NCBI GenBank assembly: GCA_964530725.1
Contig: CAZGYV010000002.1
Location: 26,046-90,045, forward strand
Direction: 5' to 3'
Source of the DNA: an uncultured Candidatus Saccharibacteria bacterium
Lineage (GTDB): Bacteria > Patescibacteriota > Saccharimonadia > CAILAD01 > CAZGYV01
DNA: 64,000 nt
Part shown: positions 1 to 64,000 of the stretch, one piece after another
Layout: every line of letters begins with the position of its first letter
How positions within the stretch are numbered: position 1 is the first letter of the stretch
Notes under the pieces: generated by a model
Seen by the model: only the letters and a program-made list of their open reading frames with translations
The model's database searches: none
Told to the model about the DNA's origin: nothing
Position numbers and translations under genes: made by a program

Positions 1-953
1 GGTGCTTCGACCCGGACGTCGTGAGCACTTAGTGCTAGGGCCAGGTTGCGATCGAGCTCATTGATACGCGCCAGCTTAATGCCCGAAGGCGGCTTGAGAG
101 TGTATTGCGACACCGTTGGCCCAACATTGACAGTCCCCATCACCACATCGATCCCAAAATCGGCTAGTGTATTTTGGATCACACCGGCATTATTTTTGAC
201 ATTGCCCGCATCAGCGTGGGTAGAGGTCGACTCCAAAAGATCGAGCGATGGATATTCCCAATCCTTATCGAGCGCCTCGACAATCGGATCGATCCGCGCG
301 CTCTTGGGCTCAGCTTTGCTACCACCAATCGTACCTTTGATCGGAAGCTTGTTGTTAATTTCAAAAGCCGGCTCATTAATCTCCAGCTCGGGTTCGTCGC
401 GATGACGCTTGAATAAGGTCAGAAACTTAGTAAAAAGGTCCTTCAAACGGGCATTGGCCGCCACAATCAAGCTGACTAAAAGCAGCATGATGAGAATGAA
501 AATTGCCACCGGACGGGTCAAGATCGGCCCCATCACCATCGAGATCCCCCAGCCTATCACACCACCGTAATCACCCACTGTCATGAGGCTAATGCCGGCC
601 GGCGCTAAAACGAATTGAAAAATTCCCGCCAGACAGACAAAAAACGCCAATAGGCCCATTAGGTTGTTGGTTTTGAACTCATAATGGTCTTGGCGAAACA
701 GCATCCAAGCCACCAATAGCAAGGCCAGCGGCAGTAAATAAGCGGCCATGCCGACTACGAATTTAAAGCTCGCCAGCGTCCAAACACCAGCCACGCCGGC
801 GACATTGACCATCGCCAACACCAAAAAAACCGCCAGAAGCACAAGCAAGATAGCAATGATCTCACGCACTGCACTCCGCTCCAAAAGCGGCTTTATTTCT
901 TTATCCTTGAGATCCTTTTTGTGATTTTTAGTGGGTTTTTTGCGCTTGGCCAT
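1..953 (-). CDS. ftsK: DNA translocase FtsK/SpoIIIE, N-terminal membrane domain and start of motor domain. Partial: the 3' part lies beyond the window start.
   Basis: Reverse-strand translation from ATG (rc of 951-953) gives MAKRKKPTKNHKK..., four hydrophobic TM segments, then WEYPSLDLLE...GIDVVMGTVNVGPTVSQYTLKPPSGIKLARINELDRNLALALSAHDVRVEAP, the typical FtsK motor-domain start. Absent from the ORF track because there is no in-window stop. Confidence 0.8.
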   Translation of the reverse strand, partial: MAKRKKPTKNHKKDLKDKEIKPLLERSAVREIIAILLVLLAVFLVLAMVNVAGVAGVWTLASFKFVVGMAAYLLPLALLLVAWMLFRQDHYEFKTNNLMGLLAFFVCLAGIFQFVLAPAGISLMTVGDYGGVIGWGISMVMGPILTRPVAIFILIMLLLVSLIVAANARLKDLFTKFLTLFKRHRDEPELEINEPAFEINNKLPIKGTIGGSKAEPKSARIDPIVEALDKDWEYPSLDLLESTSTHADAGNVKNNAGVIQNTLADFGIDVVMGTVNVGPTVSQYTLKPPSGIKLARINELDRNLALALSAHDVRVEA

Positions 954-1126
954 AGCCTACATTATATCCTAGCACCAACCAGTCGGGCTAGCGCTTTTAG
1001 GGCCAAAAAACATTTGAAAAGCAAATTTCTTCATCAATCACCCTCCTAGTGATTTACTCTATTATAGCACAATCAGACCATAATTACCAGTCTTGTCAAA
1101 TCCTACCCTGACCAGATAAGATAGTT

Positions 1127-2887
1127 GTGATGAGGAATATAATTCAGATTTTCAGCCTGCTAAGAAACATGAAATGGCAGGTGGTGTATCTTTGTGCTAT
1201 AGCACTGCTATCGGCTATTTTTGGCGTACTCGTCCCCTTTATCTTCTCCCGCATCATCGATCAGATTATATCGCTCGTGAGTAGCAGCTCGAGCACTAAC
1301 AGCAGCAGTAATATTATCGGCCTGGTAATAGTTTTTGGGGCAGTCATCCTGATAAATACTAGCTTTAACACTTACAGTTATTATTTATCCGAACGATTCG
1401 AGCTCAGAGTCCAGGAAGCGCTAAGGCTCAAGGTCTACCAAAAATTATTAACGATGGATGTGCACTACTTCGAAAGCAACAAGGCCGGCGAGATACTACA
1501 AAAAATCAACAACAGCTTAAGCAGCTTTATTAACTGGCTGCTCAATGTTGTCTGGCAGTACCTGGACGCGCTTTTTATCGTTGTGGCCACCATGGTAGCT
1601 ATCATTATCATCAATCCAATTGTCGGGCTTATCTACATCGCCTTTGCAATATTTTACATCATTATTTTTTACCGAACCGCTAAGCGTGTGCGGCCGATTG
1701 ATAAGAAAATGCAAAGGCAGTCCGAGATCGCTTTCGGCCACTACACCGAATCACTGACCCACATCTCGACCACCAGAACTCTCAGCGCCGAGCAATCGAT
1801 CACCCGCAAGTACGCAACTGCCGTGCGCAAATCAAAAGAATACGGTTTTCAAACCGTCAGCATCTGGGCGCGGTCAATATTTGTCCGCAGCCATGTCATG
1901 CAGCTGGTGTACATTCTAACCTTTTCAATTTTAATATGGCAAACACTTAATCATCAGCTTAGCATTGGCCAACTAATCTTCGCGATTTTCGTCATTCAGC
2001 AATTCACCAACCGAGTCTGGCCGCTGAGCCGGTTTCTCGACCAAACTCTACGCACCGACGTGGCGGTTGGCCGGCTGGTCGACGTTTTCGCGACTACGCC
2101 GCTGATAGTAGACCGGGCGGACGCTAAAAAACTAACCCACCTTAAGTCAATCGAGTTTAAAAATGTCAGCTTTTCCTATCCCGAAAATAAAAAAGGCGCG
2201 GTTGCAAATATTTCATTTCGGATCGAAAGCGGCAAGACGATTGCCCTGGTCGGCCCATCGGGCGTCGGCAAGAGTACTATTACCAAACTGCTGCTGCGTT
2301 TTTACGCGCCTGATTCAGGGCAAATCCTGGTCAACGACGAGAATATCAGCGCCTTTACTCAAGATTCGTTGCGCACCCATATCGGTATGGTTATGCAAGA
2401 CGTCGCCCTCTTTAATACTACAGTCGAAGATAATTTAAAATTAGCCAAGCCGCAGGCGAGCAAAGAACTGATCCAAGCCGCTGCCCGCAAATCACATGCC
2501 GTCGAATTTATCGACGAGCTGCCGAAAAAATACCAAACAATCGTCGGCGAGCGCGGTGTCAAGCTGTCCGGCGGCCAAAAGCAGCGTGTTGCCATCGCTC
2601 GAGCAATTCTAAAAAATCCAGATTTGATCATCCTCGACGAAGCGACCAGCGCGCTCGATAGCGAGTCGGAGCGCTTGGTGCAAGAGGGCCTCAAAGAGCT
2701 AATGGCTGGCCGCTCAGCCCTGGTTATCGCCCACCGGCTGAGCACCGTCATGCACGCGGACGAAATATTGGTACTCAAAAAAGGCCGGATTATAGAACGC
2801 GGTGACCATAAAGAGCTTATCAAGAACGATAAGCTCTACGCACGGCTATTTCAACTCCAGTCGGCCAGCGGCAAAGTAAAACTTTAA
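1127..2887 (+). CDS. ABC transporter, fused permease/ATPase (MsbA-like exporter)
   Basis: 586 aa. N-terminal TM region. Walker A GPSGVGKST, ABC signature LSGGQKQRVAIARA, Walker B LIILDEATSALD, H-loop AHRLST. Confidence 0.9.
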   Translation: MMRNIIQIFSLLRNMKWQVVYLCAIALLSAIFGVLVPFIFSRIIDQIISLVSSSSSTNSSSNIIGLVIVFGAVILINTSFNTYSYYLSERFELRVQEALRLKVYQKLLTMDVHYFESNKAGEILQKINNSLSSFINWLLNVVWQYLDALFIVVATMVAIIIINPIVGLIYIAFAIFYIIIFYRTAKRVRPIDKKMQRQSEIAFGHYTESLTHISTTRTLSAEQSITRKYATAVRKSKEYGFQTVSIWARSIFVRSHVMQLVYILTFSILIWQTLNHQLSIGQLIFAIFVIQQFTNRVWPLSRFLDQTLRTDVAVGRLVDVFATTPLIVDRADAKKLTHLKSIEFKNVSFSYPENKKGAVANISFRIESGKTIALVGPSGVGKSTITKLLLRFYAPDSGQILVNDENISAFTQDSLRTHIGMVMQDVALFNTTVEDNLKLAKPQASKELIQAAARKSHAVEFIDELPKKYQTIVGERGVKLSGGQKQRVAIARAILKNPDLIILDEATSALDSESERLVQEGLKELMAGRSALVIAHRLSTVMHADEILVLKKGRIIERGDHKELIKNDKLYARLFQLQSASGKVKL

Positions 2888-2907
2888 CTAATTTTTCCTT
2901 ATCAAAA

Positions 2908-2937
2908 TGAAGGCTGCCCGGTTTTACCCAGGCAGCG
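2908..2937. terminator. Hairpin between the convergent ABC transporter gene and the 2941..3282 ORF; likely bidirectional terminator
   Basis: gctgcc-cggttttaccca-ggcagc inverted repeat immediately after both stops; T/A-rich flank on the minus side. Confidence 0.4.
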
Positions 2938-2940
2938 CGT

Positions 2941-3282
2941 TTAGATGACTGCTTCAAATATTTTTTCGAAACAGTTCGTCAGGACATGTTGGCTGACATT
3001 ACGAGCCGGTATTTGGTACCAAAATATATTGGTTTTCAGCTCTATTTCGGAGAATATCGCCAGGCGCAGGAGCAACAGCTCACCACAAAACTCGATCAAT
3101 GGATCACCATGTGGGCACCAGGTCTCACCCTCGGCTCCGCGATGAATGTCGATGATGTGGCGCTTGATCGCCAAACAAATCAACCATTCCGGTTGATCCG
3201 TGCCATCGACAGCCAACTGATAAGCTGCCTCTCTCGTCCTTCCTGCTCGACTAGTTAGTGACTCATCCTGCGACACCGCCAC
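2941..3282 (-). CDS. Hypothetical protein with HEPN-like RNx3H motif near the C-terminus (possible HepT/DUF86-type toxin)
   Basis: 113 aa starting at GTG directly after the TAA of the upstream ORF and in the same frame. C-terminal ...FWYQIPARNVSQHVLTNCFEKIFEAVI contains R-N-x-x-x-H, the HEPN Rx4-6H signature. Followed by the shared terminator. Confidence 0.35.
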   Translation of the reverse strand: MAVSQDESLTSRAGRTREAAYQLAVDGTDQPEWLICLAIKRHIIDIHRGAEGETWCPHGDPLIEFCGELLLLRLAIFSEIELKTNIFWYQIPARNVSQHVLTNCFEKIFEAVI

Positions 3283-3474
3283 TTAGAACATCTCCCTTCG
3301 GCTCTTGATTAAGGCTTGTACCATTGAAATCGCACTGATCGCATCGCGGTGAGGATTTTCGGCAAGTTTTGCCCCAAGCTCTGCCAGCTCACTACGATCG
3401 TAGTTAACTAGATCACCAGGATCACCCTCGCCGATAATCACCATCTGGTTGCGTAGCATTTCTTCGGTCACCAT
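3283..3474 (-). CDS. Small hypothetical protein (63 aa) upstream of and in frame with the HEPN-like ORF; possible antitoxin partner
   Basis: ATG preceded by GGAG (gacagaGGAGcttgaaATG). The track ORF 3283..3501 starts at an upstream TTG. Product MVTEEMLRNQMVIIGEGDPGDLVNYDRSELAELGAKLAENPHRDAISAISMVQALIKSRREMF. No family recognised. Confidence 0.35.
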   Translation of the reverse strand: MVTEEMLRNQMVIIGEGDPGDLVNYDRSELAELGAKLAENPHRDAISAISMVQALIKSRREMF

Positions 3475-3516
3475 TTCAAGCTCCTCTGTCGCCGTTGACA
3501 AGGTGCACGATTTGCC

Positions 3517-3545
3517 ATGATAGAGAATTTGCTAGCTGCCGTCAA
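3517..3545 (-). promoter_or_regulatory. sigma70-like promoter for the 3474->2941 two-ORF locus
   Basis: Minus strand reads TTGACG-17 nt-TATCAT, then the GGAG RBS and ATG. Confidence 0.45.
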
Positions 3546-3610
3546 GGCTTGTATGCAATAAGTTCTGCCCTGCCACAAACAAAACCATAATCAGTAAGCA
3601 AACAGTAAAA

Positions 3611-3659
3611 TCCTTTCGTCCTTTCGGACTCATCAGAATGAGTACACACTCATTGAGGA
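3611..3659 (-). ncRNA. Type III hammerhead self-cleaving ribozyme (complete catalytic core)
   Basis: Minus strand 5'-UCCUC^AAUGAGU-GUGU-ACUCAUU-CUGAUGA-GUCC-GAAA-GGAC-GAAA-GGA-3'. Helix I is a 7-bp hairpin with a GUGU loop. The core is C3-U4-G5-A6-U7-G8-A9. Helix II is GUCC/GGAC with a GAAA loop and G10.1-C11.1. G12-A13-A14 are present. A15.1-U16.1 pair and helix III is AGGA/UCCU. The cleavage triplet is C-U-C, so H17 = C. The core is almost identical to the classic sTRSV-derived CUGAUGAGUCCGUGAGGACGAAAC. Confidence 0.7.
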
Positions 3660-3717
3660 GCGGGATTTTCACCCGCCTCCCACAAGATACCCCGTGGGAT
3701 TTTTCCATCACCTCACA

Positions 3718-4257
3718 TTACCGTGCAGCAATGGTTGTCGTGGCATTCTCCGGCGGCTTATCCGCCGGAACTTCGGTCTCGTCATCAGATGCCCCTTCAG
3801 GAGCACAGGGTGGACGATAGTCCGGATTGGTATCCGGCCAAAAGTACCAGTAATACGGGCTGGCCGCATTCCACCGGTTCAACGGATTGACCGGGTCGTA
3901 CGGATCGCCGTAAACGCCATCTGACGGCCTAGGAACGTAGGTGATCCTGGAGCCGCTTGGTGGTGACAATCGATCCTGAGTCTTTGGTGCTTCCGGCATC
4001 TTTCCGGGATTGACTGGCTTCGGATTACTAGCCGAACCGGATGGTTTTCCGGTTGGCGATCCAGATGGCTTCCCACTCGATGAACCGGATGGTTTCCCAA
4101 CGGGGCTAGGTGCCGGCGATCTTACTCCGCCTGACCCCGAGCCTCCGCTCCGCGCCCCACCGCTTGATGGTGCAGCACAAGCTTGGTCGCTTGCACATGC
4201 CGCCATCAAGCCAGCGACTAATCCAGAGATGACCAGCAGAATGGTCAACCTTCTCAA
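3718..4257 (-). CDS. Secreted low-complexity lipoprotein (Pro/Ser/Gly-rich with GKPSGS repeats)
   Basis: N-terminal signal with lipobox-like LMAAC. Three GKPSGS(x) repeats reflected in DNA tandem repeats around 4030-4110. Pro-rich C-terminus. Confidence 0.6.
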   Translation of the reverse strand: MRRLTILLVISGLVAGLMAACASDQACAAPSSGGARSGGSGSGGVRSPAPSPVGKPSGSSSGKPSGSPTGKPSGSASNPKPVNPGKMPEAPKTQDRLSPPSGSRITYVPRPSDGVYGDPYDPVNPLNRWNAASPYYWYFWPDTNPDYRPPCAPEGASDDETEVPADKPPENATTTIAAR

Positions 4258-4326
4258 GGCTATCCCCTTTTTCGCTTCTCCAACTTAGCTAACCTATTAT
4301 AGAATATTTTGCTATTTTTGTCCAGT

Positions 4327-6351
4327 CTAAACTTCAATCACGACCGGCAAGACGATTGGATTGCGCTTAGTCACTTTGTAGAGGTAATTGCTTAGCTCCT
4401 CGCGCATACGAGTCTTGATGATCGGAGAATTGGCCGGCACCGAGATGTCTCGCTTTTCAAAAATATTACGGACAATTTGGCGTGATTTATTGAGCAGCTC
4501 TTCGTTGTCCTTCATATAGATAAAGCCGCGGCTGATGATGTCAGGGCTAGTTTTTAGCTTGCCGGTTTTCTTTTCAACCGTGACGATGGCCGTAAACACC
4601 CCCTCTGAAGCCATTGCCAAGCGGTCTTTCAAGACAACTTCCTGGACGTCACCAATACCAGCGCCATCAACTAATACTACGCCGGCAGCGACTTTTTTAC
4701 CTTCCTTGATGCCCTCTTTGGTGAGCTCTAGGGTTTGGCCATTTTCGATCATGAAAACATTTTTCGGATCAACAATACCGCTGCGCTTAGCGATTTCGGC
4801 ATTGTGCACCATGTGGTGGATTTCGCCGTGAATCGGCAGGTAGTATTTCGGCCGGATAATATTGATCATCTCCATCACTTCGTCGTAATAAGCGTGCCCC
4901 GAGGTGTGCATAATGCCAAGATCGTCAAAGCCACGCATACCATTTTGGTAAACATACGGGCCCCAGCGCAACAGATTATCAACCATGCTATAGACGTCTT
5001 TTTCGTTGCCTGGAATAATCGATGAGCTCAATACTACAACATCGGTCGGTTTTAATTTGATGTCTCTGTGCTCACCGCGGCCCATACGATTGAGCACCGC
5101 CATTTCCTCACCCTGCGAGCCAGTCGCCAGCACAGCTATCTCGCTGTCCTGATATTTGTTGACATCAGTGGCTTTAATCACGAGGCCAGCTGGAATTTTA
5201 ATGTAGCCAAATTTGACCGCCAGCTCAGCATTGGACAAGATACTGCGACCAACTATCACCAGCTTGCGCTTGGCTTTGGCCACCGCGTCAATAATAATCT
5301 GCATACGATTGACCTGGCTCGAGAAGGACGAGATGATAACCCGCTTGTTGTAATTGCGCACGAAGATCTCGTCGATCGTGTCAGTGATCTCCTGCTCGCG
5401 CGGGCTGTGTCCGGTCTGCTCGCAACTCGTACTATCACACATCAAAAGTGCCACTCCCTCGTCGCCGATTTCGCGCAAACGTTTGATATTACTCTCTTTA
5501 CCGTCAATCGGCTCAGGGTCGAAACGCCAATCGCCAGTATTGACGATCGTACCGACCGGCGTACGAATAACCAGCGCGCAAGAGTCCGGAATCGAGTGGG
5601 TAATGCGCACAAATTCGATCGAAAAGGCACCCAGCTGAATCTTTTGGCCTAAATCCTGATCGACAATATGCATTTCTGGCTTAAAGGGCAAGCGGTATTC
5701 AGTCAACATGCGCTCGATGAACTTAATCGTGAATTTAGCACCGTAAATCGGAGCTGGTAATTTTGGCAAAATAAATGGAATGCCGCCGATGTGGTCCAAG
5801 TGGGCATGAGTTATTAGGTGACCGCGAACCTTGTGCTTGCGCTCTTCCAAATAACTAATGTCAGGCAAAATGTAATCGATACCCGGCAAATCGGGTCCGG
5901 GGAACATGAAGCCCAAGTCCATCACGATGATGTCATCTTCGTATTCCAGGGCGCAAACGTTTTTGCCAATCTGGCCTAAGCCTCCTAGCGGGATAATTTT
6001 TAGCTTGCCGGCATCGATCTTGGATAGTCTCGGCGAGCTGGCCGGCTTAGCGGAGTCTGATTTGGAATTGAAGTTACCATCCATGTAGTTCGGCCTGGAA
6101 AAACGATTCTGGCGCTGAGAACGCGACGAGCCATTGCCTGGCTTGCCGTTTGAGCTTTGGCGGCGATTAGGCTGCCGCGCGGTATTGTTAGTTTTAGCCG
6201 AGGTCCGGCGCGAACTACCGGCTTGGTCGCCAGCTTGTCCACCAGTTTGATTGCTATTTTGGACCGCCTTTGCAGGGCGGGTTGGTTTTTTTGTGCCACT
6301 AAGGCCTAAATCTTCTTCTCTTAGCGGTCTTGATGATAATGAATCTGTCAT
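4327..6351 (-). CDS. rnj: Ribonuclease J (metallo-beta-lactamase/beta-CASP RNase) with a ~115-aa low-complexity N-terminal extension
   Basis: HxHxDH motif (ITHAHLDHIGG) and beta-CASP region. 674 aa, of which the first ~115 are S/N/Q/R/G-rich. Confidence 0.85.
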   Translation of the reverse strand: MTDSLSSRPLREEDLGLSGTKKPTRPAKAVQNSNQTGGQAGDQAGSSRRTSAKTNNTARQPNRRQSSNGKPGNGSSRSQRQNRFSRPNYMDGNFNSKSDSAKPASSPRLSKIDAGKLKIIPLGGLGQIGKNVCALEYEDDIIVMDLGFMFPGPDLPGIDYILPDISYLEERKHKVRGHLITHAHLDHIGGIPFILPKLPAPIYGAKFTIKFIERMLTEYRLPFKPEMHIVDQDLGQKIQLGAFSIEFVRITHSIPDSCALVIRTPVGTIVNTGDWRFDPEPIDGKESNIKRLREIGDEGVALLMCDSTSCEQTGHSPREQEITDTIDEIFVRNYNKRVIISSFSSQVNRMQIIIDAVAKAKRKLVIVGRSILSNAELAVKFGYIKIPAGLVIKATDVNKYQDSEIAVLATGSQGEEMAVLNRMGRGEHRDIKLKPTDVVVLSSSIIPGNEKDVYSMVDNLLRWGPYVYQNGMRGFDDLGIMHTSGHAYYDEVMEMINIIRPKYYLPIHGEIHHMVHNAEIAKRSGIVDPKNVFMIENGQTLELTKEGIKEGKKVAAGVVLVDGAGIGDVQEVVLKDRLAMASEGVFTAIVTVEKKTGKLKTSPDIISRGFIYMKDNEELLNKSRQIVRNIFEKRDISVPANSPIIKTRMREELSNYLYKVTKRNPIVLPVVIEV

Positions 6352-6492
6352 TATTGTTATTTCCTTCCTTAATAAAATGTTTTTATTTTGTCATTTAAGA
6401 ATTTATTTTAGAATCCCCGATCTCTTTTTTCGTGAGAGATCCTAAAATCAAACCTTAGGACGACGAAATGGTTTTTGTTGTTAAATCATTGC

Positions 6493-7068
6493 TTAGTTAA
6501 TTTGCTCTAATATCTTTGGGATTTTCGCGAAATCGTCTAGCAAGCTAGTGCGCATGCCACCGTTGTAAAGAGCGGCTGCCGGATGATACAGTGGTAAAAA
6601 TACCTGGCCGCCGCGACGCACGGGCCTGCCGTGAGCCGCACTGATCTTGAGCTCTGGAAAAAATACATTCATCGAGTGACGCCCCAGGAAAACAATCAGC
6701 TTAGGCTGGATAACTTTGATCTGAGCGAGTAGGAATGGCAAGCAAGCCTTGATCTCAGCCGGCAACGGATCCCGATTACCCGGCGGGCGGTATTTGACGA
6801 TATTGGTAATAAACACTTTCTCCCGCGTTAGACCGATCGATACTAGCATTTCTTCGAGAAATTTACCAGCCGCACCGACAAAAGGTCGACCGGTTTCATC
6901 TTCGCGTGCCCCCGGAGCTTCGCCAACAAACATAATATCAGACTCTGGATCACCCTCGCCCGGCACTGGATTTTTGATCGATTGGCAGAGCTCTGGGCAG
7001 GCATCACAGCTGGCGATCTCATCAGCAATTGCCGCTAGCTTTTCAATTTTTTCTTGTCTAGTTAGCAT
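6493..7068 (-). CDS. udg: Uracil-DNA glycosylase, family 4 (Fe-S type)
   Basis: Motif FVGEAPGAREDETGRPFVGAAGKFL, cysteines CDACPELC, and the HPAAAL-type C-terminal motif (LYHPAAALY). Confidence 0.8.
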   Translation of the reverse strand: MLTRQEKIEKLAAIADEIASCDACPELCQSIKNPVPGEGDPESDIMFVGEAPGAREDETGRPFVGAAGKFLEEMLVSIGLTREKVFITNIVKYRPPGNRDPLPAEIKACLPFLLAQIKVIQPKLIVFLGRHSMNVFFPELKISAAHGRPVRRGGQVFLPLYHPAAALYNGGMRTSLLDDFAKIPKILEQIN

Positions 7069-7099
7069 AACTTATAGGAATTTACTGGTGACTTTATAT

Positions 7100-7385
7100 T
7101 CGTGAAAATTAACTATTCGAGAGCAACTCAGAGGTGTTTGAAGGATTAAATATTCGCGAGTAGTTCAAGGCAAAAACGAGGAGCAGAGCGTCGCGTACTC
7201 GATGGTACGCAAAGCGAGCACCGGAGTTTTTAACGCCAAAATGCTCCGAAGATTTAATCTGCATTGCGCTCCAAGAATGAAATATATGAGCATAGTTCCA
7301 GGAAAAACTAAGTGGCGAAACGAGGCGTACTAGTTGGTACGTCGAGTGAGCAACGAAAGTTTTGACGAAGAAATATGCCATATAT
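7100..7385. repeat. Degenerate tandem repeat (about 3 units of ~90 nt) in the udg-pnp intergenic region
   Basis: Units share ...tagttc(a/c)agg(c/a)aaaaac...aacgagg...cgtac-N6-gtacg...gagca...gttttt/gacg. The hairpins GCGTAC-tcgatg-GTACGC and GCGTAC-tagttg-GTACGt are conserved. The track ORF 7109..7567 lies over these repeats and is likely spurious. Confidence 0.5.
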
Positions 7386-9524
7386 TTAATTCGAAGCGGC
7401 CTTTTTAGATAGATTGAGTCTCCCCTGCGAATCAATCTCAACCAACTTAACAGGAAATTCATCACCCACCTTAAGCTCTTTATTGATATCGTCAACGTGA
7501 TAATCAGCAATTTGGCTGATGTGCACCAGGCCTTCTTTACCAGGCAGAATCTCGACAAAAGCGCCAAAATCCATCACCCGCACCACTCGCCCGTCATAAA
7601 TCTTGCCTACTTCCGGCTCGGCCACGATAGACTCGATCCACTCTTGCGCCGCCTTGGCCTTAGCTTCATCAGTCGAAGCAATCATGACCAGACCGCTGTC
7701 TTCGATATCAATCTCAACACCAGTTTCGGCAATGATTTTTTGAATCGTCTCGCCGCCCTTGCCGATAACTTCGCGGATTTTTTCCGGATCAATCGTCATT
7801 TTGTGTATGCGCGGCGCATATTGACTGATGTCCGCTCGCGGCTTGTCGATCACTTCAAGTATTTTACCCATGATGTGCGAGCGACCTTCTTTGGCCTGGG
7901 CCAGTGCCTCCTTCATAATTTCAACCGTGATGCCCTTCACCTTGATGTCCATCTGCAGCGCGGTAATACCTTGCTCGGTACCAGCTACCTTGAAATCCAT
8001 GTCGCCGGCAAAATCCTCGGCGCCTTGAATGTCCGAGAGAATCGTAAATTGATCCGTCTTATCATGATTGATCATCAAGCCCATCGCGATACCGGCCACA
8101 GGACGTGCCAGCGGCACGCCGGCATCCATCAGTGACATGGTCGAGCCGCAAACGCTCGCCATCGAAGTCGAGCCATTGCTGGTCAGAATCTCCGAAACTA
8201 CCCGAATGGTGTAGGGAAAATCTTCGACGTCAGGAATGACGGGCAGCAAAGCGCGCTCTGCTAAGGCGCCGTGGCCGATTTCACGCCGGCCAGTCGAGCG
8301 CATTGGTCGAGCCTCGCCGGTCGAATACGGCGGAAAATTGTAATGATGCATGTAGCGCTTGCTGGTGTCTTCTTCCATCGTGTCGATCAATTGCGCGTCC
8401 GAGGTCGGACCAAGCGTCGTGATAGTCAGCGCCTGGGTAGTACCGCGAGTGAAAAGGCCGGAGCCATGAGTGCGCGGCAAAACGCCTGTCTGACCAGAAA
8501 TCGGCCGAATCTCACTATTTTTACGTCCATCAGGCCGCTTGCCTTCTTCTAAAATAGAGCGTCGGATCTCCGTGTCAATCACTTTCTCGAAGGCATTAGC
8601 TACTTCGGCGTGACTGTAGCGCTCTTTGTCGTCTTCGACTTCAGCACGCAGTGGTCCGAATTCATTCATAACCTCGAGCTTCAGACGGCCAAGTGACTCT
8701 TGGCGCTGCTGCACATCAGTCGAAATAATATTCTCACCCAGCTTACCAGTTAAAAACTTTGATACTTTTTCGTAAACTTCTGGCGATGGCGTGAACAATT
8801 CAAATTCTTTTGGCGTTACAGCAGCAGCTTTGACCATCTTTTGCTGCAACTCAATCACCGGTTGCCATGTTGCTTGCGCCAAGGCAAGAGCCTCGACCAT
8901 GGTGGATTCATCGACTTCGCTAGCAGCGGCCTCAACCATCATGATGGCGTCTTTGGTGCCGGCAACAGTCAGATTGAGCTGGCTGTTTTCTTGTTGCGAG
9001 ACAGATGGGCAAACTACCAGCTTGCCGTCGATTGAGCCAATCCGCGCCGCTGCGACTGGTCCGTCAAATGGTGCGCCAGAGAGCATCAAAGCGCTAGACG
9101 CGGCAATAATACCGATAATGTCCGGTTCGTGCTCCAAGTCAGCGCTCAAGACGGTCGTCACTATCTGAACGTCATTGCGGTAGCCTTTTGGAAAAAGCGG
9201 GCGGATCGGCCGATCGATCAAGCGGCTAGTCAAAATAGCCCTTTCACTTGGGCGGCCTTCACGCTTAATAAAGCGGCTGCCCGATATTTTACCTGAAGCG
9301 TACATACGCTCTTCGTAGTCCACCAAAAGCGGGAAAAAGTCAGTCCCCTCCTTGGGCTCCGGTGCGATTACAGCCGTACCAAGCACCACTGTATCACCGT
9401 AGCGCACCAGAACGGCGCCATCTGTTAAAAAGGCCAGGCGGCCAGTTTCAATTGTTAGTTCGCGACCAGCGAACTCAGTCTTAAACACTTCGGTTTTTCC
9501 ACCAAACGGATGGATGATTTCCAT
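7386..9524 (-). CDS. pnp: Polyribonucleotide nucleotidyltransferase (PNPase)
   Basis: 712 aa. Two RNase PH-like domains, a KH domain and a C-terminal S1 domain (GKIYDGRVVRVMDFGAFVEI). A leader hairpin aagact-gcggcgcg-agtctt lies just upstream of the RBS. Confidence 0.95.
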   Translation of the reverse strand: MEIIHPFGGKTEVFKTEFAGRELTIETGRLAFLTDGAVLVRYGDTVVLGTAVIAPEPKEGTDFFPLLVDYEERMYASGKISGSRFIKREGRPSERAILTSRLIDRPIRPLFPKGYRNDVQIVTTVLSADLEHEPDIIGIIAASSALMLSGAPFDGPVAAARIGSIDGKLVVCPSVSQQENSQLNLTVAGTKDAIMMVEAAASEVDESTMVEALALAQATWQPVIELQQKMVKAAAVTPKEFELFTPSPEVYEKVSKFLTGKLGENIISTDVQQRQESLGRLKLEVMNEFGPLRAEVEDDKERYSHAEVANAFEKVIDTEIRRSILEEGKRPDGRKNSEIRPISGQTGVLPRTHGSGLFTRGTTQALTITTLGPTSDAQLIDTMEEDTSKRYMHHYNFPPYSTGEARPMRSTGRREIGHGALAERALLPVIPDVEDFPYTIRVVSEILTSNGSTSMASVCGSTMSLMDAGVPLARPVAGIAMGLMINHDKTDQFTILSDIQGAEDFAGDMDFKVAGTEQGITALQMDIKVKGITVEIMKEALAQAKEGRSHIMGKILEVIDKPRADISQYAPRIHKMTIDPEKIREVIGKGGETIQKIIAETGVEIDIEDSGLVMIASTDEAKAKAAQEWIESIVAEPEVGKIYDGRVVRVMDFGAFVEILPGKEGLVHISQIADYHVDDINKELKVGDEFPVKLVEIDSQGRLNLSKKAASN

Positions 9525-9885
9525 CTAAATTCCTCTTGTCTTTCTTCGCCAAAGACTGCGGCGCGAGTCTTGCCAATATAAAGTGCCAGAGACGAGTGAT
9601 CAAATATTTTAATCAATCATCTCTACCACTTATCAGCGACTGAACACATTCTTTGTGCAAAATTACTAAATATATTATCAAAAATGCTATTTATTTATAC
9701 TTTTGTATCTGTAGGCTAAAGCACAAGTATTTTTTAGTTTAATTTATATTTTGTTAGATTTCTAGCGTTTTTGGCGCTTTTTTTATCAAAAAAATTAGTT
9801 TGGTAGCCTAGTACAGTTCAAGCTAGAAACACGCCTATTGGCAAGCAACTCACGAGGTACGTGAAATGTACTAGAATACAAAAAA

Positions 9886-10152
9886 TTAACGTCGAAGTGA
9901 AAGTTTCTTAATGATAGCCTGATACCGCTGATCATTCTTTTTCTGTAGGTAATCCAAAAGCCGGCGACGCTTACTGACCATCGCGAGAAGGCCGCGACGA
10001 CTGTGGTTATCACCCTTGTGACTTTTGAGATGTTCGGTCAACTGCTTAATTTTCTCAGTAAAAATTGCAATCTGAACCTCAGGCGAACCAGTATCTTTAG
10101 TGTGCTGGCTGTTACCTTTGATAATCTTTGATTTAGCGGTTTTTTCTATCAT
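9886..10152 (-). CDS. rpsO: 30S ribosomal protein S15
   Basis: 88 aa; ...[32 protein letters not shown]..., a canonical S15 sequence. Confidence 0.9.
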
Positions 10153-10184
10153 ATAACTCCTACACTTTAGCAGATTTTCGCTTA

Positions 10185-10829
10185 TTAATCAAGCTGGGTG
10201 GCCTGCTCTATCCTGTACTCACCGATTTGCGTCCGTTTTAACGCCGTCATGTACGCCCCCGTCGCCAATGCGCGTCCGATGTCTTCGACGAGACTGCGAA
10301 TATAGGTGCCGCTTGAAACTTTAGTGGTAAATTTAATGATCGGGTAATCATAAATCACTTCGTCAATCGAGTAAATCTTCACCTCCCTGGCCTTGAGCTC
10401 GGGCATCTTGCCTTGACGAGCCAGCTTGTAAGCTCGCACACCATCGACCTTGATAGCCGAATAGACCGGTGGGATCTGCTCGATCGTGCCAACGAAGCTG
10501 GCCAGCGTTTTGCGAACGTCCGCCGATGATGGCCGCGCATCTGAGACCTGACTGATAGACCCTTCCGAATCGCCGGTCGTACTAGCCTCACCCAGCCGTA
10601 GCTCGACTTCATAAACCTTGTCTTTTTTAATAAATTCATCTGCCCGCTTCGTCCATGCCTTGCCGGCCAAAAGAATCATCAAGCCACTAGCTAGCGGATC
10701 GAGCGTGCCTGTGTGGCCGACTTTTCTAATACCAGTCACTTTGCGCAAACGCGACACCATGGCAAAAGAGCTCACACCGACTGGCTTATCAACTAGCCAC
10801 AAACCCTCTTTTTCTCCTGCCGGCCGCAT
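10185..10829 (-). CDS. truB: tRNA pseudouridine(55) synthase TruB
   Basis: [21 protein letters not shown] catalytic-Asp motif. 214 aa, lacks a PUA domain. Confidence 0.85.
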
Positions 10830-11807
10830 TTAACCTCGCATGGAAGCTAGTGGTGTCTGTGGCATCGAGGGCTCTAAGTGGACTGGCGCGTTAGCGGACA
10901 GAGCGCTCGAGTTCACCGGTCGCGCCGTTGATTCTGCCGGCAAATGGTCCGATGGATTTACCTGATTCGAGACCTGTTGAGGACCGTTCAATCGTGCCGG
11001 TGGGTGGTTTATGGGCTTTTTTTTTGACCTCGAGTCGGCCTGACCATGCCCATTCTCAGATGAATAAAGCACTTTGACAATTTCTTGCTGCTTAGCGCCA
11101 GCTGCCATTAGCTGAGCTGCTACCGTCATCGCCTTGGGGGTCGTGTTGGGCGCGCTGAAGCGATTGGTGCTGGCCATAATGCCGGCTAGCATCGCCGTCG
11201 CGATGTGGGCGTCAATCAAGCCCTGGCCAAGAGATTCGGTGATCGAGACGAGTATTTCCGCAACACTAGCAGCCGACTGATCGACCAAGTTAACCGAGCC
11301 GTAGCTGTCATTAATACGATGGTAATCAATATTGATTAAATGAATGCCATCAAAGATCGTCGGATTAGCTTCGTGCAAGCGATCAAGCTTAGTCAGGCTC
11401 GGTACGCCGATCGCGATAACGAGGTCAAACTGATAAGCCCCGTAGCCATAGCTGGCGTCTTGAGCGGTAAAATTGCCTTGGTGTGGCGTCACCACGATAT
11501 TGAGCTTACCGTCCTCGATCGTGTATTTGAGCTTATCGACCGTTACCTTGCTCATATCAAGGCTGATTATAAAATCGCGCACCCCATCAAGACCCTGACT
11601 AATCTTGGTAGTATCAAGGATCGGAGCGATTTTAGGCAAGCTATCGCTCACGATCGCGTAGGCGTTCTTGCCCAGCTTAGTCAAAATCGCCTGCATGGCG
11701 ACTAGGCTGGCAAGCTGATCATTATTAGGTTCGCGGCCAGTCACGAGCAAAATCGTGCTGGCTTGGCGAATTAATTCTGTAACCTGTTGTTTAGGTGTTA
11801 ATTCCAT
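10830..11807 (-). CDS. nrnA: DHH-family phosphoesterase (NrnA-like nanoRNase / pAp phosphatase) with a low-complexity C-terminal tail
   Basis: DHH motifs (INIDYHRINDSYG) and a DHHA1-like region. The last ~80 aa are P/S/N/Q-rich. The stop abuts the truB start. Confidence 0.7.
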   Translation of the reverse strand: MELTPKQQVTELIRQASTILLVTGREPNNDQLASLVAMQAILTKLGKNAYAIVSDSLPKIAPILDTTKISQGLDGVRDFIISLDMSKVTVDKLKYTIEDGKLNIVVTPHQGNFTAQDASYGYGAYQFDLVIAIGVPSLTKLDRLHEANPTIFDGIHLINIDYHRINDSYGSVNLVDQSAASVAEILVSITESLGQGLIDAHIATAMLAGIMASTNRFSAPNTTPKAMTVAAQLMAAGAKQQEIVKVLYSSENGHGQADSRSKKKPINHPPARLNGPQQVSNQVNPSDHLPAESTARPVNSSALSANAPVHLEPSMPQTPLASMRG

Positions 11808-11881
11808 AGTTTTTTAAAATAGACAATGGGTGATTGTATCAAAAGATAAGCATTTTGTCAAGTAGGGATAGTGGTTATGTT

Positions 11882-11907
11882 AAAAGAAAAAGCCCATCTT
11901 GAGGGCT
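11882..11907 (-). terminator. Rho-independent terminator of the minus-strand structured RNA
   Basis: Minus strand: hairpin AGCCC-UCAAGAU-GGGCU followed by UUUUUCUUUU. Confidence 0.55.
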
Positions 11908-11911
11908 AAAA

Positions 11912-12490
11912 ACCTTCAAAATGGACTCAGGTGGAGTGGAAGCGGAGGGCATCAAACCTAGATGTAGGCAGGTGACGCCCTCGACGCTTCCTTCGGGCTT
12001 ACACCTCAATGCGCAAGCGCACTGAAACCCAGGAGAGAACCTCGATCTCGGACGAGGACCCCCCTTGTCTCACCAGCGATTACCAGGCACTAGTGAGATC
12101 TTACAAGAGGAGGTGGCTGCCGGAGCTTGAAAGCCCGACCCTAAAGCTTAAGCTCTAGCTCCGGCAGCCGAATCGCGCAGACTGGCGACCCTCCTCTTGG
12201 CTCTTAAGCCACCCTTGCGCAGCTACTGCCAGTGAGGCGATGATTCGCAAGCTCACCAACAGCCCACCCGCGCAAAACTCAAGAGCCTTCCTCTTACTCA
12301 GCGTCTTCCAAGGAAGGGGCAGAGCAAGGAAACCTGGCGAGGACCCCATGACTGGGAGGAAACAGGGTCCTCGCCTACAGACTTCTCCCTGGCTACGGCG
12401 ATGCGGATCGCCGCGGCGACGGGGCTGGGAGTATCCTTATGTATGAGAGAAGTCTGGCGGCTCTCCTGTCCACTAGGGAGCAGGAGAGAG
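11912..12490 (-). ncRNA. rnpB: Large structured non-coding RNA with its own promoter and terminator; candidate RNase P RNA (rnpB), assignment tentative
   Basis: There is no credible ORF. A strong sigma70 promoter lies upstream and a terminator downstream on the minus strand. Minus-strand motifs resemble RNase P: GGGAGAAGUCUGUAGGCGAGG resembles the P4 5' strand GGAGGAAAGUCCGGGCUCC. AAGGGUGGCUUAAGAGCC resembles GGGUGCGGUAAGAGCGCACC. CCUGGUAAUCGCUGG resembles CCAGGUAACGCCUGG. UGUAGGC can pair with the distal GCCUACA as a P4-like long-range helix, and the 5' GUGGA..GGAG can pair with the 3' CUCC..UCCAC as a P1-like helix. Motif order and the ~580-nt length are not fully canonical. Confidence 0.4.
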
Positions 12491-12497
12491 TGCCGCT

Positions 12498-12526
12498 ATA
12501 ATACACCCGAAACCAAGACGAGTCAA
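12498..12526 (-). promoter_or_regulatory. sigma70-like promoter of the structured RNA
   Basis: Minus strand reads TTGACT-17 nt-TATTAT. Confidence 0.55.
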
Positions 12527-12648
12527 TAGTTTTCTCGGTTTTATATCTAGAGTAAATTAGTCTGCCTTGAGCACTTAAGCTATTTACAAATCATTCATTT
12601 TCCGCTAAGATAGCCTTTGATCTAAAAAACAGGTAAAAGTAGTAAGTT

Positions 12649-13035
12649 ATGCCAATTATCAAATCTGCTATCAAAAGAGACCGGCAGCAAAAAAAGCGCC
12701 GCGATCGCAATATAATGATCAAGACCGGCGTCAAGATCAAGCAAAAAGCTGCTCGAAGCGCCATCGCCGATGATCCTAAAAAAGCGCAGGACGCGCTGAT
12801 TGCTGCTATTGCCGAAATTGACCGCGCGGTCAAAAAAGGCGCTCTGCACAAAAATACCGGCTCCCGTCGGAAAAGCCGCCTCACCCTAGCCTACAACAAA
12901 GCCGCCGAGAAACCTTTTGGCAGCGGCAAAGCTACTGCTGCCAAAAAGCCCGCAGTTGCCAAAAAAGCTACGGCCAAAAAGCCGGTAGCTAAGAAGCCAG
13001 CTACCAAAACCGCCGCCAAGAAAACGACTAAGTAA
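12649..13035 (+). CDS. rpsT: 30S ribosomal protein S20 with a Lys/Ala-rich histone-H1-like C-terminal extension
   Basis: The S20 core is MPIIKSAIKRDRQQKKRRDRN...ALHKNTGSRRKSRL. The ~45-aa tail is AKKPAVAKKATAKKPVAKKPATKTAAKKTTK. Confidence 0.85.
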   Translation: MPIIKSAIKRDRQQKKRRDRNIMIKTGVKIKQKAARSAIADDPKKAQDALIAAIAEIDRAVKKGALHKNTGSRRKSRLTLAYNKAAEKPFGSGKATAAKKPAVAKKATAKKPVAKKPATKTAAKKTTK

Positions 13036-13187
13036 GTTTCAACTAAAAAAGCCGCCAAATCAGCGGACAAAAATAATATTTAAGACCGCCTAAATTAAGA
13101 GTCGCCTTCGAAGCTCCCCTTTTGGGGGTCTTTTTAGTATAAGATAGATTCTGAAACAAGTTCAGAATGACAGAATTTAAGAGCGGT

Positions 13188-14108
13188 TTAATTAGCCAAT
13201 TGATACATCAGATCTTCCAGCGCTACCTGGCTGCTCTTGGCGCCGGATTTGATCGCAAAATCAGCCTCGACTATCAGGCGATAAGCACGCTCAATATCGG
13301 ATTTATCAACCCGTTTGGCTGCGGCGGCGGCTTTTTGAGCGGCAAAAGGCGCGACACCAAACTCACTCGCCCAAGCTGTGCCGCTATTATCATAGGCCAA
13401 GGCCAGATTGCGCCAGTACCAATTGAGCATCGCCAATATCTGCTGATCAGCCACGCCGTCGCGGATCAATTTATAATACAAATCAAAAGCCTTGGGCAGG
13501 TTTTGATCGGCCACCGCGTCTACCAACATAAAGATCGTTTGATTGGTGTTGGGCAAGGCCAGCAAATTAATCGACTCACCCGTGATCACACGATCATAAT
13601 TGAGCAATTTGATTATTTCTTGCTCAAGCTGCCACTGATCAGCACCAATCCACTCACAAAGCTGCTTAGCTGTTGCTGAATCTATCTGGCCGCCCCGCTT
13701 TTTGACCTCACTAACCACCCAGCGCGCCACCTCATCCGGCGACAGAGATTTGAATTGATGGACGTTGCGAGCCGGCAATTTGGCAAGGGTTTTAAAAAGC
13801 TTGCTGCGACGATCAATTTGTCGCTCTTCGATCACCATCACAGTTGACTGTGGTACACTTTTGAGCAATTGCTCGATTTTGTCCATTTTCGTAGCATGCC
13901 GGCCAATGCCGCGCACGATTATCAGCCGACTCGAAGCGAAAAGCGGCACAATCGCGACTGCGCGCAGCAGGTCATCGAGCGTTTTTTCGCCCAGATCAAA
14001 TACTTCCAGGCTCATATCACCGCCTGATTTTTTTACGTAGTGCTCACGCAGCCGTTCGACTTCACGACGCATCGCGAAATCATTGTCGCCATAGAAAAAT
14101 AAAATCAT
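13188..14108 (-). CDS. holA: DNA polymerase III delta subunit
   Basis: MILFFYGDNDFAMRREVERLREHY..., the delta-subunit N-terminus, and ~306 aa length. The track ORF starts at an upstream TTG (14144); the ATG at 14108 is preferred. Confidence 0.7.
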   Translation of the reverse strand: MILFFYGDNDFAMRREVERLREHYVKKSGGDMSLEVFDLGEKTLDDLLRAVAIVPLFASSRLIIVRGIGRHATKMDKIEQLLKSVPQSTVMVIEERQIDRRSKLFKTLAKLPARNVHQFKSLSPDEVARWVVSEVKKRGGQIDSATAKQLCEWIGADQWQLEQEIIKLLNYDRVITGESINLLALPNTNQTIFMLVDAVADQNLPKAFDLYYKLIRDGVADQQILAMLNWYWRNLALAYDNSGTAWASEFGVAPFAAQKAAAAAKRVDKSDIERAYRLIVEADFAIKSGAKSSQVALEDLMYQLAN

Positions 14109-14215
14109 AGGTCTATAGTATACGGAAAACCAGCTCACTCTCAAAATCCAGATTGACAGGAATAAATTTTACTATACAATTCTCCCTATCGTGACTGGCC
14201 GCTCAAGGAGGGATC

Positions 14216-14590
14216 ATGCCAGAGCCGAAGTACATCACCAGGCAGCGAGAGAGTGACGAAAAAGCCGAAAAAAGTGCGCGGAAGTACCGGAGCAAATCTA
14301 TCAGGAGAGAAGTGGGCCAGAAGCTGGGAGCTGAAGTTCAGTTCTGTGACGACACAAATCGCGCTTTTTACCTCGTCGACAGACAGGGTGAAAGACTACT
14401 TCCAGTCCCATGCGTGATAGCGTATGAGGACTTAGATCATCCAAATATTTTTGGCAAGAAGGTTCGTGTCGCTCGCATAATACCCATTGCGCGGGGAGAT
14501 CTTCAAGGCTCAGAGCTAAAAACGCCCACAGACGTGGTAGAATTTTACGACGCGCTCCAGAAAACACAGATCGAGACCGAGGAGCACTGA
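14216..14590 (+). CDS. Hypothetical small basic protein, paralog A of a tandem pair
   Basis: Lys/Arg-rich N-terminus. Shares the core FYLxDxxGExxLPxxC with the next ORF (RAFYLVDRQGERLLPVPC). Confidence 0.5.
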   Translation: MPEPKYITRQRESDEKAEKSARKYRSKSIRREVGQKLGAEVQFCDDTNRAFYLVDRQGERLLPVPCVIAYEDLDHPNIFGKKVRVARIIPIARGDLQGSELKTPTDVVEFYDALQKTQIETEEH

Positions 14591-14946
14591 TGACATCTAG
14601 GTATATCCGGAAACTCCGCAAACGGGCCATCAGGCAGCAGCGCTTAGAAGAGAGAGAGGATTCCGGTGGTCTCTACGGCGATGCAGCAATCAGACGCGAT
14701 ATCAAACACAGGTATGGTCTAAGTCTACTGCGCCTAGGCGGTAAAGGCTCTAGATTTTACCTATTCGACAAGGCGGGCGAGATGGTGCTGCCTTACAGAT
14801 GCGAATTAGTGTGCGTCGGTCAACCAATCATCGCCTATATGGGATTTGGTACCGGCGTAGAATTGCTTCATTCTAGACGTGACATCTTGCGCTTGCATGA
14901 CGATAACAGAGATTATTTGCGAGCAGAAAACTACTACGTCCCCTGA
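14590..14946 (+). CDS. Hypothetical small basic protein, paralog B of a tandem pair
   Basis: Carries SRFYLFDKAGEMVLPYRC. Start and stop overlap as TGATG with paralog A. Confidence 0.5.
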   Translation: MTSRYIRKLRKRAIRQQRLEEREDSGGLYGDAAIRRDIKHRYGLSLLRLGGKGSRFYLFDKAGEMVLPYRCELVCVGQPIIAYMGFGTGVELLHSRRDILRLHDDNRDYLRAENYYVP

Positions 14947-14980
14947 GTCTTATGAGGCCAAACTCTACACACCCCGTAGT

Positions 14981-15874
14981 CTAACGATTACGGGGTGTTT
15001 TCTTTGGCGGCTTTTGGCAGCGAGGACAAATATGGGTGCCGCGCCCGGCGACACGGGTTTTGACGATATCTGTGCCGCAATCTGGACACGGCTGGCCTTC
15101 GCGGCGAAAAACCCGGGCGAATTTCAGATAGCTGCCTTTGTAGCCCTCAGCGTCAACGTAATTGCGATCGCTCGAGCCGCCGTGCTCGAGACTGATTCGC
15201 AGACTATCGATGATGGCTTGGTGCAAGCGCCGGAGTTTGAGCGGGCTAACATCTGCTACTTTTGTCTCGGGGTGAATGCGGGCCGCGTGCAGGCTCTCGT
15301 CGGCGTAAATATTGCCAACGCCGGCTAGGACCGATTGATCGAGAATAGCCGCTTTGATGCTGGTGCGCTTTCGCCTACTTAAACGGCGACGGAATTCTTC
15401 GAAAGTAAAATCGGCCTCGAGGGGCTCCGGCCCGACGCGCTGGAAAAAATCCAGCTCAGGTATTTTTTCGTCTGGCAAAAGCTTCGCCCAGCCAAACTTA
15501 CGCTGGTCGTTGAAGTAGAGCTTGCCGCGCTCAAGCGTAAAGGTCACTCGAGTCGATCGATCGGGCAGGCTGCCGATCAGCGAATCAGTCGGGTGGCCGC
15601 CGCCCCAGCCGCGGCCGGTGTTGGGCCGGTAGACGAGCTGGCCGGTCATCTTGAGGTGGACCAGCAGTGTGTATCCGGTCGAGAGACGGATCAGCAGCAC
15701 TTTGGCACGCCGATCAACGCTTTCGATCCGCGCGCCAATCAACTGCTGCCGAACCAACTCCTGGCTATTGGGAAAAGATTTTGGATTGTCAAAATCCACC
15801 CCCAAGACCTTTTGACCAGGCAAATAGCGCGCCAGGCCAAGCCTAACTGTTTCGACTTCTGGTAGTTCTGGCAT
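14981..15874 (-). CDS. mutM: Formamidopyrimidine-DNA glycosylase (Fpg/MutM)
   Basis: MPELPEVETV N-terminus (catalytic Pro2, Glu3), H2TH region, C-terminal zinc finger CPDCGTDIVKTRVAGRGTHICPRCQ. Confidence 0.9.
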   Translation of the reverse strand: MPELPEVETVRLGLARYLPGQKVLGVDFDNPKSFPNSQELVRQQLIGARIESVDRRAKVLLIRLSTGYTLLVHLKMTGQLVYRPNTGRGWGGGHPTDSLIGSLPDRSTRVTFTLERGKLYFNDQRKFGWAKLLPDEKIPELDFFQRVGPEPLEADFTFEEFRRRLSRRKRTSIKAAILDQSVLAGVGNIYADESLHAARIHPETKVADVSPLKLRRLHQAIIDSLRISLEHGGSSDRNYVDAEGYKGSYLKFARVFRREGQPCPDCGTDIVKTRVAGRGTHICPRCQKPPKKTPRNR

Positions 15875-15934
15875 ACGAGTATTATAGCAAGCCAGCCACG
15901 CGATCGTCTCGAGCCTCTCAACACGACAAACGTC

Positions 15935-15963
15935 TTGACTTTTTATTGTATTTATAGTAGAAT
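15935..15963 (+). promoter_or_regulatory. sigma70-like promoter of a short transcript
   Basis: TTGACT-17 nt-TAGAAT. Confidence 0.45.
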
Positions 15964-15969
15964 AATCGT

Positions 15970-16067
15970 CGGTTCATTTTAGAACGCACCTTTACTTAAA
16001 TAGCGGGTAGATAGATGTGTCGCTTTCCCCCCTTTTGCGACTCATCTATCTACCCGTTTTATTTTTT
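15970..16067 (+). ncRNA. Candidate small RNA (~100 nt) ending in a strong intrinsic terminator
   Basis: No ORF with an RBS. A 14-bp stem gcgggtagatagatg/catctatctacccg (16003-16056) has an inner hairpin in the loop and is followed by TTTTATTTTTT. Confidence 0.4.
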
Positions 16068-16164
16068 GCACTTACTTTTTCTCGAAAACGCTTTTCCTTG
16101 ACGTGTCGGACGAGATGGCTATACAATATTGCCTCGAGCCGCGAAAACCCAGAGCGGAGGCAAA

Positions 16165-16569
16165 ATGGACGGCATACTCGATGGTGAGTTTACACAGCCC
16201 AAGCCCAACCGGCGCGACAAAAAGCTGGCAGCGCGAGCCCAACGCTCGCTGACCGAAGAAAACGCTGCCAAGCGTAACAGCCTTGTAAAGCTGTACATTG
16301 TCGTTGGCACCCTGATGGCAGTAATTATACTGGCCGCCGGACTGGACTGGTACATCAACGTTGAGCAACAGAAATCCTACCGTGACGGCCAGAACCACCC
16401 CAACGAACGTGTCACCCAGGAGATCTGCACGGAGGCATACAGCGTGGGCGTCGCCGGGCGCGACGAACCAACCGCGGTCGCCGGCACGCGCGGCAACAAC
16501 CTTCGGACGACCGGCGAGTGGTGCGACTACTCCAACATCCCACCGCCCTCAACCACCAAAGCTAAATGA
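16165..16569 (+). CDS. Hypothetical single-pass membrane protein
   Basis: GGAGG RBS before the ATG at 16165 and its own TTGACG/TATACA promoter. TM segment LYIVVGTLMAVIILAAGL. Followed by a terminator. Confidence 0.5.
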   Translation: MDGILDGEFTQPKPNRRDKKLAARAQRSLTEENAAKRNSLVKLYIVVGTLMAVIILAAGLDWYINVEQQKSYRDGQNHPNERVTQEICTEAYSVGVAGRDEPTAVAGTRGNNLRTTGEWCDYSNIPPPSTTKAK

Positions 16570-16602
16570 ATACTCAGAAGGCAAGCGCCTTCGGGCTACA
16601 AA

Positions 16603-16646
16603 CCACCCCATCGCTCCCTACCAGAGTCCTTGGGGTGGTTTTCTTT
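16603..16646. terminator. Intrinsic terminator between the convergent hypothetical gene and polA
   Basis: ccacccc...ggggtgg stem followed by TTTTCTTTTG. Confidence 0.5.
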
Positions 16647-16654
16647 TGCACCCC

Positions 16655-19528
16655 TTACAGCTCGCCCCAATTCTTGCCAATCCTCACCCCTACCTCGATC
16701 GGCACGCTAAACCGGTGAATATTCTCCATCACGCGGCGCATTACTTGAACTACATCATCGACTGACTTCTCGTCGCACTCGACAATTAATTCGTCGTGAA
16801 TTTGCAAAATCATCTTGGCATTTACCGGCAGCTGGGTGGCCAGCTCGATCATTGCCAGCTTCATCATATCGGCGGCCGTCCCCTGTAATGGCATGTTAAC
16901 AGCCGCTCGCTCGGCTGCCATGCGAGTTATAAAATTACTAGAATTTACATCCGGGCAAGGTCGGCGGCGGCCAAAAATCGTGGCGGTATAGCCATCCTGG
17001 CGAGCCTGCTGTTTCACGCGCTCGATGTATTCGGCGATCCCGCGGCGAATCTCAAAATAACGATCGATGAAGCTTTTGGCCTCCTCGCGGCTCATACCGG
17101 TAGCTACTGAGAGACCATGCGGATTCATCCCATATAAAATACCGAAATTAATCGTTTTAGCAGCATAGCGCTGCTGCTTGGTAACCGATGACACGTCAAC
17201 GCCAAACATCTCCGCCGCTGTCAGTGCATGAATATCAGCGCCCTCACGAAAGGCTTCGATCACCGGCTTGTCGTCGGCCATAGCGGCCGCCAGGCGCAGC
17301 TCGATCTGCGAGTAGTCAGCGCTTATCAGCACCTTACCCTCACCCGCCACAAAGGCTTGGCGAATCTCGCGTCCCAGCTCGGTCCGAACCGGGATATTTT
17401 GCAGATTAGGATTAGTGCTCGACAGCCGGCCGGTCTGAGCGATGGCTTGATTGTAGCTGGTGTGAATGCGGCCGGTACTCGGATTGACCAATTTCGGCAG
17501 CGCGTCGGCATAAGTGCTTTTGAGCTTGGCCACCTCGCGGTATTCGAACAAATGATCGACGATCGGATGGCTACCACGCAGCTTTTCCAACTCACGAGCA
17601 GCAGTCGAGAGGCCGGTTTTGTTTTTTTTCAAGTTCCCACCATCGATTTTAAGCTTGTCAAACAAAATCACCTTGAGCTGCTGAGTGGAGTTAATATTAA
17701 AATGCTCGCCAGCTTCGCGCCAAATCGCTTCCTCCAAATCAACCAGCTTAGCATTAATTCGCTTGGCGAATCGGGCTAAAAACTTCGTATCAAGCTCAAC
17801 GCCCGTGATTTCCATCTCCGCTAAGACCGATATCAGCGGCCACTCCATCGTGGTAGCTACTTTCTCGACGCTTGGCAACTGCGCGAGCTGATGGCTCAAA
17901 GTTTCATACAGCCGCCAGGTGACATCAGCGTCTTCGGCCGCGTATTTAACAGCCTCCTCGATCGGCACTTGATTGAAGCTCTGTTGCTGCTTACTTTTTG
18001 GCCCGATTAGCTCTTCGATGTCGATCATCTCTAGGCCCAGCTCGGCAAAAGCCAGATTGGAAAGCGTCTGAGCCCGCACGATCGGATTGATCAAGAAAGC
18101 CGCTACCATCGTGTCAAAACTGATTGGCCCTAGTGTTACACCATATTTTTTTAGGACCTGGTAGTCAAACTTAATATTGTGCCCCACCTTACCAATCTGG
18201 GGATTTTCCAAGAAAGGTCTGAGCTTCTGAAGTACAGTATCAAGCGGTAGCTGACCCGGTGCAAGGTTTTCTAGCCCAGAGCTAGTTCGAGGAAGATCTG
18301 AAGCTTGCAAGCGAGGCGTAGTACTGCTACGTTGAGCGCGAACTGGAGGATCTGACGCTGAAATAGCCTGGGACTGAGAACCGGGAAGCTCATGACCGAT
18401 CGGCACGTAATAAGCCTCTCCTGATCTCCAGGAGAAACTCATACCAACCAAATTTGCCGTAATGGCATTGATATCATCTGTCTCAGTGTCAAAAGCGAAT
18501 ACTCGTTGCTGGCTTAGTTTATCAGCCAATTCTTTTAGCTTTTTTTCACTATCGACACAGGTATAGTTAACGCTTTCCAGATGTGAATGGGCTTTGTGAG
18601 GAGTCGCCGAGCTATCTGAAGCCTCATCAAACAAGGCAGTTTGAACACTAAACGTGTTCGATTTTTGGTTGGGCAATTTATTGAGCAAACTTTTAAAGCC
18701 TAGCTTGTGAAACAACTCCACTACCCGGCCGCGATCATAATCATGCAGCGCCGCGTCCTTGATAGTAAACTGAAGCGGCACATCAGCCACGATCAGGGCC
18801 AATTCATAGCTCAGATCAGCTTGGACGCGGCCGGCTTCGAGCTTCGAGCGCACGGCCGGCTTAATTTCTTCGAGATGAGCGTAGATCGAGTCGAGAGTTT
18901 TGTACCTGGCCACCAAGTCAGTCGCCGTCTTATCGCCTACCCCCTTCACGCCTGGGATATTGTCGCTGGCGTCCCCCTTGAGAGCCTTGTAGACGACGAA
19001 TTCCTCGGGAGTTAAGCCGTATTTCTCTTCTACCGCGGCCCGATCGTAGGTGATCGTATCTGAAAACCCTTTGCGCAAGGTATAAACTTTGACGTGGTCA
19101 TCAACTAATTGCAGCTCGTCCATGTCACCAGTCACGATCACGACCTCGTATTCGTTTTTGTACTCAGCCGCCAGCGTACCAATCACATCATCAGCCTCAT
19201 ATCCTGCCACACCAATCAGGGGAATAGCGAAAGTTTCGACCAGCTCACGCGTCACCGGTATCTGGACGGCCAGATCATCATCCATTTTCTTGCGCGTACC
19301 TTTGTAATCTGGAAACATATCATGGCGGAAGGTTTTACCAGGTTCGTCCCAGGCTACCGCCACATACTCTGGCTTAAGCTCGCGCAGAGCGTTGAGCATC
19401 ATGCTGGTAAAGCCGTACACACCATTGGTCGGTGTACCATCACGGGCCGTCAGGGGCGGAATGGCGTGGTAACCGCGGTGCAGCAGCGCGTGACCGTCGA
19501 AAATAACAAATTTCTTGCGAGCGTTCAT
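16655..19528 (-). CDS. polA: DNA polymerase I
   Basis: 957 aa with a 5'-3' exonuclease domain, a 3'-5' exo-like region and the polymerase motifs RRxAKxxNFGxxYG and HDE. An S/T/P-rich insertion lies between the nuclease and polymerase parts. Confidence 0.95.
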   Translation of the reverse strand: MNARKKFVIFDGHALLHRGYHAIPPLTARDGTPTNGVYGFTSMMLNALRELKPEYVAVAWDEPGKTFRHDMFPDYKGTRKKMDDDLAVQIPVTRELVETFAIPLIGVAGYEADDVIGTLAAEYKNEYEVVIVTGDMDELQLVDDHVKVYTLRKGFSDTITYDRAAVEEKYGLTPEEFVVYKALKGDASDNIPGVKGVGDKTATDLVARYKTLDSIYAHLEEIKPAVRSKLEAGRVQADLSYELALIVADVPLQFTIKDAALHDYDRGRVVELFHKLGFKSLLNKLPNQKSNTFSVQTALFDEASDSSATPHKAHSHLESVNYTCVDSEKKLKELADKLSQQRVFAFDTETDDINAITANLVGMSFSWRSGEAYYVPIGHELPGSQSQAISASDPPVRAQRSSTTPRLQASDLPRTSSGLENLAPGQLPLDTVLQKLRPFLENPQIGKVGHNIKFDYQVLKKYGVTLGPISFDTMVAAFLINPIVRAQTLSNLAFAELGLEMIDIEELIGPKSKQQQSFNQVPIEEAVKYAAEDADVTWRLYETLSHQLAQLPSVEKVATTMEWPLISVLAEMEITGVELDTKFLARFAKRINAKLVDLEEAIWREAGEHFNINSTQQLKVILFDKLKIDGGNLKKNKTGLSTAARELEKLRGSHPIVDHLFEYREVAKLKSTYADALPKLVNPSTGRIHTSYNQAIAQTGRLSSTNPNLQNIPVRTELGREIRQAFVAGEGKVLISADYSQIELRLAAAMADDKPVIEAFREGADIHALTAAEMFGVDVSSVTKQQRYAAKTINFGILYGMNPHGLSVATGMSREEAKSFIDRYFEIRRGIAEYIERVKQQARQDGYTATIFGRRRPCPDVNSSNFITRMAAERAAVNMPLQGTAADMMKLAMIELATQLPVNAKMILQIHDELIVECDEKSVDDVVQVMRRVMENIHRFSVPIEVGVRIGKNWGEL

Positions 19529-19608
19529 AGATTTGATTATACAGGATCAGGCAGCGCTTTGGTCCCTAAATTTGTCTGTTCTGACCGATTGACAACACTT
19601 CTTTATCA

Positions 19609-19637
19609 TTGACTTTTTATAGTTTTTATGGTAATAT
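19609..19637 (+). promoter_or_regulatory. sigma70-like promoter of the M23 peptidase 1 gene, followed by a ~90-nt structured 5' UTR
   Basis: TTGACT-17 nt-TAATAT. The UTR contains the hairpin cgtgctt...aagcacg. Confidence 0.45.
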
Positions 19638-19729
19638 GTCACTTTCGTGCTTGAGGGCTCTTGGCGGAGTAAGCACGAGATTGTACCCTACAACACCTCC
19701 ACTGTCTACCCTCAAAGACCGGAGTAAAA

Positions 19730-22012
19730 ATGAAACGCTTTATCGTTACGTTACTGCTGCTGGGCGCACTAGGCATGGTAGCGGGAGTCGGTCACAAGCC
19801 GCCTACCGCCCAAGCTCAAAGTGCCCCGGCAGCCAGCTGCACCCTGCAGGCGGACACCTACTGGAGTGAGGAAGCGGTCGGTCGGCTATACGCCAACTAC
19901 CCGTTCTACCTCACCAGTGCGCTACGTAAGGGCGCCGACTGGAAGGTACTGGCAGTGTTCCACATGATGGAACATAGTCTAGTACTCGATAATCCAGCCA
20001 ACGGGCAGGGCTTCATGCAGCTCTACAGCTACGAGAAGGCTCATCCGGATGCTTTTCCGGCCAAAGCCGACTTGTCAGCTGAAGAGGCAGTCAATCAGCT
20101 TGATCTGGCGTATGACGAAATCCAGGGCAAGGCCAAGGGTAAACTGACGGCCACCCCAGATCTCGAAGTACTCTACCAGGCGGCAGCCGCCTACAATGGG
20201 CTTGGGTTCCACAAGCGATGGGAAAACCACCCCTATGTGGTCAACGACCCGCCCAACGGCGTCATGCTGAAAAAGCCTAGCCGTGACGGCGGTCCGGTCG
20301 ACACCGTGTCGAAGCAAAATGGCTTCAAGCCTCTCTACGAGAGCTTGAGCGCCCAATGCCCGACTGGTGCGACCCTACTCGACCCGCGACTCGATACCAA
20401 TCGAGAAGCAATCGAGCGCTGCCCGTCGCTGGGTGATCCGGCCAATGTATTCCCGCTGACGATCGACGCTGTTGGCATCGCCAATGGCTCGGACAAGGAG
20501 GGAGATTGGCTAGTCTGGACGCCGGGTGCGACCAACCAGCACCACGACTACGACGCCGGCGATGTCCACGCGCCAACTGGTACACCAGTGGTGTCGATGA
20601 CGGCCGGCCAAGTAGTCGACGTGCGTGCCGGTGAGTGGCAGGACGGTGGCTGGCAGCCAGCCAGGCTGCGAGTCCGGACTGCCGACGGCTGCGTCCTCTG
20701 GTACCAACACCTGCTCAACGGCAGCGTGGTGGTCAACGAGGGCGACGAGGTCGTGGCTGGGCAATTGCTCGGCCAGGTCGGCACGCCGCAGGACGCGATG
20801 AGTACAGCGCCGCACTTGCACTTCGATGTAACAGCGAACCTTGAAGATTCGCAAGCTACTCGGAGTCGCGACTACTGCGCCAACCATCGGGCGCGGTGCG
20901 AAGCACTAACCTTCGACATCCAGCCGGTCCTGTCCAAGCTGTTTTTGACCAAAACAGTCTCGGGCACTCCGGTTAATGCCAGCCAGGTGCCAGTTCCGGT
21001 CGTGGTCAACCAAGACCAGATTCCGGAGCTGGAGAGCCTACTCTCGCTGCCAGCCCACTCGCGCTATCTAGTGCTTGCCGGGCTGTTGGTTGCATTTGTG
21101 CTGGCCGTCAGCACGCAACTGTCACCGCGGCTTAAGTTCCGGTGGTCTGATTCCATTATCGCTCCAACCAGTGGCGGCAAAGCCATTGGCTCGGGGCGAC
21201 GTGATCAGGCTGCTTGGCTTCAAGTCAGTCAGTCCCAAACCGATGTCCACCCGCTGGTCATCATTTGGGATAAGCTCTACGCCGGCATGCATTTCTTCCT
21301 GTTGGGCGTGGCACCGGGCCTGATCGGCCTTGGTCTAGCCACCCACCCGCACTGGAAGTTCCGCGGTCTGCCACTGGGAGCAATCCTGGACTGGCAGTGG
21401 ATCGGTATGGATAGGGCCCTGACGGAAGTTCCGTTCTGGTTCGTCCTGCCGGCTCTCTTGATCGCCATTTTCACCGTGATCTATGGCTTTTTTGCCCTAG
21501 TCACACTGCTGAATGTGGCGGTCTCGCTCGCAGCCAAGAGTGGGATGTGGCACGGTGTGCGAGCTTTTTGGTCGCCCCGCAACCAGTGGTTGGTGGCCAA
21601 ACGACTACGACGCTTTCTGCCCACCCTCGGCCTGATCCAGCTCGAGCTTATGATGCTCTACTGGGTCATGGGAATGAGTGAAAATGCGGCTTGGCGGATT
21701 GGCTGGGCGATCGCGCTAATCGCGGCCCCGACCATCTTCCATTTCCACCGTCAGATCTTCACGACGATCGGCTGGCTGGCAGCACTGCCGGTGCTACTGC
21801 TGATCGCCATCGCACTGAAGATCATGATCCGGCGTGAAGTCAACGCCGCCGTCAAGCAAGCTCGCACCCATCGAGTCGATCGCCAGATCAGGCTCTATGA
21901 CTGGGCGCTGAGCAAAGCGTTTCACCCCAAACACCCAGCTCCCGCGCCCGAGCCGGCTGACGATCGTCAGACCGAACTTGAGCGCAGCTGGGATGAGGAA
22001 AGCTCCGTTTAA
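19730..22012 (+). CDS. Secreted M23-family (LytM-like) metallopeptidase with a C-terminal polytopic membrane domain
   Basis: Signal peptide MKRFIVTLLLLGALGMVAG. M23 motifs HHDYDAGD and APHLHFDV. About 7 predicted TM helices in the last 300 aa. Confidence 0.75.
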   Translation: MKRFIVTLLLLGALGMVAGVGHKPPTAQAQSAPAASCTLQADTYWSEEAVGRLYANYPFYLTSALRKGADWKVLAVFHMMEHSLVLDNPANGQGFMQLYSYEKAHPDAFPAKADLSAEEAVNQLDLAYDEIQGKAKGKLTATPDLEVLYQAAAAYNGLGFHKRWENHPYVVNDPPNGVMLKKPSRDGGPVDTVSKQNGFKPLYESLSAQCPTGATLLDPRLDTNREAIERCPSLGDPANVFPLTIDAVGIANGSDKEGDWLVWTPGATNQHHDYDAGDVHAPTGTPVVSMTAGQVVDVRAGEWQDGGWQPARLRVRTADGCVLWYQHLLNGSVVVNEGDEVVAGQLLGQVGTPQDAMSTAPHLHFDVTANLEDSQATRSRDYCANHRARCEALTFDIQPVLSKLFLTKTVSGTPVNASQVPVPVVVNQDQIPELESLLSLPAHSRYLVLAGLLVAFVLAVSTQLSPRLKFRWSDSIIAPTSGGKAIGSGRRDQAAWLQVSQSQTDVHPLVIIWDKLYAGMHFFLLGVAPGLIGLGLATHPHWKFRGLPLGAILDWQWIGMDRALTEVPFWFVLPALLIAIFTVIYGFFALVTLLNVAVSLAAKSGMWHGVRAFWSPRNQWLVAKRLRRFLPTLGLIQLELMMLYWVMGMSENAAWRIGWAIALIAAPTIFHFHRQIFTTIGWLAALPVLLLIAIALKIMIRREVNAAVKQARTHRVDRQIRLYDWALSKAFHPKHPAPAPEPADDRQTELERSWDEESSV

Positions 22013-22106
22013 ATACGGATAAACTGGCTCGACCTTATCTTTTACAGGTAAGGTCGAGCCCCCGACCTAAGAGCTGAATATTAATTACGTCAACTTTTAG
22101 GTCGAG

Positions 22107-23333
22107 CTATTTTCCGCGAAATGAATCTATAAAGAAGTCCATCAGCGAGCGCCGACGCGGCTTGTTCTTGCCCTTAGCACTCATACCGGTCGCGTATTCG
22201 GCCACATTGCTATAGCCCGAACCCCTCAAGCCATCTAGCTTTGTACGCTCCTTGGAGGCATGCTCGCTATCCTGAAATCTGACACCCTCTTCGACCGCCC
22301 GCAGCGCTTCTCGGCTAGGCCGCTCCGCCCGCCTAAGAATACCGCGCCGATTGGTTGCCGCTGCCTCGGTGGTAACGGTGCTAATACTGATAATCTCGCC
22401 GGTTTTGCGGCTGCGGCGCTCGACAAGCAAGGTGTTGCCACTCTTATCGGCGGCGCATTTATAGTAAGTTTCAAGCACTCGGCCACCAGCCGAGCTCTTG
22501 CTTTTGAGCTGGAAAAACGGCTTTGATTCTGCCTGCAAAGCAACGTATACGTCATCATACATTTTAGCAAGCTCGGCCTGACTAAGCTTGCCATCGGCAT
22601 GGTGGTCGATCACTCTCGGCGCGCCACCTTCGAAATGCGCCAGCGACTGCGACACCATGCGGGTGACTTCACTTTTAATATCTTGGTACTTTTGCTCATC
22701 CCCGGCAGCTTTGTCGCGCTCGGCTTGAACACGCGCAGATTGCAGCTCGTCAGCAGCGCCGGCCATACCCCGAGCTCGCAGGGCTTCAGCCGCCTGGGTG
22801 TGAGGATTTGGATTCTCGACTAATCGTCCACTAAAATCTTCCTGGTAATGGGTTTGTTGATCAGCGGATATTTTCTCTAGATCTTGCGCCTCACCAAATT
22901 TACCGGCCTTTTTTAGCTCGGCGATTTTTAGCTGAATATCGCGTTCGGCTAGCGACATCACCTTCCGTCCACCAGCATGCTCTTCAAAATTATCTTTGAA
23001 AGAGCCATATTTCCCGTCTGGAGTCTCGGGTGGCTTGGCGGATTCTCCTTCTTGCGGCCGTGTCGGCGCTTCAGGCTCTGGCTCTTCTTGGTTTGGCTCT
23101 GGCTTAGATTCTGATTCTGGCTGCGGTCGAGTCGGCGCTTCGGGCTTAGTCGCTGGTTCTTCTTGTTCTGGGGTAGGCTGCTCTGGGCTTCCTGGCCTTG
23201 CAGGTTGACTTTTTAGGACCTCGTCTATTTCATCGATCTGTCGTTGTGCTTGCTTTGCCAGGTCTTCGGCCAGTTCAGCATTAGCACTAGGAGTGCTACT
23301 CTCTGGTGGGTTTGGACGTTGTGCTTCCGACAT
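22107..23333 (-). CDS. Hypothetical acidic Pro/Glu-rich protein with EAPTRPQ repeats
   Basis: 408 aa with no signal peptide. N-terminal E/P-rich repeats also appear as DNA repeats at 23040-23200. C-terminal basic region. Lies between the two M23 peptidase genes. Confidence 0.5.
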   Translation of the reverse strand: MSEAQRPNPPESSTPSANAELAEDLAKQAQRQIDEIDEVLKSQPARPGSPEQPTPEQEEPATKPEAPTRPQPESESKPEPNQEEPEPEAPTRPQEGESAKPPETPDGKYGSFKDNFEEHAGGRKVMSLAERDIQLKIAELKKAGKFGEAQDLEKISADQQTHYQEDFSGRLVENPNPHTQAAEALRARGMAGAADELQSARVQAERDKAAGDEQKYQDIKSEVTRMVSQSLAHFEGGAPRVIDHHADGKLSQAELAKMYDDVYVALQAESKPFFQLKSKSSAGGRVLETYYKCAADKSGNTLLVERRSRKTGEIISISTVTTEAAATNRRGILRRAERPSREALRAVEEGVRFQDSEHASKERTKLDGLRGSGYSNVAEYATGMSAKGKNKPRRRSLMDFFIDSFRGK

Positions 23334-23413
23334 TGCTTTTGTTCCTGATTATTATCGACATTATAGCATTTATCATAATTTTGCTACAGACATAACAATT
23401 ATCTCATTGTCTA

Positions 23414-23442
23414 TTGACAAAATGGCATTTTTATACTATTAT
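23414..23442 (+). promoter_or_regulatory. sigma70-like promoter of the M23 peptidase 2 gene
   Basis: TTGACA-17 nt-TATTAT, then an AGGAG RBS and the ATG at 23485. Confidence 0.5.
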
Positions 23443-23484
23443 TACAACGTCTTGTTGTTTCGAGAGATCTACAGAGGAGTAAGG

Positions 23485-25167
23485 ATGAACGAGACAACGC
23501 TTAACGCCCCCTCGAAGCTGAAAGTGGCCAGAAAGCTGGTCGTCTTCTTCTTAATCGGGGCACTATTCGGTAGCCCGATGATCGCCATCGGCGCGCCACC
23601 AGAACCGGTCAGCCCAGACCTCATTCCAACGACGTTGGAGGTTTGGGCGCGGGACGTCTTGGTCGGCGTTGCCAATGTACGGCAACTACCGCCAGCCCAG
23701 CTGGTCACGCAAGAAAATATGGTTTTCATGCTGGCCTGGTCCAAGGGTGAAGACGGTGGAGTCGACGGTAACTGCGGGGCGTTTAACCCGCTCAACACCA
23801 AGTACATGGGTGTTGAGGCCGGAGGCCAATGGGCCTGCGGGGATGAAACTGTCAACTATCCCACCTACCCCGATGGCGTAGAGGCGGCTGTCTATACCAT
23901 CACTGGAAAGATTAAGACTTTCCAGACTCGGATGGCTGATGCGCTGTCCGCAGGGCTAACCGCCGAAGAGCTGGCTCATGTTCTGGCCACGCCGGAAGAG
24001 TTCCAGTTCAGCGAAGAACAAAGGCAAGCCTGCTGGGCCTGCCCAGGTGGAGCACGGTATGAAGCCAGTGTGGCGGGCGTGATCGCTCGCTTCAAGGGTG
24101 ACCCGGCCGCATACCGCGCCCGAGCCGACAAACGGCTCGACGGGGCAGCCGAGTTTGTACCGCTCCCAGAAGAGGAGATGATCGCTCCCAAGCCGGAGTT
24201 TGACGACTCCGTACCGGTCACGATGACCGCCGACGGTGCCTTCGCGTTCCCTTTGCGGGTGAACGCCGAAGACATCATCAACGGCATTGACGGCGGTATC
24301 AAGCGCGATCGCGCTTGGTGCAAGGGCAGCGAGCGGGCATGCCACCATGACTATCCGGCGGCCGACATCACCGTACCAACCGGTACGATGGTAGTGGCAC
24401 CGGAAGCCGGCACTATCATTGCCGCCGCCGCTTTGTCGGGCGATCGCAATGAGTACGTGAAGATCCAGCACAATGGAGATGCCTGTACTCTACTGCTCCA
24501 TATGCTTCCAGGAAGCCTAATGGTAGGCGTCGGCGACACGGTCACAACCGGTACTCCGATCGGCCGTGTCGGCACTGGCGAAGACGCAGTGGCAGCGAGT
24601 TCAGGATCGGGTACCTTCCCGCACCTGCACTTCGAAGCCACCAACTGCGCTGGCAGTCGTGCCGGACGGCAGCGGATGGATCCGCAGGCTCAACTCAAAT
24701 ATATGTTTGAGTCCCTGCCCCACCGCGGCAAGCTCGTATTGCTACCCCCACCCCACCCTCAGCAGCTAATTGCTAAGGAGCCGCCCGGACTGCACGTTAG
24801 TGCGGTCTGCTCAGAGCAGACCGCAGACGGCGAATGTCTGGGTGCACTCGGCGTCCGGCTCGCTAAGCTAGCCAATACCGCGCCTGCGGTTACGCCGGCG
24901 GCCGTCTCGCCAGACGGCGCTCTTGCGATAGCAGCGGCAGCCGCGGGCAATCCGCCCGCACTGCCGGCAGTCGCCGATGAGCAGCAAGCGGAGACGCCGG
25001 AAAGCGACGTCGGACACGATCCGCCGCCCTTCCACACTCCACCAATCGGCTGGAAACTCTATCTGATGTTTCTAGTCATCTGGACAATCGCCTGCGGCGC
25101 GCTCTACAAGCGCGACCAAAGGCGGCTGGCCGAGCTAGCACGAACACAAGCCGTGATCGTGCTCTAA
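23485..25167 (+). CDS. Secreted M23-family metallopeptidase, paralog 2, with a C-terminal TM anchor
   Basis: Start at MNETTLNAPSKLKVARKLVVFFLIGALFGSPMIAIGA (signal/TM). M23 motifs HHDYPAAD and FPHLHFEA. C-terminal TM LYLMFLVIWTIACGALY. The track ORF 23293.. includes an AT-rich leader. Confidence 0.7.
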   Translation: MNETTLNAPSKLKVARKLVVFFLIGALFGSPMIAIGAPPEPVSPDLIPTTLEVWARDVLVGVANVRQLPPAQLVTQENMVFMLAWSKGEDGGVDGNCGAFNPLNTKYMGVEAGGQWACGDETVNYPTYPDGVEAAVYTITGKIKTFQTRMADALSAGLTAEELAHVLATPEEFQFSEEQRQACWACPGGARYEASVAGVIARFKGDPAAYRARADKRLDGAAEFVPLPEEEMIAPKPEFDDSVPVTMTADGAFAFPLRVNAEDIINGIDGGIKRDRAWCKGSERACHHDYPAADITVPTGTMVVAPEAGTIIAAAALSGDRNEYVKIQHNGDACTLLLHMLPGSLMVGVGDTVTTGTPIGRVGTGEDAVAASSGSGTFPHLHFEATNCAGSRAGRQRMDPQAQLKYMFESLPHRGKLVLLPPPHPQQLIAKEPPGLHVSAVCSEQTADGECLGALGVRLAKLANTAPAVTPAAVSPDGALAIAAAAAGNPPALPAVADEQQAETPESDVGHDPPPFHTPPIGWKLYLMFLVIWTIACGALYKRDQRRLAELARTQAVIVL

Positions 25168-25176
25168 GTTCCCACC

Positions 25177-25243
25177 GGTCCGACCTCTTCACAAAAAAAG
25201 CTTTTATAAGCCGTGAGGAGGTCGGACCGTCGACCTAAGTTTT
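25177..25243 (+). terminator. Long hairpin terminator / structured 3' UTR downstream of peptidase 2
   Basis: ggtccgacctc...(30-nt loop)...gaggtcggacc, then gtCGACCTAAGttttt. Shares an architecture and the CGACCTAAG segment with the element at 22030..22070. Confidence 0.45.
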
Positions 25244-25287
25244 TAAAAAATTGAAAATTTAGCTCGGCTTTATGCTAGACTTATTTT

Positions 25288-25647
25288 ATGGAAGAAGAAA
25301 ACCCGCACAGACAAGGCAATTTTGAAGACGGCCAACCCAACCTGCCAACTGAAGAAGAGGAGGCACAACACAGAAAAGCAGTCAGACAGTGGCTGTTTCA
25401 AGAACAAATAGAAGCCAGTAGAATACGAGAAGCGAATCGTGTCGTTGATGACAACCAGGCGCGCGAAGAAGATACGGATGAAAACGTTAGTGAAGCCAGG
25501 CGCGACCAAACATCCGAAAGGTTAAACCCGGACCCGCCAAAGGCTAGCGATGAGACAGTTGCCGAAGAGGCTGCTAAGGCAAGAGAACTTATCAGAAAAG
25601 CTCAAGAAAACGCAAGGCGTCCTAAGCCTCCCGCAAATAATCAATAA
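25288..25647 (+). CDS. Hypothetical acidic protein
   Basis: 119 aa, E/D/R-rich; no recognisable domain. Confidence 0.35.
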   Translation: MEEENPHRQGNFEDGQPNLPTEEEEAQHRKAVRQWLFQEQIEASRIREANRVVDDNQAREEDTDENVSEARRDQTSERLNPDPPKASDETVAEEAAKARELIRKAQENARRPKPPANNQ

Positions 25648-25705
25648 CAAAACACTCCCTTCCTACAAGAGAGTGTTTTGACTTTTCAGCTAGCTGACCA
25701 ATTTT

Positions 25706-26821
25706 TCAAGCCAAGTAATCACGCAGACGCTTGGAATCTTTGTGTTTGCGCAGCTTCGCCAATGCCTTAGCTTCGATTTGGCGAATCCGCTCGCGGGTCA
25801 CACCAAATTCCTGACCGACTTCCTCAAGCGTATGGCCACGCCCGTCCTCTAAACCAAACCGCATCCGCAAGATTTTCTGCTCTCGCGGCGTCAAAAGCGA
25901 CAGCGTCTCGTCGATATGCTCCTTCAAAAGCTCATAAGTGGCGGCCTCCTCCGGGCTGACGCCATCCTCATCTTGGATAAAATCAGCCAGCCTCGACTCG
26001 TCATCTTCGCCGACCGTCGCGTCCAGGCTAGTAGTATCCTGGCTAATTTTTATGATGTGATTGACCTTGTCGACATCAATCTCCATCTCAGCAGCAATTT
26101 CCTCGGGCGCCGGCTCGCGGCCAAGCTCCTGAGTCAGGCGGCGTTGAGTACGAATGAGTTTATTGATCGTTTCGACCATGTGAACTGGGATACGAATTAC
26201 CCTGGCCTGGTCAGCGATCGCTCGTGTGATCGCCTGGCGAATCCACCAGGTTGCGTAGGTCGAGAATTTGAATCCCTTAGTGTAATCAAATTTCTCAACC
26301 GCTCGCAGCAGGCCGGTGTTGCCCTCCTGAATAAGGTCCAGCAGATCCAGCCCGCGACCAATGTATTTTTTAGCGATACTAACCACCAGACGCATATTGG
26401 CCTCGGCCAAAGCGTCTTTAGCCGCCTTGTCACCCTGACCAATCCGCTTAGCCAGCGCGACCTCATCTTCAGCGTTAATCAGCGGAATACGGCCGATTTC
26501 GCGCAAATACAAACGCACCGAATCATCGGCGATATCTTTGATGTAATCTTCCGAGACAGCATTCTCAATATCTTCTTCGGGCTCGGTCGCCCAAATCAGC
26601 TTGTCTTTTTGGTCGGTGATCTCGACGCCCTGATCCATCAGAGCCGTGTACAAATCATCGAGCGTCTCGACGTTCTCCTCCGCCTCGGGAACAGCCGAAA
26701 AAATTTCCTGCTGCGTGACAAAACCTTGCTCTCGACCCTTGGTGATTAGCCGTTCGACTTCGGGCGAAAATTCAACTTTTTCATCAGGCTCTGCGGCCTG
26801 ATCTTTTGCTTTTTTTGGCAT
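25706..26821 (-). CDS. rpoD: RNA polymerase primary sigma factor
   Basis: Regions 2-4 are present, including [33 protein letters not shown] and the region 4.2 [27 protein letters not shown]. Confidence 0.95.
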
Positions 26822-26829
26822 AAAAAAGC

Positions 26830-28596
26830 TTACTCCTCTCGTATTAATGCTTGATACTCATCCAATAGCGCGGTAGCTTCGGATTTTTTATCAACAGCCT
26901 CAGCTTCAGCAATTTGCTTGGCTAGACGCCGCTTATTAAGTTCTCGGTTATATTTTTGCAAATGATGGACTTGGGTGTAGGCTTCGAGCCTAATATCGTG
27001 CTCGTCGACTGACGAGTATTCTTCTTCTCCCCGTAACGATAGGATTTTAGCATCATTCCCTCGATCTTTCAAGGCTTTGGCAATCTCATTCAAGCTGGCG
27101 TTTGGCTTTTTGGTCAAAGCCGCAAAGATAGGCCGGTTCTGATCCGAGATATCGTCTAGCTTAAGATCAGCTAAAGCTTCCCTGGTGTAGGCAAAAGCCA
27201 GCACGACTTCCAGTAACTGATTCTCGATCGCGATTCTTTTTGGTGGTTTGGCCTTGGTTGAGGGTTGGCTCATCGCTGACTCATCACTCAACTCAGATCT
27301 AGCCATGCTAGGCGAGCTAACATCAACTTGACTCAGCTTACGATGAATCGACTGAGCGCTAATGATCAAACGCTCCGACAGCCGCCTGATGTAGTGATCG
27401 CGCTCGACTTCATCCTGCAACATCTTAATAATTGGCAAAAGAAAATCACTGGCCTGTTTTTTACCCGCCGCTGAACTCAGATCATAGCGTTTGCTGGCCA
27501 AATCGAAAAGATAATCAACCGCGTACTGAGCGTCTTTGACCGCCGCCGCCCAAGCCACCTTGTCCTTTTTAACCAATTCATCGGGGTCTTTGGCGCCACC
27601 TTGAGCGTAATTAATAACACTCAAGCGCACTTTGGCTTCAGCCGCCAGCTCAATCGCTCGAATAGTCGCCGCCACCCCCGCCTCATCACTATCGAGAGCC
27701 AGCTTGATATTCTTCGTTAGCCGGGAGATGATTTTCAATTGCTGAGCGGTCAACGCCGTACCTGAAACGGCCACGACGTTGCGCACATCGGCATTTGCCA
27801 AGCCGATCACGTCCATATTGCCCTCGACGATCACGACCTCATCGCTATCTCGAATCGCTTCTTTGGCCTGGCTAAGACCAAAAATCGCGGTCGACTTGTT
27901 GTAGATCGGAGTTTGCGGCGTATTGATGTATTTGGCCGCCTTGGCCTCATTATCGAGAATTCGCGCCGAAAAGCCGATCGGCCGGCCTTGCACGTCGTAG
28001 ATCGGAAAAATAACACGGCCGCGAAAAAGATCGTAAACCGTTTTTGAGCCCGGCTTGCGGCCAGCCAAGCCACAGGCCACCAGCTCATCTTGCTTAAAGC
28101 CTTTTTTAGTTAAAAAATCAGTCAAAGCCGCCCAGCTGTCCGGCCCGTAGCCAAGCTTGAAAGTCTTAATGACGCCCTTGCTCAAGCCACGCTCTGTAAG
28201 CAAATAGTCAAGTGCGTGCCGATTCCTGGCCAAACAAGCGTGGTAATAGCCGACAGCCAGCTCCATCGCCGCATAAAGCCGCTGCTTATTATCCCTCGGC
28301 ATCTCGCCTCGTCCCCGTGGCTTGAGCTCGACTCCGGCTCGGCGAGCCAAAATCTCCAGTGCTTCACGGAAATCCACCCCTTCCATCATCTGCACAAAGG
28401 TAAAAATATCTCCGCCCTGGCCACTAGAAAAATCATGCCAGATACCTTTGTCTGGACTGACCATGAAGCTGGGTGTTTTTTCCTGCTTAAACGGTGATAA
28501 ACCCTTAAAGTTGCGGCCGGCCGGCTTGAGCTGGACATAACTTCCAACCACCTCGACAACATCAAGACGTTGTTTTATCTCATCAACTTCGTTCAT
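26830..28596 (-). CDS. dnaG: DNA primase DnaG with a degenerate (non-zinc) N-terminal zinc-ribbon domain
   Basis: TOPRIM motif [12 protein letters not shown]. The N-terminus [13 protein letters not shown]...[10 protein letters not shown] aligns to CPFHNEKTPSFTV...YHCFGCGAHG but all four Zn ligands are replaced. 8-nt gap to rpoD (operon). Confidence 0.85.
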
Positions 28597-28632
28597 ATTA
28601 CTACCTCATGGTTATTATAAGGCAAAAGTTAC

Positions 28633-28680
28633 TCCTAAAGAGGAAAAGAGGCAGCGTCAGAGGTACCGCCTCTTTTCTAT
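28633..28680 (-). terminator. Intrinsic terminator after the 28711..29163 gene (upstream of dnaG)
   Basis: Minus strand: AAAAGAGGC-loop-GCCUCUUUU followed by CCUCUUU. Confidence 0.4.
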
Positions 28681-28710
28681 GGAGGCATATATCCGACACC
28701 GCCTTGCTTG

Positions 28711-29163
28711 CTAAGCCGCCGGCGGACTAACACCGGGGCCGGTGGATTTCGGGCTACTGAATTTGTCAGTAGCATCTCGGAACTGATCCAGACTACATTT
28801 GCCAATCGGCTCCAGAACCGAGAAGACCTCCTCCAGCTCGAGGGGGACCAAGCGGTCGATCACCTCCTCCAGGGCTTCGCGACCGGGCAAGCCCTCTTCG
28901 TCGAAGCTGCTATACTTCGGCAGCTGCCACAGCAAAAACCGCTTCAGCTCCACTGTGGCGCTCGCCGGGCTACCACGCTCGGATTGACCATCAAAACGCT
29001 CCCAGTCAGAAAAAGAATTAGCGATGAGAAGATCGATGTCTTGCTGGTAGTTGATCCAGCTGGGGAGTAAACCCGCCCGCTTGAACCAAGTGATCAGGCT
29101 GGTGTAGAAACGACGGCGCGCTTCTGACCCGTACTGCCGATTGATGAGATCGTAAATATCCAC
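28711..29163 (-). CDS. Hypothetical protein (GC-rich cassette)
   Basis: 150 aa, no recognised motif; local GC is markedly higher than the window average. Confidence 0.4.
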   Translation of the reverse strand: MDIYDLINRQYGSEARRRFYTSLITWFKRAGLLPSWINYQQDIDLLIANSFSDWERFDGQSERGSPASATVELKRFLLWQLPKYSSFDEEGLPGREALEEVIDRLVPLELEEVFSVLEPIGKCSLDQFRDATDKFSSPKSTGPGVSPPAA

Positions 29164-29333
29164 CCTACTCCGCCTTTTTTGTGGTACTAAGGATAGAGCT
29201 ATCCTCTTAAGAGCAGATTATACAAACAATTAGCGAAAAAAGCTACTGTAATGCCTATAAATTGGTGGCGGCCGCACCTCTTCTATTAAGGAGACTATAC
29301 CCCTTTAAAGAGATGCGACCGCTTGAGTAGCCC

Positions 29334-29675
29334 CTAGCCCGCTATTGTCACGCCTCCTCGTCGCGCGATCGGATAGGTCCCGACGTTGCGACGTGCGCGA
29401 GCAAGGTTGCGCTTGAAGTGCCGGCGCTCTTCTTCTGTCAGCTGCGCCTTCACCCCAAGGTAGGCCTTGCGATTCGCCGTCCGGCTGCACCCCGTGCTTC
29501 TGAGGTAGACCCGGCGCAAACGTTTGGCCGCCACGATCAGCTGACCGCGCCGGTCACCCTTTTTCACGCCGGACTGCCTGAGCAGCTTTGCCACATGGCC
29601 CATCAGCTCATCATGTGACTGACCGCGATAGCAGTCATCAATGGACTTGGGCTTTTTATGGTTTTTTCTCCCCAA
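29334..29675 (-). CDS. Hypothetical highly basic protein (GC-rich cassette)
   Basis: 113 aa, Arg/Lys-rich (…KRLRRVYLRSTG…EERRHFKRNLARARRN…); no family assigned. Confidence 0.4.
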   Translation of the reverse strand: MGRKNHKKPKSIDDCYRGQSHDELMGHVAKLLRQSGVKKGDRRGQLIVAAKRLRRVYLRSTGCSRTANRKAYLGVKAQLTEEERRHFKRNLARARRNVGTYPIARRGGVTIAG

Positions 29676-29800
29676 GACATCATCCTGGTTCGGTCGATCG
29701 GCCGCCCCGATCGGACTAATCTAATATTACCATATTCTAACCTGTAGGAACAACCTATGAATAGTTTCTAGCAATCAAAAAAGGCAACAGAGACAATGAT

Positions 29801-29848
29801 CTGTCGCCCCTCCAGGGGGAGCGGTGCCTGTATGACACCGCTCCCCCT
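29801..29848. repeat. Perfect 15-bp inverted repeat (strong hairpin) between GC-rich cassette genes
   Basis: ccagggggagcggtg-cctgtatga-caccgctccccctgg. A T-run follows on the minus strand after a second weak hairpin. Confidence 0.5.
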
Positions 29849-29866
29849 GGCAAAACTCCGCTTTTT

Positions 29867-30805
29867 TCAGGACACCAGGAGTGGGTTGACTCCCATGTAG
29901 TCCTGGTAGCTGGGTCGTGTGTGACTCAACGCCGCGGGGCGGCCATAGCAGCCTTCCCGAGCAGCAGTGACATCATCACCACCATCGTAGTCACTGATCA
30001 CCCCGGCCAGCACACGCGTGCCGCAACGACAGTCGCCGCTGTGACGATGGACAAAGATTGTATGAGATTCAACCTCATCCAATCCCCAAAGCTCGATCAG
30101 CTCGAGCCCTTCGTCCATCTGGTCCAGCTCATCCCGTGAAGGTTCGCGCAGTTGCCCCAGATCAACTTCTTCTTCAAAGTCGATCTCTTCTCTGGCAGCT
30201 CGTTTATCGAGCAGGATATCGTACTTCTCGTGTACGATATCATCAGCCAGATGCTCGGCGCAGAGCTTGTCCGACAGTCGCCGCAGCCGCTGTCGAGTTT
30301 GCCCGAGCCTTACCCGATGGCCAGCGATGCCCCACATCTCTTCTTGGATGTAGCACATCAGCTCGCCCGTCGGATCATCGATACCGAGCCAGGTCATGAT
30401 CTTGCCGGCATGTCTTGCGACGCGCCCAGCAAAGATCTGGCGTGGCCGATGCAGCTCCTCAGAGATCGCGCCTCTGAACGCTGCCGAGTAGACGATGTGG
30501 CGTACCTGCTCAATGGACATGCCGCGTCCACCAAGCTGACTCCACACCTTGGCCTGAATATAGGTGATAAATCCAGGCCTAGCGGCGGGTTCTCCCTGCT
30601 CGAGAAGCTCTCGATGAACACGTCTTGCGACATGATCATCGAATGTCCTTCTGTTGCAGCAATCTCCCATTATTCGACCGCCTTGGTCATTTTTGCTATG
30701 TTGTAGTGGTGCATTGGATGTCTTCCGAGCGGGTGGTCTCGGAAGTTCACTCGCGGATTTGCAAGTGAATAAGGAAACCATACCACATTCGGCAAGTTTT
30801 TTCAA
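29867..30805 (-). CDS. Hypothetical protein (GC-rich cassette); start uncertain
   Basis: Track ORF of 312 aa with a TTG start. Codon composition turns GC-rich from the internal ATG (MGDCCNRR...), which may be the true start. Acidic region EEIDFEEEVDLGQLREPSRDELDQMDEG and a Cys/His cluster HRHSGDCRCG. Confidence 0.4.
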   Translation of the reverse strand: MKKLAECGMVSLFTCKSASELPRPPARKTSNAPLQHSKNDQGGRIMGDCCNRRTFDDHVARRVHRELLEQGEPAARPGFITYIQAKVWSQLGGRGMSIEQVRHIVYSAAFRGAISEELHRPRQIFAGRVARHAGKIMTWLGIDDPTGELMCYIQEEMWGIAGHRVRLGQTRQRLRRLSDKLCAEHLADDIVHEKYDILLDKRAAREEIDFEEEVDLGQLREPSRDELDQMDEGLELIELWGLDEVESHTIFVHRHSGDCRCGTRVLAGVISDYDGGDDVTAAREGCYGRPAALSHTRPSYQDYMGVNPLLVS

Positions 30806-31022
30806 TACGTTATGAACAAATACCGTATAAAAATAACAAGGTGGAGAAAACGGTCATCCTTGACCATTCTCCCCACCTTTAAGAGGACTAGATTTTTCGA
30901 GAAATTTTCTAGCTGTGGCGCTGCACAACGAAATCACATCGACGCGCGGTAGTAACTTGGTTGATACCGCGATCAAGCTCACGCTGGGTCAATACTCGCC
31001 GGGCACAGCGATAGCATTGCTG

Positions 31023-31247
31023 TCAGCCTTCAGCGACATTCGAACCGTGCTCGATGACGCGCAGCCGCAGTTCACCAGCGTCACACACCCTATCCGCAGC
31101 CCACTCGAGCAACGACTCAATCACACCTTCCGTCTGCAAGCGAGCATAGCGTCGACCGCCTAGCCGTTCATGTACCACGCGCTCAACTTCTTCGCACAAA
31201 ATTTCTTTGATTTTCACTTTTCCCCTATCTGATAAGCTACCAGACAC
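31023..31247 (-). CDS. Small hypothetical ORF
   Basis: 74 aa; weak support, and a competing + ORF 30915..31163 exists. Confidence 0.2.
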   Translation of the reverse strand: MSGSLSDRGKVKIKEILCEEVERVVHERLGGRRYARLQTEGVIESLLEWAADRVCDAGELRLRVIEHGSNVAEG

Positions 31248-31270
31248 AGTAAGGAATTATAGTCCAAAAC

Positions 31271-31825
31271 TCAAGAATTATCAAGTATGATCTTCAGCAC
31301 GCTTGGCAGCTCGTTGACGCCTTTTAGGCCCGCGAAGTGCCCCTTTCCAGGATCGAGAATCAACTCACCGTCAAGCTGATCATTAAGCCAGCGAGTCTGA
31401 CTCGGCAGCACGACGCGATCATTGTCAGAATAAACACTGTAAATCGCCCGCGCTCTGGTCCTTATCTTGTTAAAGTCTAGCGTAGGCGCGAAGTACTGAT
31501 GGTGTTCCGGATTGGCCGGTACAGCGAAGCCGGCCACTAAAATCAGCTTGCCCAAATGGCCTTCGCCGTGGTAGCGCTCGAGAAAACGCAATAATAAAAA
31601 GCACCCCAAGCTGTGCCCCACCAGCGCGGTTTGCTCATCGATCTCGCCTGTCGCAGCCCGCACCGCCTCGAGCCAGCGCTCCAAGTTCGGCCGACGCGGG
31701 CTAGGCATGGCTGGTGCTACCACCTCCACGCCGCGGGATTTAAGCTCGGATGCCAGCCACCCCATCCAGCCGCGGGTCGGGTCGTCGCCAAAGCCGTGAA
31801 TTATAACCACTCGCTGTATTTTCAT
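31271..31825 (-). CDS. Alpha/beta-hydrolase fold serine hydrolase (YdeN/RBBP9-like)
   Basis: 184 aa; nucleophile elbow GHSLG, and the N-terminal HGFGDD loop. Confidence 0.6.
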   Translation of the reverse strand: MKIQRVVIIHGFGDDPTRGWMGWLASELKSRGVEVVAPAMPSPRRPNLERWLEAVRAATGEIDEQTALVGHSLGCFLLLRFLERYHGEGHLGKLILVAGFAVPANPEHHQYFAPTLDFNKIRTRARAIYSVYSDNDRVVLPSQTRWLNDQLDGELILDPGKGHFAGLKGVNELPSVLKIILDNS

Positions 31826-31856
31826 AAGGCTTCATTGTACCACGACCTGATTTTGG

Positions 31857-32585
31857 CTATTTCCAGCTGAAAGATTCAATGCTCTTTTCAATGTCAGATT
31901 TAGCAGCCTTATCAATCGGATTGTAAAACCAGCCAATCATAAAAAATTTACCATTACGCACCCCAAAGTAATGCGACATAACAACCTTTTGCTTATCACC
32001 TATGTCCTGCTCCGTAACAATCTTACGAGCCGCCGCACCACCAAGACTGGCCGCCTCGCTACTAATCTGACTACCCTTACCAGAGATCATCTGATTAATA
32101 ACTTTTTCAAACATAGCGTTAATCTTGCTAGTATATTCTTGTGAAGAAAGCTTGGTATCGGCTGGTTTTTTTGTAGCACTGGCAATAACGCCGCCAGACC
32201 CTTGTTTGGCCTGGTCAATCACGCAATAATCCTCTGTCTTTTGCTGTTCGACCACTTGATCAGCCAAGCCCGTTTGCTTGGTATAATTTACCGGCAAGCT
32301 GAGTTCAAAGCACTCGGTCGCGAAAACTTTTGGCGCGCTATAGACCACTTTGTAGTACCACCAGCCCAAAGCCGCAAATACGACTACGAAAACCAACCCT
32401 AACATTACAAGTAGTGCAGTCAGACGACGGCGTTTTCTGTGGCCACGGTCTACATCAGCCGCCAGATGGTCTGGGCTAACAACGTGTACGTTGCTGGTAG
32501 GATAAGACGCTTGCTCAGGAAAAGCCGCTGAAGAATCTTTTGGCTGACTAGATGCTGCTTGCGAATCTGGATTTGGCTCAGCCAT
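31857..32585 (-). CDS. Membrane-anchored hypothetical protein; paralog of the next gene
   Basis: Single TM LTALLVMLGLVFVVVFAAL. The C-terminal domain ends ...GWFYNPIDKAAKSDIEKSIESFSWK, similar to the C-terminus of 32604..34295. Confidence 0.5.
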   Translation of the reverse strand: MAEPNPDSQAASSQPKDSSAAFPEQASYPTSNVHVVSPDHLAADVDRGHRKRRRLTALLVMLGLVFVVVFAALGWWYYKVVYSAPKVFATECFELSLPVNYTKQTGLADQVVEQQKTEDYCVIDQAKQGSGGVIASATKKPADTKLSSQEYTSKINAMFEKVINQMISGKGSQISSEAASLGGAAARKIVTEQDIGDKQKVVMSHYFGVRNGKFFMIGWFYNPIDKAAKSDIEKSIESFSWK

Positions 32586-32603
32586 CGCTCGCTACAAAAG
32601 CCT

Positions 32604-34295
32604 TTATTTCCAGTTCCAATGTTCGAGTGCGTTATCGAAGTTTTTCTTCGAGAAATCGTCGTTGTAGCTACCGGCGATGATAAAGCCGCGGGCCTTCAAA
32701 TTGTCACTGCTATAACGATCACGGCCAAAGTCCACCGACACCATTACGTCTGGGAAATTCTCCATACTCGAAGCACCAGAGAAAATTAATTTTTGCGCTT
32801 CCAGCCCGCCGACCATAATTTTTGTCTCCGACTCCAGCTTGATCGTCTGATCGACACCCGATTTGAAATAGCCAATTACGTTGTCAAAATTCACTTTATC
32901 GGCCGCGGTGTAAGGCAATATTTGTAAATTACTAGCCCGCTGCGCTCCATAAACCGCCCCAAAAACACACCAATCGTTGTAAAACGGCTGGTTGTCTTTT
33001 AGTATGACCGTCTCCCAACACGGACCTTCGATGCCACTATAGTCGCTGACTATTTGACTCGTTGGGATGGAATCAAACAGCGAGCCCACCACCGACGGCG
33101 CGGCCGTAGTTGGAATATTGGTCGTCGTTAGCTTTTTCGAAGCTGTTGCCTTGGCAGGCGATTGGACGTAATTGGCTTTGCGCTTGGTGATATTAAATGA
33201 TTCCCCCGAGCTGTTGCCATTTTTTTGACCCTCCATGCCGCCTAAATAATTTTCAATGCTGTAGTCCGAGCTATTTGTTTGTTCAGTTTTTTGGTCTTCT
33301 TTTGCTGGGGTTGAATTTTTGTTCGTTTCAGACTTGCCGCTGGTGAATATTTTGACAATCTGATCTCGAGTTGGGCTGTAGGCCATCGCGCTGCCGGCAC
33401 CCAAAATCACCATCGCGACGATCGCTGCGGCGGCTATACGCACACCTTTTTTGCCTGCCTTCTTGGCTGCGGGAGTAGTTTTGTCGCCTAGCGCGTGGCC
33501 ACCCGATAAATGCTTTTCTTCTGGGAAACCAGTTTTTTTGTTGTCTGGCTCAGTATCAGCCGGCTTCCGAGCGCGCACGTCAGCTACCACTACATTGTTT
33601 AGCCGCACGGCCTTGGGCCCGTCTTCCTGCTCAGGTGTATCAGCTGCCATGTCCTCGCTGGAGCTGGGCGTTGCTTCAACCTGGACTGGCATATCCGGTA
33701 CTGTTTGCTCGCGATCAGACGAATAGCTGTCGGCCAAATCCTGCCGCAAATCATCATCAGACCTGTCCGCCTCGGACAATTTATCGGGCGTCGCATCGTC
33801 CTCATCAACTTTCGGCTCAACCTCAATTTTCGTCTCTTTGGCGTCAGATTCAGACTCGTCCTCGACTTTTATATCTTCTTCCTCGGACTGCTTTTCGTCA
33901 TCCCCACCATCGTCCTTCTTATCTTCTACCACCTCTACTTCCAAATCATCAGCATCCTGATCCACGCCAGCCTGCCCCTCGCCAAATGCCCCAGCCGCTT
34001 CGTCAACCGCCTCATTGCCCGTACGCACCGCGCTGCGAATTGGTTCATCGTGCGTCTTGGCAATAATATCATCCAGCTTACTCGATATCGTTCCAGCCTC
34101 CGGCCCGCCAGCAGCACCAGCCGAGTCCGGCCCACCTGCTTCCGGCGCCTTCTTGGTACTATCAGGCGTAAAAACGGCCCCCGGCTTGTAGCTCAAAGCT
34201 GGCGGCTCGTCGTGGGCATGCAAAGTCCGGCTGTCACCAGGTCCTTCCGACTTGCCGGCAAACAAATTTACCTTGTCTAGTGTCTCGTCATTCAT
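32604..34295 (-). CDS. Membrane-anchored hypothetical protein with a long acidic N-terminal region; paralog of the previous gene
   Basis: 563 aa with a ~280-aa D/E-rich N-terminal region and a central TM VRIAAAAIVAMVILGAGSAMA. The C-terminal domain ends ...GSYNDDFSKKNFDNALEHWNWK. Confidence 0.55.
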   Translation of the reverse strand: MNDETLDKVNLFAGKSEGPGDSRTLHAHDEPPALSYKPGAVFTPDSTKKAPEAGGPDSAGAAGGPEAGTISSKLDDIIAKTHDEPIRSAVRTGNEAVDEAAGAFGEGQAGVDQDADDLEVEVVEDKKDDGGDDEKQSEEEDIKVEDESESDAKETKIEVEPKVDEDDATPDKLSEADRSDDDLRQDLADSYSSDREQTVPDMPVQVEATPSSSEDMAADTPEQEDGPKAVRLNNVVVADVRARKPADTEPDNKKTGFPEEKHLSGGHALGDKTTPAAKKAGKKGVRIAAAAIVAMVILGAGSAMAYSPTRDQIVKIFTSGKSETNKNSTPAKEDQKTEQTNSSDYSIENYLGGMEGQKNGNSSGESFNITKRKANYVQSPAKATASKKLTTTNIPTTAAPSVVGSLFDSIPTSQIVSDYSGIEGPCWETVILKDNQPFYNDWCVFGAVYGAQRASNLQILPYTAADKVNFDNVIGYFKSGVDQTIKLESETKIMVGGLEAQKLIFSGASSMENFPDVMVSVDFGRDRYSSDNLKARGFIIAGSYNDDFSKKNFDNALEHWNWK

Positions 34296-34339
34296 AACAA
34301 CTTTAACTTTATTATATCAGCTCGAATGGCAATACAAAA

Positions 34340-35248
34340 TCACCGATGCTGGTCAGTACGGGCGGCCATGTATTTGTCATAGCTCGACCAATTCCCGCCC
34401 AGAAGCGACATAATCAGCTCAACCCCCAGATCGACCGTTTTACCATCAATATCTCGGCTCGGATTGACTTCGACCAAATCAATTGCCCGCACCTGAAGTC
34501 CTGCCAGCCGACGGGTCAGATAGCTAATCTCGCGGTAGTTCAAGCCGCCGTGATTGACAATCCCCGTACCCGGCGCGAATTGGCCGTCAATCGAGTCAAT
34601 ATCAAGGCTGACATGCACCGGCCGATGGCCAATTTTATCGACCACCTCGCCCGTCACGGCCGCTATACCGCGCTCAGTAATCTCATCCATCGTAATATAA
34701 CGAATCTTGTGCCGCGTGAGATAGCGATACTCGGCCTCATCAATATCCTTCACCCCAATAATAAAAACATCCTCATAGGCATACTTTCTGTGTTCAAACC
34801 GACCATAAAGCGCGTCACCCATAGCCGTTGAGAGCGGCATGCCGTGAATGTAGCCTGACAAGCTATCAGCCGGGCTGCTGCAATCAGGATGTGCGTCGAT
34901 GTAGACCACACAAGCCTCCGGCCAGAGCGCCTTGCTGGCGAAGAGCGAGCCAATACCGATCGAGTGATCACCACCCAGCACGACCGCGCGGCCGCGCGGA
35001 CTAACCTCACTTACCAGCTGGTGATAGAGCGCTTGATTAAATTCCACCAAGGCATCGAGGTTGTAGAGGTTTTGTTTGAGCTCATGCGTTGGCTCGTGAT
35101 CGGCGATCGGCTCCAAAATTTCAAAATCAATTTTATTACCCGCCAGCGCATCAGTCAGGCCGCCATTCAAAATAGCCATTGGCGCGAGTTCGGTGCCGTG
35201 ATTTGAGAGTGTGCCGAGGCTGGTGCCCGCCTGAATAAGCTTTAACAT
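34340..35248 (-). CDS. Arginase/agmatinase-family ureohydrolase
   Basis: Motifs GGDHSIGIG, DAHPD and SLDIDSIDGQFAPGTG, the binuclear Mn ligands. 302 aa. Confidence 0.75.
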   Translation of the reverse strand: MLKLIQAGTSLGTLSNHGTELAPMAILNGGLTDALAGNKIDFEILEPIADHEPTHELKQNLYNLDALVEFNQALYHQLVSEVSPRGRAVVLGGDHSIGIGSLFASKALWPEACVVYIDAHPDCSSPADSLSGYIHGMPLSTAMGDALYGRFEHRKYAYEDVFIIGVKDIDEAEYRYLTRHKIRYITMDEITERGIAAVTGEVVDKIGHRPVHVSLDIDSIDGQFAPGTGIVNHGGLNYREISYLTRRLAGLQVRAIDLVEVNPSRDIDGKTVDLGVELIMSLLGGNWSSYDKYMAARTDQHR

Positions 35249-35306
35249 GCTAATGATTATTATACACTTTTTGCCAACTCAAAGTCCTCGTCGTTATAAT
35301 GTAAAT

Positions 35307-36335
35307 ATGAAAATAGAAGGCATCCCCAATCACCCCGAATCAGCCACCAGCTCCGGCGAGCAACTGGCACCGTACCAGTACAAAATTCTCAACCGCGAAT
35401 ACTACGAGCAACACCTCGGCGGCCACGGCGTCGAGGCCGAGTGGCCCTCAGACGAAGCCATGCGCGCCGAATACGTCGGCTTAACCTTCGATCTGATCGA
35501 ACAAGTCATTGAGGGAAAATATGACACCGTACTATTCCTCGATAAGTCTGGCCGGCCGGTCTCGTGGCTGATGTCCGAGCTATGGGGTAGCTTCACCGAC
35601 CAAGAAAGGCCCGAGATCAAGTTTGTCAACATCGACGCCAATCGCCTGCTCGGCTACGCCGAAGACGCACCGCGGCCTACACCTGAGGAAATAAGCGCTT
35701 TCTCGCCAACGGATCAAGATATTCACGAGATTAGGCAGATTTATAGCCCCAACCAAGCTCGAGATGATACTACCTATCTGGACAATAAAAATATTCTAGT
35801 AGTTGACGAGATCAGAGTCTCGGGTGCGACGGCTGACATTACCGAAAAGCTACTCACTAGCGCCTTCCCGAGCGCCCGATTTGAGCAGTACCACTGGCTA
35901 ACTGGCGCTACCCGCACGACGGCCAGCTATGCCAAGGGCCAGGAGCAGCGCCAAACTCTTGTCACCAAATTGCCGGTTTGGTATCACTCCACCGATCCGC
36001 GCGGCCGCGGCGTTGGCGACGTTGAAGCTGGCAAGAGCAAGTTCCTCTCCAGTCCGCAAATTACCTACCAGCCTTCTAATATGGAAGAAATAACCGTCTC
36101 GGGCGCCCAAGAAGAGCTTAGCCTTGATTTACGTTCTGATATAGCCCGCCTAGCCAGTGAAGTTAAAAGCGGCCGCCAAGGTGTCCAGCCCCGCGGCGAG
36201 GACAAATATTATTATCATACGCATGCGGATGGGCGGATCGACTACGACCAGCCGCGCTTCAAGCTCATGCCAGCCGATCCGCATGCCTACGCCGAGCACG
36301 TGGCGGCAGAAAAAGCCAAGCAAGCCCAGGTCTAA
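35307..36335 (+). CDS. Hypothetical protein with a possible phosphoribosyltransferase-like nucleotide-binding loop
   Basis: ATG at 35307 (MKIEGIPNH) after a TATAAT box. NILVVDEIRVSGAT resembles the PRTase PRPP loop. Otherwise unassigned. The track start 35247 overlaps the arginase start and is unlikely. Confidence 0.4.
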   Translation: MKIEGIPNHPESATSSGEQLAPYQYKILNREYYEQHLGGHGVEAEWPSDEAMRAEYVGLTFDLIEQVIEGKYDTVLFLDKSGRPVSWLMSELWGSFTDQERPEIKFVNIDANRLLGYAEDAPRPTPEEISAFSPTDQDIHEIRQIYSPNQARDDTTYLDNKNILVVDEIRVSGATADITEKLLTSAFPSARFEQYHWLTGATRTTASYAKGQEQRQTLVTKLPVWYHSTDPRGRGVGDVEAGKSKFLSSPQITYQPSNMEEITVSGAQEELSLDLRSDIARLASEVKSGRQGVQPRGEDKYYYHTHADGRIDYDQPRFKLMPADPHAYAEHVAAEKAKQAQV

Positions 36336-36340
36336 AGCCA

Positions 36341-36369
36341 TTGACTTTTATTATGATATAGTGTATAAT
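36341..36369 (+). promoter_or_regulatory. Consensus-like sigma70 promoter followed by a ~140-nt structured leader
   Basis: TTGACT-17 nt-TATAAT. The leader has long imperfect inverted repeats (ggctcaaagacctctta...taagagaccttgagcc and ggactactggc...gctagcagtcc). Confidence 0.5.
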
Positions 36370-36518
36370 TAATAAAGCTTGAATCAGTTTCTGGTTTCGA
36401 GCACGTTTTAGAGTTGGCTCAAAGACCTCTTATCAAGGACGGACTACTGGCTTTTTATCAAGAAGCTAGCAGTCCGCTCAAGACTAAGAGACCTTGAGCC
36501 CGACCATGGGGAGAAACC

Positions 36519-36893
36519 ATGGAAGTCATCAACGATACCACCGCCGTCAGCGACCTTATCGAGATCGCTCGCCATCAGCTCGACGAGCTGGAAGCGCTCG
36601 AGGCAGAGTACGCTGGTCATGTCCGGCTCGAACTCTGGCTGGAACAGAAGCGCAAGAGCATCTCGTCGCTGCTCAGCAAGATCGACGACGAGAGCTGCAA
36701 GACCAACGAGCAGTGGGAGGCAATCACCTACCTGGCCAACCTGCTCAAGCGGCTCCGGTGTCGCCTGGAAGCCCTCCAGGCCGACAAAGAGCCAGCCTGG
36801 GCCAGAGGTTTGATCACGCCGACAAGCAGTGTGGTCACCAAAGAGGCTCTGGAGAACCTCGTGAAGACATTCTCCAAGCCACGTCGGCACTAG
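36519..36893 (+). CDS. Hypothetical protein (GC-rich cassette)
   Basis: 124 aa, coiled-coil-like. The overlapping track ORF 36494..37450 has an Arg-rich junk N-terminus in another frame. Confidence 0.4.
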   Translation: MEVINDTTAVSDLIEIARHQLDELEALEAEYAGHVRLELWLEQKRKSISSLLSKIDDESCKTNEQWEAITYLANLLKRLRCRLEALQADKEPAWARGLITPTSSVVTKEALENLVKTFSKPRRH

Positions 36894-37015
36894 CAGCAGT
36901 CATCTCCCTCGCCCCAACAATACTTGGGGCCCAACCTGAGCGCTTTTTATTAGCAAAAGCCTTCAGGCTGGGTTGTATACTGGTGTGCCCAGCACCACGA
37001 CTCCTTGAAGGAGTA

Positions 37016-37450
37016 ATGATGGGCTTGGTTCCGCCAACCGAAAAGCAGATCGCCTACGCAAATAGCTTGGGGATCAAGCACCCCGAGCTACTGACCAAGG
37101 ACGAGCTGTCTCGGGCAATCGATCAGGCGCAGTGGCGGCTCGACTCGCTCGAAAAGCACAAGGAGCTGCTTGGAATTGCCAAACGGCTAGGAGTTGAAAT
37201 CCCGCCGCGGGCAACCTCCAGGCAACTCCATTACCTCATTCGCGAGGCAGTTCCACGGGAGCTTAGCCGCAAGGGCATCATCGAGGGGCAATACGTGACC
37301 TACTCCCGACATGGCGTCTGCCTGGTCGAGAAGTATCATGCCTCCTCGCAGACGATCATCCTGCGGCCAGTCTCTGGTCGCCCCAAAGCACTGACGCTCG
37401 AGGCTCGGCTAGTGGCAATCCACGCCAAAGCCTGCGAGCCGCCGAAGTAA
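37016..37450 (+). CDS. Hypothetical protein with two ~30-aa internal repeats (GC-rich cassette)
   Basis: AAGGAG RBS then ATGATG. Repeats AYANSLGIKHPELLTKDELSRAIDQA and GIAKRLGVEIPPRATSRQLHYLIREA. This is the C-terminal part of track ORF 36494..37450. Confidence 0.4.
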   Translation: MMGLVPPTEKQIAYANSLGIKHPELLTKDELSRAIDQAQWRLDSLEKHKELLGIAKRLGVEIPPRATSRQLHYLIREAVPRELSRKGIIEGQYVTYSRHGVCLVEKYHASSQTIILRPVSGRPKALTLEARLVAIHAKACEPPK

Positions 37451-37558
37451 ACTCCCCCAGCCCCCAACTTATTCCTTTTTGGGATGGGTTGGGGCGCTCC
37501 CCTTAAGTCATCAAACTTTTGATAGTTTAAGCCGGGGCGAGCTATAATAACTATCGTA

Positions 37559-38908
37559 ATGAAGCAAATTATCACTAAGACTAAAAAGGCCATTAAGCCG
37601 ATCTTGCGGCCTTTGCTCAATCAAGACGTTGTCAATGCCCTGCACTATCCCGAGGCATTAATTGCCGCTCGCCAGGCCCAGCAACCGACCCGCGACATGA
37701 TCGTCATCGGCATTGTTGGCTCCAAGGGCAAAACGACGACGGCCAACATGCTATGGTCGATCTTGCAAGCCTCAGGCCACAAAACTGGCCTGATCGGCAC
37801 TGCCAACATCCGCGTCGGCGACCACGAGGAACTGAATAAATACCACATGACCATGCCCGAGTCATTGGCTCTACAACAAATATTCGCTCGCATGAAAAAA
37901 AGTGATTGCCGCTACGTCGTGCTCGAAGTGCCATCCGAGGGCCAGACCCAGTGGCGCCACATTGGCATTCACTTCGACCTGCTGCTTTTCACTAATGTCA
38001 CTCGCGAGCTGATGGCCAGCCACAAATATTCCCAAGACATTTTGCACCAGCACAACAGCCGGGTTTTCAAATACCTCAAGCGCACTAAAAAGAAGCGTTT
38101 TGACGGCGAGAAGATCGCCAAAACCATCGTTGCCAACGCTGACGCGGCTGATTTTAGCCGTTATTTCAGCTATCCAGCCGAGCATAAATATAGCTTTAGT
38201 ATTCGTAAAAAAAGTGACTTTCGAGCTGAGCACATAAAAAGTACAGCCAGCGGTACCAGCTTTAGCCTGCGCGGCCAAGAGTACGCGATCAACATCGCCG
38301 GGCCGATCAACGTCATCAATGCCACTGGCGCGATTGCGGCGGCGGCCAGCCTTGGCCTTGAGCCAGCCGTAATCGCCCGCGGGCTAGAAAATCTCAAATC
38401 AATCCCCGGTCGAATGGAGGTGATTGAAGCTGGACAGTCATTTAGAGTCATTGTCGATTACGCTCACGAAGAGACCAGCATGACGGCGCTGATGGAAGCG
38501 GGAAAATCGATGCGGCAGGCAGGCTCTAAAATTATCACCCTGCTGGGTGCCGAGGGCGGTGGCCGCGATGAGAAAAAGCGCCCCATTATGGGCAAGATCG
38601 CTGCTAGTACGAGCGACTACGTCGTGATTAGCAATGTCGACCCCTACGATGATGATCCAGCAACTATTATCGAAACCATTGCCGCCGGTGCACGCACTGC
38701 TGGCAAGATCGAGGACAAGAATTTATTTTGCATCGAGGATCGGCGGGCAGGAATTAACAAAGCCCTGTCGCTTGCCGCGGGCGATGATATCGTGCTCATT
38801 ACCGGCAAAGGCTCGGAGCAGTCAATGGTAATTGGCGATAAAAAACTGCCCTGGGATGATCGCCAGGTCGTGCGCGAAGAACTCGAAAAAATTGTCAAAA
38901 CGAATTAA
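37559..38908 (+). CDS. murE: Mur ligase family protein, MurE-like (UDP-MurNAc-tripeptide synthetase)
   Basis: P-loop GIVGSKGKTTT and motifs LEVPSEG, DYAHEE, GAEGGGRDEKKR and ITGKGSEQ. Own TTGATA/TATAAT promoter. Confidence 0.7.
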   Translation: MKQIITKTKKAIKPILRPLLNQDVVNALHYPEALIAARQAQQPTRDMIVIGIVGSKGKTTTANMLWSILQASGHKTGLIGTANIRVGDHEELNKYHMTMPESLALQQIFARMKKSDCRYVVLEVPSEGQTQWRHIGIHFDLLLFTNVTRELMASHKYSQDILHQHNSRVFKYLKRTKKKRFDGEKIAKTIVANADAADFSRYFSYPAEHKYSFSIRKKSDFRAEHIKSTASGTSFSLRGQEYAINIAGPINVINATGAIAAAASLGLEPAVIARGLENLKSIPGRMEVIEAGQSFRVIVDYAHEETSMTALMEAGKSMRQAGSKIITLLGAEGGGRDEKKRPIMGKIAASTSDYVVISNVDPYDDDPATIIETIAAGARTAGKIEDKNLFCIEDRRAGINKALSLAAGDDIVLITGKGSEQSMVIGDKKLPWDDRQVVREELEKIVKTN

Positions 38909-38951
38909 CAAAAATATTGATTTTAGCTCAAATTAATAGTATAATATACTC

Positions 38952-39710
38952 ATGAGAATTACCGAGCTGGCTGAGAAATTAGAGCATTTTGGCCTCAGAG
39001 AGAAAGAAGCAAAAGTCTACCTTGCTTCTTTATTTTTGGGCCCTTCGAGCGTGCAAAAAATCGCTCAAGAAGCCGGCATCAACCGCGCCACCACCTATGT
39101 CGTGCTCGATTCCCTGGCCGAAAACGGCTTAATCTCCCAGTCGCATGAGGGCAAGAAAACCGTCTTTGTCGCCGAAGAGCCGCAGGCTATCGAGAAGCTA
39201 CTGGAGCGTCAGCAAAGGCAAATCGCCGACAACCACCGAGCACTCAGAGAACTACTGCCACGACTAGACGAAATAAGTCGCGTTGCTAAGCCGGGCGCGC
39301 CAGTGGTGCGATTTTACAAGGGTGTCGAGGGAATTTTCAACTCCTTTGACCACGCCCTGCGCCACTCGCCAGCCAAATCGACCATCCTTGGCATTAGCAA
39401 TTACGACGCCGCTCAAAAATACTACGCTGGGCGGGTCTTCAAAGAAAAACCTAAGCGATTAAAGAAAAAAATTTCTTACAAACTACTCTATTCGTCAGCC
39501 AGCGAATCCTATCCGTCAGACAAAAAGAAACTGCGCGAGACTATTCGCCTGGAGACGCCATTTAAGGCCGACATCACCATCTATGATCGTCATGTCTGCT
39601 TTGTCACCTATGACGAAAACGAACCGATCGCGACCATGATCGATAATGCCGACATCGCAGGCGTGATGGCCCAGCTCTTCGAGCTGATCTGGCAAGACCG
39701 CCAAGCCTAA
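38952..39710 (+). CDS. TrmB-family transcriptional regulator
   Basis: N-terminal winged HTH LGLREKEAKVYLASLFLGPSSVQKIAQEAGINRATTYVVLDSLAENGLI and a C-terminal TrmB-type domain. Confidence 0.65.
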   Translation: MRITELAEKLEHFGLREKEAKVYLASLFLGPSSVQKIAQEAGINRATTYVVLDSLAENGLISQSHEGKKTVFVAEEPQAIEKLLERQQRQIADNHRALRELLPRLDEISRVAKPGAPVVRFYKGVEGIFNSFDHALRHSPAKSTILGISNYDAAQKYYAGRVFKEKPKRLKKKISYKLLYSSASESYPSDKKKLRETIRLETPFKADITIYDRHVCFVTYDENEPIATMIDNADIAGVMAQLFELIWQDRQA

Positions 39711-39724
39711 ACTGTCAACTTAGT

Positions 39725-39752
39725 TTGACAAAACATACGAAAATGCTATTAT
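39725..39752 (+). promoter_or_regulatory. sigma70-like promoter of the large ncRNA candidate
   Basis: TTGACA-16/17 nt-TATTAT. Confidence 0.45.
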
Positions 39753-39759
39753 TTTATTA

Positions 39760-40265
39760 TCCGCTGCCCTAGAGTAGCGGCGCCCTATCCCTACCCAAGG
39801 GAGTAAACATGAGGTTAACAAAGGTGGGTGGCGACTCGTAGTCGTCGTTTCGATCTAAGAAGCGTTAAGCTGATTTTCAAGGCATCTATCAGGCCAGAGA
39901 TGGCATGATAGCAATTATTTAGGTGGCAAGCCTTGAAGCCAGCTGCTGCCGAGTGGATGCCTTAAGCCTTCCCTGCCCCCATAAGCGTCTAATGGCGCCA
40001 GGGCAGATGTGGCGAAAAAGGAGTGGCAACCACGAGCAAAAGCTTCGATGAGTGATTGAGACACGATAGTCGTCACATCATAGAGCAGTAACTGGCGCGA
40101 TGAGCTAAAAGCGCCTGCCAACAAGATTGGCAGTGCGAAAAGCCCAAGCGCGCCGACTCCTCAAGAAAGCGAGCCACCCGCTAACAAAAGTGCTTTGACG
40201 GCAGCACTCCGAAATGCCGTCTCACTTAGCAGCCTTATCGACCTTGTTGTCGATAGGCTGTTTTT
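39760..40265 (+). ncRNA. ~500-nt structured non-coding RNA candidate of unknown class, promoter- and terminator-bounded
   Basis: No + ORF of 60 aa or more and no RBS-led ORF. Ends in the terminator ccttatcgac-cttgtt-gtcgatagg-ctgTTTTT (40233-40265). Long-range complementarity GGUGGGUGGC (~39835) / GCCACCCGCU (~40190), and the 5' GCUGCC pairs with the 3' GGCAGC. Several internal hairpins. Confidence 0.45.
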
Positions 40266-40364
40266 ACATACCCAAGTCGATATTTATGTTAATTATTTTT
40301 GACTGTTTTATAGGTGTTTTATTAAGATTATTTAACTTTTTTATGATTTTTTTGTCAATTTTAC

Positions 40365-40393
40365 TTGACAGTTTTTTGATAGTTAATTATACT
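40365..40393 (+). promoter_or_regulatory. sigma70-like promoter upstream of the small-peptide cluster
   Basis: TTGACA-17 nt-TATACT. The downstream leader has G/C-rich hairpins (ggaggggttggttg...cagccgaacccctcc). Confidence 0.45.
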
Positions 40394-40580
40394 CTTATTA
40401 TCTATCGCAAATGATAGAGTACGTTGACCGAAACGGAGGGGTTGGTTGAAAACTAAAAAACCAGCCGAACCCCTCCCCTCTCCAGGGGAGGAGGTGGATA
40501 TAGATCCGCTCACAACCGGACCGTGGTTGTGATGTTAGTAGCTCTTTAGTTAGCCACAGGCACTACGAAAGGATGCCAAA

Positions 40581-40760
40581 ATGTGTGATGACCTAGAAGA
40601 AACTCCTCCTGATACAGGCACAAACATCTGTGACCTATCAGATATTTCCACTGGCAGTCCAAGAGACTACGCCGGTGGAGATTGTAACGACGACAACGTG
40701 GGCTTCTTCGAGCCCAGACGAGCCGTAGAACGACAAGGAGCGCTCGCGAGAGCGGCGTAA
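40581..40760 (+). CDS. Small acidic Cys-containing peptide (59 aa), first of three tandem small ORFs
   Basis: MCDDLEETPPDTGTNICDLSDISTGSPRDYAGGDCNDDNVGFFEPRRAVERQGALARAA. Below the 60-aa track threshold, found by reading. Confidence 0.35.
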   Translation: MCDDLEETPPDTGTNICDLSDISTGSPRDYAGGDCNDDNVGFFEPRRAVERQGALARAA

Positions 40761-40761
40761 A

Positions 40762-40857
40762 ATGTTGCCCTGTCCAGAAGATGGGCTATGGTGCAGTCCT
40801 GGCCCAGACGACATCGAGGAATTCTTCCCGACAGAAGGAGGAAGCGATCCTCTCTAA
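40762..40857 (+). CDS. Small acidic Cys-containing peptide (31 aa)
   Basis: MLPCPEDGLWCSPGPDDIEEFFPTEGGSDPL. Starts 1 nt after the previous stop. Shares the EEFFP/GFFEP motif with the first peptide. Confidence 0.3.
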   Translation: MLPCPEDGLWCSPGPDDIEEFFPTEGGSDPL

Positions 40858-40895
40858 CCAGACATGTTAGTATCGCCTACTACAAGGAGATAAAA

Positions 40896-40985
40896 ATGGC
40901 TGACGTCGAATACGACAACGGCACCGGCGAGATGGACGAGTGGGACGGAGCCAACTGGGGCTTCGGCGGCTCTTCCCCTAAGTGA
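40896..40985 (+). CDS. Small acidic peptide (29 aa) with a strong RBS
   Basis: AAGGAG-7 nt-ATG. Product MADVEYDNGTGEMDEWDGANWGFGGSSPK. It is the C-terminal part of track ORF 40788..40985. Confidence 0.4.
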   Translation: MADVEYDNGTGEMDEWDGANWGFGGSSPK

Positions 40986-41011
40986 CCAAGTAGTCACCGG
41001 TTAATTACCAC

Positions 41012-41047
41012 GGACACGAGACAAGAACTCGTGTCCGTTTTTATTTT
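41012..41047 (+). terminator. Intrinsic terminator after the small-peptide cluster
   Basis: ggacacgag-acaagaa-ctcgtgtcc followed by GTTTTTATTTT. Confidence 0.55.
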
Positions 41048-41171
41048 CCTCTTGATACCTATAAGCATTAATGGTATAATGTGGATTGTAATATCGGCAT
41101 GTGACGTTTTGGGACAACTTCTCAAAAAACAGCACAACCGGATTGGCACCACAACCTGGGAGGTAAAGACA

Positions 41172-41390
41172 ATGGAGGGCATCCAATTGGATGTGAGTTG
41201 GCCGCTGCTCGTGACCGCCGTCGTCGGCATCATCACGCTCTGGTCGGTCTTGACGGGCCTGAAGGAGCACGAGCTGCGTAAGTACCGTGCTGCCCAGGAA
41301 GAGACCCAAGCTCGCTACGAGGAGCTCGAACGTCTCCACTTCCAACCCCATCCACCCCAACCCACCCATCGTCTCAAGTCGGTGGGGTAA
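41172..41390 (+). CDS. Small single-TM membrane protein (72 aa)
   Basis: GGGAGG RBS. Product MEGIQLDVSWPLLVTAVVGIITLWSVLTGLKEHELRKYRAAQEETQARYEELERLHFQPHPPQPTHRLKSVG. Followed by a two-hairpin terminator (41407-41503). Confidence 0.45.
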   Translation: MEGIQLDVSWPLLVTAVVGIITLWSVLTGLKEHELRKYRAAQEETQARYEELERLHFQPHPPQPTHRLKSVG

Positions 41391-41462
41391 AAAAAAGGAT
41401 CGTTTGGTAGTCGGGCATTCGCTGCAATGCCAAATAGCCGCCCGGCTACCAAGCACAAAAAA

Positions 41463-41503
41463 CCAGCCTCACAAAATCACAAGTGGCTGGTTTACTTTTT
41501 TTA
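41463..41503 (+). terminator. Intrinsic terminator after the small membrane protein gene
   Basis: ccagcc-loop-ggctgg followed by TTTACTTTTTTTATT. Preceded by a second hairpin ggtagtcggg...cccggctacc. Confidence 0.5.
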
Positions 41504-41671
41504 TTAAGATTAAGTCGGATGCCCCAGCTAATGCTTGCCTTTTAGCAAGTTATCAGCTGAGGCATCGTGCGACCCTTCAGTTTGTTTTTGTTTCTCCTTG
41601 GTTTGGGTGTTGAAACTTGTAACAATCGAAGGATCGAGGGAGTTTTTATCTTGTCACTTCACCAACCCGTG

Positions 41672-41899
41672 TTAGTCGTCTGACGACATGATGATGGCTG
41701 GTGACTTGTCTTCGGCACACGGACCGGTGTAGAAAGCCACACTCAGCCCGACGGCGCTGCTAGACATGATCATACCGTGGTGACAATGAACGTGATGGCT
41801 GACCTCGTCGTCGACCGCGCTGCGCATAGCGCGCATGGCGGACGCTTGATCGGGTAACCCTGAGGCGATATCGCCTTCGACCGTGGTGACCTTGAACAC
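41672..41899 (-). CDS. Small hypothetical His/Cys-rich ORF
   Basis: 75 aa with HHVHCHHG. GTG start, no clear RBS. Confidence 0.2.
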   Translation of the reverse strand: MFKVTTVEGDIASGLPDQASAMRAMRSAVDDEVSHHVHCHHGMIMSSSAVGLSVAFYTGPCAEDKSPAIIMSSDD

Positions 41900-42032
41900 G
41901 GGCGCGCACCCCCTTTTGGGATTTCTGAACTCCAGACTAATAGTACACCCACCAAATTATTTTGCAAGAGATAAAATTCAAAGGTATTTTAAGCCTGAAA
42001 AATCTCTCGATAGAGCGTAAGAAATATAAAAA

Positions 42033-42350
42033 TTATTGGCGATGATTTTTTTGAGTTCGCTTCGATTTTCGGCGCAGAACAAGTCGCGATCGTTCGCCGC
42101 GGCGATAGCTAACCATCACTAAAACCACCGACATAATGACGACAAACGGCAAACTAGCCAGCAGCGTCTCGGCGATCGGGCGCGAGTAGTCATCGATACT
42201 GACTACGTAGGTGATAAGAACAGTCAAACAAACCGCCACAAACAACCAGCCCCGCCAGGTCGACGGCGCAAAGCCCCAGCCAAAGCGCTTGTTCTTAAAC
42301 CAGACTTTGCGGCCAAATATATGATTTTTTGCTGTCATTCGCGCATCCAA
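42033..42350 (-). CDS. Hypothetical two-TM membrane protein
   Basis: KNHIFGRKVWFKNKRFGWGFAPSTWRGW followed by two hydrophobic helices and a basic C-terminus. Confidence 0.5.
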   Translation of the reverse strand: MDARMTAKNHIFGRKVWFKNKRFGWGFAPSTWRGWLFVAVCLTVLITYVVSIDDYSRPIAETLLASLPFVVIMSVVLVMVSYRRGERSRLVLRRKSKRTQKNHRQ

Positions 42351-42474
42351 AAGCTTATGCTTATCATTGTAACTTAGCCTATAGCGGGCTGGCTAGCCCA
42401 TCACGCTTGTCCTTGCTTTTTAGAGCCTATTTATGCCATAATTTCATATCCGTCTCAGGGAAGAAGAATAGAAA

Positions 42475-43269
42475 ATGATTCGAGCGAGTCGTGACTATTT
42501 GCTGCCGGGCGAGGTGGCCAAGCTGCTTTTCGTCAGCCCTAAAACGATTAGCCGCTGGGCAGACAAGGGATATCTGCCTTACGCCCTAACACCCGAGGGT
42601 CATCGTCGCTTCGACAGGGTTGAGATTTACAGAATTCGCGACGAACTAACTGGTGGCAAACCTAAGCAAGCTCCAAAGGGCACTGAGAGCCAGTCGTCGA
42701 ACCTGCCCATCCTGCTTCTGACCGGGCCGTCGGGCGTCGGCAAGGATACGGTGCTCAGAGCGCTCATCAAGCACCATCCATCGAGGTTGGCCGGAATGGT
42801 CTCGGCCACGACACGGCAACCAAGGAAGGGCGAATGTGACGGTAGGGACTACTTTTTTATCAAAGAGTCTGAATTTCGGCTGATGGAGGCGGCTGGCGAA
42901 TTCGTTGAAACTACCAGATTCAATGGTGTTCGCTACGGCACACCAAAAAGCGAGCTTGACCGCATCAGCAGGGACGGCAAGCAAGCCATTCTGTGCTGCG
43001 ACACGGCCGGTGTCGATAACCTGATCGCGCTCGGCGTGTCATTTCGAGCCGTTTTCCTCGATGTCACAACCCGTGTCCAGGCCCAGCGCATATGCACGCG
43101 CGATCCTCAGATCAGCGAAGCCGAGCTCAACGGACGGCTGCTGAGATCGAGTGATGAGAAAGCCTGGCTCGGACACCGTATCGGGCACCTACCAATTTGG
43201 CCGGTGACAAACAACGGCGAGCTTGAAGAAACCCTGCGGCGGGTCGAGGAGATCTTCGACTTGGCTTAA
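42475..43269 (+). CDS. gmk: Fusion protein: N-terminal excisionase/MerR-type HTH plus guanylate kinase
   Basis: Residues 10-60 LLPGEVAKLLFVSPKTISRWADKGYLPYALTPEGHRRFDRVEI form an HTH_17/excisionase-like domain. Then the Gmk P-loop LLLTGPSGVGKDT, SATTRQPRKGECDGRDYFFI and the GMP-binding region. Confidence 0.7.
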   Translation: MIRASRDYLLPGEVAKLLFVSPKTISRWADKGYLPYALTPEGHRRFDRVEIYRIRDELTGGKPKQAPKGTESQSSNLPILLLTGPSGVGKDTVLRALIKHHPSRLAGMVSATTRQPRKGECDGRDYFFIKESEFRLMEAAGEFVETTRFNGVRYGTPKSELDRISRDGKQAILCCDTAGVDNLIALGVSFRAVFLDVTTRVQAQRICTRDPQISEAELNGRLLRSSDEKAWLGHRIGHLPIWPVTNNGELEETLRRVEEIFDLA

Positions 43270-43320
43270 GGGCGAACGACCCGACAACGAGCCCTAACTG
43301 TCTTGTAATAGCATAGATGG

Positions 43321-44340
43321 TTAGGGCTCTAGCTTTTTTCGCTCTGTCATAAACCGCGTCAAAATCACCCGCGCCTGTTCGCAAGTGCTAGTTTCCATCA
43401 GTTCAGCCCGCACTTTAGCAGCACCGTCAAAGCCGTTGACATAGATTTTGAAAAATTTTTTTAATGGCTCGTAGCGCTTTATGCCCTGCCACTGCCGTTC
43501 GTGTAAATCTAGATGATTAAGGAGCAGTTCAAAGCGCGCCGTCGCCGTATGCTCACACTCGCTCGTATCAAAAATAAAAATATTATGAAATATACCGCGG
43601 CCAATCATCACGCCGTCCACTCCGGTTTGCTCGGCCAGCTCCTCCCCTTGCGCCAGGCTTGCCACATCGCCATTGCCAATAATAATCGTCTGCGGTGCGA
43701 TCTGATCACGTAATTTAACCACTTTGGCGATTTCGTCCCAATGAGCCGGTACTTTACTCATTTCCTTAGCCGTACGCCCGTGGATGGTCAGTGCGGCGAT
43801 GCCTTGCTCCAACAGCAAGCTCGCCCACTCCTCAGTAATGATTTTGTCGTAACCAAGCCTCGTTTTGACGCTAACCGGTAACTTACCAGCGCCGCGCTTG
43901 ACGGCTGCGATAATTTCCACCGCCCGCTCTGGCTGCCGGATCATACCGGCACCGCAGCCGTTCTTGACGATGTTTTTCTCCGGACAACCCATGTTGATAT
44001 CAACGCCGTCAAAGCCAAGTTGGACGACACGAGCGGCCAAAGCTTCGTAGTGCACCGGGTCTTTACCCCAAATCTGAGCTATCAATGGACGTTCGCTGCT
44101 GCCAAAGCGCAATTTGGGCTCGACCACCTCTTCGCCGCCGCGCACATAAGCATCGGCATTGATAAATTCAGTGAAAAACAAGTCGGGCTGACCGGCTTTG
44201 GCGACAATCTGGCGAAAAACCGTATCAGTCACATCATCAAGCGGCGCCAGCGCAAAAAATGGCTTTTTAGCAAGTTTTAGTGTTTGCCAAATATTACTCA
44301 TAAGTGCCATATTATAGCCAAAATTTACCGATTTTTCCAC
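43321..44340 (-). CDS. dus: tRNA-dihydrouridine synthase (Dus family)
   Basis: PLDDVTDTVFRQIVAKAG, the NMGCPEKNIVKNGCGAGM catalytic Cys loop, and TIM-barrel length of 339 aa. Confidence 0.8.
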   Translation of the reverse strand: MEKSVNFGYNMALMSNIWQTLKLAKKPFFALAPLDDVTDTVFRQIVAKAGQPDLFFTEFINADAYVRGGEEVVEPKLRFGSSERPLIAQIWGKDPVHYEALAARVVQLGFDGVDINMGCPEKNIVKNGCGAGMIRQPERAVEIIAAVKRGAGKLPVSVKTRLGYDKIITEEWASLLLEQGIAALTIHGRTAKEMSKVPAHWDEIAKVVKLRDQIAPQTIIIGNGDVASLAQGEELAEQTGVDGVMIGRGIFHNIFIFDTSECEHTATARFELLLNHLDLHERQWQGIKRYEPLKKFFKIYVNGFDGAAKVRAELMETSTCEQARVILTRFMTERKKLEP

Positions 44341-44425
44341 CCCTCATGGCATGGCTTCTTGATACCAAAAGTAATTTTTATTTTTAAGCCATTTATAAAG
44401 TTTTCACGTATAATATAAACTGCTA

Positions 44426-45865
44426 ATGAAGAAAAAAGACCTCAAAGAAGTACCGGAGCCGGACTTTGTTTACGATCCGGAAGATGACAAACCAAAGGTA
44501 AAGTCGCGCGACGTGTCAAACAAGCCAATTTTTACAGCCCCCGAAATAGTTCCCGAAAAATCACCTCGAGCTAAGCGGCGTTTTACGCGTTGGCTGAAAA
44601 TCTTGGGCGGGCTGGCCGTAGTCGCGCTAATAGTAGTCGCGGCCTACATGCTCACTCACGTCAGCAAAATCAGCTCCAACCCCTTCGCGGTTGGTAAGCT
44701 CAAGGGCGAGGCAGAGGGTAGAATTAATATCTTACTGCTTGGCATCGGCGATCCGGGGCACGCCGGCGAAACGCTCGCCGATACCAACATGGTGGTCAGC
44801 ATCAATACGCGCAGCAACGAAGTCGCTATGATTTCCATCCCGCGCGACACCAGAGTCCAAATTCCGGGCTATGGTTACAACAAAATCAATCAAGCTCACG
44901 CTGACGGTTTTCGTAATAAGGGCGATCAGGGCGGCATTGATCTTGCCCGCGAAACGGTAGAAGGTACGCTTGATTTACCAATTCACTACCACGTCAGGGC
45001 CAATTTCTCCGGCCTCAAGCAAGTTGTCGACGCGGTTGGTGGTATTGATATCAACGTCAAAGAGCCGCTCTACGATCCAGAATTCCCGTGTGACAAAAAC
45101 CAATATCTCAACTGCGGCTTCAAGCTCAAAGCTGGCCAACAGCACATGAATGGCACGACGGCGCTCAAATACGCTCGCTGCCGCAAAGGCACTTGCGGCG
45201 ATGATTTTGGCCGAGCAATGCGGCAGCAGGAAGTATTGCAGGCAGTCCGCGCCAAGGCCTTGTCAGGCGAGACGCTCGTCAACCCTGGCAAAGTTAACTC
45301 TCTGATGAACGCTGTCTCAAGCAACATTAAAACCGACCTCTCGGTCAATAACATCACTCGTCTAATCGACATGAGCAAGAAGATCGACCAGAGCAAAACT
45401 ATCAACGTCGTCTTCTCAACCAAGCCCAATGGCTTTCTCAAACAATCAACCGTCAGCTCAGACTTAGTTCCAGTCGACGGAACTTTCACAGCCATTCGAG
45501 AATTTACGAAAAATATTTTTACAGTTGGGCCTATCTGGTCAGAAGAACCAACCATCGTGATCGAGAACGGCACTACCACGGTTGGTGTCGGCAATAAATT
45601 TAGCAAGCAGCTGACCGCTTCGAGCCCCTACATCACGATCGTGACCGTCACCAACGCCCTCAAACGCGACTACAGTGTCAGTAAAATCATCGACCACACC
45701 AACGGCAAAAAACCGCGCACGGCCGCCTACCTGGAGGGGCTGCTGCACGTCAAACCGGCAGCGCCAGAAACTCCGGTCAAGTTCCCGCCAGCCGACTTTG
45801 AAATTATTCTCGGCAACGACTTCGCAGCCAGTGTCACTTCACCAAGCCCGACTCCCGCGAGATAA
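44426..45865 (+). CDS. LytR-CpsA-Psr (LCP) family cell-envelope phosphotransferase with an N-terminal TM anchor
   Basis: INILLLGIGDPGHAGETLADTNMVVSINTRSNEVAMISIPRDTRVQIPGYGYNKINQAHADG LCP core, plus a C-terminal LytR_C-like domain. Confidence 0.8.
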   Translation: MKKKDLKEVPEPDFVYDPEDDKPKVKSRDVSNKPIFTAPEIVPEKSPRAKRRFTRWLKILGGLAVVALIVVAAYMLTHVSKISSNPFAVGKLKGEAEGRINILLLGIGDPGHAGETLADTNMVVSINTRSNEVAMISIPRDTRVQIPGYGYNKINQAHADGFRNKGDQGGIDLARETVEGTLDLPIHYHVRANFSGLKQVVDAVGGIDINVKEPLYDPEFPCDKNQYLNCGFKLKAGQQHMNGTTALKYARCRKGTCGDDFGRAMRQQEVLQAVRAKALSGETLVNPGKVNSLMNAVSSNIKTDLSVNNITRLIDMSKKIDQSKTINVVFSTKPNGFLKQSTVSSDLVPVDGTFTAIREFTKNIFTVGPIWSEEPTIVIENGTTTVGVGNKFSKQLTASSPYITIVTVTNALKRDYSVSKIIDHTNGKKPRTAAYLEGLLHVKPAAPETPVKFPPADFEIILGNDFAASVTSPSPTPAR

Positions 45866-45867
45866 CT

Positions 45868-46581
45868 TTAGATAGTGCCTTTTAGGTAAGCTTGGCGGCG
45901 CTTTTCAGGAAGTCGCTCGATCGCGTAACGTAGCATTGTCCGCGACATGGTCTTATAACGCTCATTTTCGGCCAAGAAATCTTCCAAGATCTTCTGGTCG
46001 CATCTTTTACCCACTTCGCGCAACATCCAGCCGACAGCTTTGTGGATCAAATCATGCTCGTCATCAAGCAGTAGCTCGGCGAGCTTGAGCGACCATTCGG
46101 GATTACCTTTTTGGATGAAATAAAATGTCGAAATAATGGCGATCCGCCGCTCCCAGATGCTCGAAGACCGGGCCAACGCAATCAAAACGTCTTTATCACG
46201 CTCCTCCAAAAAATTGCCAACAATATAGCCGGCACTCGAGTCAACAATGTCCCAATTGTTAACATATTCGGTGTGATTTAAATAAAAGTTGTAAATTTCT
46301 TCCTTGTGATAATCATCAGTCTGCTTGTACTGCATGACCAAAATTAGCACCGCCAAGAGACGCTCTTCGTGAACCTTGCTTTTTAAGAGCGTTTCGATTT
46401 CCGCCAAGCTTAGATCGCGATGGGCTTTGGCGACTTTGCGTAAATTTGGCACGGCCACGCCGATAAACTCGTCTCCTTCGCCATACTCGCCCGGACCGGT
46501 TTTGAAAAACCAAGCCGAAGCTTTGGCGCGTTCCGGATCGATGTAAGTTTTCAGCTCCCTTCTCAAACTGGCAATAGACAT
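45868..46581 (-). CDS. DNA alkylation repair protein (AlkD/AlkC-like HEAT-repeat glycosylase family)
   Basis: 237 aa, all-helical repeats; ...NWDIVDSSAGYIVGNFL...WERRIAIISTFYF..., typical of the AlkD family. Confidence 0.6.
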   Translation of the reverse strand: MSIASLRRELKTYIDPERAKASAWFFKTGPGEYGEGDEFIGVAVPNLRKVAKAHRDLSLAEIETLLKSKVHEERLLAVLILVMQYKQTDDYHKEEIYNFYLNHTEYVNNWDIVDSSAGYIVGNFLEERDKDVLIALARSSSIWERRIAIISTFYFIQKGNPEWSLKLAELLLDDEHDLIHKAVGWMLREVGKRCDQKILEDFLAENERYKTMSRTMLRYAIERLPEKRRQAYLKGTI

Positions 46582-46710
46582 GTAATGATTTTACCATAAG
46601 GAAAAGCGCGGATTAGAAACCCGCGCTTTCGTATTTACCTAAAAAGCTGTTTGCCCTTAAGGTGATTTTAGCCCAATAATTTGTTTTGACCTGGAGTAGG
46701 GCGGGCTTAC

Positions 46711-46932
46711 TTACCACCAGCTAGGCCAGCCTGTGAAGTGACCGCTCACGAGCATGGCGACGAACAAAGCCACCGTCACCAACGCGCTTATGAAAGTAGT
46801 GCCGCCAGTGGCCTGTTCGCTGCGCGAGCTAGTGTCGTGCGACACGATTGCGATGGCCGTGACCGCAAAACCGATAAAAAACAGCCCCATGAAAATGGTT
46901 GTCAACATCAGCGCTCCCAAGCTTTTCAGCAA
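46711..46932 (-). CDS. Small two-TM membrane protein
   Basis: 73 aa, hydrophobic. A terminator hairpin lies downstream at 46597-46625. Confidence 0.35.
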   Translation of the reverse strand: MLKSLGALMLTTIFMGLFFIGFAVTAIAIVSHDTSSRSEQATGGTTFISALVTVALFVAMLVSGHFTGWPSWW

Positions 46933-47029
46933 AGACCCTATCGTTTTAGCATGCGCGTGTCACGACCGTCAAGTGCTGGCTTTAGTCCGATCTGGTGTTA
47001 TAATCAAGTCATAATTTCTTGGAAAAAGC

Positions 47030-47386
47030 ATGAACAGTAAAAGAAATCTAAGTCCCGTCTTACTCGGCCTCATCATTATTATCATCGGCATCGTACTGCT
47101 GATTGGTGTGTTCTTCAAAGGGCTCAACGCCGATGTCATCATGGCGAAATACTGGCCATTATTAATCTTCTTTGTCGGAGCTATCATGGCAGCAGCCAGC
47201 CCGAAAGCCGGCCTTATGACGATGCTTTTTGGAGGTTTGCTGTTGATGTACCAAATGAACCTACTTGGAAGCGGTGCCGGCAAAGGCATAATCGGGTTTC
47301 TGATAGTGATACTTGGATTAATTGCACTTGTTACTAGTACTAGCAAGAAGAAAGGGAGCGACCGCGATTTACCGCCGCCGCGTTAA
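47030..47386 (+). CDS. Hypothetical multi-TM small membrane protein
   Basis: 118 aa with four hydrophobic segments and a basic C-terminus. Confidence 0.45.
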   Translation: MNSKRNLSPVLLGLIIIIIGIVLLIGVFFKGLNADVIMAKYWPLLIFFVGAIMAAASPKAGLMTMLFGGLLLMYQMNLLGSGAGKGIIGFLIVILGLIALVTSTSKKKGSDRDLPPPR

Positions 47387-47395
47387 TAATAAAAA

Positions 47396-48457
47396 ATGAA
47401 AGAATCTGTACAGATTAGTAACCAAACTATTGTCCGAATATTATTTATAACTTCGATTTTTATTGGCAGCATCTTTCTGCTCTATAAAGCCTACCTACCG
47501 ATCATTTGGATAATAATCGCCTTTTTTATAGCCTTGGCCATGGAGCCATTTATCGCCTTTACTGCCAAGCTGCTGCCGGGCAAAGAATCTACCAAAAAAC
47601 GCGGGCTGGCAACTCTGATCTGTTTTTTAATAATAACAATATTTTTAGGTGGATTATTTATCGTGCTAATTCCACCCTTCGTCGGACAGATAAACAATAT
47701 GATTCGAACAATACCGAGCTGGTACGAACAGTTTATCAACTCCAACACGACATTCGCCAACTATTTTAATCAGCTCCAAATAAGCGATTTGGTCACTACT
47801 AGCCAACTATCTGCTCTGAGTAATTACGCGCTCAGCCTGGGGCGCAGTATTTTTATGACGGGTTTTGCGCTTATTATGATCGCAACTTTCACTTTTTATA
47901 TGTGCCTAGAGGGGCCGCGCTGGTTTGAAGTTTTACTCCGCTATCAACCGGCCACAGAGCGCGCAAACCGCCGCCAGATGCTAATTAAAATGCACCGAGT
48001 CGTGACTGGCTACGTCGGCGGCAATCTTTTTACTAGCTTGATCGCGTCGATCACAGCCGGTATTAGCCTGGTTATACTACAAGTCCCTTACGCTCTCGCC
48101 TTGGCAGTGACTGTCGGCGTGGTCAACCTAATACCTTTGATTGGTACCAATCTAGCCATCTTCATCGTCTGTACCATCACGCTGCTATCAAGCGGCTTCA
48201 CCAAGGCGATTATTATGCTAGTATTTTTCATTTGCTACCAAACTTTTGAGAACAGCTATTTGTCCAATCAAATTTATGCCAGAGCGGTTAATATTTCACC
48301 GCTGGTAGTTGGTATTTCATCGCTGCTCGGTGGCTTTATGGCCGGTTTCTTGGGCGCCCTAATCGCCATCCCGGTGGCGGCCAGCCTACAAATATTACTA
48401 AAATACTATCTCGATCGACACTACGCCAGCAGAAAACAAGCCCATGCCGCCAAATAA
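47396..48457 (+). CDS. AI-2E family (UPF0118/PerM-like) transporter
   Basis: 353 aa with ~8 TM. Topology and conserved C-terminal region are typical of the AI-2E family. Confidence 0.6.
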   Translation: MKESVQISNQTIVRILFITSIFIGSIFLLYKAYLPIIWIIIAFFIALAMEPFIAFTAKLLPGKESTKKRGLATLICFLIITIFLGGLFIVLIPPFVGQINNMIRTIPSWYEQFINSNTTFANYFNQLQISDLVTTSQLSALSNYALSLGRSIFMTGFALIMIATFTFYMCLEGPRWFEVLLRYQPATERANRRQMLIKMHRVVTGYVGGNLFTSLIASITAGISLVILQVPYALALAVTVGVVNLIPLIGTNLAIFIVCTITLLSSGFTKAIIMLVFFICYQTFENSYLSNQIYARAVNISPLVVGISSLLGGFMAGFLGALIAIPVAASLQILLKYYLDRHYASRKQAHAAK

Positions 48458-48767
48458 GCCGGATCCGGTACCAAATTACAATAAAATCATCGGTATGGGT
48501 GGTTTTTTCATCACCCTTGGGGTGATTTTTTATCATTTCGCAGAAGGTTTGTCGTGGCTTGATAGCGCCTATTTTACAGTTATTACGCTATCGACAGTCG
48601 GCTACGGTGACATCACGCCAAAAACTCCACCCGGCAAAATTTTCACCATCTTCTACGTTTTTGTCGGTATCGTAATCTTCGTGGCCATTGCTCGCACTGT
48701 CCTGGCGCGAGCCGCTTACAAGCAACAGACAAGAGCCCATGCTCGTAAAAAAGCACAGACAAAGTAG
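48444..48767 (+). CDS. Minimal two-TM potassium channel (KcsA-like pore only)
   Basis: 107 aa: TM1, pore helix and the selectivity filter TVGYGD (YFTVITLSTVGYGDITP), then TM2. Overlaps the previous gene by 14 nt. Confidence 0.7.
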   Translation: MPPNKPDPVPNYNKIIGMGGFFITLGVIFYHFAEGLSWLDSAYFTVITLSTVGYGDITPKTPPGKIFTIFYVFVGIVIFVAIARTVLARAAYKQQTRAHARKKAQTK

Positions 48768-48791
48768 CAGCTATAAAACACCATTCAAAAA

Positions 48792-49112
48792 CTACTCTTT
48801 GGTATTAAATTCGATACCGCCCGACAGACCTGCCACGACATTAAACAGCCAGCCATAAACCACGCCAATCAACCAGCCGATCGCAAAATAAATTAGCGGC
48901 AATAATATTACTGTCATAAGTCCTGCCGTCATGCCAAATAACATGCCCTTAATAAAGCTATCGGTCGTCTCGCCAAAGGCTATACTCCAACCAACTGCCG
49001 CGATCAAGGCAACGGTTAGTCCGATCAATCCCCAGGCCACACCGACGAACAGTGCCAGCGAAGTAGGCTTGACGCTCTTGATTGTCAATCCCTCACGTGC
49101 CATTTCCACCAC
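48792..49112 (-). CDS. Hypothetical membrane protein
   Basis: 106 aa, three hydrophobic helices. Confidence 0.35.
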   Translation of the reverse strand: MVEMAREGLTIKSVKPTSLALFVGVAWGLIGLTVALIAAVGWSIAFGETTDSFIKGMLFGMTAGLMTVILLPLIYFAIGWLIGVVYGWLFNVVAGLSGGIEFNTKE

Positions 49113-49275
49113 CCCCTCTCTTGTCCACGTTATGTCATAATTCTAATGCTTATTATTTCGGTAGCCTGTAATATTTGTTACAAAGGTCGCTGCAAAATCA
49201 AGCTCGCTATAAAGCGCTTCCGGTTGACATGAGGGGTGCTTTAGGAGTATCAATAAGCTAATAACGAGTAAAATC

Positions 49276-50460
49276 ATGGCCAAAGCAAATACCAATAAAT
49301 CATCTAAATGGCGTAGCTTCTTCGTCTGGGCTCTTATCACTCTTGGCTGCTTGATGACGGCAGCCTTTATAGCAGTCAACTGGACAGAACGCGTGCTGCT
49401 GACGACCGACAACTGGGTAGCGATCACTTCACCTCTACCCAAGGACGATCAAGTAGCCGGTGCGGTTGCGGAGCACACTGTTAGCAATTTTTTTGACTCG
49501 CTCGATGTCGAGACGAAAGTGCGCGATGCCCTGCCCGAGCGAGCGGTTTTCCTCGCCCCCACCCTAACAACCGCCCTACAGACACAATCTGAAAATATAA
49601 CTAAAAAATTTATCCAAAGCGACCAATTCCAAGGCCTCTGGGAGTCGGCCAATCGTCTAGCGCACGCTCGCCTGATTGAGGCTGCCCGATCAAACGATCA
49701 AGCTCCGGCCGAACGGACAATGCAGCTGGGAAATACCAGGTTCAACCTCAATTTAACCAATTTGCGCCAACACGTCGCTAGCCAGCTGCAAAGAAGCGAC
49801 CTAGGCGGTAACTTTGCCGACCCTAACGGTCAGAGTGAAATCGTGGCCGACCTCAAGCTAACGGCCCAGAATCTAAAACGCTTCATCCGCAGTACTGACG
49901 CTCTCTACGCCATATTGCCATATGTCACTATTACTATATTTCTGCTCGCGATCGCTATTGCCAACCGGCGCTACAAGGCGTTATTGGGTATTAGCATCGG
50001 TATTATGATTGTTACAACACTCCAAATAATTGGCTTGAAAATCCTCCGGCCTGAGGTCATCAACCAAGTCCAGAACAGTCTTTATCGGCCGGCCGCGGAC
50101 GTAGTTTGGGACTCGCTCATTATTCCCTTTAATAACATGGCGCGGAACTATTTCATCGCCGCCTTGAGTCTCGGCATTCTAACGATCTTTTTTGGTCCTT
50201 TCCGCGCTACGACGAATATCAGACGCAAGCTCAAGCTAACGGAGATAAAAAAAGCCAGTGTATTCGAATATGTTTTAGTCGGCCGAGGATGGATTGGGCA
50301 AAACAAAAAATATATCTGGATCGGCACGGGTGTATTGGTGCTAATTTATCTAGCTTTCACCAGTAGTCTTGACTGGATACAAGCTATCAAAATAATCACT
50401 CTGGGAATCTCCTGTGGCGCTGTTGTTGAAATGCTAGGCATCCGAACACGCACTTCCTAA
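49276..50460 (+). CDS. Hypothetical membrane protein (N-terminal TM, large extracytoplasmic domain, C-terminal TMs)
   Basis: 394 aa with hydrophobic segments at the N- and C-termini; no known motif. Confidence 0.5.
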   Translation: MAKANTNKSSKWRSFFVWALITLGCLMTAAFIAVNWTERVLLTTDNWVAITSPLPKDDQVAGAVAEHTVSNFFDSLDVETKVRDALPERAVFLAPTLTTALQTQSENITKKFIQSDQFQGLWESANRLAHARLIEAARSNDQAPAERTMQLGNTRFNLNLTNLRQHVASQLQRSDLGGNFADPNGQSEIVADLKLTAQNLKRFIRSTDALYAILPYVTITIFLLAIAIANRRYKALLGISIGIMIVTTLQIIGLKILRPEVINQVQNSLYRPAADVVWDSLIIPFNNMARNYFIAALSLGILTIFFGPFRATTNIRRKLKLTEIKKASVFEYVLVGRGWIGQNKKYIWIGTGVLVLIYLAFTSSLDWIQAIKIITLGISCGAVVEMLGIRTRTS

Positions 50461-52034
50461 GCTGGCTTGGTTTTTAATACCTGAGTCGAAGGCGCGCTCG
50501 CCCCATTCTCATACTTCGATAAATAGCGCAAGAATCCGCCTAAAATTATTATATTCATACCAACAAAACATGAGCTAATAATGACCAGCTCGCGGGTTTG
50601 CGAGGGCAAAGGATTTGCCAGCAACAAGCTAGCCCGCACCAAAGTAAGAACAAAAATTATCAACAGGCCATACAGTCCGTACTTGACCCAAGTCTTCTCT
50701 GTATACAAGGCTAGTTTGCGTGAAACATCAAATTTTTTTTGAATCCGAACCACCCCTTTGAGAGCCATCAGATGCGTCAACATGCTCGCCAGGCCAAATG
50801 CCTCAGTAAAAAATATATTGTACGTCCCTCGGGCCGCCAGAGCGGTTAAAAAGATAGATAAAAATAAGAATGGCAAGTAAATCGTCATGAAGCCCGTAAG
50901 ACTCATGTCGACCGGGCTGGCTAGCCAAAAAATACAGAATATCGGTATTAATACGTACAGCAAGCGTTGCACGCCAGCAAGATGGGCCAAGGTGGCACTA
51001 AGATAGTTTAGTCTTTGACCAAGCGATAAGCCGGGAATTACCAGTGGAGAGTCACCGGAGCGCAATAATAGCCCGAGCGATCCGGCGGCCCAGCGCAAGC
51101 GCTGCTTGTAAAACTCTTTGAAGCTAGCCGCTTCTAAGCCAAAGGCCAGTGGTTCATCGACGAAAATCGACCGCCACCCCAAGGCATGCAGGCGCAGTGA
51201 GCTATGAATATCTTCAGTCGCGGTTCCGGTCGCGAAACCACCAATACTATCAATCGCCGCTCGCCGCAAGACAGCGCTGGTGCCGACAAAAAACGCCGCA
51301 TTGAAAGAATTTTTTGCCGGCTGGATGCACTCATAGAACATCCCCTGCTCTGACCACAGCTTACCGAGCCGCCCCTGACAATACAAAAAACTTTTGCGAT
51401 TATAGTAAGTCTGCGGCGTCTGAACAACGCCAACTGTCGCGTCATCAAAATAGCCAATCGTGCGCTCCAAAAAATTCGGTCGTGGCATATGATCACAATC
51501 AAGCAACAGCAAGAGTTCAGCTTTTGACATAACCAAGCCTTGATTTAAATTACCGGCCTTTGCATGCTGATTATCTTTACTCGCCTGATACGAAACGCCC
51601 AGCCGCCGGCACAGGCTGGCGATATCAGCCCTATTGCCGTCATCCAAAACAATAACTTTATTAATGCCACGTACCGCTTTGGCCATTTTGATAGTCGGGC
51701 CAACCACGCCAATCGACTCATTGTAAGTCGGAATTATCGCGTCAACCGTATATCTTTTGTGCGCACAGCGGTGGATGGGGTCGTAGATGCGCCGTACTAT
51801 CAGCAAAAATAGCCACGTCGTGATAATTCCATACAAGTCAGCCGCCAGCAGCAGCGGGCCGTACCAGACACTCCAATTGACCGTGCCAGACAAGCGCCAC
51901 ACCAGATAGAGCGTGGCCGCTATGCCATAGACATAAAACAACCACGGCCGCCAGGCGGTCTCAGGCCGCTGCTTAAACTCTGCCCGCCAAGCCGACGAGG
52001 TCATTTTTTTATTTGGCTCGCCACCATTAGACAA
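50457..52034 (-). CDS. Family-2 glycosyltransferase, processive synthase type (cellulose/chitin/hyaluronan-synthase-like)
   Basis: Motifs YNESIGV, VLDDGNR, DCDH, TED and QRLRWAAG (QxxRW), with flanking TM helices. Overlaps the previous gene by 4 nt. Confidence 0.8.
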   Translation of the reverse strand: MSNGGEPNKKMTSSAWRAEFKQRPETAWRPWLFYVYGIAATLYLVWRLSGTVNWSVWYGPLLLAADLYGIITTWLFLLIVRRIYDPIHRCAHKRYTVDAIIPTYNESIGVVGPTIKMAKAVRGINKVIVLDDGNRADIASLCRRLGVSYQASKDNQHAKAGNLNQGLVMSKAELLLLLDCDHMPRPNFLERTIGYFDDATVGVVQTPQTYYNRKSFLYCQGRLGKLWSEQGMFYECIQPAKNSFNAAFFVGTSAVLRRAAIDSIGGFATGTATEDIHSSLRLHALGWRSIFVDEPLAFGLEAASFKEFYKQRLRWAAGSLGLLLRSGDSPLVIPGLSLGQRLNYLSATLAHLAGVQRLLYVLIPIFCIFWLASPVDMSLTGFMTIYLPFLFLSIFLTALAARGTYNIFFTEAFGLASMLTHLMALKGVVRIQKKFDVSRKLALYTEKTWVKYGLYGLLIIFVLTLVRASLLLANPLPSQTRELVIISSCFVGMNIIILGGFLRYLSKYENGASAPSTQVLKTKPA

Positions 52035-52197
52035 ACCTACCCCCTTTTTATCAATACTACCATCCCTGGTTCATCTACTGTCAATTAATTCGCTTTGAAA
52101 TGCCTTCAGACCCCGATGCCAGCCGATGTCAGCTTTAAAAAATAAAGCGCCGCCAACACACAGGGACGACGCTTTACTGAAATGATAATTTTGGTTT

Positions 52198-52740
52198 TTA
52201 CGATACTTCGTGATGCGCCAGAGAGCGGGCAATCGTAATCGCTCCAGTGATCAGAGCATAAACTCCAACCACCCAGGCAAATGCTATGCCGCTGCTAACC
52301 GGATAGCGCAAGACAACGATACCTGCCAAAAGCGCGATTATACCGGTCACTATCAACAAAGTACGGTCCTTTGCCTCGCCTTTATCAATAAAGGCCGCTA
52401 GCAGCTCGACTACACCCTGAACCAAGAAGGTAAAGCCGATCACCAAAATAAATGTCGCTACAGCCACCGTCGGACGGTTCAGCAAGTAAACACCGGCGGC
52501 AATCTCTATCACACCCAAAATAATACGCAATATCCAATGACTGCCTTTTCCGTGAAGTGTGATGCCCTCGATAATCTCGACCACGCCATCTACTAACAAG
52601 TAAATAGCGAACACTAGTGAGAAAATTACCAATGATAATCCTGGCCACGCGATCGCGATGAGTCCCAAGAAAAACAATGCCAAGCCTCTCACAATCATCA
52701 GCCACATGTCATTGTGCGGCTTTGTTGCTACAGCTTCCAT
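52198..52740 (-). CDS. HdeD/DUF308-family membrane protein
   Basis: 180 aa with repeated GxxxIxxGxxxL helices typical of DUF308. Confidence 0.55.
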   Translation of the reverse strand: MEAVATKPHNDMWLMIVRGLALFFLGLIAIAWPGLSLVIFSLVFAIYLLVDGVVEIIEGITLHGKGSHWILRIILGVIEIAAGVYLLNRPTVAVATFILVIGFTFLVQGVVELLAAFIDKGEAKDRTLLIVTGIIALLAGIVVLRYPVSSGIAFAWVVGVYALITGAITIARSLAHHEVS

Positions 52741-52874
52741 AACAATTCCTCTCCAAACTTAAATTTATCTGATAATTTAATTATTACTCCTTGGGGGCTT
52801 GATTTGTCAAGCAAGTTGGGCGCCGCTAGCCTCAAACTTTTTTCAAAAAAGCGATTTTGATAGTTTTTCTAAAG

Positions 52875-55361
52875 CTACCGGTAGCTGTCTTTGGGCGGCG
52901 GGATATTAGAGCTTGGAGCGGTATCGGACGAGGCATTGGCAGCCGACGGACTAGCCTGGTCTGACGGCAAGCCTTTGATTTCGTTTAAGCTTAGATTGAT
53001 AACATTTCCCGCCCCGACTTCGCCGCGCAATATTTTAGCCGCCACTACGTTTTCGACTAAGCTTTGCATAGCGCGGCGCATTGGCCGAGCCCCCAGACGA
53101 GGATCGTAGCCGGTCTCGACGATAAAGTCTTTGGCATCATCAGCTAACGCCACCTTGATGCCCTGATTCTCCATCGTTTTATTAAATTGAATTAGTAATA
53201 GGTCAACTATCTGCTTAAGCTCGGGCTTGTTGAGCGGACGGAATAACACCACCTCATCGAAACGGTTGATCAATTCCGGTCGGAAATAGTTTTTGTTGAT
53301 TATTTCGTCTTCAAACTCCTTCTCGAATTGCTCCAGGCTCTGACCGGCCTCGATCCGGCGGCGAATATCATCCGCCCCGGCATTACTGGTGCAGATAATA
53401 ATGGCTTCTTTGAAGTTAACTTTTTGGCCATTGGAGTCGCTCAAGCTGCCTTCGTCGAGCATTTGCAACAACAAATTGAGCACGTCAGGGTGGGCTTTTT
53501 CAATCTCATCAAGCAGGATTATGCTAAATGGCTTCTGGCTGACTAAGCGCAAAAAGGTCGAGCCGCCGGCCTTCTCGCTAGCAGCCGCCAGTAAGCGCGG
53601 CACGTCTGACTTGTCCTGATACTCGGTCATGTCAAGGCGGATCATATTAGCTTCGCTGCCAAAATAAATCGCCGCCAGGGACTTGGTCAGCTCGGTCTTA
53701 CCAACACCGGTGGGGCCCAAGAACAGAAAGCTGCCGACTGGCCGTTTCGGATCGCGCACGCCGGCCCGTGACCGACGCAGGGCGTTAGCCACCACGCTGA
53801 CCGCTCGGCTTTGGTTGATCATCCGCCGATGAATCGCACCCTCGAGATTGAGCAGTTGCTCCTTCTCCGCCACGTCGGCCTTGGCAACCTTGGTATTGGT
53901 GATCGCTTCGACCGCCCGGGCCACCGAATCGTCCGTCACGACATTACCGTTAGCGTAATTAAGGCTGTCTTCGAGCAAGTTCATCGCTTTAGCCGGAAAA
54001 GCCTTGCCCTGCAAAAACCGAGCCGCCAGCCGATAAGTCTCCACCAGGGCCTTGTAGGTAATCAATTTTTTGCTCGGTATTTCGTAGGCAATGGCCATAT
54101 CGCCCAGGATCGACACCGTAGTCGCCTCATCCGGCTCGTTGATATGCACCAGATTGAACATCTGCGTCAAAGCCGGATACAGCGTGCCCACGCGGTGCCA
54201 ATCAGCCGGCGTCATCGACAAAATAACTCGCACTTTGCTCTGCTGCAAAAGCGGGAAAATAATCTGCGTGATATTAAGGCCACCCGGATCGTTGGAGAAG
54301 AATATTTGCGCGTCATCTAAGAACAAAATAATATTCTGAGCATGCGCCATATCAGACATAATGCGGATCATGATTTGCTCAAGGCTTAGTCCGCGATTTA
54401 AATTGGTCGTGATGGCGGTTGATGACAGGCTGACGATCTGGTCATAGGCCAGTACGCCTTGCGTTTCGCCGCGGATCAGGCGATCGGCCAACGCGTGAAC
54501 CAGCTCGGTCTTACCGACGCCAGTCTCACCGACCAAAGCCACGCAATTGCGGTCCGGCCTGGCCAAATGCGCTTCCATTTGATCGAGCAAATTACCGCGC
54601 GCCGCCGCTGAAAAATCTAGATTGCCACTTTGTATCTCGAGGCTGATGTTGTGCGCGAAATGGTCTAGGGTCGGCGTGAAGCCAGCCGCGAAATCACGGC
54701 CAATGCCGCCAAAGACCGACTTCGGTTTGGGGCGCATATACCGACGGACGACGTTCTCCTGCCAATGAAGGCCGAGCAAAATATCCTTAGCCGTCAGATT
54801 GATTGATTGCAAATAGTGTTCGACCGGCTGGCTAGTGGTCAGAAGTGCCGTGACTACCATGCCGGCCGAGATATAGTCCTCGTTGTACGTCTCGCGCAGC
54901 ATCGAGGCTGCTCGCCAGACCGCGTCACTGTCGGTCGGTGCTTTTGAGAGCAAGCCATCGATAGTAGCCTCGTCGAGCAAAAAGCGATTGACAAAAAATC
55001 TATGCTGCCAGTTGCCCCTGATCGCCTGCCAGAGAGCCTGTGGACTGGCGGGCATTTTAAACCGATAAACGATATTGGAAGCCAGCATCTGATCAAGCCG
55101 CTTGGGATCGCGATCTTTTTTGACGGTTTTGTCCAATTCTTTCAAGTCCCACGCGAACCACGTGAGCAGCATGACGACTAGCAGCATTAAAGCAATTAGG
55201 ATGTAGCCGGCGTTAACATCGATGACAATAAGAGCAAGGCCAGATGCCGCCAGCAGTCCAGCGGCGGCTTTCAGCGCCAGCAGCAGACCTTTTTTGGTGG
55301 CGATCCGGGCAAACTTAGCCTTTTGCACTCTAGCTGTATTGATAAATTTATACTGCTCGTT
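52875..55361 (-). CDS. Clp/Hsp100-family AAA+ ATPase (ClpC/ClpB-like, two nucleotide-binding domains) with N-terminal TM helices
   Basis: NBD1 LVGETGVGKTE and NBD2 FLFLGPTGVGKTELTKSL, plus GARPMRRAMQ. Two hydrophobic helices lie near the N-terminus. The track start 55418 overlaps the upstream ORF. A GTG start at 55361, overlapping that ORF's TGA as GTGA, is proposed. Confidence 0.8.
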   Translation of the reverse strand, partial: NEQYKFINTARVQKAKFARIATKKGLLLALKAAAGLLAASGLALIVIDVNAGYILIALMLLVVMLLTWFAWDLKELDKTVKKDRDPKRLDQMLASNIVYRFKMPASPQALWQAIRGNWQHRFFVNRFLLDEATIDGLLSKAPTDSDAVWRAASMLRETYNEDYISAGMVVTALLTTSQPVEHYLQSINLTAKDILLGLHWQENVVRRYMRPKPKSVFGGIGRDFAAGFTPTLDHFAHNISLEIQSGNLDFSAAARGNLLDQMEAHLARPDRNCVALVGETGVGKTELVHALADRLIRGETQGVLAYDQIVSLSSTAITTNLNRGLSLEQIMIRIMSDMAHAQNIILFLDDAQIFFSNDPGGLNITQIIFPLLQQSKVRVILSMTPADWHRVGTLYPALTQMFNLVHINEPDEATTVSILGDMAIAYEIPSKKLITYKALVETYRLAARFLQGKAFPAKAMNLLEDSLNYANGNVVTDDSVARAVEAITNTKVAKADVAEKEQLLNLEGAIHRRMINQSRAVSVVANALRRSRAGVRDPKRPVGSFLFLGPTGVGKTELTKSLAAIYFGSEANMIRLDMTEYQDKSDVPRLLAAASEKAGGSTFLRLVSQKPFSIILLDEIEKAHPDVLNLLLQMLDEGSLSDSNGQKVNFKEAIIICTSNAGADDIRRRIEAGQSLEQFEKEFEDEIINKNYFRPELINRFDEVVLFRPLNKPELKQIVDLLLIQFNKTMENQGIKVALADDAKDFIVETGYDPRLGARPMRRAMQSLVENVVAAKILRGEVGAGNVINLSLNEIKGLPSDQASPSAANASSDTAPSSNIPPPKDSYR

Positions 55362-55729
55362 CACGGCATCACTCCGCGGATAATAAGGCCTATTATCAGC
55401 AGCGGCGCGACTGGCCACAACACGACAAATATCACTCCCAGCACGACGGTCAGGATAAAGCCGACCGTGGCGGCTAATATCACCATGACGCGGACGATAA
55501 AGCCGATTAGACGCGAGATGAGATTATCAACCATCGCCCGCATCATCGGCCCGAAGCCTTTGGCTGGATAGGTCACGATGCGCCGCCAGGGTGCAAAAAG
55601 CGTCCGCAACAAGGTCGGTACCGAAAAAACATACCAGATATTGCGCAGGCGAGCAGCCAATTTCTTGACTAAGGTGATCCAGCCTTCGGCGTACCACCAA
55701 CGAAAAAATTCGATAAATACCATAAGCAT
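55361..55729 (-). CDS. Hypothetical membrane protein co-transcribed with the Clp-like ATPase
   Basis: 122 aa with three TM helices. Confidence 0.45.
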   Translation of the reverse strand: MLMVFIEFFRWWYAEGWITLVKKLAARLRNIWYVFSVPTLLRTLFAPWRRIVTYPAKGFGPMMRAMVDNLISRLIGFIVRVMVILAATVGFILTVVLGVIFVVLWPVAPLLIIGLIIRGVMP

Positions 55730-55823
55730 ATTCTAAGCCAATGGGCTGGTTCGAACAACTAAAGAACAAAAGGAGAGGACTGCTCTCTATTATAATTTAG
55801 TTGTTAGCATGAAGGACTTTTTA

Positions 55824-56387
55824 CTATTGCAAGTTTACCTTCACGCCATTTGAAAATGCGCTATCATGCAACTCAGCACTTACCGCTGTCTGATCTTTCG
55901 GTATATCAAACACTATCGTTCCTGACACACTATTGCCTGGGTTAATATTGTTGTACCAGCTACTGCCATTCGGTGTGTTATACATGGTGGCAACATCATC
56001 CGCTGAGTATTTTTGACCCTCAGCATTAAACAAATATTGATTACTTGAAAGAATACTTTGAGCCTGATCACCAATATTCTTGATTGCTACGCTCAACAAA
56101 CAGTACTGCCCCTGGGCATCCTTGGTTAGAAAATTCGAGCCAACATTTGACTTACCACACTCTATACTACTAACCGTAAACTGAAATTTACCATCATTTG
56201 CAGCCTCTCCTATTTTTGCGACCACGGCCTTCTTCTCGGTGGACGAGCTTGTAGAAGAAGGGGTGCTAGAATTCGTAGATTTGCCACCACCAAGTGCACT
56301 CGATACGATGCCTATTACTATTAACCCTAAGATTACAGATATAACCTTATGCCTCATAAACCAATTGGTTGATTTTTCCTTGGCCAC
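55824..56387 (-). CDS. DUF4352-like membrane-anchored protein
   Basis: N-terminal TM and Ser/Thr-rich linker. The beta-rich domain has ...GTIVFDIPKD..., typical of DUF4352. Confidence 0.55.
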   Translation of the reverse strand: MAKEKSTNWFMRHKVISVILGLIVIGIVSSALGGGKSTNSSTPSSTSSSTEKKAVVAKIGEAANDGKFQFTVSSIECGKSNVGSNFLTKDAQGQYCLLSVAIKNIGDQAQSILSSNQYLFNAEGQKYSADDVATMYNTPNGSSWYNNINPGNSVSGTIVFDIPKDQTAVSAELHDSAFSNGVKVNLQ

Positions 56388-56498
56388 CTTTATTCTCCTT
56401 ATTACTTATAATCATTTGATTACAAGACAGTATCACATTATAGCTTTGTAGTCAAATGATTATGTTATTATACTCGGCTTTTTCCTAGGATTAAGGAG

Positions 56499-56723
56499 AT
56501 GTCAAATGACTACAAAGAAGAAGAATTTCTCAATAAATTAGCTACTAGAATAGCGCAGTTAAGGCATAATAAAAAGATTACCCAAGAAAGTCTAGCTGCA
56601 GAAGCTGGCCTCGATAGAGTAGCTATAGCCAATATAGAAACGGGCAGGCGGCGTCCCACCGTTACCACCTTATACCGTCTAGCAAAAGGTCTAAAAGTAG
56701 ACATTATTGAATTATTTAAATAG
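56499..56723 (+). CDS. XRE-family HTH transcriptional regulator
   Basis: LATRIAQLRHNKKITQESLAAEAGLDRVAIANIETGRRRPTVTTLYRLAKGL, a canonical HTH_3. Confidence 0.75.
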   Translation: MSNDYKEEEFLNKLATRIAQLRHNKKITQESLAAEAGLDRVAIANIETGRRRPTVTTLYRLAKGLKVDIIELFK

Positions 56724-56819
56724 AAATTGTAACGTCACCTAGATGCCGAGAGACGCTATTCAGAGCTCGGCTTCGCTTTCAACCAAAATCTCGACCTGGA
56801 CTTCTCGTCCAGATCACGA

Positions 56820-57227
56820 TTCTGGCGGGGAGAGCGGGATAGCGGCTTTCGTGCCGGGATTATGAGCGGGTAGAGTCTTAATGCGCCCTCGAAAAACAAG
56901 AAAGCCAAAGTTATACTTTGGTGCTTCTAGTTTTGAGCCCGAGGCGCGAAGAGGCTTTTGCCTACTTTTGGCCGTAATACAAAAGTAGAAGGAGAATTTG
57001 ATGAGTTTTTTGGAAAAGTTAATGAGAAGATCCTGAATCAAGTTCAGGATGACAGAAATAAAGGAGAGAGGGATAGCGGCTAACGCCTTCTCCGCTCAAT
57101 GATTCTCGATCCGCCAGCTGGCGGACTGCGAGTCATTTCGCTCCACTGAACCCTCCTGCTTCGCAGGCACGGGTTCTCATCCCTTCATATCAGCAAAAAA
57201 GCCCGAGACAAGCTCGGACTTTTTTGC
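56820..57227. repeat. Non-coding region with two degenerate direct copies of the tRNA-Ser 3' end and repeated ccgaga...gctcgg hairpins; ends in a + strand intrinsic terminator
   Basis: tggcggggagagcgggatagcgg (56823-56845) and ggagagagggatagcggct (57063-57081) resemble the tRNA 3' end tggcggagagggagggattcg (57228-57248). The terminator is gcccgagacaagctcggac-TTTTTT (57201-57227). A tiny RBS-led ORF MSFLEKLMRRS begins at ~57000. Confidence 0.45.
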
Positions 57228-57317
57228 TGGCGGAGAGGGAGGGATTCGAACCCTCGATACAGTTGCCCGTATACCGCCTTTCCAAGGCGGCGCACTAGTC
57301 CACTATGCGACCTCTCC
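57228..57317 (-). tRNA. tRNA-Ser (anticodon GGA), class II with a long variable arm, CCA encoded
   Basis: rc sequence GGAGAGG-TC-GCA-TAGTGGACTAGT-GC-G-CCGCC-TTGGAAA-GGCGG-TATACGGGCAACTGTATC-GAGGG-TTCGAAT-CCCTC-CCTCTCC-G-CCA. U33/A37 flank GGA. Confidence 0.9.
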
Positions 57318-57572
57318 GCGTCGAGAATGGCTTCAACTTTCAGCTAATCGCTCAAACGCGATTCGTCTTCAGTTTTCGCCAAACCTCTCCTTTTCAAACC
57401 AACAAACGGCTTCGCCTGGTTTGTTAGTTTGGGTTTTATTTTAACATTATCAAATTAAAAGATTACTTTTTATTAGAAGCCCTGTCTCGCGCTCGCCCCA
57501 ACTACTCATCCCTCCTGTTATGAGATACCGGACAAGATACAGTTATACCAGACCGCGAACCAAAAAACAAGC

Positions 57573-57797
57573 TTACTTCTTGCTCAGTAATAGGATAAAC
57601 ACCAGAGCCGCGAGATTAAGTACCAGGGTGATGCCAAATACCCAACCCATCGTGACCACAATATCGAGCGAGCCGCCGCAAAGCGAACTACAACCGACTT
57701 GTGACTTGGCCAAAAGATAGCCGCCCACCGCCAGCTCAATCACAACGGCCACTACCATGGCAATCGTTAGCCAGCCAAACATTTGTCTTCTCGTCAC
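57573..57797 (-). CDS. Small two-TM membrane protein
   Basis: 74 aa, hydrophobic, ends KK. Confidence 0.35.
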   Translation of the reverse strand: MTRRQMFGWLTIAMVVAVVIELAVGGYLLAKSQVGCSSLCGGSLDIVVTMGWVFGITLVLNLAALVFILLLSKK

Positions 57798-57815
57798 TAC
57801 CCCTCCTCGCCCTTG

Positions 57816-58871
57816 CTAACCCAGCTCTTGTTTAAATTTCTCAACCAGCTCGACTGGCGTCGGATCGACCCCATTAAGGATGCCCAGATAAGCCGACACG
57901 TAATCACCCAGCAACACGGTATACAATAATTGTTCCAGGTGAGTCCGACCCTCGGCGCGCACTATGATCGGCTCAAAACCGCACTTGGCCAAAACCTGCC
58001 TCGTAATTAGCTGGCGCTTCTGGACCCGCTCGCTATCCAAATTCGATTCCAGCTGCACGCAAATCAATTCTTTTTCATCCGGCAGCGGCCAGCCTTGCAT
58101 TTCATTGTGATTAAGCTCGGGATAAGTATTCCAAAACGCTAGCTGCTTGGCATTTTCATTGATATCAATTTTCCATTTATAGGCGGCTGAGCGCAAGCGT
58201 GGCCCAGCGTAAATTAGGACTGGTTTGCCGTGCAATTTAACCGCCAATTCGCGGGCCAGATTGTCATGAGTATCATCGAGCGATAAGGCACCCTTGGCGG
58301 TGTTTAAGAAATTACCGGCCTCCAGCAGTTCGCGCTCCAGGTCAACTCCCTCGCTCAAGCCCAAGTCCGCCATCAAGCACGCCAGAGCTTTTAGGCCTGC
58401 AAATACGCTCAAGCGTGGCTGACTCACCTTAGGAAGTTTTAGGGTGATGTATTTTTTAGCTTGGGCGATTTCGAGCAATTCGCCACCGGCCGTCAGGACC
58501 ACTATGCGGCAGCCCATTTTCTCAGCGCTTCTGAGTGCAGCCAGAGCTTCTTCGGTATTACCGGAGTAGCTGGAAATAATAGCCAGGGTGCGGCCATCGA
58601 TGTAGCCTGGCAGGCTATAGTCACGGGCGATCTCAAATGGCAGCCTCAATCTCTCGTGCAGCCAATCGCGCAACAATTCGCACGCCAGCGCCGAGCCGCC
58701 CATGCCGGCATAGACGATGTTCTCAATCCCCTCGCCCATCTCACGAGTTAAAGCCTGGCTCATCTCATCACCAAAGCTTAAGGCTAAATGATCAGGCTGA
58801 GCGTCAATCGCGTCGAAAATATGATGGCGGTCTAGCTCTGATAGTTTGGCGAACAAATCATTTTTTGTCAT
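57816..58871 (-). CDS. Bifunctional phosphoglucose/phosphomannose isomerase (SIS-domain PGI/PMI family)
   Basis: 351 aa with two SIS-like halves. GMGGSALACELL and IISSYSGNTEE are typical of the archaeal/bacterial PGI/PMI family. Confidence 0.65.
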   Translation of the reverse strand: MTKNDLFAKLSELDRHHIFDAIDAQPDHLALSFGDEMSQALTREMGEGIENIVYAGMGGSALACELLRDWLHERLRLPFEIARDYSLPGYIDGRTLAIISSYSGNTEEALAALRSAEKMGCRIVVLTAGGELLEIAQAKKYITLKLPKVSQPRLSVFAGLKALACLMADLGLSEGVDLERELLEAGNFLNTAKGALSLDDTHDNLARELAVKLHGKPVLIYAGPRLRSAAYKWKIDINENAKQLAFWNTYPELNHNEMQGWPLPDEKELICVQLESNLDSERVQKRQLITRQVLAKCGFEPIIVRAEGRTHLEQLLYTVLLGDYVSAYLGILNGVDPTPVELVEKFKQELG

Positions 58872-59161
58872 GAGCCCATTATCCCTCAGAAGCAGGTAAA
58901 ATTAAACTGTTGACTTGAGAGTGCGAATATTGTAATGTTTTGTCGTTCCCCGAAAAAGGAGAGGGAGTGAACATCAGGGAAGTCTTGAAGAAGAAGCTCT
59001 ACCCGGTGGGAAGCACCATCAAATCACCGGCTCCACAGTCGCACGACGAAAGTCCCACCGAGGAGATCCCAGTAGGAGAATTTCACCCGCTGGCCGACGA
59101 GCTAGCCGCTGACGAAATCGTCGGCCCGCATTACGTGGCGAAGCGGATCACCTTGCCACCA

Positions 59162-59320
59162 TGGCTGTGATCAAAAAGACCGCCAAGTGGGCGGCCCTGG
59201 CGGCGTTCTTTGCCGGCCTTGTATGGGTGGCCACCACTCTGCCGGATCGGCGACAGACACCGCAATCAGAGCGCGACCGGCTCTGGAATGAATTTCAGTC
59301 CCAGAGCCCCAAGCGCTAAC
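59162..59320 (+). CDS. Small single-TM protein (52 aa)
   Basis: MAVIKKTAKWAALAAFFAGLVWVATTLPDRRQ... The ATG lies inside the end of the overlapping ORF 58973..59170 (66 aa, GTG start after GGAG). Confidence 0.3.
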
Positions 59321-59363
59321 CCCTCCGCTGGCCGGGAGAGCACCAAGCTCTCTCGGCCTCTTT

Positions 59364-60149
59364 TTATAACAGCTTTTTGGCCAATTCAGACTGATCACGG
59401 CAACGCAGATCCCAATTGATTCTGGCTACCTCCGACCGGCCACATAAATACTTTAAAAACTTAGATACTGCTTCAACAGTCGCCTGATCACCAGTTGCAT
59501 CAGCCGCTTCCGCCTCACGCATCAGATCACGCAAGAATGCCGTCGAGACCCAATAATTTTTTGGCTCTGAATCACCGCCCATATCACCCACCCAGGCCGC
59601 AATGGTAGGTCGGTCATAAATTATCGCTTCCAAAGTACGGCGATTGCCATCTAAGAGTATGTGGCCTGTCGGAGATTTGACAAGCAAGATTGGGAATTCC
59701 CGCCTGCTAATCTTAAATCTCGCCGCCATCATATCGGCCAAATCTTTTTGTTTTTTATATTCCGCCTCACTGCTATGGATGTAGTCATACACTTGCTGAT
59801 ACGACGCCCCTTTGCCTAGTTTAGCAATAGAAGGAATACTCCAGCTCAAGGGAATATCTTTGACTGATACTTCTTGTTGACTCCACTCCACATTTTCGGC
59901 AGTGATAAAGCGAACTGGCGCTTTGAGCTTAAAGCCAGACATAATACCATGAAAGCCGTTCCAGAAATCATGTACCGGCGCTAGATCCGACCGCTTACCT
60001 TCGAACCAATCTCTGATATCCTGACCGATCCCCTGCCACTCCTTTTCGTTCAAAGATGGCGTGAGCTTGATAAACTCTTTATGCAACAACTCTGCGGCTA
60101 TTTTAATCCGGGTTTCATCATAAACATGATTTGGGTAAATTTTATCCAT
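59364..60149 (-). CDS. Hypothetical protein
   Basis: 261 aa, no recognised motifs. Confidence 0.5.
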   Translation of the reverse strand: MDKIYPNHVYDETRIKIAAELLHKEFIKLTPSLNEKEWQGIGQDIRDWFEGKRSDLAPVHDFWNGFHGIMSGFKLKAPVRFITAENVEWSQQEVSVKDIPLSWSIPSIAKLGKGASYQQVYDYIHSSEAEYKKQKDLADMMAARFKISRREFPILLVKSPTGHILLDGNRRTLEAIIYDRPTIAAWVGDMGGDSEPKNYWVSTAFLRDLMREAEAADATGDQATVEAVSKFLKYLCGRSEVARINWDLRCRDQSELAKKLL

Positions 60150-60234
60150 AGCAGCATTATACTAAATATTGACTAAATAGCTGTTATTTGGTTTAATAGC
60201 GCTTGCGTTCTTCGACAAAAGGAAGGTAACCATC

Positions 60235-60987
60235 ATGTTCGACCGGCAGAAACAGCACGACCGCTTTCTGCAACGAGCTAAGAACCTGCAGACCACGACC
60301 TACAACCAGCCGCGCATCATCACTTACTACTTGCTAGCAGCAAGCCTGGCAGGCGAGCGAGGCCGAGTGGAGATCTGGCAGCAGATCGGTGTCAACCTGA
60401 CGCGTCTAGCCAAAGGCCCGCTCCAACAACCAGTTGACTGGCTGGCCCTGAGCTTCTTTCGGCGCGCCACGCGCCACGGTGACTTGCGCCAGCGCGGCGC
60501 GATCCGGCGTGATCAAGCCGAGCTTCTGAGCAAGCTTGGCCGTTTCGACGAGGCACGTGAGCACCTCCATCTCTCGGTCAAAAACTTGATCGAGGCTGAT
60601 GACAAGGACGGGCTGAATCTGACCAGGATTGTTCGCGGCGTGGTTTACTGCCGCTGGGCCAACAACCTTTCGGCTGAAACCAGTCACCGTGAACGCTTCA
60701 GCTTGCTTAGCAACGCCCACGATAGCTTGACGAGAGCCCTGTCTGAGATTCCAATTCAATCTCAGGCGATGGACCATCAGCGGCTATTGGCGCTGTTGTG
60801 GCTGGCTGATGTCTGCTTGGCTCTTTATGAGATTGAGCCGGAACACTTCTGGCTCGAAGCGACTGATGACGCGGCTCAGCAAGCCCAGTGGCTTGCCCGC
60901 GGCACAGCCGGCTCAGCGCACCACCAAGAGCGGGCTATTCGGCAGATACAAAAGGTGGCCCACTACGAGGACGCGACCTGTGGATGA
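60235..60987 (+). CDS. Hypothetical protein (GC-rich pair, gene 1)
   Basis: 250 aa, ~60% GC; helical, no motif. Confidence 0.45.
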   Translation: MFDRQKQHDRFLQRAKNLQTTTYNQPRIITYYLLAASLAGERGRVEIWQQIGVNLTRLAKGPLQQPVDWLALSFFRRATRHGDLRQRGAIRRDQAELLSKLGRFDEAREHLHLSVKNLIEADDKDGLNLTRIVRGVVYCRWANNLSAETSHRERFSLLSNAHDSLTRALSEIPIQSQAMDHQRLLALLWLADVCLALYEIEPEHFWLEATDDAAQQAQWLARGTAGSAHHQERAIRQIQKVAHYEDATCG

Positions 60988-61345
60988 GCCGCCAACGCCC
61001 GAGCCGCCCGATGACGAGATTCGCGCCCTCAACCAAGAGGTGCGCGATCGGCTGCCAGCCCGACACGAGAATCTTCTCGCCCGGATTGAGCAGGCTATCA
61101 AGCAGCTAGCACGTGAAAACCCACAGATTATCGGGTGGGAACTGCCTGACTTGAAACAAGATCGGCCGGTTATTCGGTTGCGAGTCGAATCGGGTATCGA
61201 TCGCGATCTGATTCCCGATGACATTCACGGCATTCCGGTGGTGGTGACTTACCTGCATTCCACCAAGCCAAGCTTGCGGCTGGTGCGCGACAAGTATGAT
61301 AGCGACCACCCTGTATTCTATGAATCCCCGCCAGATGCGGGGTAG
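60980..61345 (+). CDS. Hypothetical protein (GC-rich pair, gene 2)
   Basis: GTG start overlapping the previous stop by 8 nt. Product VDEPPTPEPPDDEIRALNQEV...VVVTYLHSTKPSLRLVRDKYDSDHPVFYESPPDAG. Track ORF 60809..61345 includes an out-of-context N-terminus. Confidence 0.4.
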   Translation: MDEPPTPEPPDDEIRALNQEVRDRLPARHENLLARIEQAIKQLARENPQIIGWELPDLKQDRPVIRLRVESGIDRDLIPDDIHGIPVVVTYLHSTKPSLRLVRDKYDSDHPVFYESPPDAG

Positions 61346-61365
61346 GTCTAGCAGGGAGCTGGATT

Positions 61366-61490
61366 CACCTCTAGCTCCCTGCCCTCCCACAGTGAACGAA
61401 ATTCGCTCTTTGTGGGAGGGTCAACCACCCTAGCACTTTTCTAAAAACCAAAAAAGACCGCCTTAAAACTAGGAGGTCTTTTTTTTGTTG
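61366..61490 (+). terminator. Three consecutive hairpins, the last a canonical intrinsic terminator
   Basis: gcagggagct...agctccctgc (10 bp), cctcccaca...tgtgggagg (9 bp), and agacc...ggtct followed by TTTTTTTT. Confidence 0.5.
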
Positions 61491-61612
61491 GGTTTAATGC
61501 TGCAATGCGCGATAAGTAGCTTGCACCGACCAGAAAGTTTTATACAGACACAACCATTCGGTCGAGTTATTCATTACTTTCTTGCTATTAGTAATGAAGT
61601 TGTGCTATAGTA

Positions 61613-61876
61613 ATGAATATGAAAAACTTAATTACTATTACCAGTAAGGGTCAAACGACTATACCGGCTTCATATCGTCGTAAATTGGGCTTGAGCTCAG
61701 CAGGCGGTGCCCTGGATATACGTTTTGATGAAGCTAAAGGTGAGCTAGTGATAGCAAGGCCACTCAGTATAGATGAATTGAGCAAAAAACTAAGTGGTTA
61801 CGTAAAGCCAAGGGTAAAGCCTTTGACTGATGTTGATGCCTATTACCAGAAATACCGAGAAGACCGTAAATCATGA
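61613..61876 (+). CDS. vapB: Antitoxin, AbrB/MazE/SpoVT (swapped-hairpin) family (VapB-like)
   Basis: ITITSKGQTTIPASYRRKLGL motif. The promoter region has direct repeats tgctattagtaatgaa / tgctatagtaatgaa, operator-like. Confidence 0.65.
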   Translation: MNMKNLITITSKGQTTIPASYRRKLGLSSAGGALDIRFDEAKGELVIARPLSIDELSKKLSGYVKPRVKPLTDVDAYYQKYREDRKS

Positions 61877-62277
61877 AATTTAGCGGCTCACTGGATACTA
61901 ATGCGATACTGAGGCTATTAATTAACGATATACCATCCCAGCACGAGGCAGTAAAAGCATTGCTGGTTAGTGCGAATGGTCAATTCGCGGTTGCGGATAT
62001 CGCAATTATTGAGCTCGTGTTTGTGCTTGAAAGATACTATGGCTTTTCTCGACAGCAAGCAAGCGAGGCCCTTACTGGACTTATGCAACTAAAAGAAATC
62101 AACTGTAATCGCACATTATTTGAAAAAGCATTGCCAATCTACCTAAACCATTCCGCTCTATCTTTTGAAGATTGCTGCCTAAGCAATTATGCTGCGCTTA
62201 ATGGAGCTGAGCCTTTGTGGACATTTGATAAGAAACTAGCCACTCAAGCACCAAGTGCCAAGTTAATAACTACTTGA
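61873..62277 (+). CDS. vapC: PIN-domain toxin (VapC-like)
   Basis: N-terminal LDTNAIL (Asp), mid Glu (IIELVF) and a C-terminal TFDKKL acidic residue. Overlaps vapB by ATGA. Confidence 0.65.
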   Translation: MKFSGSLDTNAILRLLINDIPSQHEAVKALLVSANGQFAVADIAIIELVFVLERYYGFSRQQASEALTGLMQLKEINCNRTLFEKALPIYLNHSALSFEDCCLSNYAALNGAEPLWTFDKKLATQAPSAKLITT

Positions 62278-62447
62278 ACATCTCTTACTACCATGCACGA
62301 AAGAAAACTTTGGCAACCCTCTTCGCATTTATAAATATGATGTAATCCGCCATAGAAAATAGGTGCTCACCTAAAGTGCAAAATTTACGTGCGATTCAAG
62401 GAAAAGCCGAAGCCCGCAAGCGAGTCGTAGTAGAATCCCATATTCTC

Positions 62448-62571
62448 TGACTGTATTTGTACGGATGAAGTACGAGGCGCAAACGAGAAACGGAATGAGT
62501 CGTACTGTAAAACGTACGGCGAATGAGTATCGTAGTTTGTAACGAAGTAATTCGCCGTACAAATACAGTCA
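62448..62571. repeat. Structured element bounded by 17-bp perfect terminal inverted repeats, immediately 3' of groEL
   Basis: tgactgtatttgtacgg (62448-62464) and ccgtacaaatacagtca (62555-62571). Nested hairpins gtacggcgaat/attcgccgtac and agtacga/tcgtact inside. No flanking direct repeat found. Confidence 0.45.
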
Positions 62572-62573
62572 AT

Positions 62574-64000
62574 CTACATCATGCCGGGCATACCGCCACC
62601 AGCCATACCACCCATCCCGCCACCTGGCATCGGCTCTTCCTTCTCGGGCAGATCAGCCACCGCTGCTTCAGTTGTCAGCAACATTGCCGCCGCGCTAGCC
62701 GCATTAGTCAGGGCACTTTTGGTAACTTTGACCGGGTCGATAATACCACGCTCGAGCATATCGGCCTGTTCGTTTTTAGCAAAATCCCAGCCCGTCTTAG
62801 CATCACCCGGCTTGGCGACAACCTCCAGAATCAGAGCGATATCGGTAATGCCGGCATTGGCCGCAATCTGTCTGAGCGGTGATTCGAGCGCTTTAGCGAC
62901 AATCTTCACGCCAATCTGCTCTTCATCATCAAGCTCCAGCTGCTCTAGCTGGCGCGCAACCTTGGCCAGAGCCGCCCCGCCGCCGGGTACGATACCCTCA
63001 GCCACGGCCGCTTTGGTCGAATTGATAGCATCTTCAATGCGCAATTTCTTCTCTTTAAGCTCCACTTCGGTCGCCGCGCCAACCTTGATCACGGCCACAC
63101 CGCTCTCGAGCTTGGCCAGACGCTCTTGCATTTTTTCGAGCTCATACTCCGAAGTAATAGCTTTCATCTGAGCCTTAATTTGACCAACCCGCTCTTTCAA
63201 CGCCGCCGCACTACCCTTGCCCTCGACAATAGTAGTGTCTTCCTTGGTGGCAATAACTTTGCGCGCTTCACCCAGCATTTCGACCGTCGCATCCTCGAGC
63301 TTTAAGCCCAGCTCCTCGGTGATCACCTGGCCGCCAGTCAAGACAGCGATGTCCTCGAGCATGGCTTTGCGGCGGTCACCAAAGGCCGGCGCTTTAACTG
63401 CCACGGCATTAAATGTACCGCGTAATTTATTTAAAACTAGTGTCGTCAGCGCCTCACCATCGACATCCTCGGCAATAATCACCAAGTCTTTCTTGCCCTC
63501 GGCCGCCATTTTCTCAAGTAGCGGCAACAGCTCTTGAATCGAGCTGATTTTTTTATCAGTGATTAAAATCGACGCGTTATCATAAACTGCCTCCATCCGA
63601 GTCGTATCGGTCACCATATATGGACTGACGTAGCCTTTATCGAGCTGCAAGCCCTCCACGATGTCCTTTTCGAGACCCAAGGTCTGGCTCTCCTCAACCG
63701 TCACGATACCATCCTCACCAACCGCTGCCATAACTTCGGCGATCAGCTTGCCAACTTCCGGGTCGTCAGCTGATATCGAAGCCACATCGGCTATCTCGTG
63801 GCCGGCCTTGACCGGTTTAGCGATTTTATCGAGTCCCTCAACTACTTTAGCGGTCGCCTTCTCAATCCCACGGCGAATCGCCATTGGATTGGCGCCAGCG
63901 GCGACATTTTTGATGCCCTCTTCGATGATAGCCTGAGCTAATACAGTTGCTGTGGTCGTGCCGTCCCCAGCCTGATCGTTGGTCTTGCTGGCCACTTCCT
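62574..64000 (-). CDS. groL: Chaperonin GroEL (60 kDa). Partial: the N-terminal ~80 aa lie beyond the window end.
   Basis: [21 protein letters not shown]..., typical GroEL equatorial, intermediate and apical regions, and the C-terminal [15 protein letters not shown] tail. Confidence 0.9.

What the first reader, a model, noticed from the sequence alone, without database searches (positions are those of the whole stretch)
3611..3659. Complete type III hammerhead ribozyme between a lipoprotein gene and a promoter-driven two-ORF (HEPN-like) locus
The minus strand carries every invariant hammerhead core position in the correct order. These are CUGAUGA, helix II GUCC-GAAA-GGAC with G10.1-C11.1, G12-A13-A14, the A15.1-U16.1 pair and a C-U-C cleavage triplet. 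Helix I is a 7-bp hairpin immediately 5' of the core. Helix II is nearly identical to the well-studied sTRSV helix II. Helices I to III are minimal at 7, 4 and 4 bp, so the motif may be a minimal natural hammerhead or may need a partner. It lies in the 3' region of the 3718..4257 transcript and upstream of a sigma70-like promoter for two in-frame ORFs separated by one TAA. Bacterial hammerheads occur but are rare and usually phage- or integrase-associated; here the context is a putative toxin-like pair.
Basis: partly seen in the sequence, partly recalled or inferred. Interest (0 to 1): 0.85.

Follow-up and report, generated by a model that had tools for sequence, protein, structure and literature searches.

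The report
Hammerhead ribozyme in a Saccharibacteria genome
The flagged 49 bases are very probably a genuine self-cleaving hammerhead RNA of a type common in phage genomes, sitting at the end of a recently inserted lipoprotein gene in a Saccharibacteria genome; it is a new example of a known kind, and the neighbouring genes show no sign of being a toxin pair.

Summary
The motif is at 3659..3611 on the minus strand exactly as described. It has the CUGAUGA core, helix II GUCC-GAAA-GGAC, GAAA, an A15.1-U16.1 pair, C17, a helix I hairpin and a 4-bp helix III.

It is not a minimal hammerhead. Loop 1 (UGUGUA) and loop 2 (GAAA) match a large class of type III hammerheads in phage contigs and three viroid-sized contigs. 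A covariance model built from 40 phage members, without the window, scores it 63.6 bits (E about 1e-16). Rfam RF00008 gives only 23.4 bits against a threshold of 48.5, but 19 of 20 class members tested also miss that threshold.

The host is a Saccharibacteria MAG. The hammerhead ends a lineage-specific cassette (promoter, lipoprotein-like ORF179, structured 3' UTR, hammerhead) inserted between rnj and a small operon. That operon has its own promoter, conserved in related genomes that carry no hammerhead.

The most likely role is to cut ORF179 or read-through transcripts just upstream of that promoter. The "HEPN-like toxin pair" is unsupported: no profile hits, and the R-x5-H motif is not conserved.

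A second, unrelated type III hammerhead with the same layout lies in another Saccharibacteria genome. Verdict: new member of a known kind, moderate interest.

The parts
3611..3659 (-). Type III hammerhead ribozyme. Helix III is UCCU/AGGA, C17 is 3655, helix I is 3654-3637 with loop UGUGUA, the core is CUGAUGA 3636-3630, helix II is 3629-3618 with loop GAAA, and GAAA is 3617-3614.
   Evidence: Sequence read; CM R1 63.6 bits, E = 1.2e-16 over 3666..3603; RF00008 23.4 bits, local match; descriptor scan.
3654..3655 (-). Predicted cleavage site, between C3655 and A3654. The 5' product would end ...CUCCUC with a 2',3'-cyclic phosphate. The 3' product would start 5'-OH-AAUGAGU.
   Evidence: Position 17 of the hammerhead alignment. 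The chemistry is inferred from established hammerhead mechanism and was not tested.
3657..3696 (-). Two hairpins in the ORF179 3' UTR directly upstream of the ribozyme: CACGGG/CUUGUG (3696-3681) and GGAG[G]CGGG-UGAAAAU-CCCGCUCC (3680-3657). The second competes with the helix III 5' strand.
   Evidence: MFE folds. Hairpins immediately 5' of the hammerhead are also seen in phage members and in L171.
3594..3716 (-). Predicted long-range stem closing the whole 3' UTR plus hammerhead into one domain. It pairs GUGAG..GAUGG.AAAAUCC (3716-3697) with GGAUUUU.CUGUU..CUUAC (3613-3594).
   Evidence: 131-nt fold -45.3 kcal/mol, z = -3.9. The stem is retained when the hammerhead fold is enforced. The strain difference at 3708, A to G, keeps the pair as A-U to G-U. 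This is a prediction only.
3718..4257 (-). ORF179, a lipoprotein-like gene with a low-complexity linker and a conserved C-terminal motif YDPxNPLNRWNAASPYYWYF. It is the lineage-specific gene whose transcript carries the hammerhead.
   Evidence: ORF list; one distant homologue, P0003; 3 synonymous and 0 non-synonymous differences against L121; absent from sister genomes.
4296..4324 (-). Promoter-like site TGGACA-17-TATAAT (11 of 12 matches) immediately after the rnj stop codon, upstream of ORF179.
   Evidence: Consensus scan. This is a consensus match only.
3517..3545 (-). Promoter TTGACG-17-TATCAT of the ORF63-ORF113 operon, 65 nt downstream of the hammerhead, followed by the conserved leader GTGnACCTTGTCAA.
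   Evidence: Consensus scan; the -35, the -10 and the leader are conserved in L236, L237 and L238.
3283..3474 (-). ORF63, a small protein with an invariant VIIGEGDPGDL motif. It is the first gene of a Saccharibacteria-specific operon of unknown function.
   Evidence: Homologues P0005 and P0006 at 43% identity, at the same genomic position in L237.
2941..3282 (-). ORF113, homologous to the third gene of the same operon in L237 and L236. It starts directly after the ORF63 stop codon because the middle gene is missing here.
   Evidence: 37% and 25% identity; 5 synonymous and 1 non-synonymous differences against L121; no family hits.
2913..2936 (-). The only intrinsic-terminator-like site on this strand between rnj and the convergent ABC transporter gene.

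Best explanation
The site encodes a genuine type III hammerhead self-cleaving ribozyme. It belongs to the class with loop 1 UGNGUN and loop 2 NAAA, which is abundant between genes in dsDNA phage contigs and also occurs in three viroid-sized contigs that are probably plant sobemovirus satellite RNAs.

In this Saccharibacteria genome it is the 3' end of a lineage-specific, moron-like cassette: promoter 4324..4296, the lipoprotein-like gene ORF179, a structured 3' UTR, then the hammerhead. The cassette was inserted between rnj and a small operon (ORF63-ORF113) that has its own conserved promoter.

There is no intrinsic terminator between ORF179 and the ribozyme. Transcripts from the ORF179 promoter, or read-through from rnj, therefore contain it. 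The RNA is predicted to cut itself after C3655. This would leave an ORF179 mRNA that ends in two stable hairpins and a 2',3'-cyclic phosphate, and would detach a 5'-OH downstream fragment just before the next promoter. On this reading the ribozyme forms the 3' end of the ORF179 mRNA and insulates the downstream operon from upstream transcription.

Shown: the motif, its class membership, the insertion and the gene layout. Inferred: transcription through the site, cleavage in vivo and the insulating role.
For: - Motif and coordinates confirmed.
- 40 non-redundant phage sequences were selected only on loop 1, core and helix II. All pair 6 of 6 in helix I, with compensatory changes at all six pairs. 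Helix III is 91% paired and N17 is never G. Covariation score is 0.649, against 0.159 in shuffles and at most 0.108 when partners are slid.
- A model built from them hits the window at 63.6 bits.
- The only strain difference inside the ribozyme is in loop 2, GAAA to AAAA. AAAA is the commonest loop in the class.
- Sister genomes have rnj directly abutting the ABC transporter gene: L139 (RNase J 93% identical over the 395 residues it covers), L127, L130, L132 and L136.
- Genomes with the ORF63 operon have its promoter right after rnj and neither ORF179 nor a hammerhead. ORF179 plus the hammerhead is therefore the inserted piece.
- No terminator-like site lies before 2936.
- A second, sequence-unrelated type III hammerhead in another Saccharibacteria genome has the same layout: promoter, roughly 400 nt, hairpin, hammerhead, promoter, genes. 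It is L171 636-688, at 29.6 bits with R1 and 31.9 bits with RF00008.
- The predicted stability of the active fold is typical of the class. The penalty relative to the MFE is 3.1 kcal/mol, against a class median of 2.7.
- Published proposals for bacterial and phage hammerheads are mRNA processing and 3' UTR effects (PMC3088659, PMC6765202).
Against: - No cleavage or transcript data exist.
- RF00008 is below its gathering score.
- The training set for R1 was chosen with a pattern taken from the window's own loops and helix II, so part of the 63.6 bits is circular. Helix I, U16.1, C17 and helix III were not selected for.
- No diverged orthologue of this particular locus exists, so covariation cannot be tested at the locus itself.
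- In nearest-neighbour folding, helix III has a probability of about 0.01, and its 5' strand is sequestered by an upstream hairpin.
- The cleavage triplet is CUC rather than the class-typical GUC.
- Most other variable inserts at the rnj-ABC and truB-rpsO gaps carry no hammerhead, so an insulating role is not general.
- Both promoters flanking ORF179 are consensus matches. Only the downstream one is supported by conservation.
Confidence: 0.62

Rival explanations
1. Active ribozyme but a passive passenger. The hammerhead came in with ORF179 from a phage or other mobile element, where such ribozymes punctuate polycistronic transcripts. It still cleaves but has no selected role in this host.
For: - The class is abundant in phage contigs, next to accessory (moron-type) and anti-restriction genes.
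- The cassette is lineage-specific.
- The cassette is less diverged between strains (1.1%) than its flanks (2.9-3.9%), which is consistent with recent arrival.
- The only ORF179 homologue lies on a high-GC contig of a different organism.
- Hammerheads are absent from most other inserts at the same hot spots.
Against: - No phage homologue of ORF179 and no DNA match to phage records.
- The ribozyme is intact, and its only polymorphism is a class-typical loop change.
- The same hammerhead-then-promoter layout recurs independently in L171.
- In phages the ribozyme sits 22-49 nt before a start codon, and no such gene follows here.
Confidence: 0.22
2. Intact motif, but inactive or conditionally active in its native transcript. 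The upstream hairpin (3680-3657) and the AAAAUCC/GGAUUUU pairing trap the helix III strands. The site would then be either dead or a regulated switch.
For: MFE structures of 96-175 nt contexts lack helix III, with a pair probability of about 0.01. The active fold is about 3 kcal/mol less stable. Helix III has only 4 bp and a CUC triplet.
Against: The same calculation on 41 phage members in their native flanks gives a median penalty of 2.7 kcal/mol, and 73% have helix III probability below 0.05. The window is therefore typical of a class under clear selection for the hammerhead fold. The energy model ignores the loop-loop tertiary contacts and core stacking.
Confidence: 0.12
3. One reading: the ribozyme serves the downstream two-ORF 'HEPN-like toxin' locus, for example by processing its 5' end.
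For: It lies 137 nt upstream of the ORF63 start codon on the same strand, and read-through transcripts would be cut there.
Against: - The operon's conserved promoter lies downstream of the ribozyme.
- Homologous operons in L236, L237 and L238 have no hammerhead.
- No HEPN, toxin or defence profile hit.
- The R-x5-H motif is not conserved.
Confidence: 0.03
4. Chance resemblance with no RNA function.
For: RF00008 is below its gathering score. Scaled to the whole window, its E-value would be of order 1.
Against: E = 1.2e-16 with the class model; 0 strict descriptor hits in 30 shuffles of 0.95 Mb; both loops, which a bare hammerhead pattern does not require, match the class consensus.
Confidence: 0.01

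Closest known systems
Type III hammerheads of plant viroid-like satellite RNAs (Rfam RF00008; sobemovirus virusoids and sTRSV)
   Same: The core, helix II GUCC-GAAA-GGAC and loop 1 UGUGUA are identical to those in the 366-nt and 377-nt contigs L115 and L206. From their sizes and from memory, these look like the velvet tobacco mottle and Solanum nodiflorum mottle virus satellites. Sobemovirus satellites are known to self-cleave by hammerheads (PMC4488728). The topology is the same: type III, helix I two pairs longer than helix II.
   Different: The window's copy is encoded in a bacterial DNA genome, as a single copy inside an mRNA 3' UTR, not in a circular RNA replicon. Its cleavage triplet is CUC rather than GUC. 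There is no rolling-circle context.
Intergenic hammerheads of bacteriophages and prophages (Perreault et al. 2011, PMC3088659), including the IMG/VR class collected here
   Same: Same sequence class: 63.6 bits with a model built from it. It lies between genes on the coding strand, preceded by a hairpin, and is associated with accessory or lineage-specific genes. The proposed role is processing of longer transcripts.
   Different: In the phage contigs the ribozyme sits 22-49 nt upstream of a start codon, often several per contig, and is often preceded by a TTCAAAGACAC motif. Here it is a single copy with no such motif. It is followed by a promoter rather than a start codon, and there are no phage genes, integrase or phage DNA similarity nearby.
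Phage morons (promoter-gene-terminator cassettes inserted between conserved genes). This is from general knowledge and was not tested against a database.
   Same: A promoter-like site plus a single accessory lipoprotein-like gene, inserted between two conserved neighbours and absent from sister genomes.
   Different: It is in a cellular genome and not a prophage. The 3' boundary is a ribozyme instead of an intrinsic terminator.
Synthetic ribozyme insulators such as the sTRSV-derived RiboJ. This is from general knowledge.
   Same: A self-cleaving type III hammerhead with the same helix II, used to uncouple a gene from its upstream transcript context.
   Different: Synthetic insulators sit between a promoter and a gene. 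This one sits upstream of the promoter, so it would act only on read-through transcripts.

Membership tests
Hammerhead ribozyme (Rfam clan CL00010) | Conserved core nucleotides in order: C3 U4 G5 A6 N7 G8 A9 ... G12 A13 A14 | tested here: met
   CUGAUGA at 3636-3630 and GAA at 3617-3615.
Hammerhead ribozyme (Rfam clan CL00010) | Three helices around the core, with pairs directly adjacent to it (1.1-2.1, 10.1-11.1, A15.1-U16.1) | tested here: met
   A3654-U3637, G3629-C3618 and A3614-U3656. Helices have 7, 4 and 4 bp.
Hammerhead ribozyme (Rfam clan CL00010) | Cleavage-site nucleotide 17 is not G | tested here: met
   C3655. In the class it is C in 35, A in 5 and U in 3 sequences, never G.
Hammerhead ribozyme, type III (RF00008) | Helices I and II closed by loops, helix III open | tested here: met
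   global alignment to R1.
Hammerhead ribozyme, type III (RF00008) | Score at or above Rfam's gathering threshold (48.5 bits) | tested here: not met
   23.4 bits, local match to positions 9-47. Calibration: 19 of 20 class members, including two of the three viroid-sized contigs, score 37-47 bits and also miss it. The threshold is therefore uninformative for this class.
Hammerhead ribozyme, natural (full-length) class | Loop 1 / loop 2 elements that provide tertiary contacts | tested here: met
   Loop 1 UGUGUA and loop 2 GAAA fit the class consensus UG(U/A)GU(G/A) and NAAA. Columns 19, 20, 22, 23 and 43-45 are invariant, though these columns were used to select the set. The contact itself was not modelled.
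Hammerhead ribozyme | Helices supported by covariation | tested here: inconclusive
   Strong at class level: 6 of 6 helix I pairs and 4 of 5 helix III pairs have compensatory changes. At this locus only copies 98-100% identical exist.
Hammerhead ribozyme | Mg2+-dependent self-cleavage giving 2',3'-cyclic phosphate and 5'-OH ends | not testable with these tools
   Needs in vitro transcription or end-specific RNA-seq.
   RHIIDIH in ORF113 aligns to KCHINHL and LCLLNGR in its homologues.
   No hits in Pfam, NCBIfam, PHROGs or PADLOC.
   The single-sequence AlphaFold model has mean pLDDT 43.6 and is unusable.
Moron-like inserted cassette | Present between conserved neighbours and absent from close relatives | tested here: met
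   rnj abuts the ABC transporter gene in L139, L127, L130, L132 and L136. rnj is followed directly by the ORF64 promoter in L237.
Moron-like inserted cassette | Own promoter and own terminator | tested here: inconclusive
   Promoter-like site with 11 of 12 matches at 4324..4296, by consensus only. There is no intrinsic terminator; the hammerhead occupies that position.
Moron-like inserted cassette | Phage origin | tested here: not met
   No PHROG hit, no phage DNA match and no viral-contig relative of ORF179.

The most novel reading that the evidence does not exclude
In Saccharibacteria, hammerheads may act as natural terminator substitutes or insulators. They would sit at the 3' end of a strongly promoted, recently acquired transcription unit and immediately upstream of the next promoter, cutting read-through RNA so that inserted cassettes do not perturb neighbouring operons. 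Two sequence-unrelated cases with this layout were found in about 0.95 Mb: the window, and L171 between truB and rpsO.
Probability: 0.18. Interest if true: 0.6.

Novelty: new member of a known kind. Interest (0 to 1): 0.35.

Why it matters
The biological role of bacterial hammerheads is still described as largely elusive (PMC6765202). This locus is a clean, simple case: one ribozyme, a defined upstream gene with its own promoter, no terminator, and a downstream operon whose promoter is fixed by conservation. It therefore makes the "3'-end formation / insulation" idea directly testable with a dead-ribozyme control.

It also extends hammerheads to Saccharibacteria (CPR). The paper library held no relevant paper combining "hammerhead" with Saccharibacteria, and none combining "hammerhead ribozyme" with Candidate Phyla Radiation.

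It also shows that Rfam's RF00008 threshold misses this whole phage-borne class.

Tried and rejected
- Rfam at gathering threshold over the whole window: only a tRNA.
- My first crude hammerhead regex missed L171 because of a stem-counting bug.
- HEPN / toxin idea: no hits in Pfam, NCBIfam, PHROGs or PADLOC. The word-index homologue search for ORF113 found only itself.
- Phage origin of the insert: no blastn match in 50,697 phage records, and no viral-contig relative of ORF179.
- More diverged copies of the cassette or of the ORF63 operon in JGI metagenomes: none.
- Target-site duplications or terminal repeats around the insert: none. The only repeats are the in-frame 24-nt repeats inside ORF179.
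- Similarity between the two promoters flanking ORF179, as a sign of promoter duplication: too weak to call.
- The idea that hammerheads mark all variable inserts at these hot spots: rejected. About ten other truB-rpsO inserts of 0.7-1.9 kb have none.
- The idea that alternative folding kills this ribozyme: weakened, because the same penalty is typical of the phage class.

Full report
**Observation**

On the minus strand the window reads:

...GGAGGCGGGUGAAAAUCCCGC UCCU C | AAUGAG UGUGUA CUCAUU CUGAUGA GUCC GAAA GGAC GAAA GGA UUUU...

The hammerhead elements map as follows:
- Core: C3-A9 at 3636-3630, and G12-A14 at 3617-3615.
- Junction pair A15.1-U16.1: A3614 with U3656.
- Position 17: C3655.
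- Helix I: 3654-3637, six Watson-Crick pairs plus a U-A closing pair.
- Helix II: GUCC-GAAA-GGAC at 3629-3618.
- Helix III: UCCU/AGGA, 4 bp.

Helices I and II are closed and helix III is open, so this is type III.

**Is it more than chance, and is it a known class?**

- Rfam at gathering thresholds reports only a tRNA in the window.
- With relaxed thresholds RF00008 (Hammerhead_3) matches 3654..3615 at 23.4 bits, against a gathering score of 48.5. The match is local and omits helix III.
- A scan of IMG/VR for the core plus helix II found at least 120 contigs. About 30 of the hits are type III with the window's architecture.
- A second scan required only loop 1 UGNGUN, the core and GUCC-NAAA-GGAC. 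It gave 45 loci, or 43 distinct 64-nt sequences including the window.
- Helix I complementarity, U16.1, N17 and helix III were not part of that pattern. Even so, all 43 pair 6 of 6 in helix I, N17 is C, A or U and never G, and helix III has 3-6 bp in 41 of them. Four bp is the commonest length.
- On the 40 sequences used for the model (39 phage contigs plus the 322-nt contig L232), all six helix I pairs and four of five helix III pairs show compensatory changes. The covariation score is 0.649, against 0.159 in shuffles and at most 0.108 with slid partners.
- A covariance model built from those 40, window excluded, finds one hit in the window: 3666..3603, 63.6 bits, E = 1.2e-16.
- Caveat: the training set was selected with the window's own loops and helix II, so part of that score is circular. 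The unselected features fit as well.
- A strict type III descriptor finds 2 sites in 0.95 Mb and none in 30 shuffles.
- The Rfam threshold is not informative here. Of 20 class members scanned, 19 score 37-47 bits and miss it. These include two of three viroid-sized contigs (366, 377 and 322 nt) that I take, from size and memory, to be sobemovirus satellite RNAs. Such satellites self-cleave by hammerheads (PMC4488728).
- L115 and L206 share the window's loop 1 and helix II exactly, and L115 its loop 2 as well (L206 has AAAA).

The motif is therefore not a minimal hammerhead. It carries the class's conserved loops.

**Host and locus**

The neighbouring genes are housekeeping genes: PNPase, UDG, RNase J, TruB and S15. 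RNase J's relatives are Saccharibacteria MAGs.

All on the minus strand, the order is:
- rnj (6351..4327);
- a promoter-like site, TGGACA-17-TATAAT (4324..4296);
- ORF179 (4257..3718);
- two hairpins;
- the hammerhead;
- a promoter, TTGACG-17-TATCAT (3545..3517);
- ORF63 (3474..3283);
- ORF113 (3282..2941);
- a terminator-like hairpin (2936..2913).

A convergent ABC transporter gene follows.

The same locus occurs at 98-100% identity in three other assemblies.

**The cassette is an insertion**

- In L139, whose RNase J is 93% identical over the 395 residues it covers, rnj abuts the ABC transporter gene with 26 bp between them. The same is true in L127, L130, L132 and L136.
- ORF63 has two 43%-identical homologues. 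Their loci read rnj, promoter, ORF64, ORF116, ORF123/149, then the convergent ABC transporter gene (L237; L236 and L238 are partial). The -35, the -10 and a leader GTGnACCTTGTCAA are conserved with the window.
- ORF113 is 37% and 25% identical to the third gene of those operons. The middle gene is missing in the window, which explains why the ORF63 stop codon abuts the ORF113 start codon.
- Those loci contain no hammerhead.

The lineage-specific piece is therefore promoter plus ORF179 plus 3' UTR plus hammerhead, roughly 4326..3560. The ribozyme is not part of the ORF63 operon's own transcript.

ORF179 looks like a real gene. It has 3 synonymous and 0 non-synonymous differences between strains. 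It has one distant lipoprotein homologue that shares the motif YDPxNPLNRWNAASPYYWYF, on a high-GC contig.

Between strains the insert differs by 1.1% and its flanks by 2.9-3.9%. The single difference inside the ribozyme is in loop 2, GAAA to AAAA, and AAAA is the class's commonest loop.

**The toxin claim**

- ORF63, ORF113 and ORF179 have no Pfam, NCBIfam, PHROG or PADLOC matches.
- The R-x5-H motif in ORF113 is not conserved.
- A single-sequence structure model was unusable, with pLDDT 43.6.

Nothing supports HEPN or a toxin pair.

**Folding**

- The 131-nt ORF179 3' UTR plus ribozyme folds to -45.3 kcal/mol, z = -3.9.
- A long-range stem (3716-3697 with 3613-3594) encloses two hairpins, helix I and helix II.
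- The MFE structure lacks helix III. Its 5' strand is taken by hairpin 3680-3657, and its 3' strand by an upstream AAAAUCC.
- Enforcing the hammerhead fold costs about 3 kcal/mol and keeps the outer stem as an extension of helix III.
- The same calculation on 41 phage members gives a median cost of 2.7 kcal/mol, and 73% have helix III probability below 0.05. The window is typical of the class, and this is not evidence of inactivity.

**A second case**

- Model R1 found a sequence-unrelated type III hammerhead at L171 636-688, in another Saccharibacteria genome. It reads CACUC|CACAAA-CGAAGUA-UUUGUG CUGAUGA GCUCU-UAA-AGAGC GAAA GUGUG. It scores 29.6 bits with R1 and 31.9 bits with RF00008.
- It lies in a 2.4-kb insert between truB and rpsO, which are about 35 bp apart in the window and in most relatives.
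- Its layout is a perfect promoter at the truB end, about 400 nt with no convincing ORF, a strong hairpin, the hammerhead, a promoter-like site 13 nt later, and then genes. This parallels the window.
- About ten other inserts in that gap have no hammerhead.

**Mechanism**

- Shown: the motif, its class membership, the insertion and the gene order.
- Inferred: transcripts from the ORF179 promoter or from rnj run through the site, because no terminator intervenes. The RNA cleaves after C3655. The ORF179 mRNA then ends in stable hairpins with a cyclic phosphate. The downstream RNA, with a 5'-OH at AAUGAGU, is separated just before the next promoter.

This matches the published but untested proposals that bacterial and phage hammerheads process longer mRNAs or act in 3' UTRs (PMC3088659; PMC6765202).

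It differs from the phage arrangement seen here, where the ribozyme sits 22-49 nt upstream of a start codon, next to accessory and anti-restriction genes.

The main rival is that the ribozyme is a passenger that arrived with ORF179. No phage signature was found in the insert itself.

**Verdict**

This is a genuine, probably active hammerhead of a known class, in an unreported host lineage. No relevant paper in the library combines hammerhead with Saccharibacteria, and none combines "hammerhead ribozyme" with Candidate Phyla Radiation. It is a new member of a known kind, of moderate interest, mainly as a clean test case for what bacterial hammerheads do.

Noticed in passing
L171:636-688 (+), contig CAYUXQ010000011.1: A second type III hammerhead in a distant Saccharibacteria genome, with different helices and loops. 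It lies in a 2.4-kb insert between truB and rpsO. It is preceded by a 12/12 consensus promoter (204-232) and about 400 nt without a convincing ORF, and followed 13 nt later by a promoter-like site (701-728).
   Followed up: partly
window 2941-3545 (-); L236:100-1136; L237:3917-5023; L238:1131-1409: A small Saccharibacteria-specific operon of unknown function. Its genes are a 63-aa protein with invariant VIIGEGDPGDL, a small membrane-like protein, and a roughly 113-aa protein with AEGETW...WYxIP...EKxFE. It has a conserved promoter and a leader GTGnACCTTGTCAA containing an imperfect palindrome CTTGTC-N6-GACAAG, which may be an operator. The middle gene is deleted in the window, and the operon is absent altogether from sister genome L139.
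   Followed up: partly
window 2888-4326 versus L121: The inserted region differs by 1.1% between strains, while the flanking rnj and ABC transporter genes differ by 2.9% and 3.9%. This suggests the insert spread or recombined between strains more recently than the flanks diverged.
   Followed up: no
window 3718-4257 (-); L235:247-687: The only homologue of lipoprotein-like ORF179 is on a short high-GC contig, next to an unrelated 136-aa gene. ORF179 itself is 58% GC in a roughly 50% GC genome. This is compatible with transfer from a high-GC organism such as an actinobacterial host or its phage. ORF179 also contains three in-frame 24-nt tandem repeats (4027-4098).
   Followed up: partly
L124-L203, truB-rpsO and rnj-ABC intergenic gaps: Both gaps are insertion hot spots in Saccharibacteria. 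The truB-rpsO gap is 34-100 nt in most genomes but 0.4-2.4 kb in about a dozen. The rnj-ABC gap ranges from 3 nt to 1.4 kb.
   Followed up: partly
IMG/VR loci L019, L024, L032, L046, L050, L052, L066, L099, L101 and others: Many phage type III hammerheads of this class are preceded, about 10 nt upstream of helix III, by a conserved TTCAAAGACAC-like motif. They occur two or three per contig, flanking small genes. The window's copy lacks the motif.
   Followed up: no
L033:545-607, L093: A type I hammerhead begins about 15 nt after what looks like the 3' end of a tRNA gene (...GGTTCGAGTCCCGTACAGACCGCCA) in phage contigs. It may be a case of ribozyme-assisted tRNA 3' processing.
   Followed up: no
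Rfam RF00008, tested on L099, L051, L204, L225, L233, L115, L206 and others: Rfam's Hammerhead_3 gathering score (48.5 bits) is missed by 19 of 20 clear members of this class. Routine Rfam annotation will therefore not report them.
   Followed up: yes
window 57231-57317 (-): The only Rfam hit at gathering threshold in the window is a tRNA (57.3 bits) with a long variable arm. By eye its anticodon loop reads GGA (Ser).
   Followed up: no

What the first reader, a model, noticed from the sequence alone, without database searches (positions are those of the whole stretch)
11882..12526. About 580-nt promoter- and terminator-bounded structured RNA on the minus strand between nrnA and rpsT; candidate RNase P RNA
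The 840-nt gap has no credible ORF; the 64-aa track ORF is internal and unsupported. It has a strong TTGACT-17-TATTAT promoter and a hairpin-plus-U-run terminator on the minus strand. Several internal segments resemble RNase P RNA: an AAGUC-containing P4-like strand with a distal complementary strand, a GGGUG...UAAGAGC motif, and a CCUGGUAAUCGCUGG segment resembling the E. coli CCAGGUAACGCCUGG. Motif order and the length are atypical, so it may be a divergent RNase P RNA or a different large ncRNA.
Basis: partly seen in the sequence, partly recalled or inferred. Interest (0 to 1): 0.6.

Follow-up and report, generated by a model that had tools for sequence, protein, structure and literature searches.

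The report
Orphan 600-nt hairpin-chain RNA, not RNase P
The gap between rpsT and nrnA in this Saccharimonadia (candidate phyla radiation) genome holds a real gene for a roughly 610-nt, highly folded non-coding RNA that occurs only in a small group of related genomes, matches no known RNA family and is not RNase P; its function is unknown.

Summary
On the minus strand, a TTGACT-17-TATTAT promoter (12526-12498) and a hairpin-plus-U terminator (11907-11882) bracket about 610 nt with no conserved ORF. The fold is extreme (z = -10.9).

The RNase P interpretation does not hold. No Rfam family matches the window copy or six homologues at permissive thresholds. No RNase P conserved-region motif is present. 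The "AAGUC" strand is one arm of a local hairpin whose sequence is not conserved in relatives.

The element is a chain of about ten hairpins (H1-H10) with 0-6-nt linkers. It sits at the same place in all seven distinct lineages whose NrnA is at least 72% identical to the window's. Most other Saccharimonadia have only 110-260 nt there.

Sequence diverges to about 60% identity, but helices are kept through compensatory changes. The sense strand is always the more stable.

The only 7/8-mer shared by all lineages is CUCCCAG(U). It sits in exposed apical loops: 10 copies against 0.25 expected. One lineage replaces hairpin H7 with a tRNA-like cloverleaf.

My best reading is a stand-alone trans-acting or sponge RNA that displays C-rich loops. 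That function is inferred, not shown.

The parts
12498..12526 (-). Sigma-70-type promoter of the RNA: TTGACT (12526-12521), 17-nt spacer, TATTAT (12503-12498). The inferred transcription start is near 12491-12494.
   Evidence: 10 of 12 matches. TTGACT is invariant, and a TAnnAT-like -10 at 17+/-1 nt is kept in all homologues.
12457..12496 (-). H1, the 5' hairpin (15 bp). Its loop carries the variant motif CUCCCUAG (12473-12480).
   Evidence: An H1 hairpin of different sequence sits at the same place in all 7 homologues.
12378..12456 (-). Its open internal region carries CUCCCAG at 12425-12431.
   Evidence: inverted repeats I2, I3; unpaired probability 0.68.
12336..12375 (-). H3, a 14-bp hairpin with a 12-16-nt apical loop UUUCCUCCCAGUCA. 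The core CUCCCAG is at 12352-12358. This loop is the best conserved primary sequence of the family.
   Evidence: helices 1-2; unpaired probability 0.85.
12329..12335 (-). Conserved joint (A)AGGUUUC between H3 and H4.
   Evidence: AGGUUU is shared by all six lineages.
12289..12331 (-). H4 hairpin (16 bp).
   Evidence: helix 3: 5 of 9 pairs change on both sides.
12199..12287 (-). H5, a long hairpin (36 bp in the window) with G-rich GGGUGG elements at 12264-12269 and 12209-12214.
   Evidence: (helix 4: 4 of 8 pairs change on both sides).
12105..12198 (-). H6, a three-way junction. It has a GGAGG/CCUCC-type closing helix, a short hairpin H6a and a 23-bp hairpin H6b (GGCUGCCGGAGCU...AGCUCCGGCAGCC).
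   Evidence: A covariance model built only from L003, L005 and L006 finds this window segment (12102-12203, minus strand) at E = 4e-7. On the resulting alignment 97.6% of cells pair, 8 of 21 pairs change on both sides, and 0 of 500 shuffles reach that.
12068..12098 (-). H7 hairpin, whose loop is CCUGGUAAUCGCUGG. In lineage L007/L060 a tRNA-like cloverleaf occupies this position.
11995..12065 (-). H8 and H9, two hairpins at a variable position. They are present in the window and in L007/L060 and absent in L001, L003, L005 and L006.
11938..11991 (-). H10, a long hairpin (22 bp). In L003, L005 and L006 its apical loop carries the second (C/U)UCCCAG copy.
11882..11907 (-). Intrinsic terminator: AGCCCUCAAGAUGGGCU followed by a U-run.
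   Evidence: Every homologue has a GC hairpin plus U-run of different sequence at this point.
11833..11861 (-). Separate, strongly conserved promoter of nrnA (TTGACA-17-TGnTACAAT). It is not part of the RNA but marks its downstream limit.

Best explanation
The locus is a stand-alone gene for a roughly 610-nt non-coding RNA on the minus strand. It has its own strong sigma-70-type promoter and a Rho-independent terminator, and it sits between the divergent rpsT and nrnA promoters in one small clade of Saccharimonadia. The RNA folds into a chain of about ten mostly long hairpins (H1-H10, one of them a three-way junction) joined by 0-6-nt linkers. Selection keeps the helices and lets their sequences drift. 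What it keeps in primary sequence is a C-rich heptamer, CUCCCAG(U), shown 1-3 times per molecule in exposed apical loops, plus a short AAGGUUUC joint and a GGGUGG element. I infer that these loops are the working parts. The RNA would act in trans as a stable regulatory or sponge RNA whose loops bind a G-rich partner, either an RNA segment containing CUGGGAG/GGGAGG or a protein, with the hairpins serving as a rigid, nuclease-resistant display scaffold. This is the logic of Staphylococcus RNAIII and of CsrB-type sponges. Shown here: the gene boundaries, strand, non-coding nature, conserved architecture, covariation, motif enrichment and motif exposure. Inferred only: that it is transcribed and stable, that it acts in trans, and what it binds. 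I put the claim 'real structured ncRNA gene, not RNase P' at about 0.85 and the loop-display trans-acting mechanism at about 0.3.
For: Promoter, terminator and the separate nrnA promoter. Fold z-scores of -10.4 to -13.5 in all seven homologues, with the sense strand always lower in energy than the antisense (G-U pairs), which argues for selection at the RNA level rather than on DNA palindromes. Same synteny and a 726-840-nt gap in all 7 distinct lineages with NrnA at least 72% identical, against 110-260 nt in most other Saccharimonadia. The same order of hairpins appears in each homologue although the intergenic regions are only about 60% identical. Covariation in H6: 97.6% of cells paired, 8 of 21 pairs changed on both sides, 0 of 500 shuffles as good, slid controls 0-2. 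Covariation in H3-H5 on a sequence-only MAFFT alignment: 85.6% paired, 11 of 28 pairs changed on both sides, 0 of 500. RNAalifold on three full-length homologues: 129 pairs, 25 with compensatory changes. A held-out test: a covariance model built without the window finds the window's H6 at the right place and strand, E = 4e-7. No conserved ORF, and frame-inconsistent matches between the closest pair. CUCCCAG(U) is the only 7/8-mer shared by all six independent lineages, with 10 copies against 0.25 expected and a maximum of 3 in 2000 shuffles. Its mean unpaired probability is 0.6-0.85 in all but one copy, against about 0.3 overall. When H3 is truncated in L006, the motif survives in the H10 loop. 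There are no copies elsewhere in the 64-kb window, no tandem repeats and no significant direct repeats, so it is not a repeat or mobile palindrome family.
Against: There is no expression data, so transcription and stability are inferred from sequence signals only. Only seven distinct sequences exist, several of them related, so covariation statistics have limited power. L007/L060 and L001 are too diverged for the H6 model (L001 at E = 0.046, L007/L060 not found). No partner was identified. The one start-codon-proximal complementary site in the window (41154-41167) precedes an ORF with no homologues. The genome looks poor in Shine-Dalgarno (SD) sequences and rich in leaderless genes, which weakens an SD-sequestration model. 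Long, near-perfect stems and few conserved junction nucleotides are unusual for ribozymes or ligand-binding RNAs, and they would make RNase III substrates. The very narrow phyletic range allows a non-essential or even selfish origin.
Confidence: 0.6

Rival explanations
1. A large architectural or RNP-scaffold RNA in the manner of OLE, ROOL or GOLLD. The hairpins and short joints would build a defined 3D or multimeric particle, and the conserved loops would mediate tertiary, kissing or protein contacts rather than regulating targets.
For: Its size of about 600 nt, very high structure content, 0-6-nt linkers that allow coaxial stacking, a conserved three-way junction, conserved joint sequences (AAGGUUUC, GGGUGG), and an embedded tRNA-like module in one lineage.
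Against: No Rfam match to any such family. I found no conserved pseudoknot or long-range pairing. Whole hairpins are gained, lost or swapped between close lineages (H8/H9, H7, H3 in L006), which is hard to reconcile with a precise 3D architecture. Junction nucleotides are poorly conserved.
Confidence: 0.2
2. A cis-acting element of the nrnA-truB-rpsO-pnp operon. The RNA would be a long leader whose terminator is read through or processed (for example by RNase III or PNPase) to tune the downstream RNA-metabolism genes.
For: It lies directly upstream of, and co-oriented with, nrnA-truB-rpsO-pnp. Long perfect stems are RNase III-type substrates. The T-arm of the tRNA-like module in L007/L060 resembles a TruB substrate.
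Against: A canonical terminator is followed by a separate, highly conserved nrnA promoter (11861-11833). That promoter also serves nrnA in the many genomes that lack the element. No alternative terminator/antiterminator pairing is conserved.
Confidence: 0.12
3. A neutral or selfish hairpin-rich spacer: a remnant of an inserted element, or DNA-level palindromes, with no cellular function.
For: Very narrow distribution. This intergenic site is an insertion hotspot, since other clades carry a small ORF or other genes here. Sequence turnover is fast.
Against: The promoter -35 is invariant and terminators are kept in all lineages. Compensatory changes keep the helices. Strand asymmetry favours the transcribed strand. 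One loop motif is strictly conserved. There are no other copies in the window and no credible viral matches.
Confidence: 0.06
4. A highly divergent RNase P RNA.
For: CPR RNase P RNAs can be divergent and can be missed at Rfam thresholds (PMC8172020). Superficial motif resemblances exist in the window copy. No other RNase P candidate lies in the 64-kb window, but that is expected for 64 kb of a genome of roughly 1 Mb.
Against: No RF00010 or RF00011 hit in 7 homologues down to about 13 bits. No CR-I or CR-V strands, and no P4, P1 or P2 long-range helices. The resembling motifs are not conserved in relatives. The element is absent from this locus in most Saccharimonadia, and its core sequence evolves far too fast.
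Confidence: 0.02

Closest known systems
Staphylococcus aureus RNAIII (Rfam RF00503), and C-rich-loop sRNAs such as RsaE/RoxS
   Same: A stand-alone RNA of about 500-600 nt with its own promoter and terminator. It is built as a series of about 10-14 hairpins whose stems drift while a short C-rich motif (UCCC-type) is repeated in exposed apical loops. In RNAIII those loops pair with G-rich ribosome-binding sites (this comparison rests on my knowledge of the literature).
   Different: No sequence or covariance-model similarity. No embedded ORF (RNAIII encodes delta-haemolysin). A different phylum with few Shine-Dalgarno sites. No target was identified. The motif is longer, CUCCCAG(U).
CsrB/RsmZ-type protein-sponge RNAs
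   Same: A multi-hairpin RNA that presents repeated copies of one short loop motif.
   Different: Only 1-3 copies per molecule rather than 5-20. The motif is CUCCCAG, not A(N)GGA. No CsrA-like partner is known here. No Rfam match.
Large orphan structured RNAs: OLE, ROOL, GOLLD, HEARO/IscB omega RNA, raiA
   Same: Size class (over 500 nt), very high predicted structure, covariation, unknown or recently emerging function. GOLLD and ROOL loci are often associated with tRNAs (from memory), and one lineage here embeds a tRNA-like module.
   Different: No match to any of their Rfam models. The architecture is a simple chain of long hairpins rather than ornate multi-pseudoknot folds. No associated protein gene (no IscB/TnpB, no Oap genes) was seen in the immediate neighbourhood I examined. 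The phyletic range is far narrower.
Bacterial RNase P RNA (RF00010/RF00011)
   Same: Length within a factor of about 1.5, a highly structured stand-alone gene, and a few chance motif resemblances in the window copy.
   Different: It lacks every defining feature tested: covariance-model match, CR-I/CR-V, the P4 pseudoknot, P1 end pairing, universality, and slow core evolution.
tRNA-like modules in long RNAs (MALAT1 mascRNA, bacterial YrlA Y RNA)
   Same: In L007/L060 the H7 position holds a cloverleaf with a canonical T-arm (CAGAGG-UUCGAUU-CCUCUG). It gives a weak mascRNA-family hit (13.9 bits).
   Different: It is present in only one lineage. It is not called by ARAGORN and did not appear among Rfam tRNA matches. 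Neither adjacent Rsr/Ro60 nor processing was assessed here.

Membership tests
Bacterial RNase P RNA (RF00010 type A / RF00011 type B) | Significant match to the family covariance model | tested here: not met
   No hit at gathering score. None at E<=10 on 11750-12700, at E<=5 on the whole window, at E<=5 on six homologous loci, or at E<=10 on the L007 copy. Sensitivity floor is about 13 bits. CPR RNase P RNAs have been reported down to 5 bits (PMC8172020).
Bacterial RNase P RNA | P4 pseudoknot formed by the conserved CR-I (GAGGAAAGUCC...) and CR-V (ACAGAA..CGGCUUA) strands | tested here: not met
   Fuzzy probes found no CR-I, CR-II/III or CR-V in any of 7 homologues. The window's GAGAAGUCUG is the 3' arm of local hairpin H2, and relatives have unrelated sequence there.
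Bacterial RNase P RNA | Long-range helices P1/P2 that pair the 5' and 3' ends, and the P5-P7/P10-P12 multi-helix core | tested here: not met
   All conserved helices are local hairpins with 0-6-nt linkers, and the 3' end is an intrinsic terminator.
Bacterial RNase P RNA | Near-universal presence with a slowly evolving core | tested here: not met
   The element is found only in genomes with NrnA at least 72% identical to the window's. Most Saccharimonadia have a 110-260-nt gap at this locus. The intergenic regions are about 60% identical between genomes with about 75% NrnA identity.
Bacterial RNase P RNA | Pre-tRNA 5'-leader cleavage activity, and absence of another rnpB in the same genome | not testable with these tools
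   Only 64 kb of the genome is available, and no biochemical assay is possible.
tmRNA (RF00023) | tRNA-like domain formed by the two ends, with a 3' CCA-type acceptor, and a tag-peptide reading frame | tested here: not met
   ARAGORN finds no tmRNA in the window or in six homologous loci. No Rfam hit.
OLE / ROOL / GOLLD / HEARO / raiA large RNAs | Match to the family covariance model | tested here: not met
   No hit at any threshold used.
CRISPR / TIGR-type repeat arrays | Tandem or interspaced direct repeats | tested here: not met
   No tandem repeats. Only chance-level 10-14-nt two-copy direct repeats.
RNAIII-like multi-hairpin regulatory RNA (a functional class, not a homology family) | An independent transcription unit, a chain of hairpins, and a repeated C-rich motif in exposed apical loops | tested here: met
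RNAIII-like multi-hairpin regulatory RNA (functional class) | Demonstrable base-pairing targets (G-rich RBS regions) conserved with the RNA | tested here: inconclusive
   One complementary site lies near a start codon in the window (41154-41167), but the ORF has no homologues. Only 64 kb could be searched.
Protein-coding gene / small ORF | An ORF conserved at the amino-acid level among homologues | tested here: not met
   An all-against-all comparison of six-frame ORFs of at least 25 aa found only short matches over conserved nucleotide motifs, and the 87%-identical pair matches in several frames. The small protein of sister clades is not encoded here.

The most novel reading that the evidence does not exclude
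This is a CPR-specific large RNA that works as a decoy or sponge by mimicking translation-machinery RNA. Its conserved loops read Y-U-CCC-A-G, the layout of a tRNA-Gly(CCC) anticodon loop, and also contain the anti-Shine-Dalgarno core CCUCC. In one lineage the same motif sits in the anticodon position of a complete tRNA-like cloverleaf with a canonical T-arm. On this reading the RNA would titrate a factor that recognises tRNA anticodon arms or SD-like sequences (an anticodon nuclease or toxin, a tRNA-modifying or tRNA-charging enzyme, or ribosomal subunits) in an episymbiotic bacterium with a minimal genome.
Probability: 0.1. Interest if true: 0.8.

Novelty: new variant of a known kind. Interest (0 to 1): 0.55.

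Why it matters
Bacterial non-coding RNAs above 500 nt with conserved structure are rare, and each known class (RNase P, tmRNA, OLE, GOLLD, ROOL, HEARO, RNAIII) has proved biologically instructive. Candidate phyla radiation bacteria have about 1-Mb genomes under strong reduction. A 0.6-kb non-coding gene kept with its promoter, terminator and helices across several species is therefore probably useful to them, yet almost nothing is known about riboregulation in this group. The family also gives a clean natural experiment: stems drift freely while one heptamer loop motif is fixed, and modules are swapped (a hairpin exchanged for a tRNA-like cloverleaf). That points directly to the residues to mutate or to use as bait. 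On the practical side, the result warns against annotating this locus as rnpB.

Tried and rejected
1. RNase P, tmRNA, 6S, SRP and all other Rfam families gave no credible hits for the window or for six homologues. The only 'hits' were miRNA- or snoRNA-type hairpin noise.

2. RNase P conserved-region probes found nothing.

3. A protein-coding reading is rejected: there is no conserved ORF, and the small protein found in sister clades is not encoded here.

4. A repeat, mobile-palindrome, CRISPR or TIGR reading is rejected: no tandem repeats and only chance-level direct repeats, and no other copies in the window.

5. I looked for distant homologues.
   - The JGI metagenome scan with NrnA gave nothing closer than 62% identity.
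   - The H6 covariance models R1 and R2 found no credible match in more than 50 other Saccharimonadia loci. The L009 hit is a generic long hairpin that scores on both strands.
   - A motif scan of IMG/VR gave 9 hits, about the chance expectation, and none has the H3 hairpin.

6. The large rpsT-nrnA gaps in sister clades (L008, L064/65, L009-11, L017, L043) turned out to be different content: a small conserved ORF on the rpsT strand plus other sequence.

7. An mRNA target hypothesis failed. CCUGGGAGG lies 8 nt upstream of the ATG at 41175, but that 72-aa ORF has no homologues beyond itself.

8. I found no conserved long-range or pseudoknot pairing between linkers.

MAFFT alone misregisters H4 and the H6 closing helix, so I used helix-wise analysis.

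10. Literature searches for large or structured ncRNAs in Saccharibacteria or Patescibacteria returned nothing relevant apart from the CPR RNase P paper.
Full report
**Context.** Homologues of the flanking DHH-family phosphoesterase (NrnA-like, 10830-11807, minus strand) are all from Candidatus Saccharibacteria/Saccharimonadia MAGs. The window therefore comes from a candidate phyla radiation (CPR) bacterium. On the minus strand the gene order is pnp, rpsO, truB, nrnA, followed by an 841-nt gap (11808-12648). rpsT diverges on the plus strand (12649-13035).

**The observation.** The scan tool finds TTGACT-17-TATTAT at 12526..12498 on the minus strand. It also finds a GC hairpin plus U-run at 11907..11891(-11882), followed by a second, separate promoter for nrnA at 11861..11833. 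The gap contains only short ORFs. As RNA the minus strand folds to -318 kcal/mol against -243 for dinucleotide shuffles (z = -10.8). The plus strand reaches only -266 (z = -4.8). From the promoter geometry the transcript length is nearer 610 nt than 580.

**Homologues and distribution.**
- Using NrnA as an anchor I retrieved the same locus from Logan/ENA assemblies and from GTDB genomes.
- Divergent rpsT|nrnA synteny is ancestral: 64 loci show it, down to about 40% NrnA identity. The usual gap is 110-260 nt.
- A 726-840-nt gap homologous to the window's occurs in every locus whose NrnA is at least 72% identical. These fall into seven distinct lineages: window/L061, L001, L003, L005, L006 (= L056-59), L007 and L060.
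- The intergenic regions are only about 60% identical to one another. The exceptions are L003, L005 and L006 (68-70%), L007 and L060 (87%), and window and L061 (98%).
- BLASTN and nhmmer barely connect them.
- Sister clades with enlarged gaps (L008, L064/65, L009-11, L017) carry something else: a conserved ORF of about 55-60 aa on the rpsT strand and other sequence. That ORF has no trace in the target family.
- The JGI metagenome scan had no close relatives.

**Non-coding nature.** An all-against-all comparison of six-frame ORFs of at least 25 aa from the seven regions finds no conserved peptide. The 87%-identical pair matches in several frames on both strands, as non-coding DNA does. There are no tandem repeats and only chance-level short direct repeats, and the sequence has no other copy in the 64-kb window.

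**Architecture.**
- Folded independently, each homologue gives the same series of domains in the same order.
- The order is: H1, H2, H3, a short AAGGUUUC joint, H4, H5 (with GGGUGG elements), H6, H7, H10 and the terminator.
- H6 is a three-way junction with a GGAGG/CCUCC-type closing helix, a small hairpin and a 13-23-bp hairpin.
- H8 and H9 are present only in the window and in L007/L060.
- Linkers are 0-6 nt, and I found no conserved long-range pairing.
- All seven have z-scores of -10.4 to -13.5, and in all seven the sense strand is lower in energy than its complement. This is what G-U pairs selected at the RNA level would give.
- The -35 hexamer TTGACT is invariant. Every lineage has a terminator of different sequence.

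**Covariation.**
- A covariance model of H6 built only from L003, L005 and L006 finds the window's H6 at 12102-12203 on the minus strand, with E = 4e-7.
- On the resulting four-sequence alignment 97.6% of cells pair and 8 of 21 pairs change on both sides. No shuffle out of 500 reaches this, and slid controls give 0-2.
- A second-round model finds L001's H6 at the expected place only marginally (E = 0.046), and does not find L007/L060.
- On a MAFFT alignment not fitted to any structure, the basal helices of H3, H4 and H5 in five lineages are 85.6% paired, with 11 of 28 pairs changed on both sides (0 of 500 shuffles).
- RNAalifold on full-length L003, L005 and L006 recovers H5, H6, H7, H10 and the terminator: 129 pairs, 25 with compensatory changes.
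- Between L007 and L060, 29 of 45 touched pairs stay canonical, mostly through G-U intermediates.
- With only seven sequences these are modest numbers, but they all point the same way.

**Conserved primary sequence.** An unbiased k-mer comparison of six independent lineages finds that the only shared 7- and 8-mers are CUCCCAG, UCCCAGU and CUCCCAGU. None is shared in 300 shuffles. There are 10 copies of CUCCCAG against 0.25 expected, with a maximum of 3 in 2000 shuffles. Counting close variants ([CU]UCCC[AG]G), the copies sit in apical loops with a mean unpaired probability of 0.6-0.85 in all but one copy, against about 0.3 for the whole RNA. They occupy the H3 loop in six lineages, plus H2 (window, L001) or H10 (L003, L005). 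In L006, where H3 is cut down to a tetraloop, the motif is kept in H10. In L007/L060 the hairpin H7 is replaced by a tRNA-like cloverleaf with a canonical T-arm (GG-UUCGAUU-CC), and CUCCCGG sits at the anticodon position. This module gives a weak mascRNA-family hit and is not called by ARAGORN.

**RNase P.**
- Rfam 15 gives no RNase P hit, nor any other credible hit, for the window or for six homologues at permissive thresholds.
- CPR RNase P RNAs can be divergent and have needed RF00010 cut-offs as low as 5 bits (PMC8172020), so I did not rely on Rfam alone.
- Probes for CR-I, CR-II/III and CR-V find nothing conserved.
- The 'P4-like' AAGUC strand is the 3' arm of local hairpin H2 and is not conserved.
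- 'GGGUG...UAAGAGC' is the 3' side of H5, whose stem covaries.
- 'CCUGGUAAUCGCUGG' is the H7 loop.
- There is no P1, P2 or P4-type long-range pairing.
- The element is absent from most Saccharimonadia at this locus and evolves far too fast for a catalytic core.
- I regard RNase P as excluded, at about 2% residual probability.

**Function.** Nothing here shows function directly. The anatomy is an independent strong promoter and terminator, a chain of stable hairpins whose sequences drift, and one C-rich heptamer kept in exposed loops even when its host hairpin changes. This is the logic of RNAs that display loop motifs to a partner. In RNAIII and RsaE, C-rich loops pair with G-rich ribosome-binding sites. 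In CsrB-type sponges, loops bind a protein.

I therefore favour a trans-acting regulatory or sponge RNA (about 0.3). Next come an architectural or RNP RNA (about 0.2), a cis-acting leader of the nrnA-truB-rpsO-pnp operon (about 0.12) and a non-functional insertion (about 0.06).

The search for targets was limited to 64 kb. The only start-proximal complementary site (41154-41167) precedes an ORF with no homologues. Many genes here look leaderless or SD-poor, which argues against a general SD-sequestration role.

The motif also fits the Y-U-NNN-R-N layout of an anticodon loop with anticodon CCC. Together with the cloverleaf in L007/L060, this keeps a tRNA-mimic or decoy reading alive at low probability.

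**Novelty and verdict.** I found no described family that matches and no relevant literature. It is a new family within the broad kind 'large structured bacterial ncRNA'. It is restricted to a small Saccharimonadia clade, and its function is unknown. Interest is moderate: real, clean and testable, but narrowly distributed and structurally simple.

Noticed in passing
L007:2207-2275 (+) and the equivalent stretch of L060: Within the homologous RNA of one lineage, hairpin H7 is replaced by a tRNA-like cloverleaf. It has an acceptor-like stem, a short D-arm, an arm with CUCCCGG at the anticodon position, and a canonical T-arm CAGAGG-UUCGAUU-CCUCUG. Rfam gives a weak mascRNA-menRNA hit (13.9 bits, E 8.7). 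ARAGORN does not call it.
   Followed up: partly
L008:2661-2840 (-), L064:1247-1426 (-), L010:2307-2462 (-), L011:2050-2205 (-), L017:2297-2452 (-): Sister clades of Saccharimonadia carry, in the same rpsT-nrnA gap, a conserved small ORF of about 52-60 aa on the rpsT strand (for example ...NAHRACHALRAAEHEVEDLVHRLAHLPKR...). It is conserved at the amino-acid level between L008 and L064 (46% identity) and among L010, L011 and L017 (62-65%). I did not check whether any database annotates it. It is not present in the window's family.
   Followed up: partly
L009, L010, L011, L017 intergenic regions (alignment A7, columns about 330-470): These loci share a strongly conserved, apparently non-coding block (AAAGCGGACAGGGCUAUAAAUACUAG...AAAGUCAAU...GGCGUAAAAUUCGC) and a conserved GGCCCGGGGAUUCGUCCCCGGGCC hairpin. 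There is no Rfam match. This could be another unannotated RNA or regulatory element.
   Followed up: no
window, upstream 22 nt of 34 long ORFs: Few genes have a Shine-Dalgarno-like sequence. Many have a TATAAT-like box only about 7-12 nt before the ATG, which suggests widespread leaderless or very short-leader mRNAs in this organism.
   Followed up: partly
window 41154-41167 (+) and ORF 41175-41390 (+): CCUGGGAGGUAAAG is complementary to the H3 loop and lies 8 nt upstream of the ATG of a 72-aa membrane-like ORF. The ORF has no homologue other than itself in 5.8 billion proteins, so I did not pursue it as a conserved target.
   Followed up: yes
window 46594-46718 (-): A sub-threshold match to the ribosomal protein L20 leader (RF00558, 26.6 bits against a gathering score of 58.7, E 0.49) lies just upstream of the ORF at 45868-46581 (-).
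   Followed up: no
window 39711-41000, 56388-57815, 406-1126: These are other long stretches without an ORF of at least 90 aa (1290, 1428 and 721 nt). The second contains tRNA-Ser(GGA) at 57231-57317. None has an Rfam hit apart from the tRNA. I did not examine them for structure.
   Followed up: no
window 11803-11813 and 12523-12533: An 11-nt direct repeat (TCCATAGTTTT / TCAATAGTTTT, 10 of 11 matching) brackets the whole element. One copy overlaps the nrnA start codon and the other overlaps the -35 of the RNA promoter. It may be chance or a trace of the insertion event. By eye it is not evident in L003.
   Followed up: partly
window 3615-3654 (-): A weak partial match to the type III hammerhead ribozyme (RF00008, 23.4 bits against a gathering score of 48.5, E 1.7). 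It is probably noise.
   Followed up: no

Follow-up and report, generated by a model that had tools for sequence, protein, structure and literature searches.

REP/BIME elements of enterobacteria, the TRIT motif of Mycobacterium tuberculosis, and the paired DNA-uptake sequences of Neisseria are sequence-conserved extragenic palindromes that stabilize or terminate upstream mRNAs. They sit at the 3' ends of genes, often in pairs, and serve as exonuclease barriers or terminators. Here, we describe a twin hairpin in the polA-rpoD interval of four related Saccharimonadia genomes (candidate phyla radiation); it looks like a lineage-specific transcript-end element, either a terminator or a stabilizer.

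The polA-rpoD interval and its M23 peptidase genes

In the window (the whole 64-kb stretch of DNA analyzed), the polA-rpoD interval holds two M23 peptidase genes, M23-A and M23-B, both on the + strand. Their neighbors are polA, rpoD, and dnaG, and no T4SS or phage genes were found near the pair. The features of the locus are as follows.

19609..19637, +, M23-A promoter: TTGACT, 17-nt spacer, extended -10 TGgTAATAT (consensus scan)
19644..19729, +, conserved 5' leader of M23-A, from six aligned orthologues and their consensus fold
19730..22012, +, M23-A, 760 aa: signal peptide, helical N-terminal domain, M23 domain, polytopic membrane domain
22026..22060, +, W1 hairpin 1: 15-bp stem GGCUCGACCUUAUCU / AGGUAAGGUCGAGCC
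22063..22104, +, W1 hairpin 2: CGACCUAAGAG ... CUUUUAGGUCG, ending 2 nt away from the convergent ORF's stop codon
22107..23333, -, 408-aa ORF: Pro/Glu-rich repeat N-terminus and conserved C-terminal domain
23414..23442, +, M23-B promoter: TTGACA, 17-nt spacer, TATTAT; 11/12 positions match
23485..25167, +, M23-B, 560 aa: N-terminal signal/anchor, putative lysozyme-like-fold domain, M23 domain, C-terminal TM helix
25176..25229, +, W2 hairpin 1: 17-bp stem CGGUCCGACCUCUUCAC / GUGAGGAGGUCGGACCG
25229..25268, +, W2 hairpin 2: GUCGACCUAAG ... UUUAGCUCGGC, with one C.C mismatch
25288..25647, +, 119-aa acidic ORF downstream of W2, conserved in the related loci L007 (153 aa) and L013 (141 aa)

The start of M23-B was set at ATG 23485, not at GTG 23293 of the longest ORF, because of the SD sequence GAGGAG, the promoter upstream of it, and the length of 560 aa at which the gene was called on other contigs. 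On the opposite strand between the two peptidase genes, the 408-aa ORF has an orthologue in L007 (54% identity across 286 aa), and no family match was found for it. The initial annotation took its product for an acidic Pro/Glu-repeat protein encoded in divergent orientation. The Pro/Glu-rich repeat N-terminus, which includes a 55-nt imperfect direct repeat, is indeed present, but the protein as a whole is just slightly acidic (D+E 17.2% versus K+R 15.2%), and the ORF is divergent from M23-B but convergent with M23-A. The 119-aa ORF has its own extended -10, TGCTAGACT, at 25271-25279. Among relatives, the gene content of the interval differs and M23-A is also present at a second locus. The interval contains no integrase or transposase, only hydrolase and acidic ORFs.

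Both peptidases match Pfam Peptidase_M23 (PF01551), with scores of 54.7 bits for M23-A (E 1.2e-14, aa 278-370) and 53.9 bits for M23-B (E 2.1e-14, aa 293-387) against a gathering cutoff of 28.7; the M23 domains span aa ~270-370 and ~290-390, respectively. Sequence matches in the PDB include lysostaphin, LytM, and DipM. HHDYxAxD and HLH occur in both proteins, the former as HHDYDAGD or HHDYPAAD at the place of the first M23 motif and the latter invariant (H362/H364 in M23-A). The conserved Asp before xxxPTGTPV lies 6-7 residues past the His pair, versus 4 in HxxxD; the full-length model, with a pLDDT of 36, is too poor for geometry. M23-A begins with a signal-like segment (aa 1-23) that ends in AQAQ and has ~5-7 hydrophobic helices within aa 442-704, in a conserved polytopic membrane domain (aa ~440-705) for which no family match was found. 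In M23-B, a hydrophobic segment lies at the N-terminus (aa 14-38) and a single TM helix at the C-terminus (aa 521-540). The proposal of two paralogous, membrane-associated M23 peptidases is supported; the topologies proposed with it were seven TM for M23-A and one TM for M23-B. The two proteins can be aligned in the catalytic domain only (37% identity, 156 aa, E 4e-19).

No curated family was matched by the N-terminal domains, which the initial annotation had left unassigned. Family 1 lytic transglycosylases (SLT) carry the ordered motifs E-S, G-L-M-Q, A-Y-N-x-G, and Y-V. Similar motifs occur in the N-domain of M23-A (E81-H-S83, GFMQ at 94-97, AYNG at 154-157, and YVV at 169-171) and are invariant in all six orthologues, which are 64-100% identical. 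Pfam gave no SLT match for this domain, its sole match being Phage_lysozyme2 (E = 0.14), and a profile search found no PDB relative. In M23-B, the N-domain (aa ~41-224) has an invariant Glu within AWxxGEGGG and also FNPLNT, and its predicted model resembles modules of phage multidomain lysins. Both N-domains look lysozyme-like, which would make M23-A and M23-B putative bifunctional, membrane-tethered peptidoglycan hydrolases that combine a lysozyme-like domain with an M23 endopeptidase. That they act on a host cell wall is speculation.

The M23-A promoter keeps TTGAC and TATGGTAATAT in 6/6 orthologues. In the leader that follows, hairpin P1 pairs 19644-19653 with 19670-19679 and contains a GAGGG bulge (19653-19657). 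In P2, CCUCC (19696-19700) and GUCU (19704-19707) pair with AGAC (19716-19719) and the SD sequence GGAG (19721-19724), around a loop containing CCCUC (19709-19713). This fold sequesters the Shine-Dalgarno sequence. The leader's folding energy alone is unexceptional (z = -1.6), and we take the structure as real because it is conserved across orthologues; a model of the leader (R2) matches exclusively upstream of M23-A orthologues. A structured 5' UTR had been proposed for this gene and is confirmed, and a match to a known riboswitch such as ydaO, raised there as a point to check, was not found: no Rfam family matched the leader at E<=10.

A twin hairpin at the 3' end of both M23 genes

A common element begins 9-13 nt past the stop codon of each M23 gene. 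Three of its four complementary segments had been recognized in the initial annotation. The fourth, which had been missed (TTAGGTCG at 22097-22104 and TTAGCTCG at 25259-25266), pairs with the downstream CGACCTAAG copy. In a second hairpin, this copy provides the 5' arm, and the element thus consists of two adjacent stable hairpins. W1 folds at -43 kcal/mol (z = -7.2) and W2 at -38.4 kcal/mol (z = -7.7). Within the 64 kb, CGACCTAAG has exactly two occurrences, at 22063 and 25231 (expected, 0.25), and AGGTCG-N4-8-CGACC is found at these two sites only (expected, 0.07; 0/100 shuffles); the shared 3' element is nonrandom. W1 is located between convergent genes.

Seven distinct copies were identified in four related Saccharimonadia genomes: two in the window, two in L007, two in L012/L013, and one in L015. 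All seven lie within the polA-rpoD interval in one common orientation, with hairpin 1 beginning 8-25 nt past a stop codon. Hairpin 1 comprises 10-17 bp (12-17 bp in the six copies retaining the CGACCU core, which L13b has lost), and hairpin 2, of 9-20 bp, follows after 0-2 nt. The joint fold of both hairpins reaches -32 to -49 kcal/mol in the six copies folded at full span, a range that leaves out L12, whose slice in the folding run was shorter. A model of the element (R1) recovered 7/7 copies at 38-87 bits and nothing comparable in ~150 kb of other sequence of this clade outside the interval. A strict-pattern scan of 185,579 species genomes gave a single match, and viral contigs gave none. 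The L015 copy follows an unrelated 168-aa ORF, without any M23 gene; the association is with the polA-rpoD interval and not strictly with M23 genes.

In the alignment, which was fitted to the model, paired cells make up 93.4%, and both partners vary in 15 of 29 pairs; none of 500 shuffles reached the observed score. Covariation scored 0.455, compared with <=0.14 when partners are slid. G.U cells outnumber A.C cells 17 to 3 (binomial p = 0.003). The sense-strand fold is better by 7-12 kcal/mol in 6/7 copies, with summed energies of -297 versus -243 kcal/mol. Since both stems covary and G.U pairing favors the sense strand, selection appears to act on the RNA form of the element. The stem bases are conserved in sequence (CGACCU...AGGUCG; in hairpin 2, CGACCUAAG...UUAGGUCG), and CGACCUAAG is identical in five copies, while the adjoining proteins are only ~65-73% identical. 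The six core-keeping copies share a central palindrome, AGGTCG-N5-6-CGACCT, with fixed spacing; its spacers differ between the two copies of one genome (AGCCCC versus GACCGT). In the M23-B copies, hairpin 2 is closely followed by the conserved -10 element that serves the next ORF.

Candidate roles of the twin hairpin

We give roughly an even chance to the twin hairpin being a constitutive element that forms or protects the transcript 3' end and is possibly recognized by a factor. Each M23 peptidase mRNA would then end in a conserved tandem stem-loop, both hairpins forming together in sense-strand RNA. They would terminate or pause transcription, block 3'-to-5' exonucleases and, between convergent genes, insulate against read-through. 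At exactly this position, the orthologues in L001, L009, and L025, which have another genomic context, carry ordinary GC-hairpin and T-run terminators, as does the M23-B relative in L021. A need for insulation is suggested by the strong promoters of both M23 genes and by the placement of W1. On the other hand, a plain terminator or exonuclease barrier needs no conserved stem sequence, and the L015 copy stands behind a non-M23 ORF. All seven copies have the hairpin, but a good U-tract (a run of at least 4-5 U) directly follows hairpin 2 in only one or two of them (UUUUUAUG in L7b; UAUUUU, which is weak, in W1), so efficient intrinsic termination is not assured. In a terminator scan, the sole feature picked up was the short middle helix of W2; other genes of the window have canonical hairpin and U-run terminators. 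The element does not look like an ordinary intrinsic terminator: its stem-base sequence is conserved and most copies lack a U-tract. The conserved stem bases suggest that a lineage-specific factor, a protein or an RNase, would also recognize them.

Such recognition could also define a sequence-specific 3'-UTR module, with a protein or RNase at CGACCU/AGGUCG co-regulating both hydrolase mRNAs at the level of stability or translation. We regard this as a tentative alternative; it would mark a small posttranscriptional regulon, overlaps with a role at the transcript 3' end, and could coexist with it. Stem-base conservation far exceeds structural need, one core recurs in both hairpins behind both paralogues in three genomes, the copies are confined to this locus, and most of them lack a U-tract. 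Nevertheless, no protein emerged as a candidate for binding the stems, and the conserved bases are helical, a setting in which RNA is seldom recognized by sequence; the lost hairpin-1 core of L13b and the M23-free L015 copy also count against such a module. A role at the DNA level is unlikely, be it a recombination or attachment site, a mobile-element footprint (REP/MITE, attC-like, or IS200/IS605 end), or a dimeric transcription factor operator at AGGTCG-N5-6-CGACCT. The excess of G.U over A.C cells and the better folding of the sense strand indicate RNA, and compensatory changes reach well beyond the hexamers. Moreover, no genome has more than two copies, the strict pattern has one match among the species genomes scanned and none among viral contigs, neither integrase nor transposase is present in the interval, spacers differ within one genome, and the attC R''/R' consensus is absent. 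In favor of a DNA-level role are the variable gene content of the interval, the second locus for M23-A, the resemblance of the central 6-N5/6-6 palindrome to recombinase or transcription factor core sites, and the adjacency of hairpin 2 to a -10 element in the M23-B copies.

The mutually exclusive, switch-like structures proposed initially, in which the 3' arm of the long hairpin pairs with the upstream arm in one state and with the CGACCUAAG copy downstream in the other, are very improbable. Three-segment complementarity exists, and the palindrome spacing is fixed, but enforcing the alternative helix carries a penalty of +12.7 to +23.3 kcal/mol in 6/6 copies tested, with pair probabilities of 1e-8 to 1e-14 (at most 5e-8). 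The downstream segment covaries with a partner of its own, and both hairpins can coexist. The element lies past the ORF, where in the convergent cases no gene follows that it could gate, and shows no conserved unpaired ligand pocket or aptamer-like single-stranded region. Rfam gave no relevant match at E<=10 across 19000-26000, and in the whole window only one tRNA reached the gathering score. Equally improbable is a chance resemblance or a decaying tandem-duplication remnant without function of its own. The genes are paralogous and terminator hairpins are common behind genes, yet the pattern falls exactly at both gene ends, and it is conserved at orthologous positions in four genomes, with covariation. 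The paralogues share no other nucleotide similarity, and protein identity is just 37%, in one domain, so the element is no simple-duplication leftover. Conservation and covariation already contradict this explanation.

A broader proposal, which we consider improbable, is that the twin hairpin and, separately, the SD-sequestering M23-A leader are undescribed Saccharimonadia cis-regulatory RNA motifs, the CGACCU stem bases being the protein-recognition site of a small hydrolase regulon. If so, a dedicated factor or ligand would control when an episymbiont deploys its membrane-tethered bifunctional wall hydrolases.

Comparison with described systems

A glycosidase-like module (lysozyme or lytic-transglycosylase-like), an M23 endopeptidase, and a membrane anchor are combined in bifunctional peptidoglycan hydrolases of monoderm conjugation/T4SS systems and phage virions: VirB1-like PrgK, TraG(pIP501), phage tail lysins, and the Patescibacteria VirB1 homologues with Peptidase_M23 (PMC12102498). 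M23-A and M23-B would share this architecture through their putative lysozyme-like N-domains. Unlike these T4SS and phage hydrolases, M23-A and M23-B lie beside polA, rpoD, and dnaG, carry HHDYxAxD instead of HxxxD as the putative metal-binding motif and, in M23-A, have a polytopic C-terminal membrane domain of ~6-7 helices without a family match.

As in riboswitch or attenuator platforms, consecutive mutually complementary segments allow alternative pairing in principle; however, the twin hairpin is 3' of an ORF, its alternative fold is 13-23 kcal/mol worse, and it has neither an aptamer nor an Rfam match. Integron attC sites are also structured imperfect palindromes at gene 3' ends in a region of variable content. 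An attC identity was rejected, as the core sites (RYYYAAC ... GTTRRRY) are absent, two hairpins replace attC's one bulged hairpin, and no intI is found in the interval; moreover, the strand bias fits coding-strand RNA. With Rho-independent or bidirectional terminators, the element shares a stable GC-containing hairpin a few nucleotides past the stop codon, in the slot of the orthologues' canonical terminators and, for W1, between convergent genes. It differs in having two long adjacent hairpins instead of one, a U-tract that is weak or absent in most copies, and a stem-base sequence conserved across genomes. A REP/MITE-type dispersed repeat was likewise rejected: the window has two copies, both at M23 gene ends, and beyond the interval none was found in ~150 kb of related loci. 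With REP/BIME, TRIT, and DNA-uptake pairs, the twin hairpin has in common a conserved-sequence palindrome at gene 3' ends; whereas those are dispersed in tens to hundreds per genome, the twin hairpin occurs at most twice, in one interval and one orientation.

Twin hairpins behind the two M23 peptidase genes

The peptidase genes M23-A and M23-B lie between polA and rpoD/dnaG, and G+C climbs from about 0.50 to 0.57-0.60 across both of them.

Features of the M23 region in the window (coordinates, strand where assigned, description)
16655-19528, minus, polA, one flank of the region
19644-19729, 5' leader of M23-A
19730-22012, plus, M23-A
20540-20563, HHDYDAGD motif, replacing the canonical M23 HxxxD metal motif
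22097-22104, TTAGGTCG, partner of CGACCTAAG in W1 (the element behind M23-A), 25-30 nt downstream of it
22107-23333, minus, middle ORF with a Pro/Glu-rich repeat at its N-terminus and a C-terminal domain kept in the related locus L007
23485-25167, plus, M23-B
24352-24375, HHDYPAAD motif, likewise replacing HxxxD
25259-25266, TTAGCTCG, partner of CGACCTAAG in W2 (the element behind M23-B), 25-30 nt downstream of it
25271-25279, extended −10 of a small acidic ORF
25706-28596, minus, rpoD/dnaG, the other flank

In the 64-kb window, CGACCTAAG was found at 22063 and 25231 only, and the composite pattern AGGTCG-N4-8-CGACC at the two gene ends only, compared with 0.07 expected; the shared 3' motif reported in the initial annotation is real and non-random. 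Each CGACCTAAG has its own downstream partner, and accordingly RNAfold placed two adjacent hairpins at each site, with energies of −43 kcal/mol (z = −7.2), and −49 kcal/mol given enough 3' context. A proper U-tract is missing in most copies of this element, and canonical terminators serve other genes of the window.

A strict pattern scan of 185,579 species genomes matched one contig, from a 'Candidatus Saccharimonadia bacterium' MAG whose RpoD and PolA are 85% and 62% identical to those of the window; a Saccharimonadia (Patescibacteria/CPR) origin of the window is therefore very likely. A covariance model built from six copies recovered all seven distinct copies (38-87 bits) and nothing further convincing in about 170 kb searched; a weak match at 37455-37540 of the window (20.6 bits) proved to be another structure, nested and terminator-like, that lacks the core. 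The element pattern had no copy in viral contigs, a protein scan likewise returned nothing, and Rfam gave nothing relevant for the locus (E ≤ 10) or for the whole window at the gathering threshold. Pattern matches at five metagenome loci (L016-L020) were unrelated GC-rich sequences or direct-repeat arrays. The arrays, at ~930-1000 of L016 and 1-50 of L019 (JGI metagenome contigs), repeat the palindrome TAGGTCG-N5-CGACCTAAG every ~48 nt and 34 nt, respectively, and were retrieved only because they have core words in common with the element.

Gene content and 3' ends at related loci (identities are to the window)
Window, polA-rpoD interval: M23-A, opposite-strand ORF, M23-B, small acidic ORF
L007, 73% protein identity, syntenic, polA-rpoD interval with the same four genes; element behind both M23 genes
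L012/L013, 64% identity, polA-linked, interval with M23-A, a 331-aa M23-B without N-domain or TM helix, and small acidic ORF; element behind M23-A, degenerate copy behind the shortened M23-B
L015, no M23 gene, polA-rpoD interval with a 168-aa ORF and the hairpin element only; element behind this ORF, adjoining the rpoD 3' end
L021, polA-rpoD interval with a 332-aa ORF, an 841-aa M23-B relative, and 94-aa and 184-aa ORFs; ordinary GC hairpin plus T-run
L001 (10001-12346), L009 (10001-12337) and L025 (1517-3835), 67-70% identity, M23-A orthologues between nusA and UPF0102/rnhB; ordinary GC hairpin plus T-run

In the seven copies, taken on the sense strand, 93.4% of cells were paired and 15 of the 29 pairs showed change on both sides. 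None of 500 shuffles reached the observed covariation, which scored 0.455 versus ≤0.14 in slid controls in an alignment fitted to the model. Among non-Watson-Crick cells, G.U outnumbered A.C by 17 to 3 (p = 0.003), and the sense-strand fold was better by 7-12 kcal/mol in 6/7 copies. These data provide evidence that the structure is under selection at the RNA level, the covariation part coming from a model-fitted alignment. Furthermore, the stem bases are conserved (CGA/UCG in hairpin 1; CGACC(U)AAG/(C)UUAGGUCG in hairpin 2), while around them divergence has affected loops, apical stems and neighbouring proteins alike. Such conservation exceeds the need of a generic terminator, which is evidence for a constraint on more than structure.

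Directly after hairpin 2 comes the extended −10 of the small acidic ORF that follows M23-B. This promoter sequence is conserved (25271-25279 in the window, ~12116-12126 in L007 and ~3886-3896 in L013), reading TATGCTAGACT in the window and L013 and TATGTGCTACACT in L007; the 3' half of the twin-hairpin element therefore overlaps the upstream promoter region of this ORF.

Readings of the 3' element

The reading best supported, to which we give about even odds, is an element working constitutively at the RNA level to form or protect the 3' ends of transcripts. It would terminate transcription, bar exonucleases or do both, and would insulate convergent genes from each other. A putative factor possibly reads its conserved sequence; a protein-binding regulatory version, which is more specific, is rather unlikely. 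A DNA-level element, be it a recombination site, mobile remnant or operator, would accord with a polA-rpoD interval that is variable in gene content, but the strand bias, the extended covariation, the few copies and the absence of a recombinase argue against it, and we consider it improbable. Several particular identities were also set aside: the element is far too rare in the window for a DNA-uptake sequence, a diversity-generating retroelement hairpin would have neither reverse transcriptase nor template repeat nearby, the Xer/dif site is unlike it in sequence, and it is not a direct-repeat array, as CRISPR or toxin-antitoxin repeats would be.

The initial annotation had proposed a switch with mutually exclusive folds. 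The three complementary segments it described are present, but a fourth was missed, so that the account of what are two hairpins was incomplete. When enforced, the alternative helix cost +12.7 to +23.3 kcal/mol in RNAfold (6/6 copies tested), and its ensemble probability was ≤5e-8. The apparent switch arises because hairpins 1 and 2 have the same stem-base core, and a genuine one is highly improbable. Chance or a remnant of duplication is just as far-fetched an explanation of an element kept in relatives as seven distinct, covarying copies.

The 5' leader and other structured regions

A TTGAC-N17-TGgTAATAT promoter and a ~86-nt leader are common to the six M23-A orthologues, whichever of the two genomic contexts they occupy. 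The structured 5' UTR noted initially was borne out by its first hairpin, P1, whose pairing survives several double changes (UUCGUGCUUG/UAAGCACGAG in the window versus UUCGCGUACG/CGUGCGUGA in L001), though the folding energy of the leader on its own is unremarkable (z = −1.6). In the second hairpin, an upstream CCUCC or UCCAUCU is paired with the SD GGAG. A conserved CCCUC in its loop is complementary to the conserved GAGGG bulge of P1, which suggests a putative loop-bulge contact. The leader model matched upstream of M23-A orthologues only, and no Rfam family, ydaO included, matched the leader (E ≤ 10). The leader is a plausible candidate for a translational control element.

Gene content of the polA-rpoD interval (window 19529-25705) varies among related Saccharimonadia, and other genomes have M23-A orthologues (67-70% identity) at a second site, flanked by nusA and UPF0102/rnhB. 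The promoter and 5' leader there are the same as in the window, the terminator an ordinary one; therefore, gene and leader moved as a unit.

Two other regions of the window also drew our attention. In the intergenic stretch 3283-3717, positions 3615-3654 (minus) gave a sub-threshold match to Hammerhead_3 (RF00008; 23.4 bits, the gathering score being 48.5; E = 0.016 over 601 nt searched) with intact cores, CUGAUGAG ... CGAAA. Drawn by eye, it has stem I AAUGAG/CUCAUU, stem II GUCC-GAAA-GGAC, a stem III of ~4 bp and a CUC cleavage triplet; a Saccharimonadia genome may here encode a minimal type III hammerhead ribozyme. The 841 nt at 11808-12648, devoid of ORFs ≥90 aa, are exceptionally structured (~−359 kcal/mol, −0.42 kcal/mol per nt), with many long perfect hairpins; they have no Rfam match (E ≤ 1) and no tmRNA by ARAGORN, and could represent a large structured RNA outside known classes, or else a cluster of repeats.

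Domain architecture and significance of the locus

Both plus-strand ORFs matched Peptidase_M23 far above threshold, and PHROGs and NCBIfam recognised the M23 part alone in each. The two proteins are alignable across this domain alone (37% identity over 156 aa). Both have HLH and HHDYxAxD, the latter a spacing variant of the usual HxxxD with the conserved Asp 6-7 residues past the His pair; it may set apart a subfamily whose metal-binding loop is altered. The middle ORF had no family match.

M23-A (760 aa) has a signal-peptide-like N-terminus ending AQAQ and ~5-7 hydrophobic helices at aa 442-704, which recur in a low-confidence full-length AlphaFold model (pLDDT 36, from a six-sequence alignment). 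Conservation among its six orthologues (64-100% identity) spans the whole length, membrane domain included. As initially remarked, its N-domain is unassigned: domain search gave no curated family (top match Phage_lysozyme2, E = 0.14), and a homologue search with this domain alone found no protein. It contains E-x-S, GFMQ, AYNG and YVV, ordered and invariant, which we take to be the motifs of family-1 lytic transglycosylases. By these motifs the domain may be lytic-transglycosylase-like.

M23-B (560 aa) has an N-terminal hydrophobic segment, a single C-terminal TM helix and just two relatives in a 90%-clustered database. A set of 1.8 billion representatives contains 59 relatives of its N-domain (aa ~41-224), in which the domain is fused to M23, NlpC/P60, Amidase_5, VanY or GDSL modules; the family retains an invariant Glu and an FNPLNT motif. 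The confident model of this domain (pLDDT 89, 20-sequence alignment) had no significant match in the PDB, the weak best matches being lysozyme-like enzymes. It was similar (probability 0.98-1.0, TM-score 0.5) to modules found in multi-domain Caudovirales proteins, themselves uncharacterised, and in a phage M23 peptidase; matches to phage lysins and LT_GEWL were weaker. Profile searches of PDB sequences matched neither N-domain, and hhalign detected no homology between the two.

Saccharibacteria attach to other bacteria, and the remodelling of their own or host walls is poorly understood. M23-A and M23-B are probably bifunctional, membrane-tethered wall hydrolases with unannotated domains. The locus offers two hydrolases that are anchored in the membrane, driven by strong promoters and probably each endowed with a pair of catalytic activities; an unnamed family of glycosidase-like domains recurring with M23, NlpC/P60, VanY and amidase modules; and a polytopic membrane domain plus two conserved RNA structures. 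What stands is a conserved twin-hairpin 3' element, restricted to the clade and with a core conserved in sequence, together with a conserved SD-sequestering leader. Neither this RBS-hiding leader nor the twin hairpin is in Rfam. A regulatory role would place them among the few RNA controls acting in cis that have been described for candidate-phyla-radiation bacteria; a role as terminators only would make them a modest case of non-canonical, sequence-conserved terminators in Saccharimonadia. As for the proteins, glycosidase-plus-M23 fusions have been reported before among Patescibacteria VirB1 homologues (PMC12102498); the M23 locus has no secretion-system genes.
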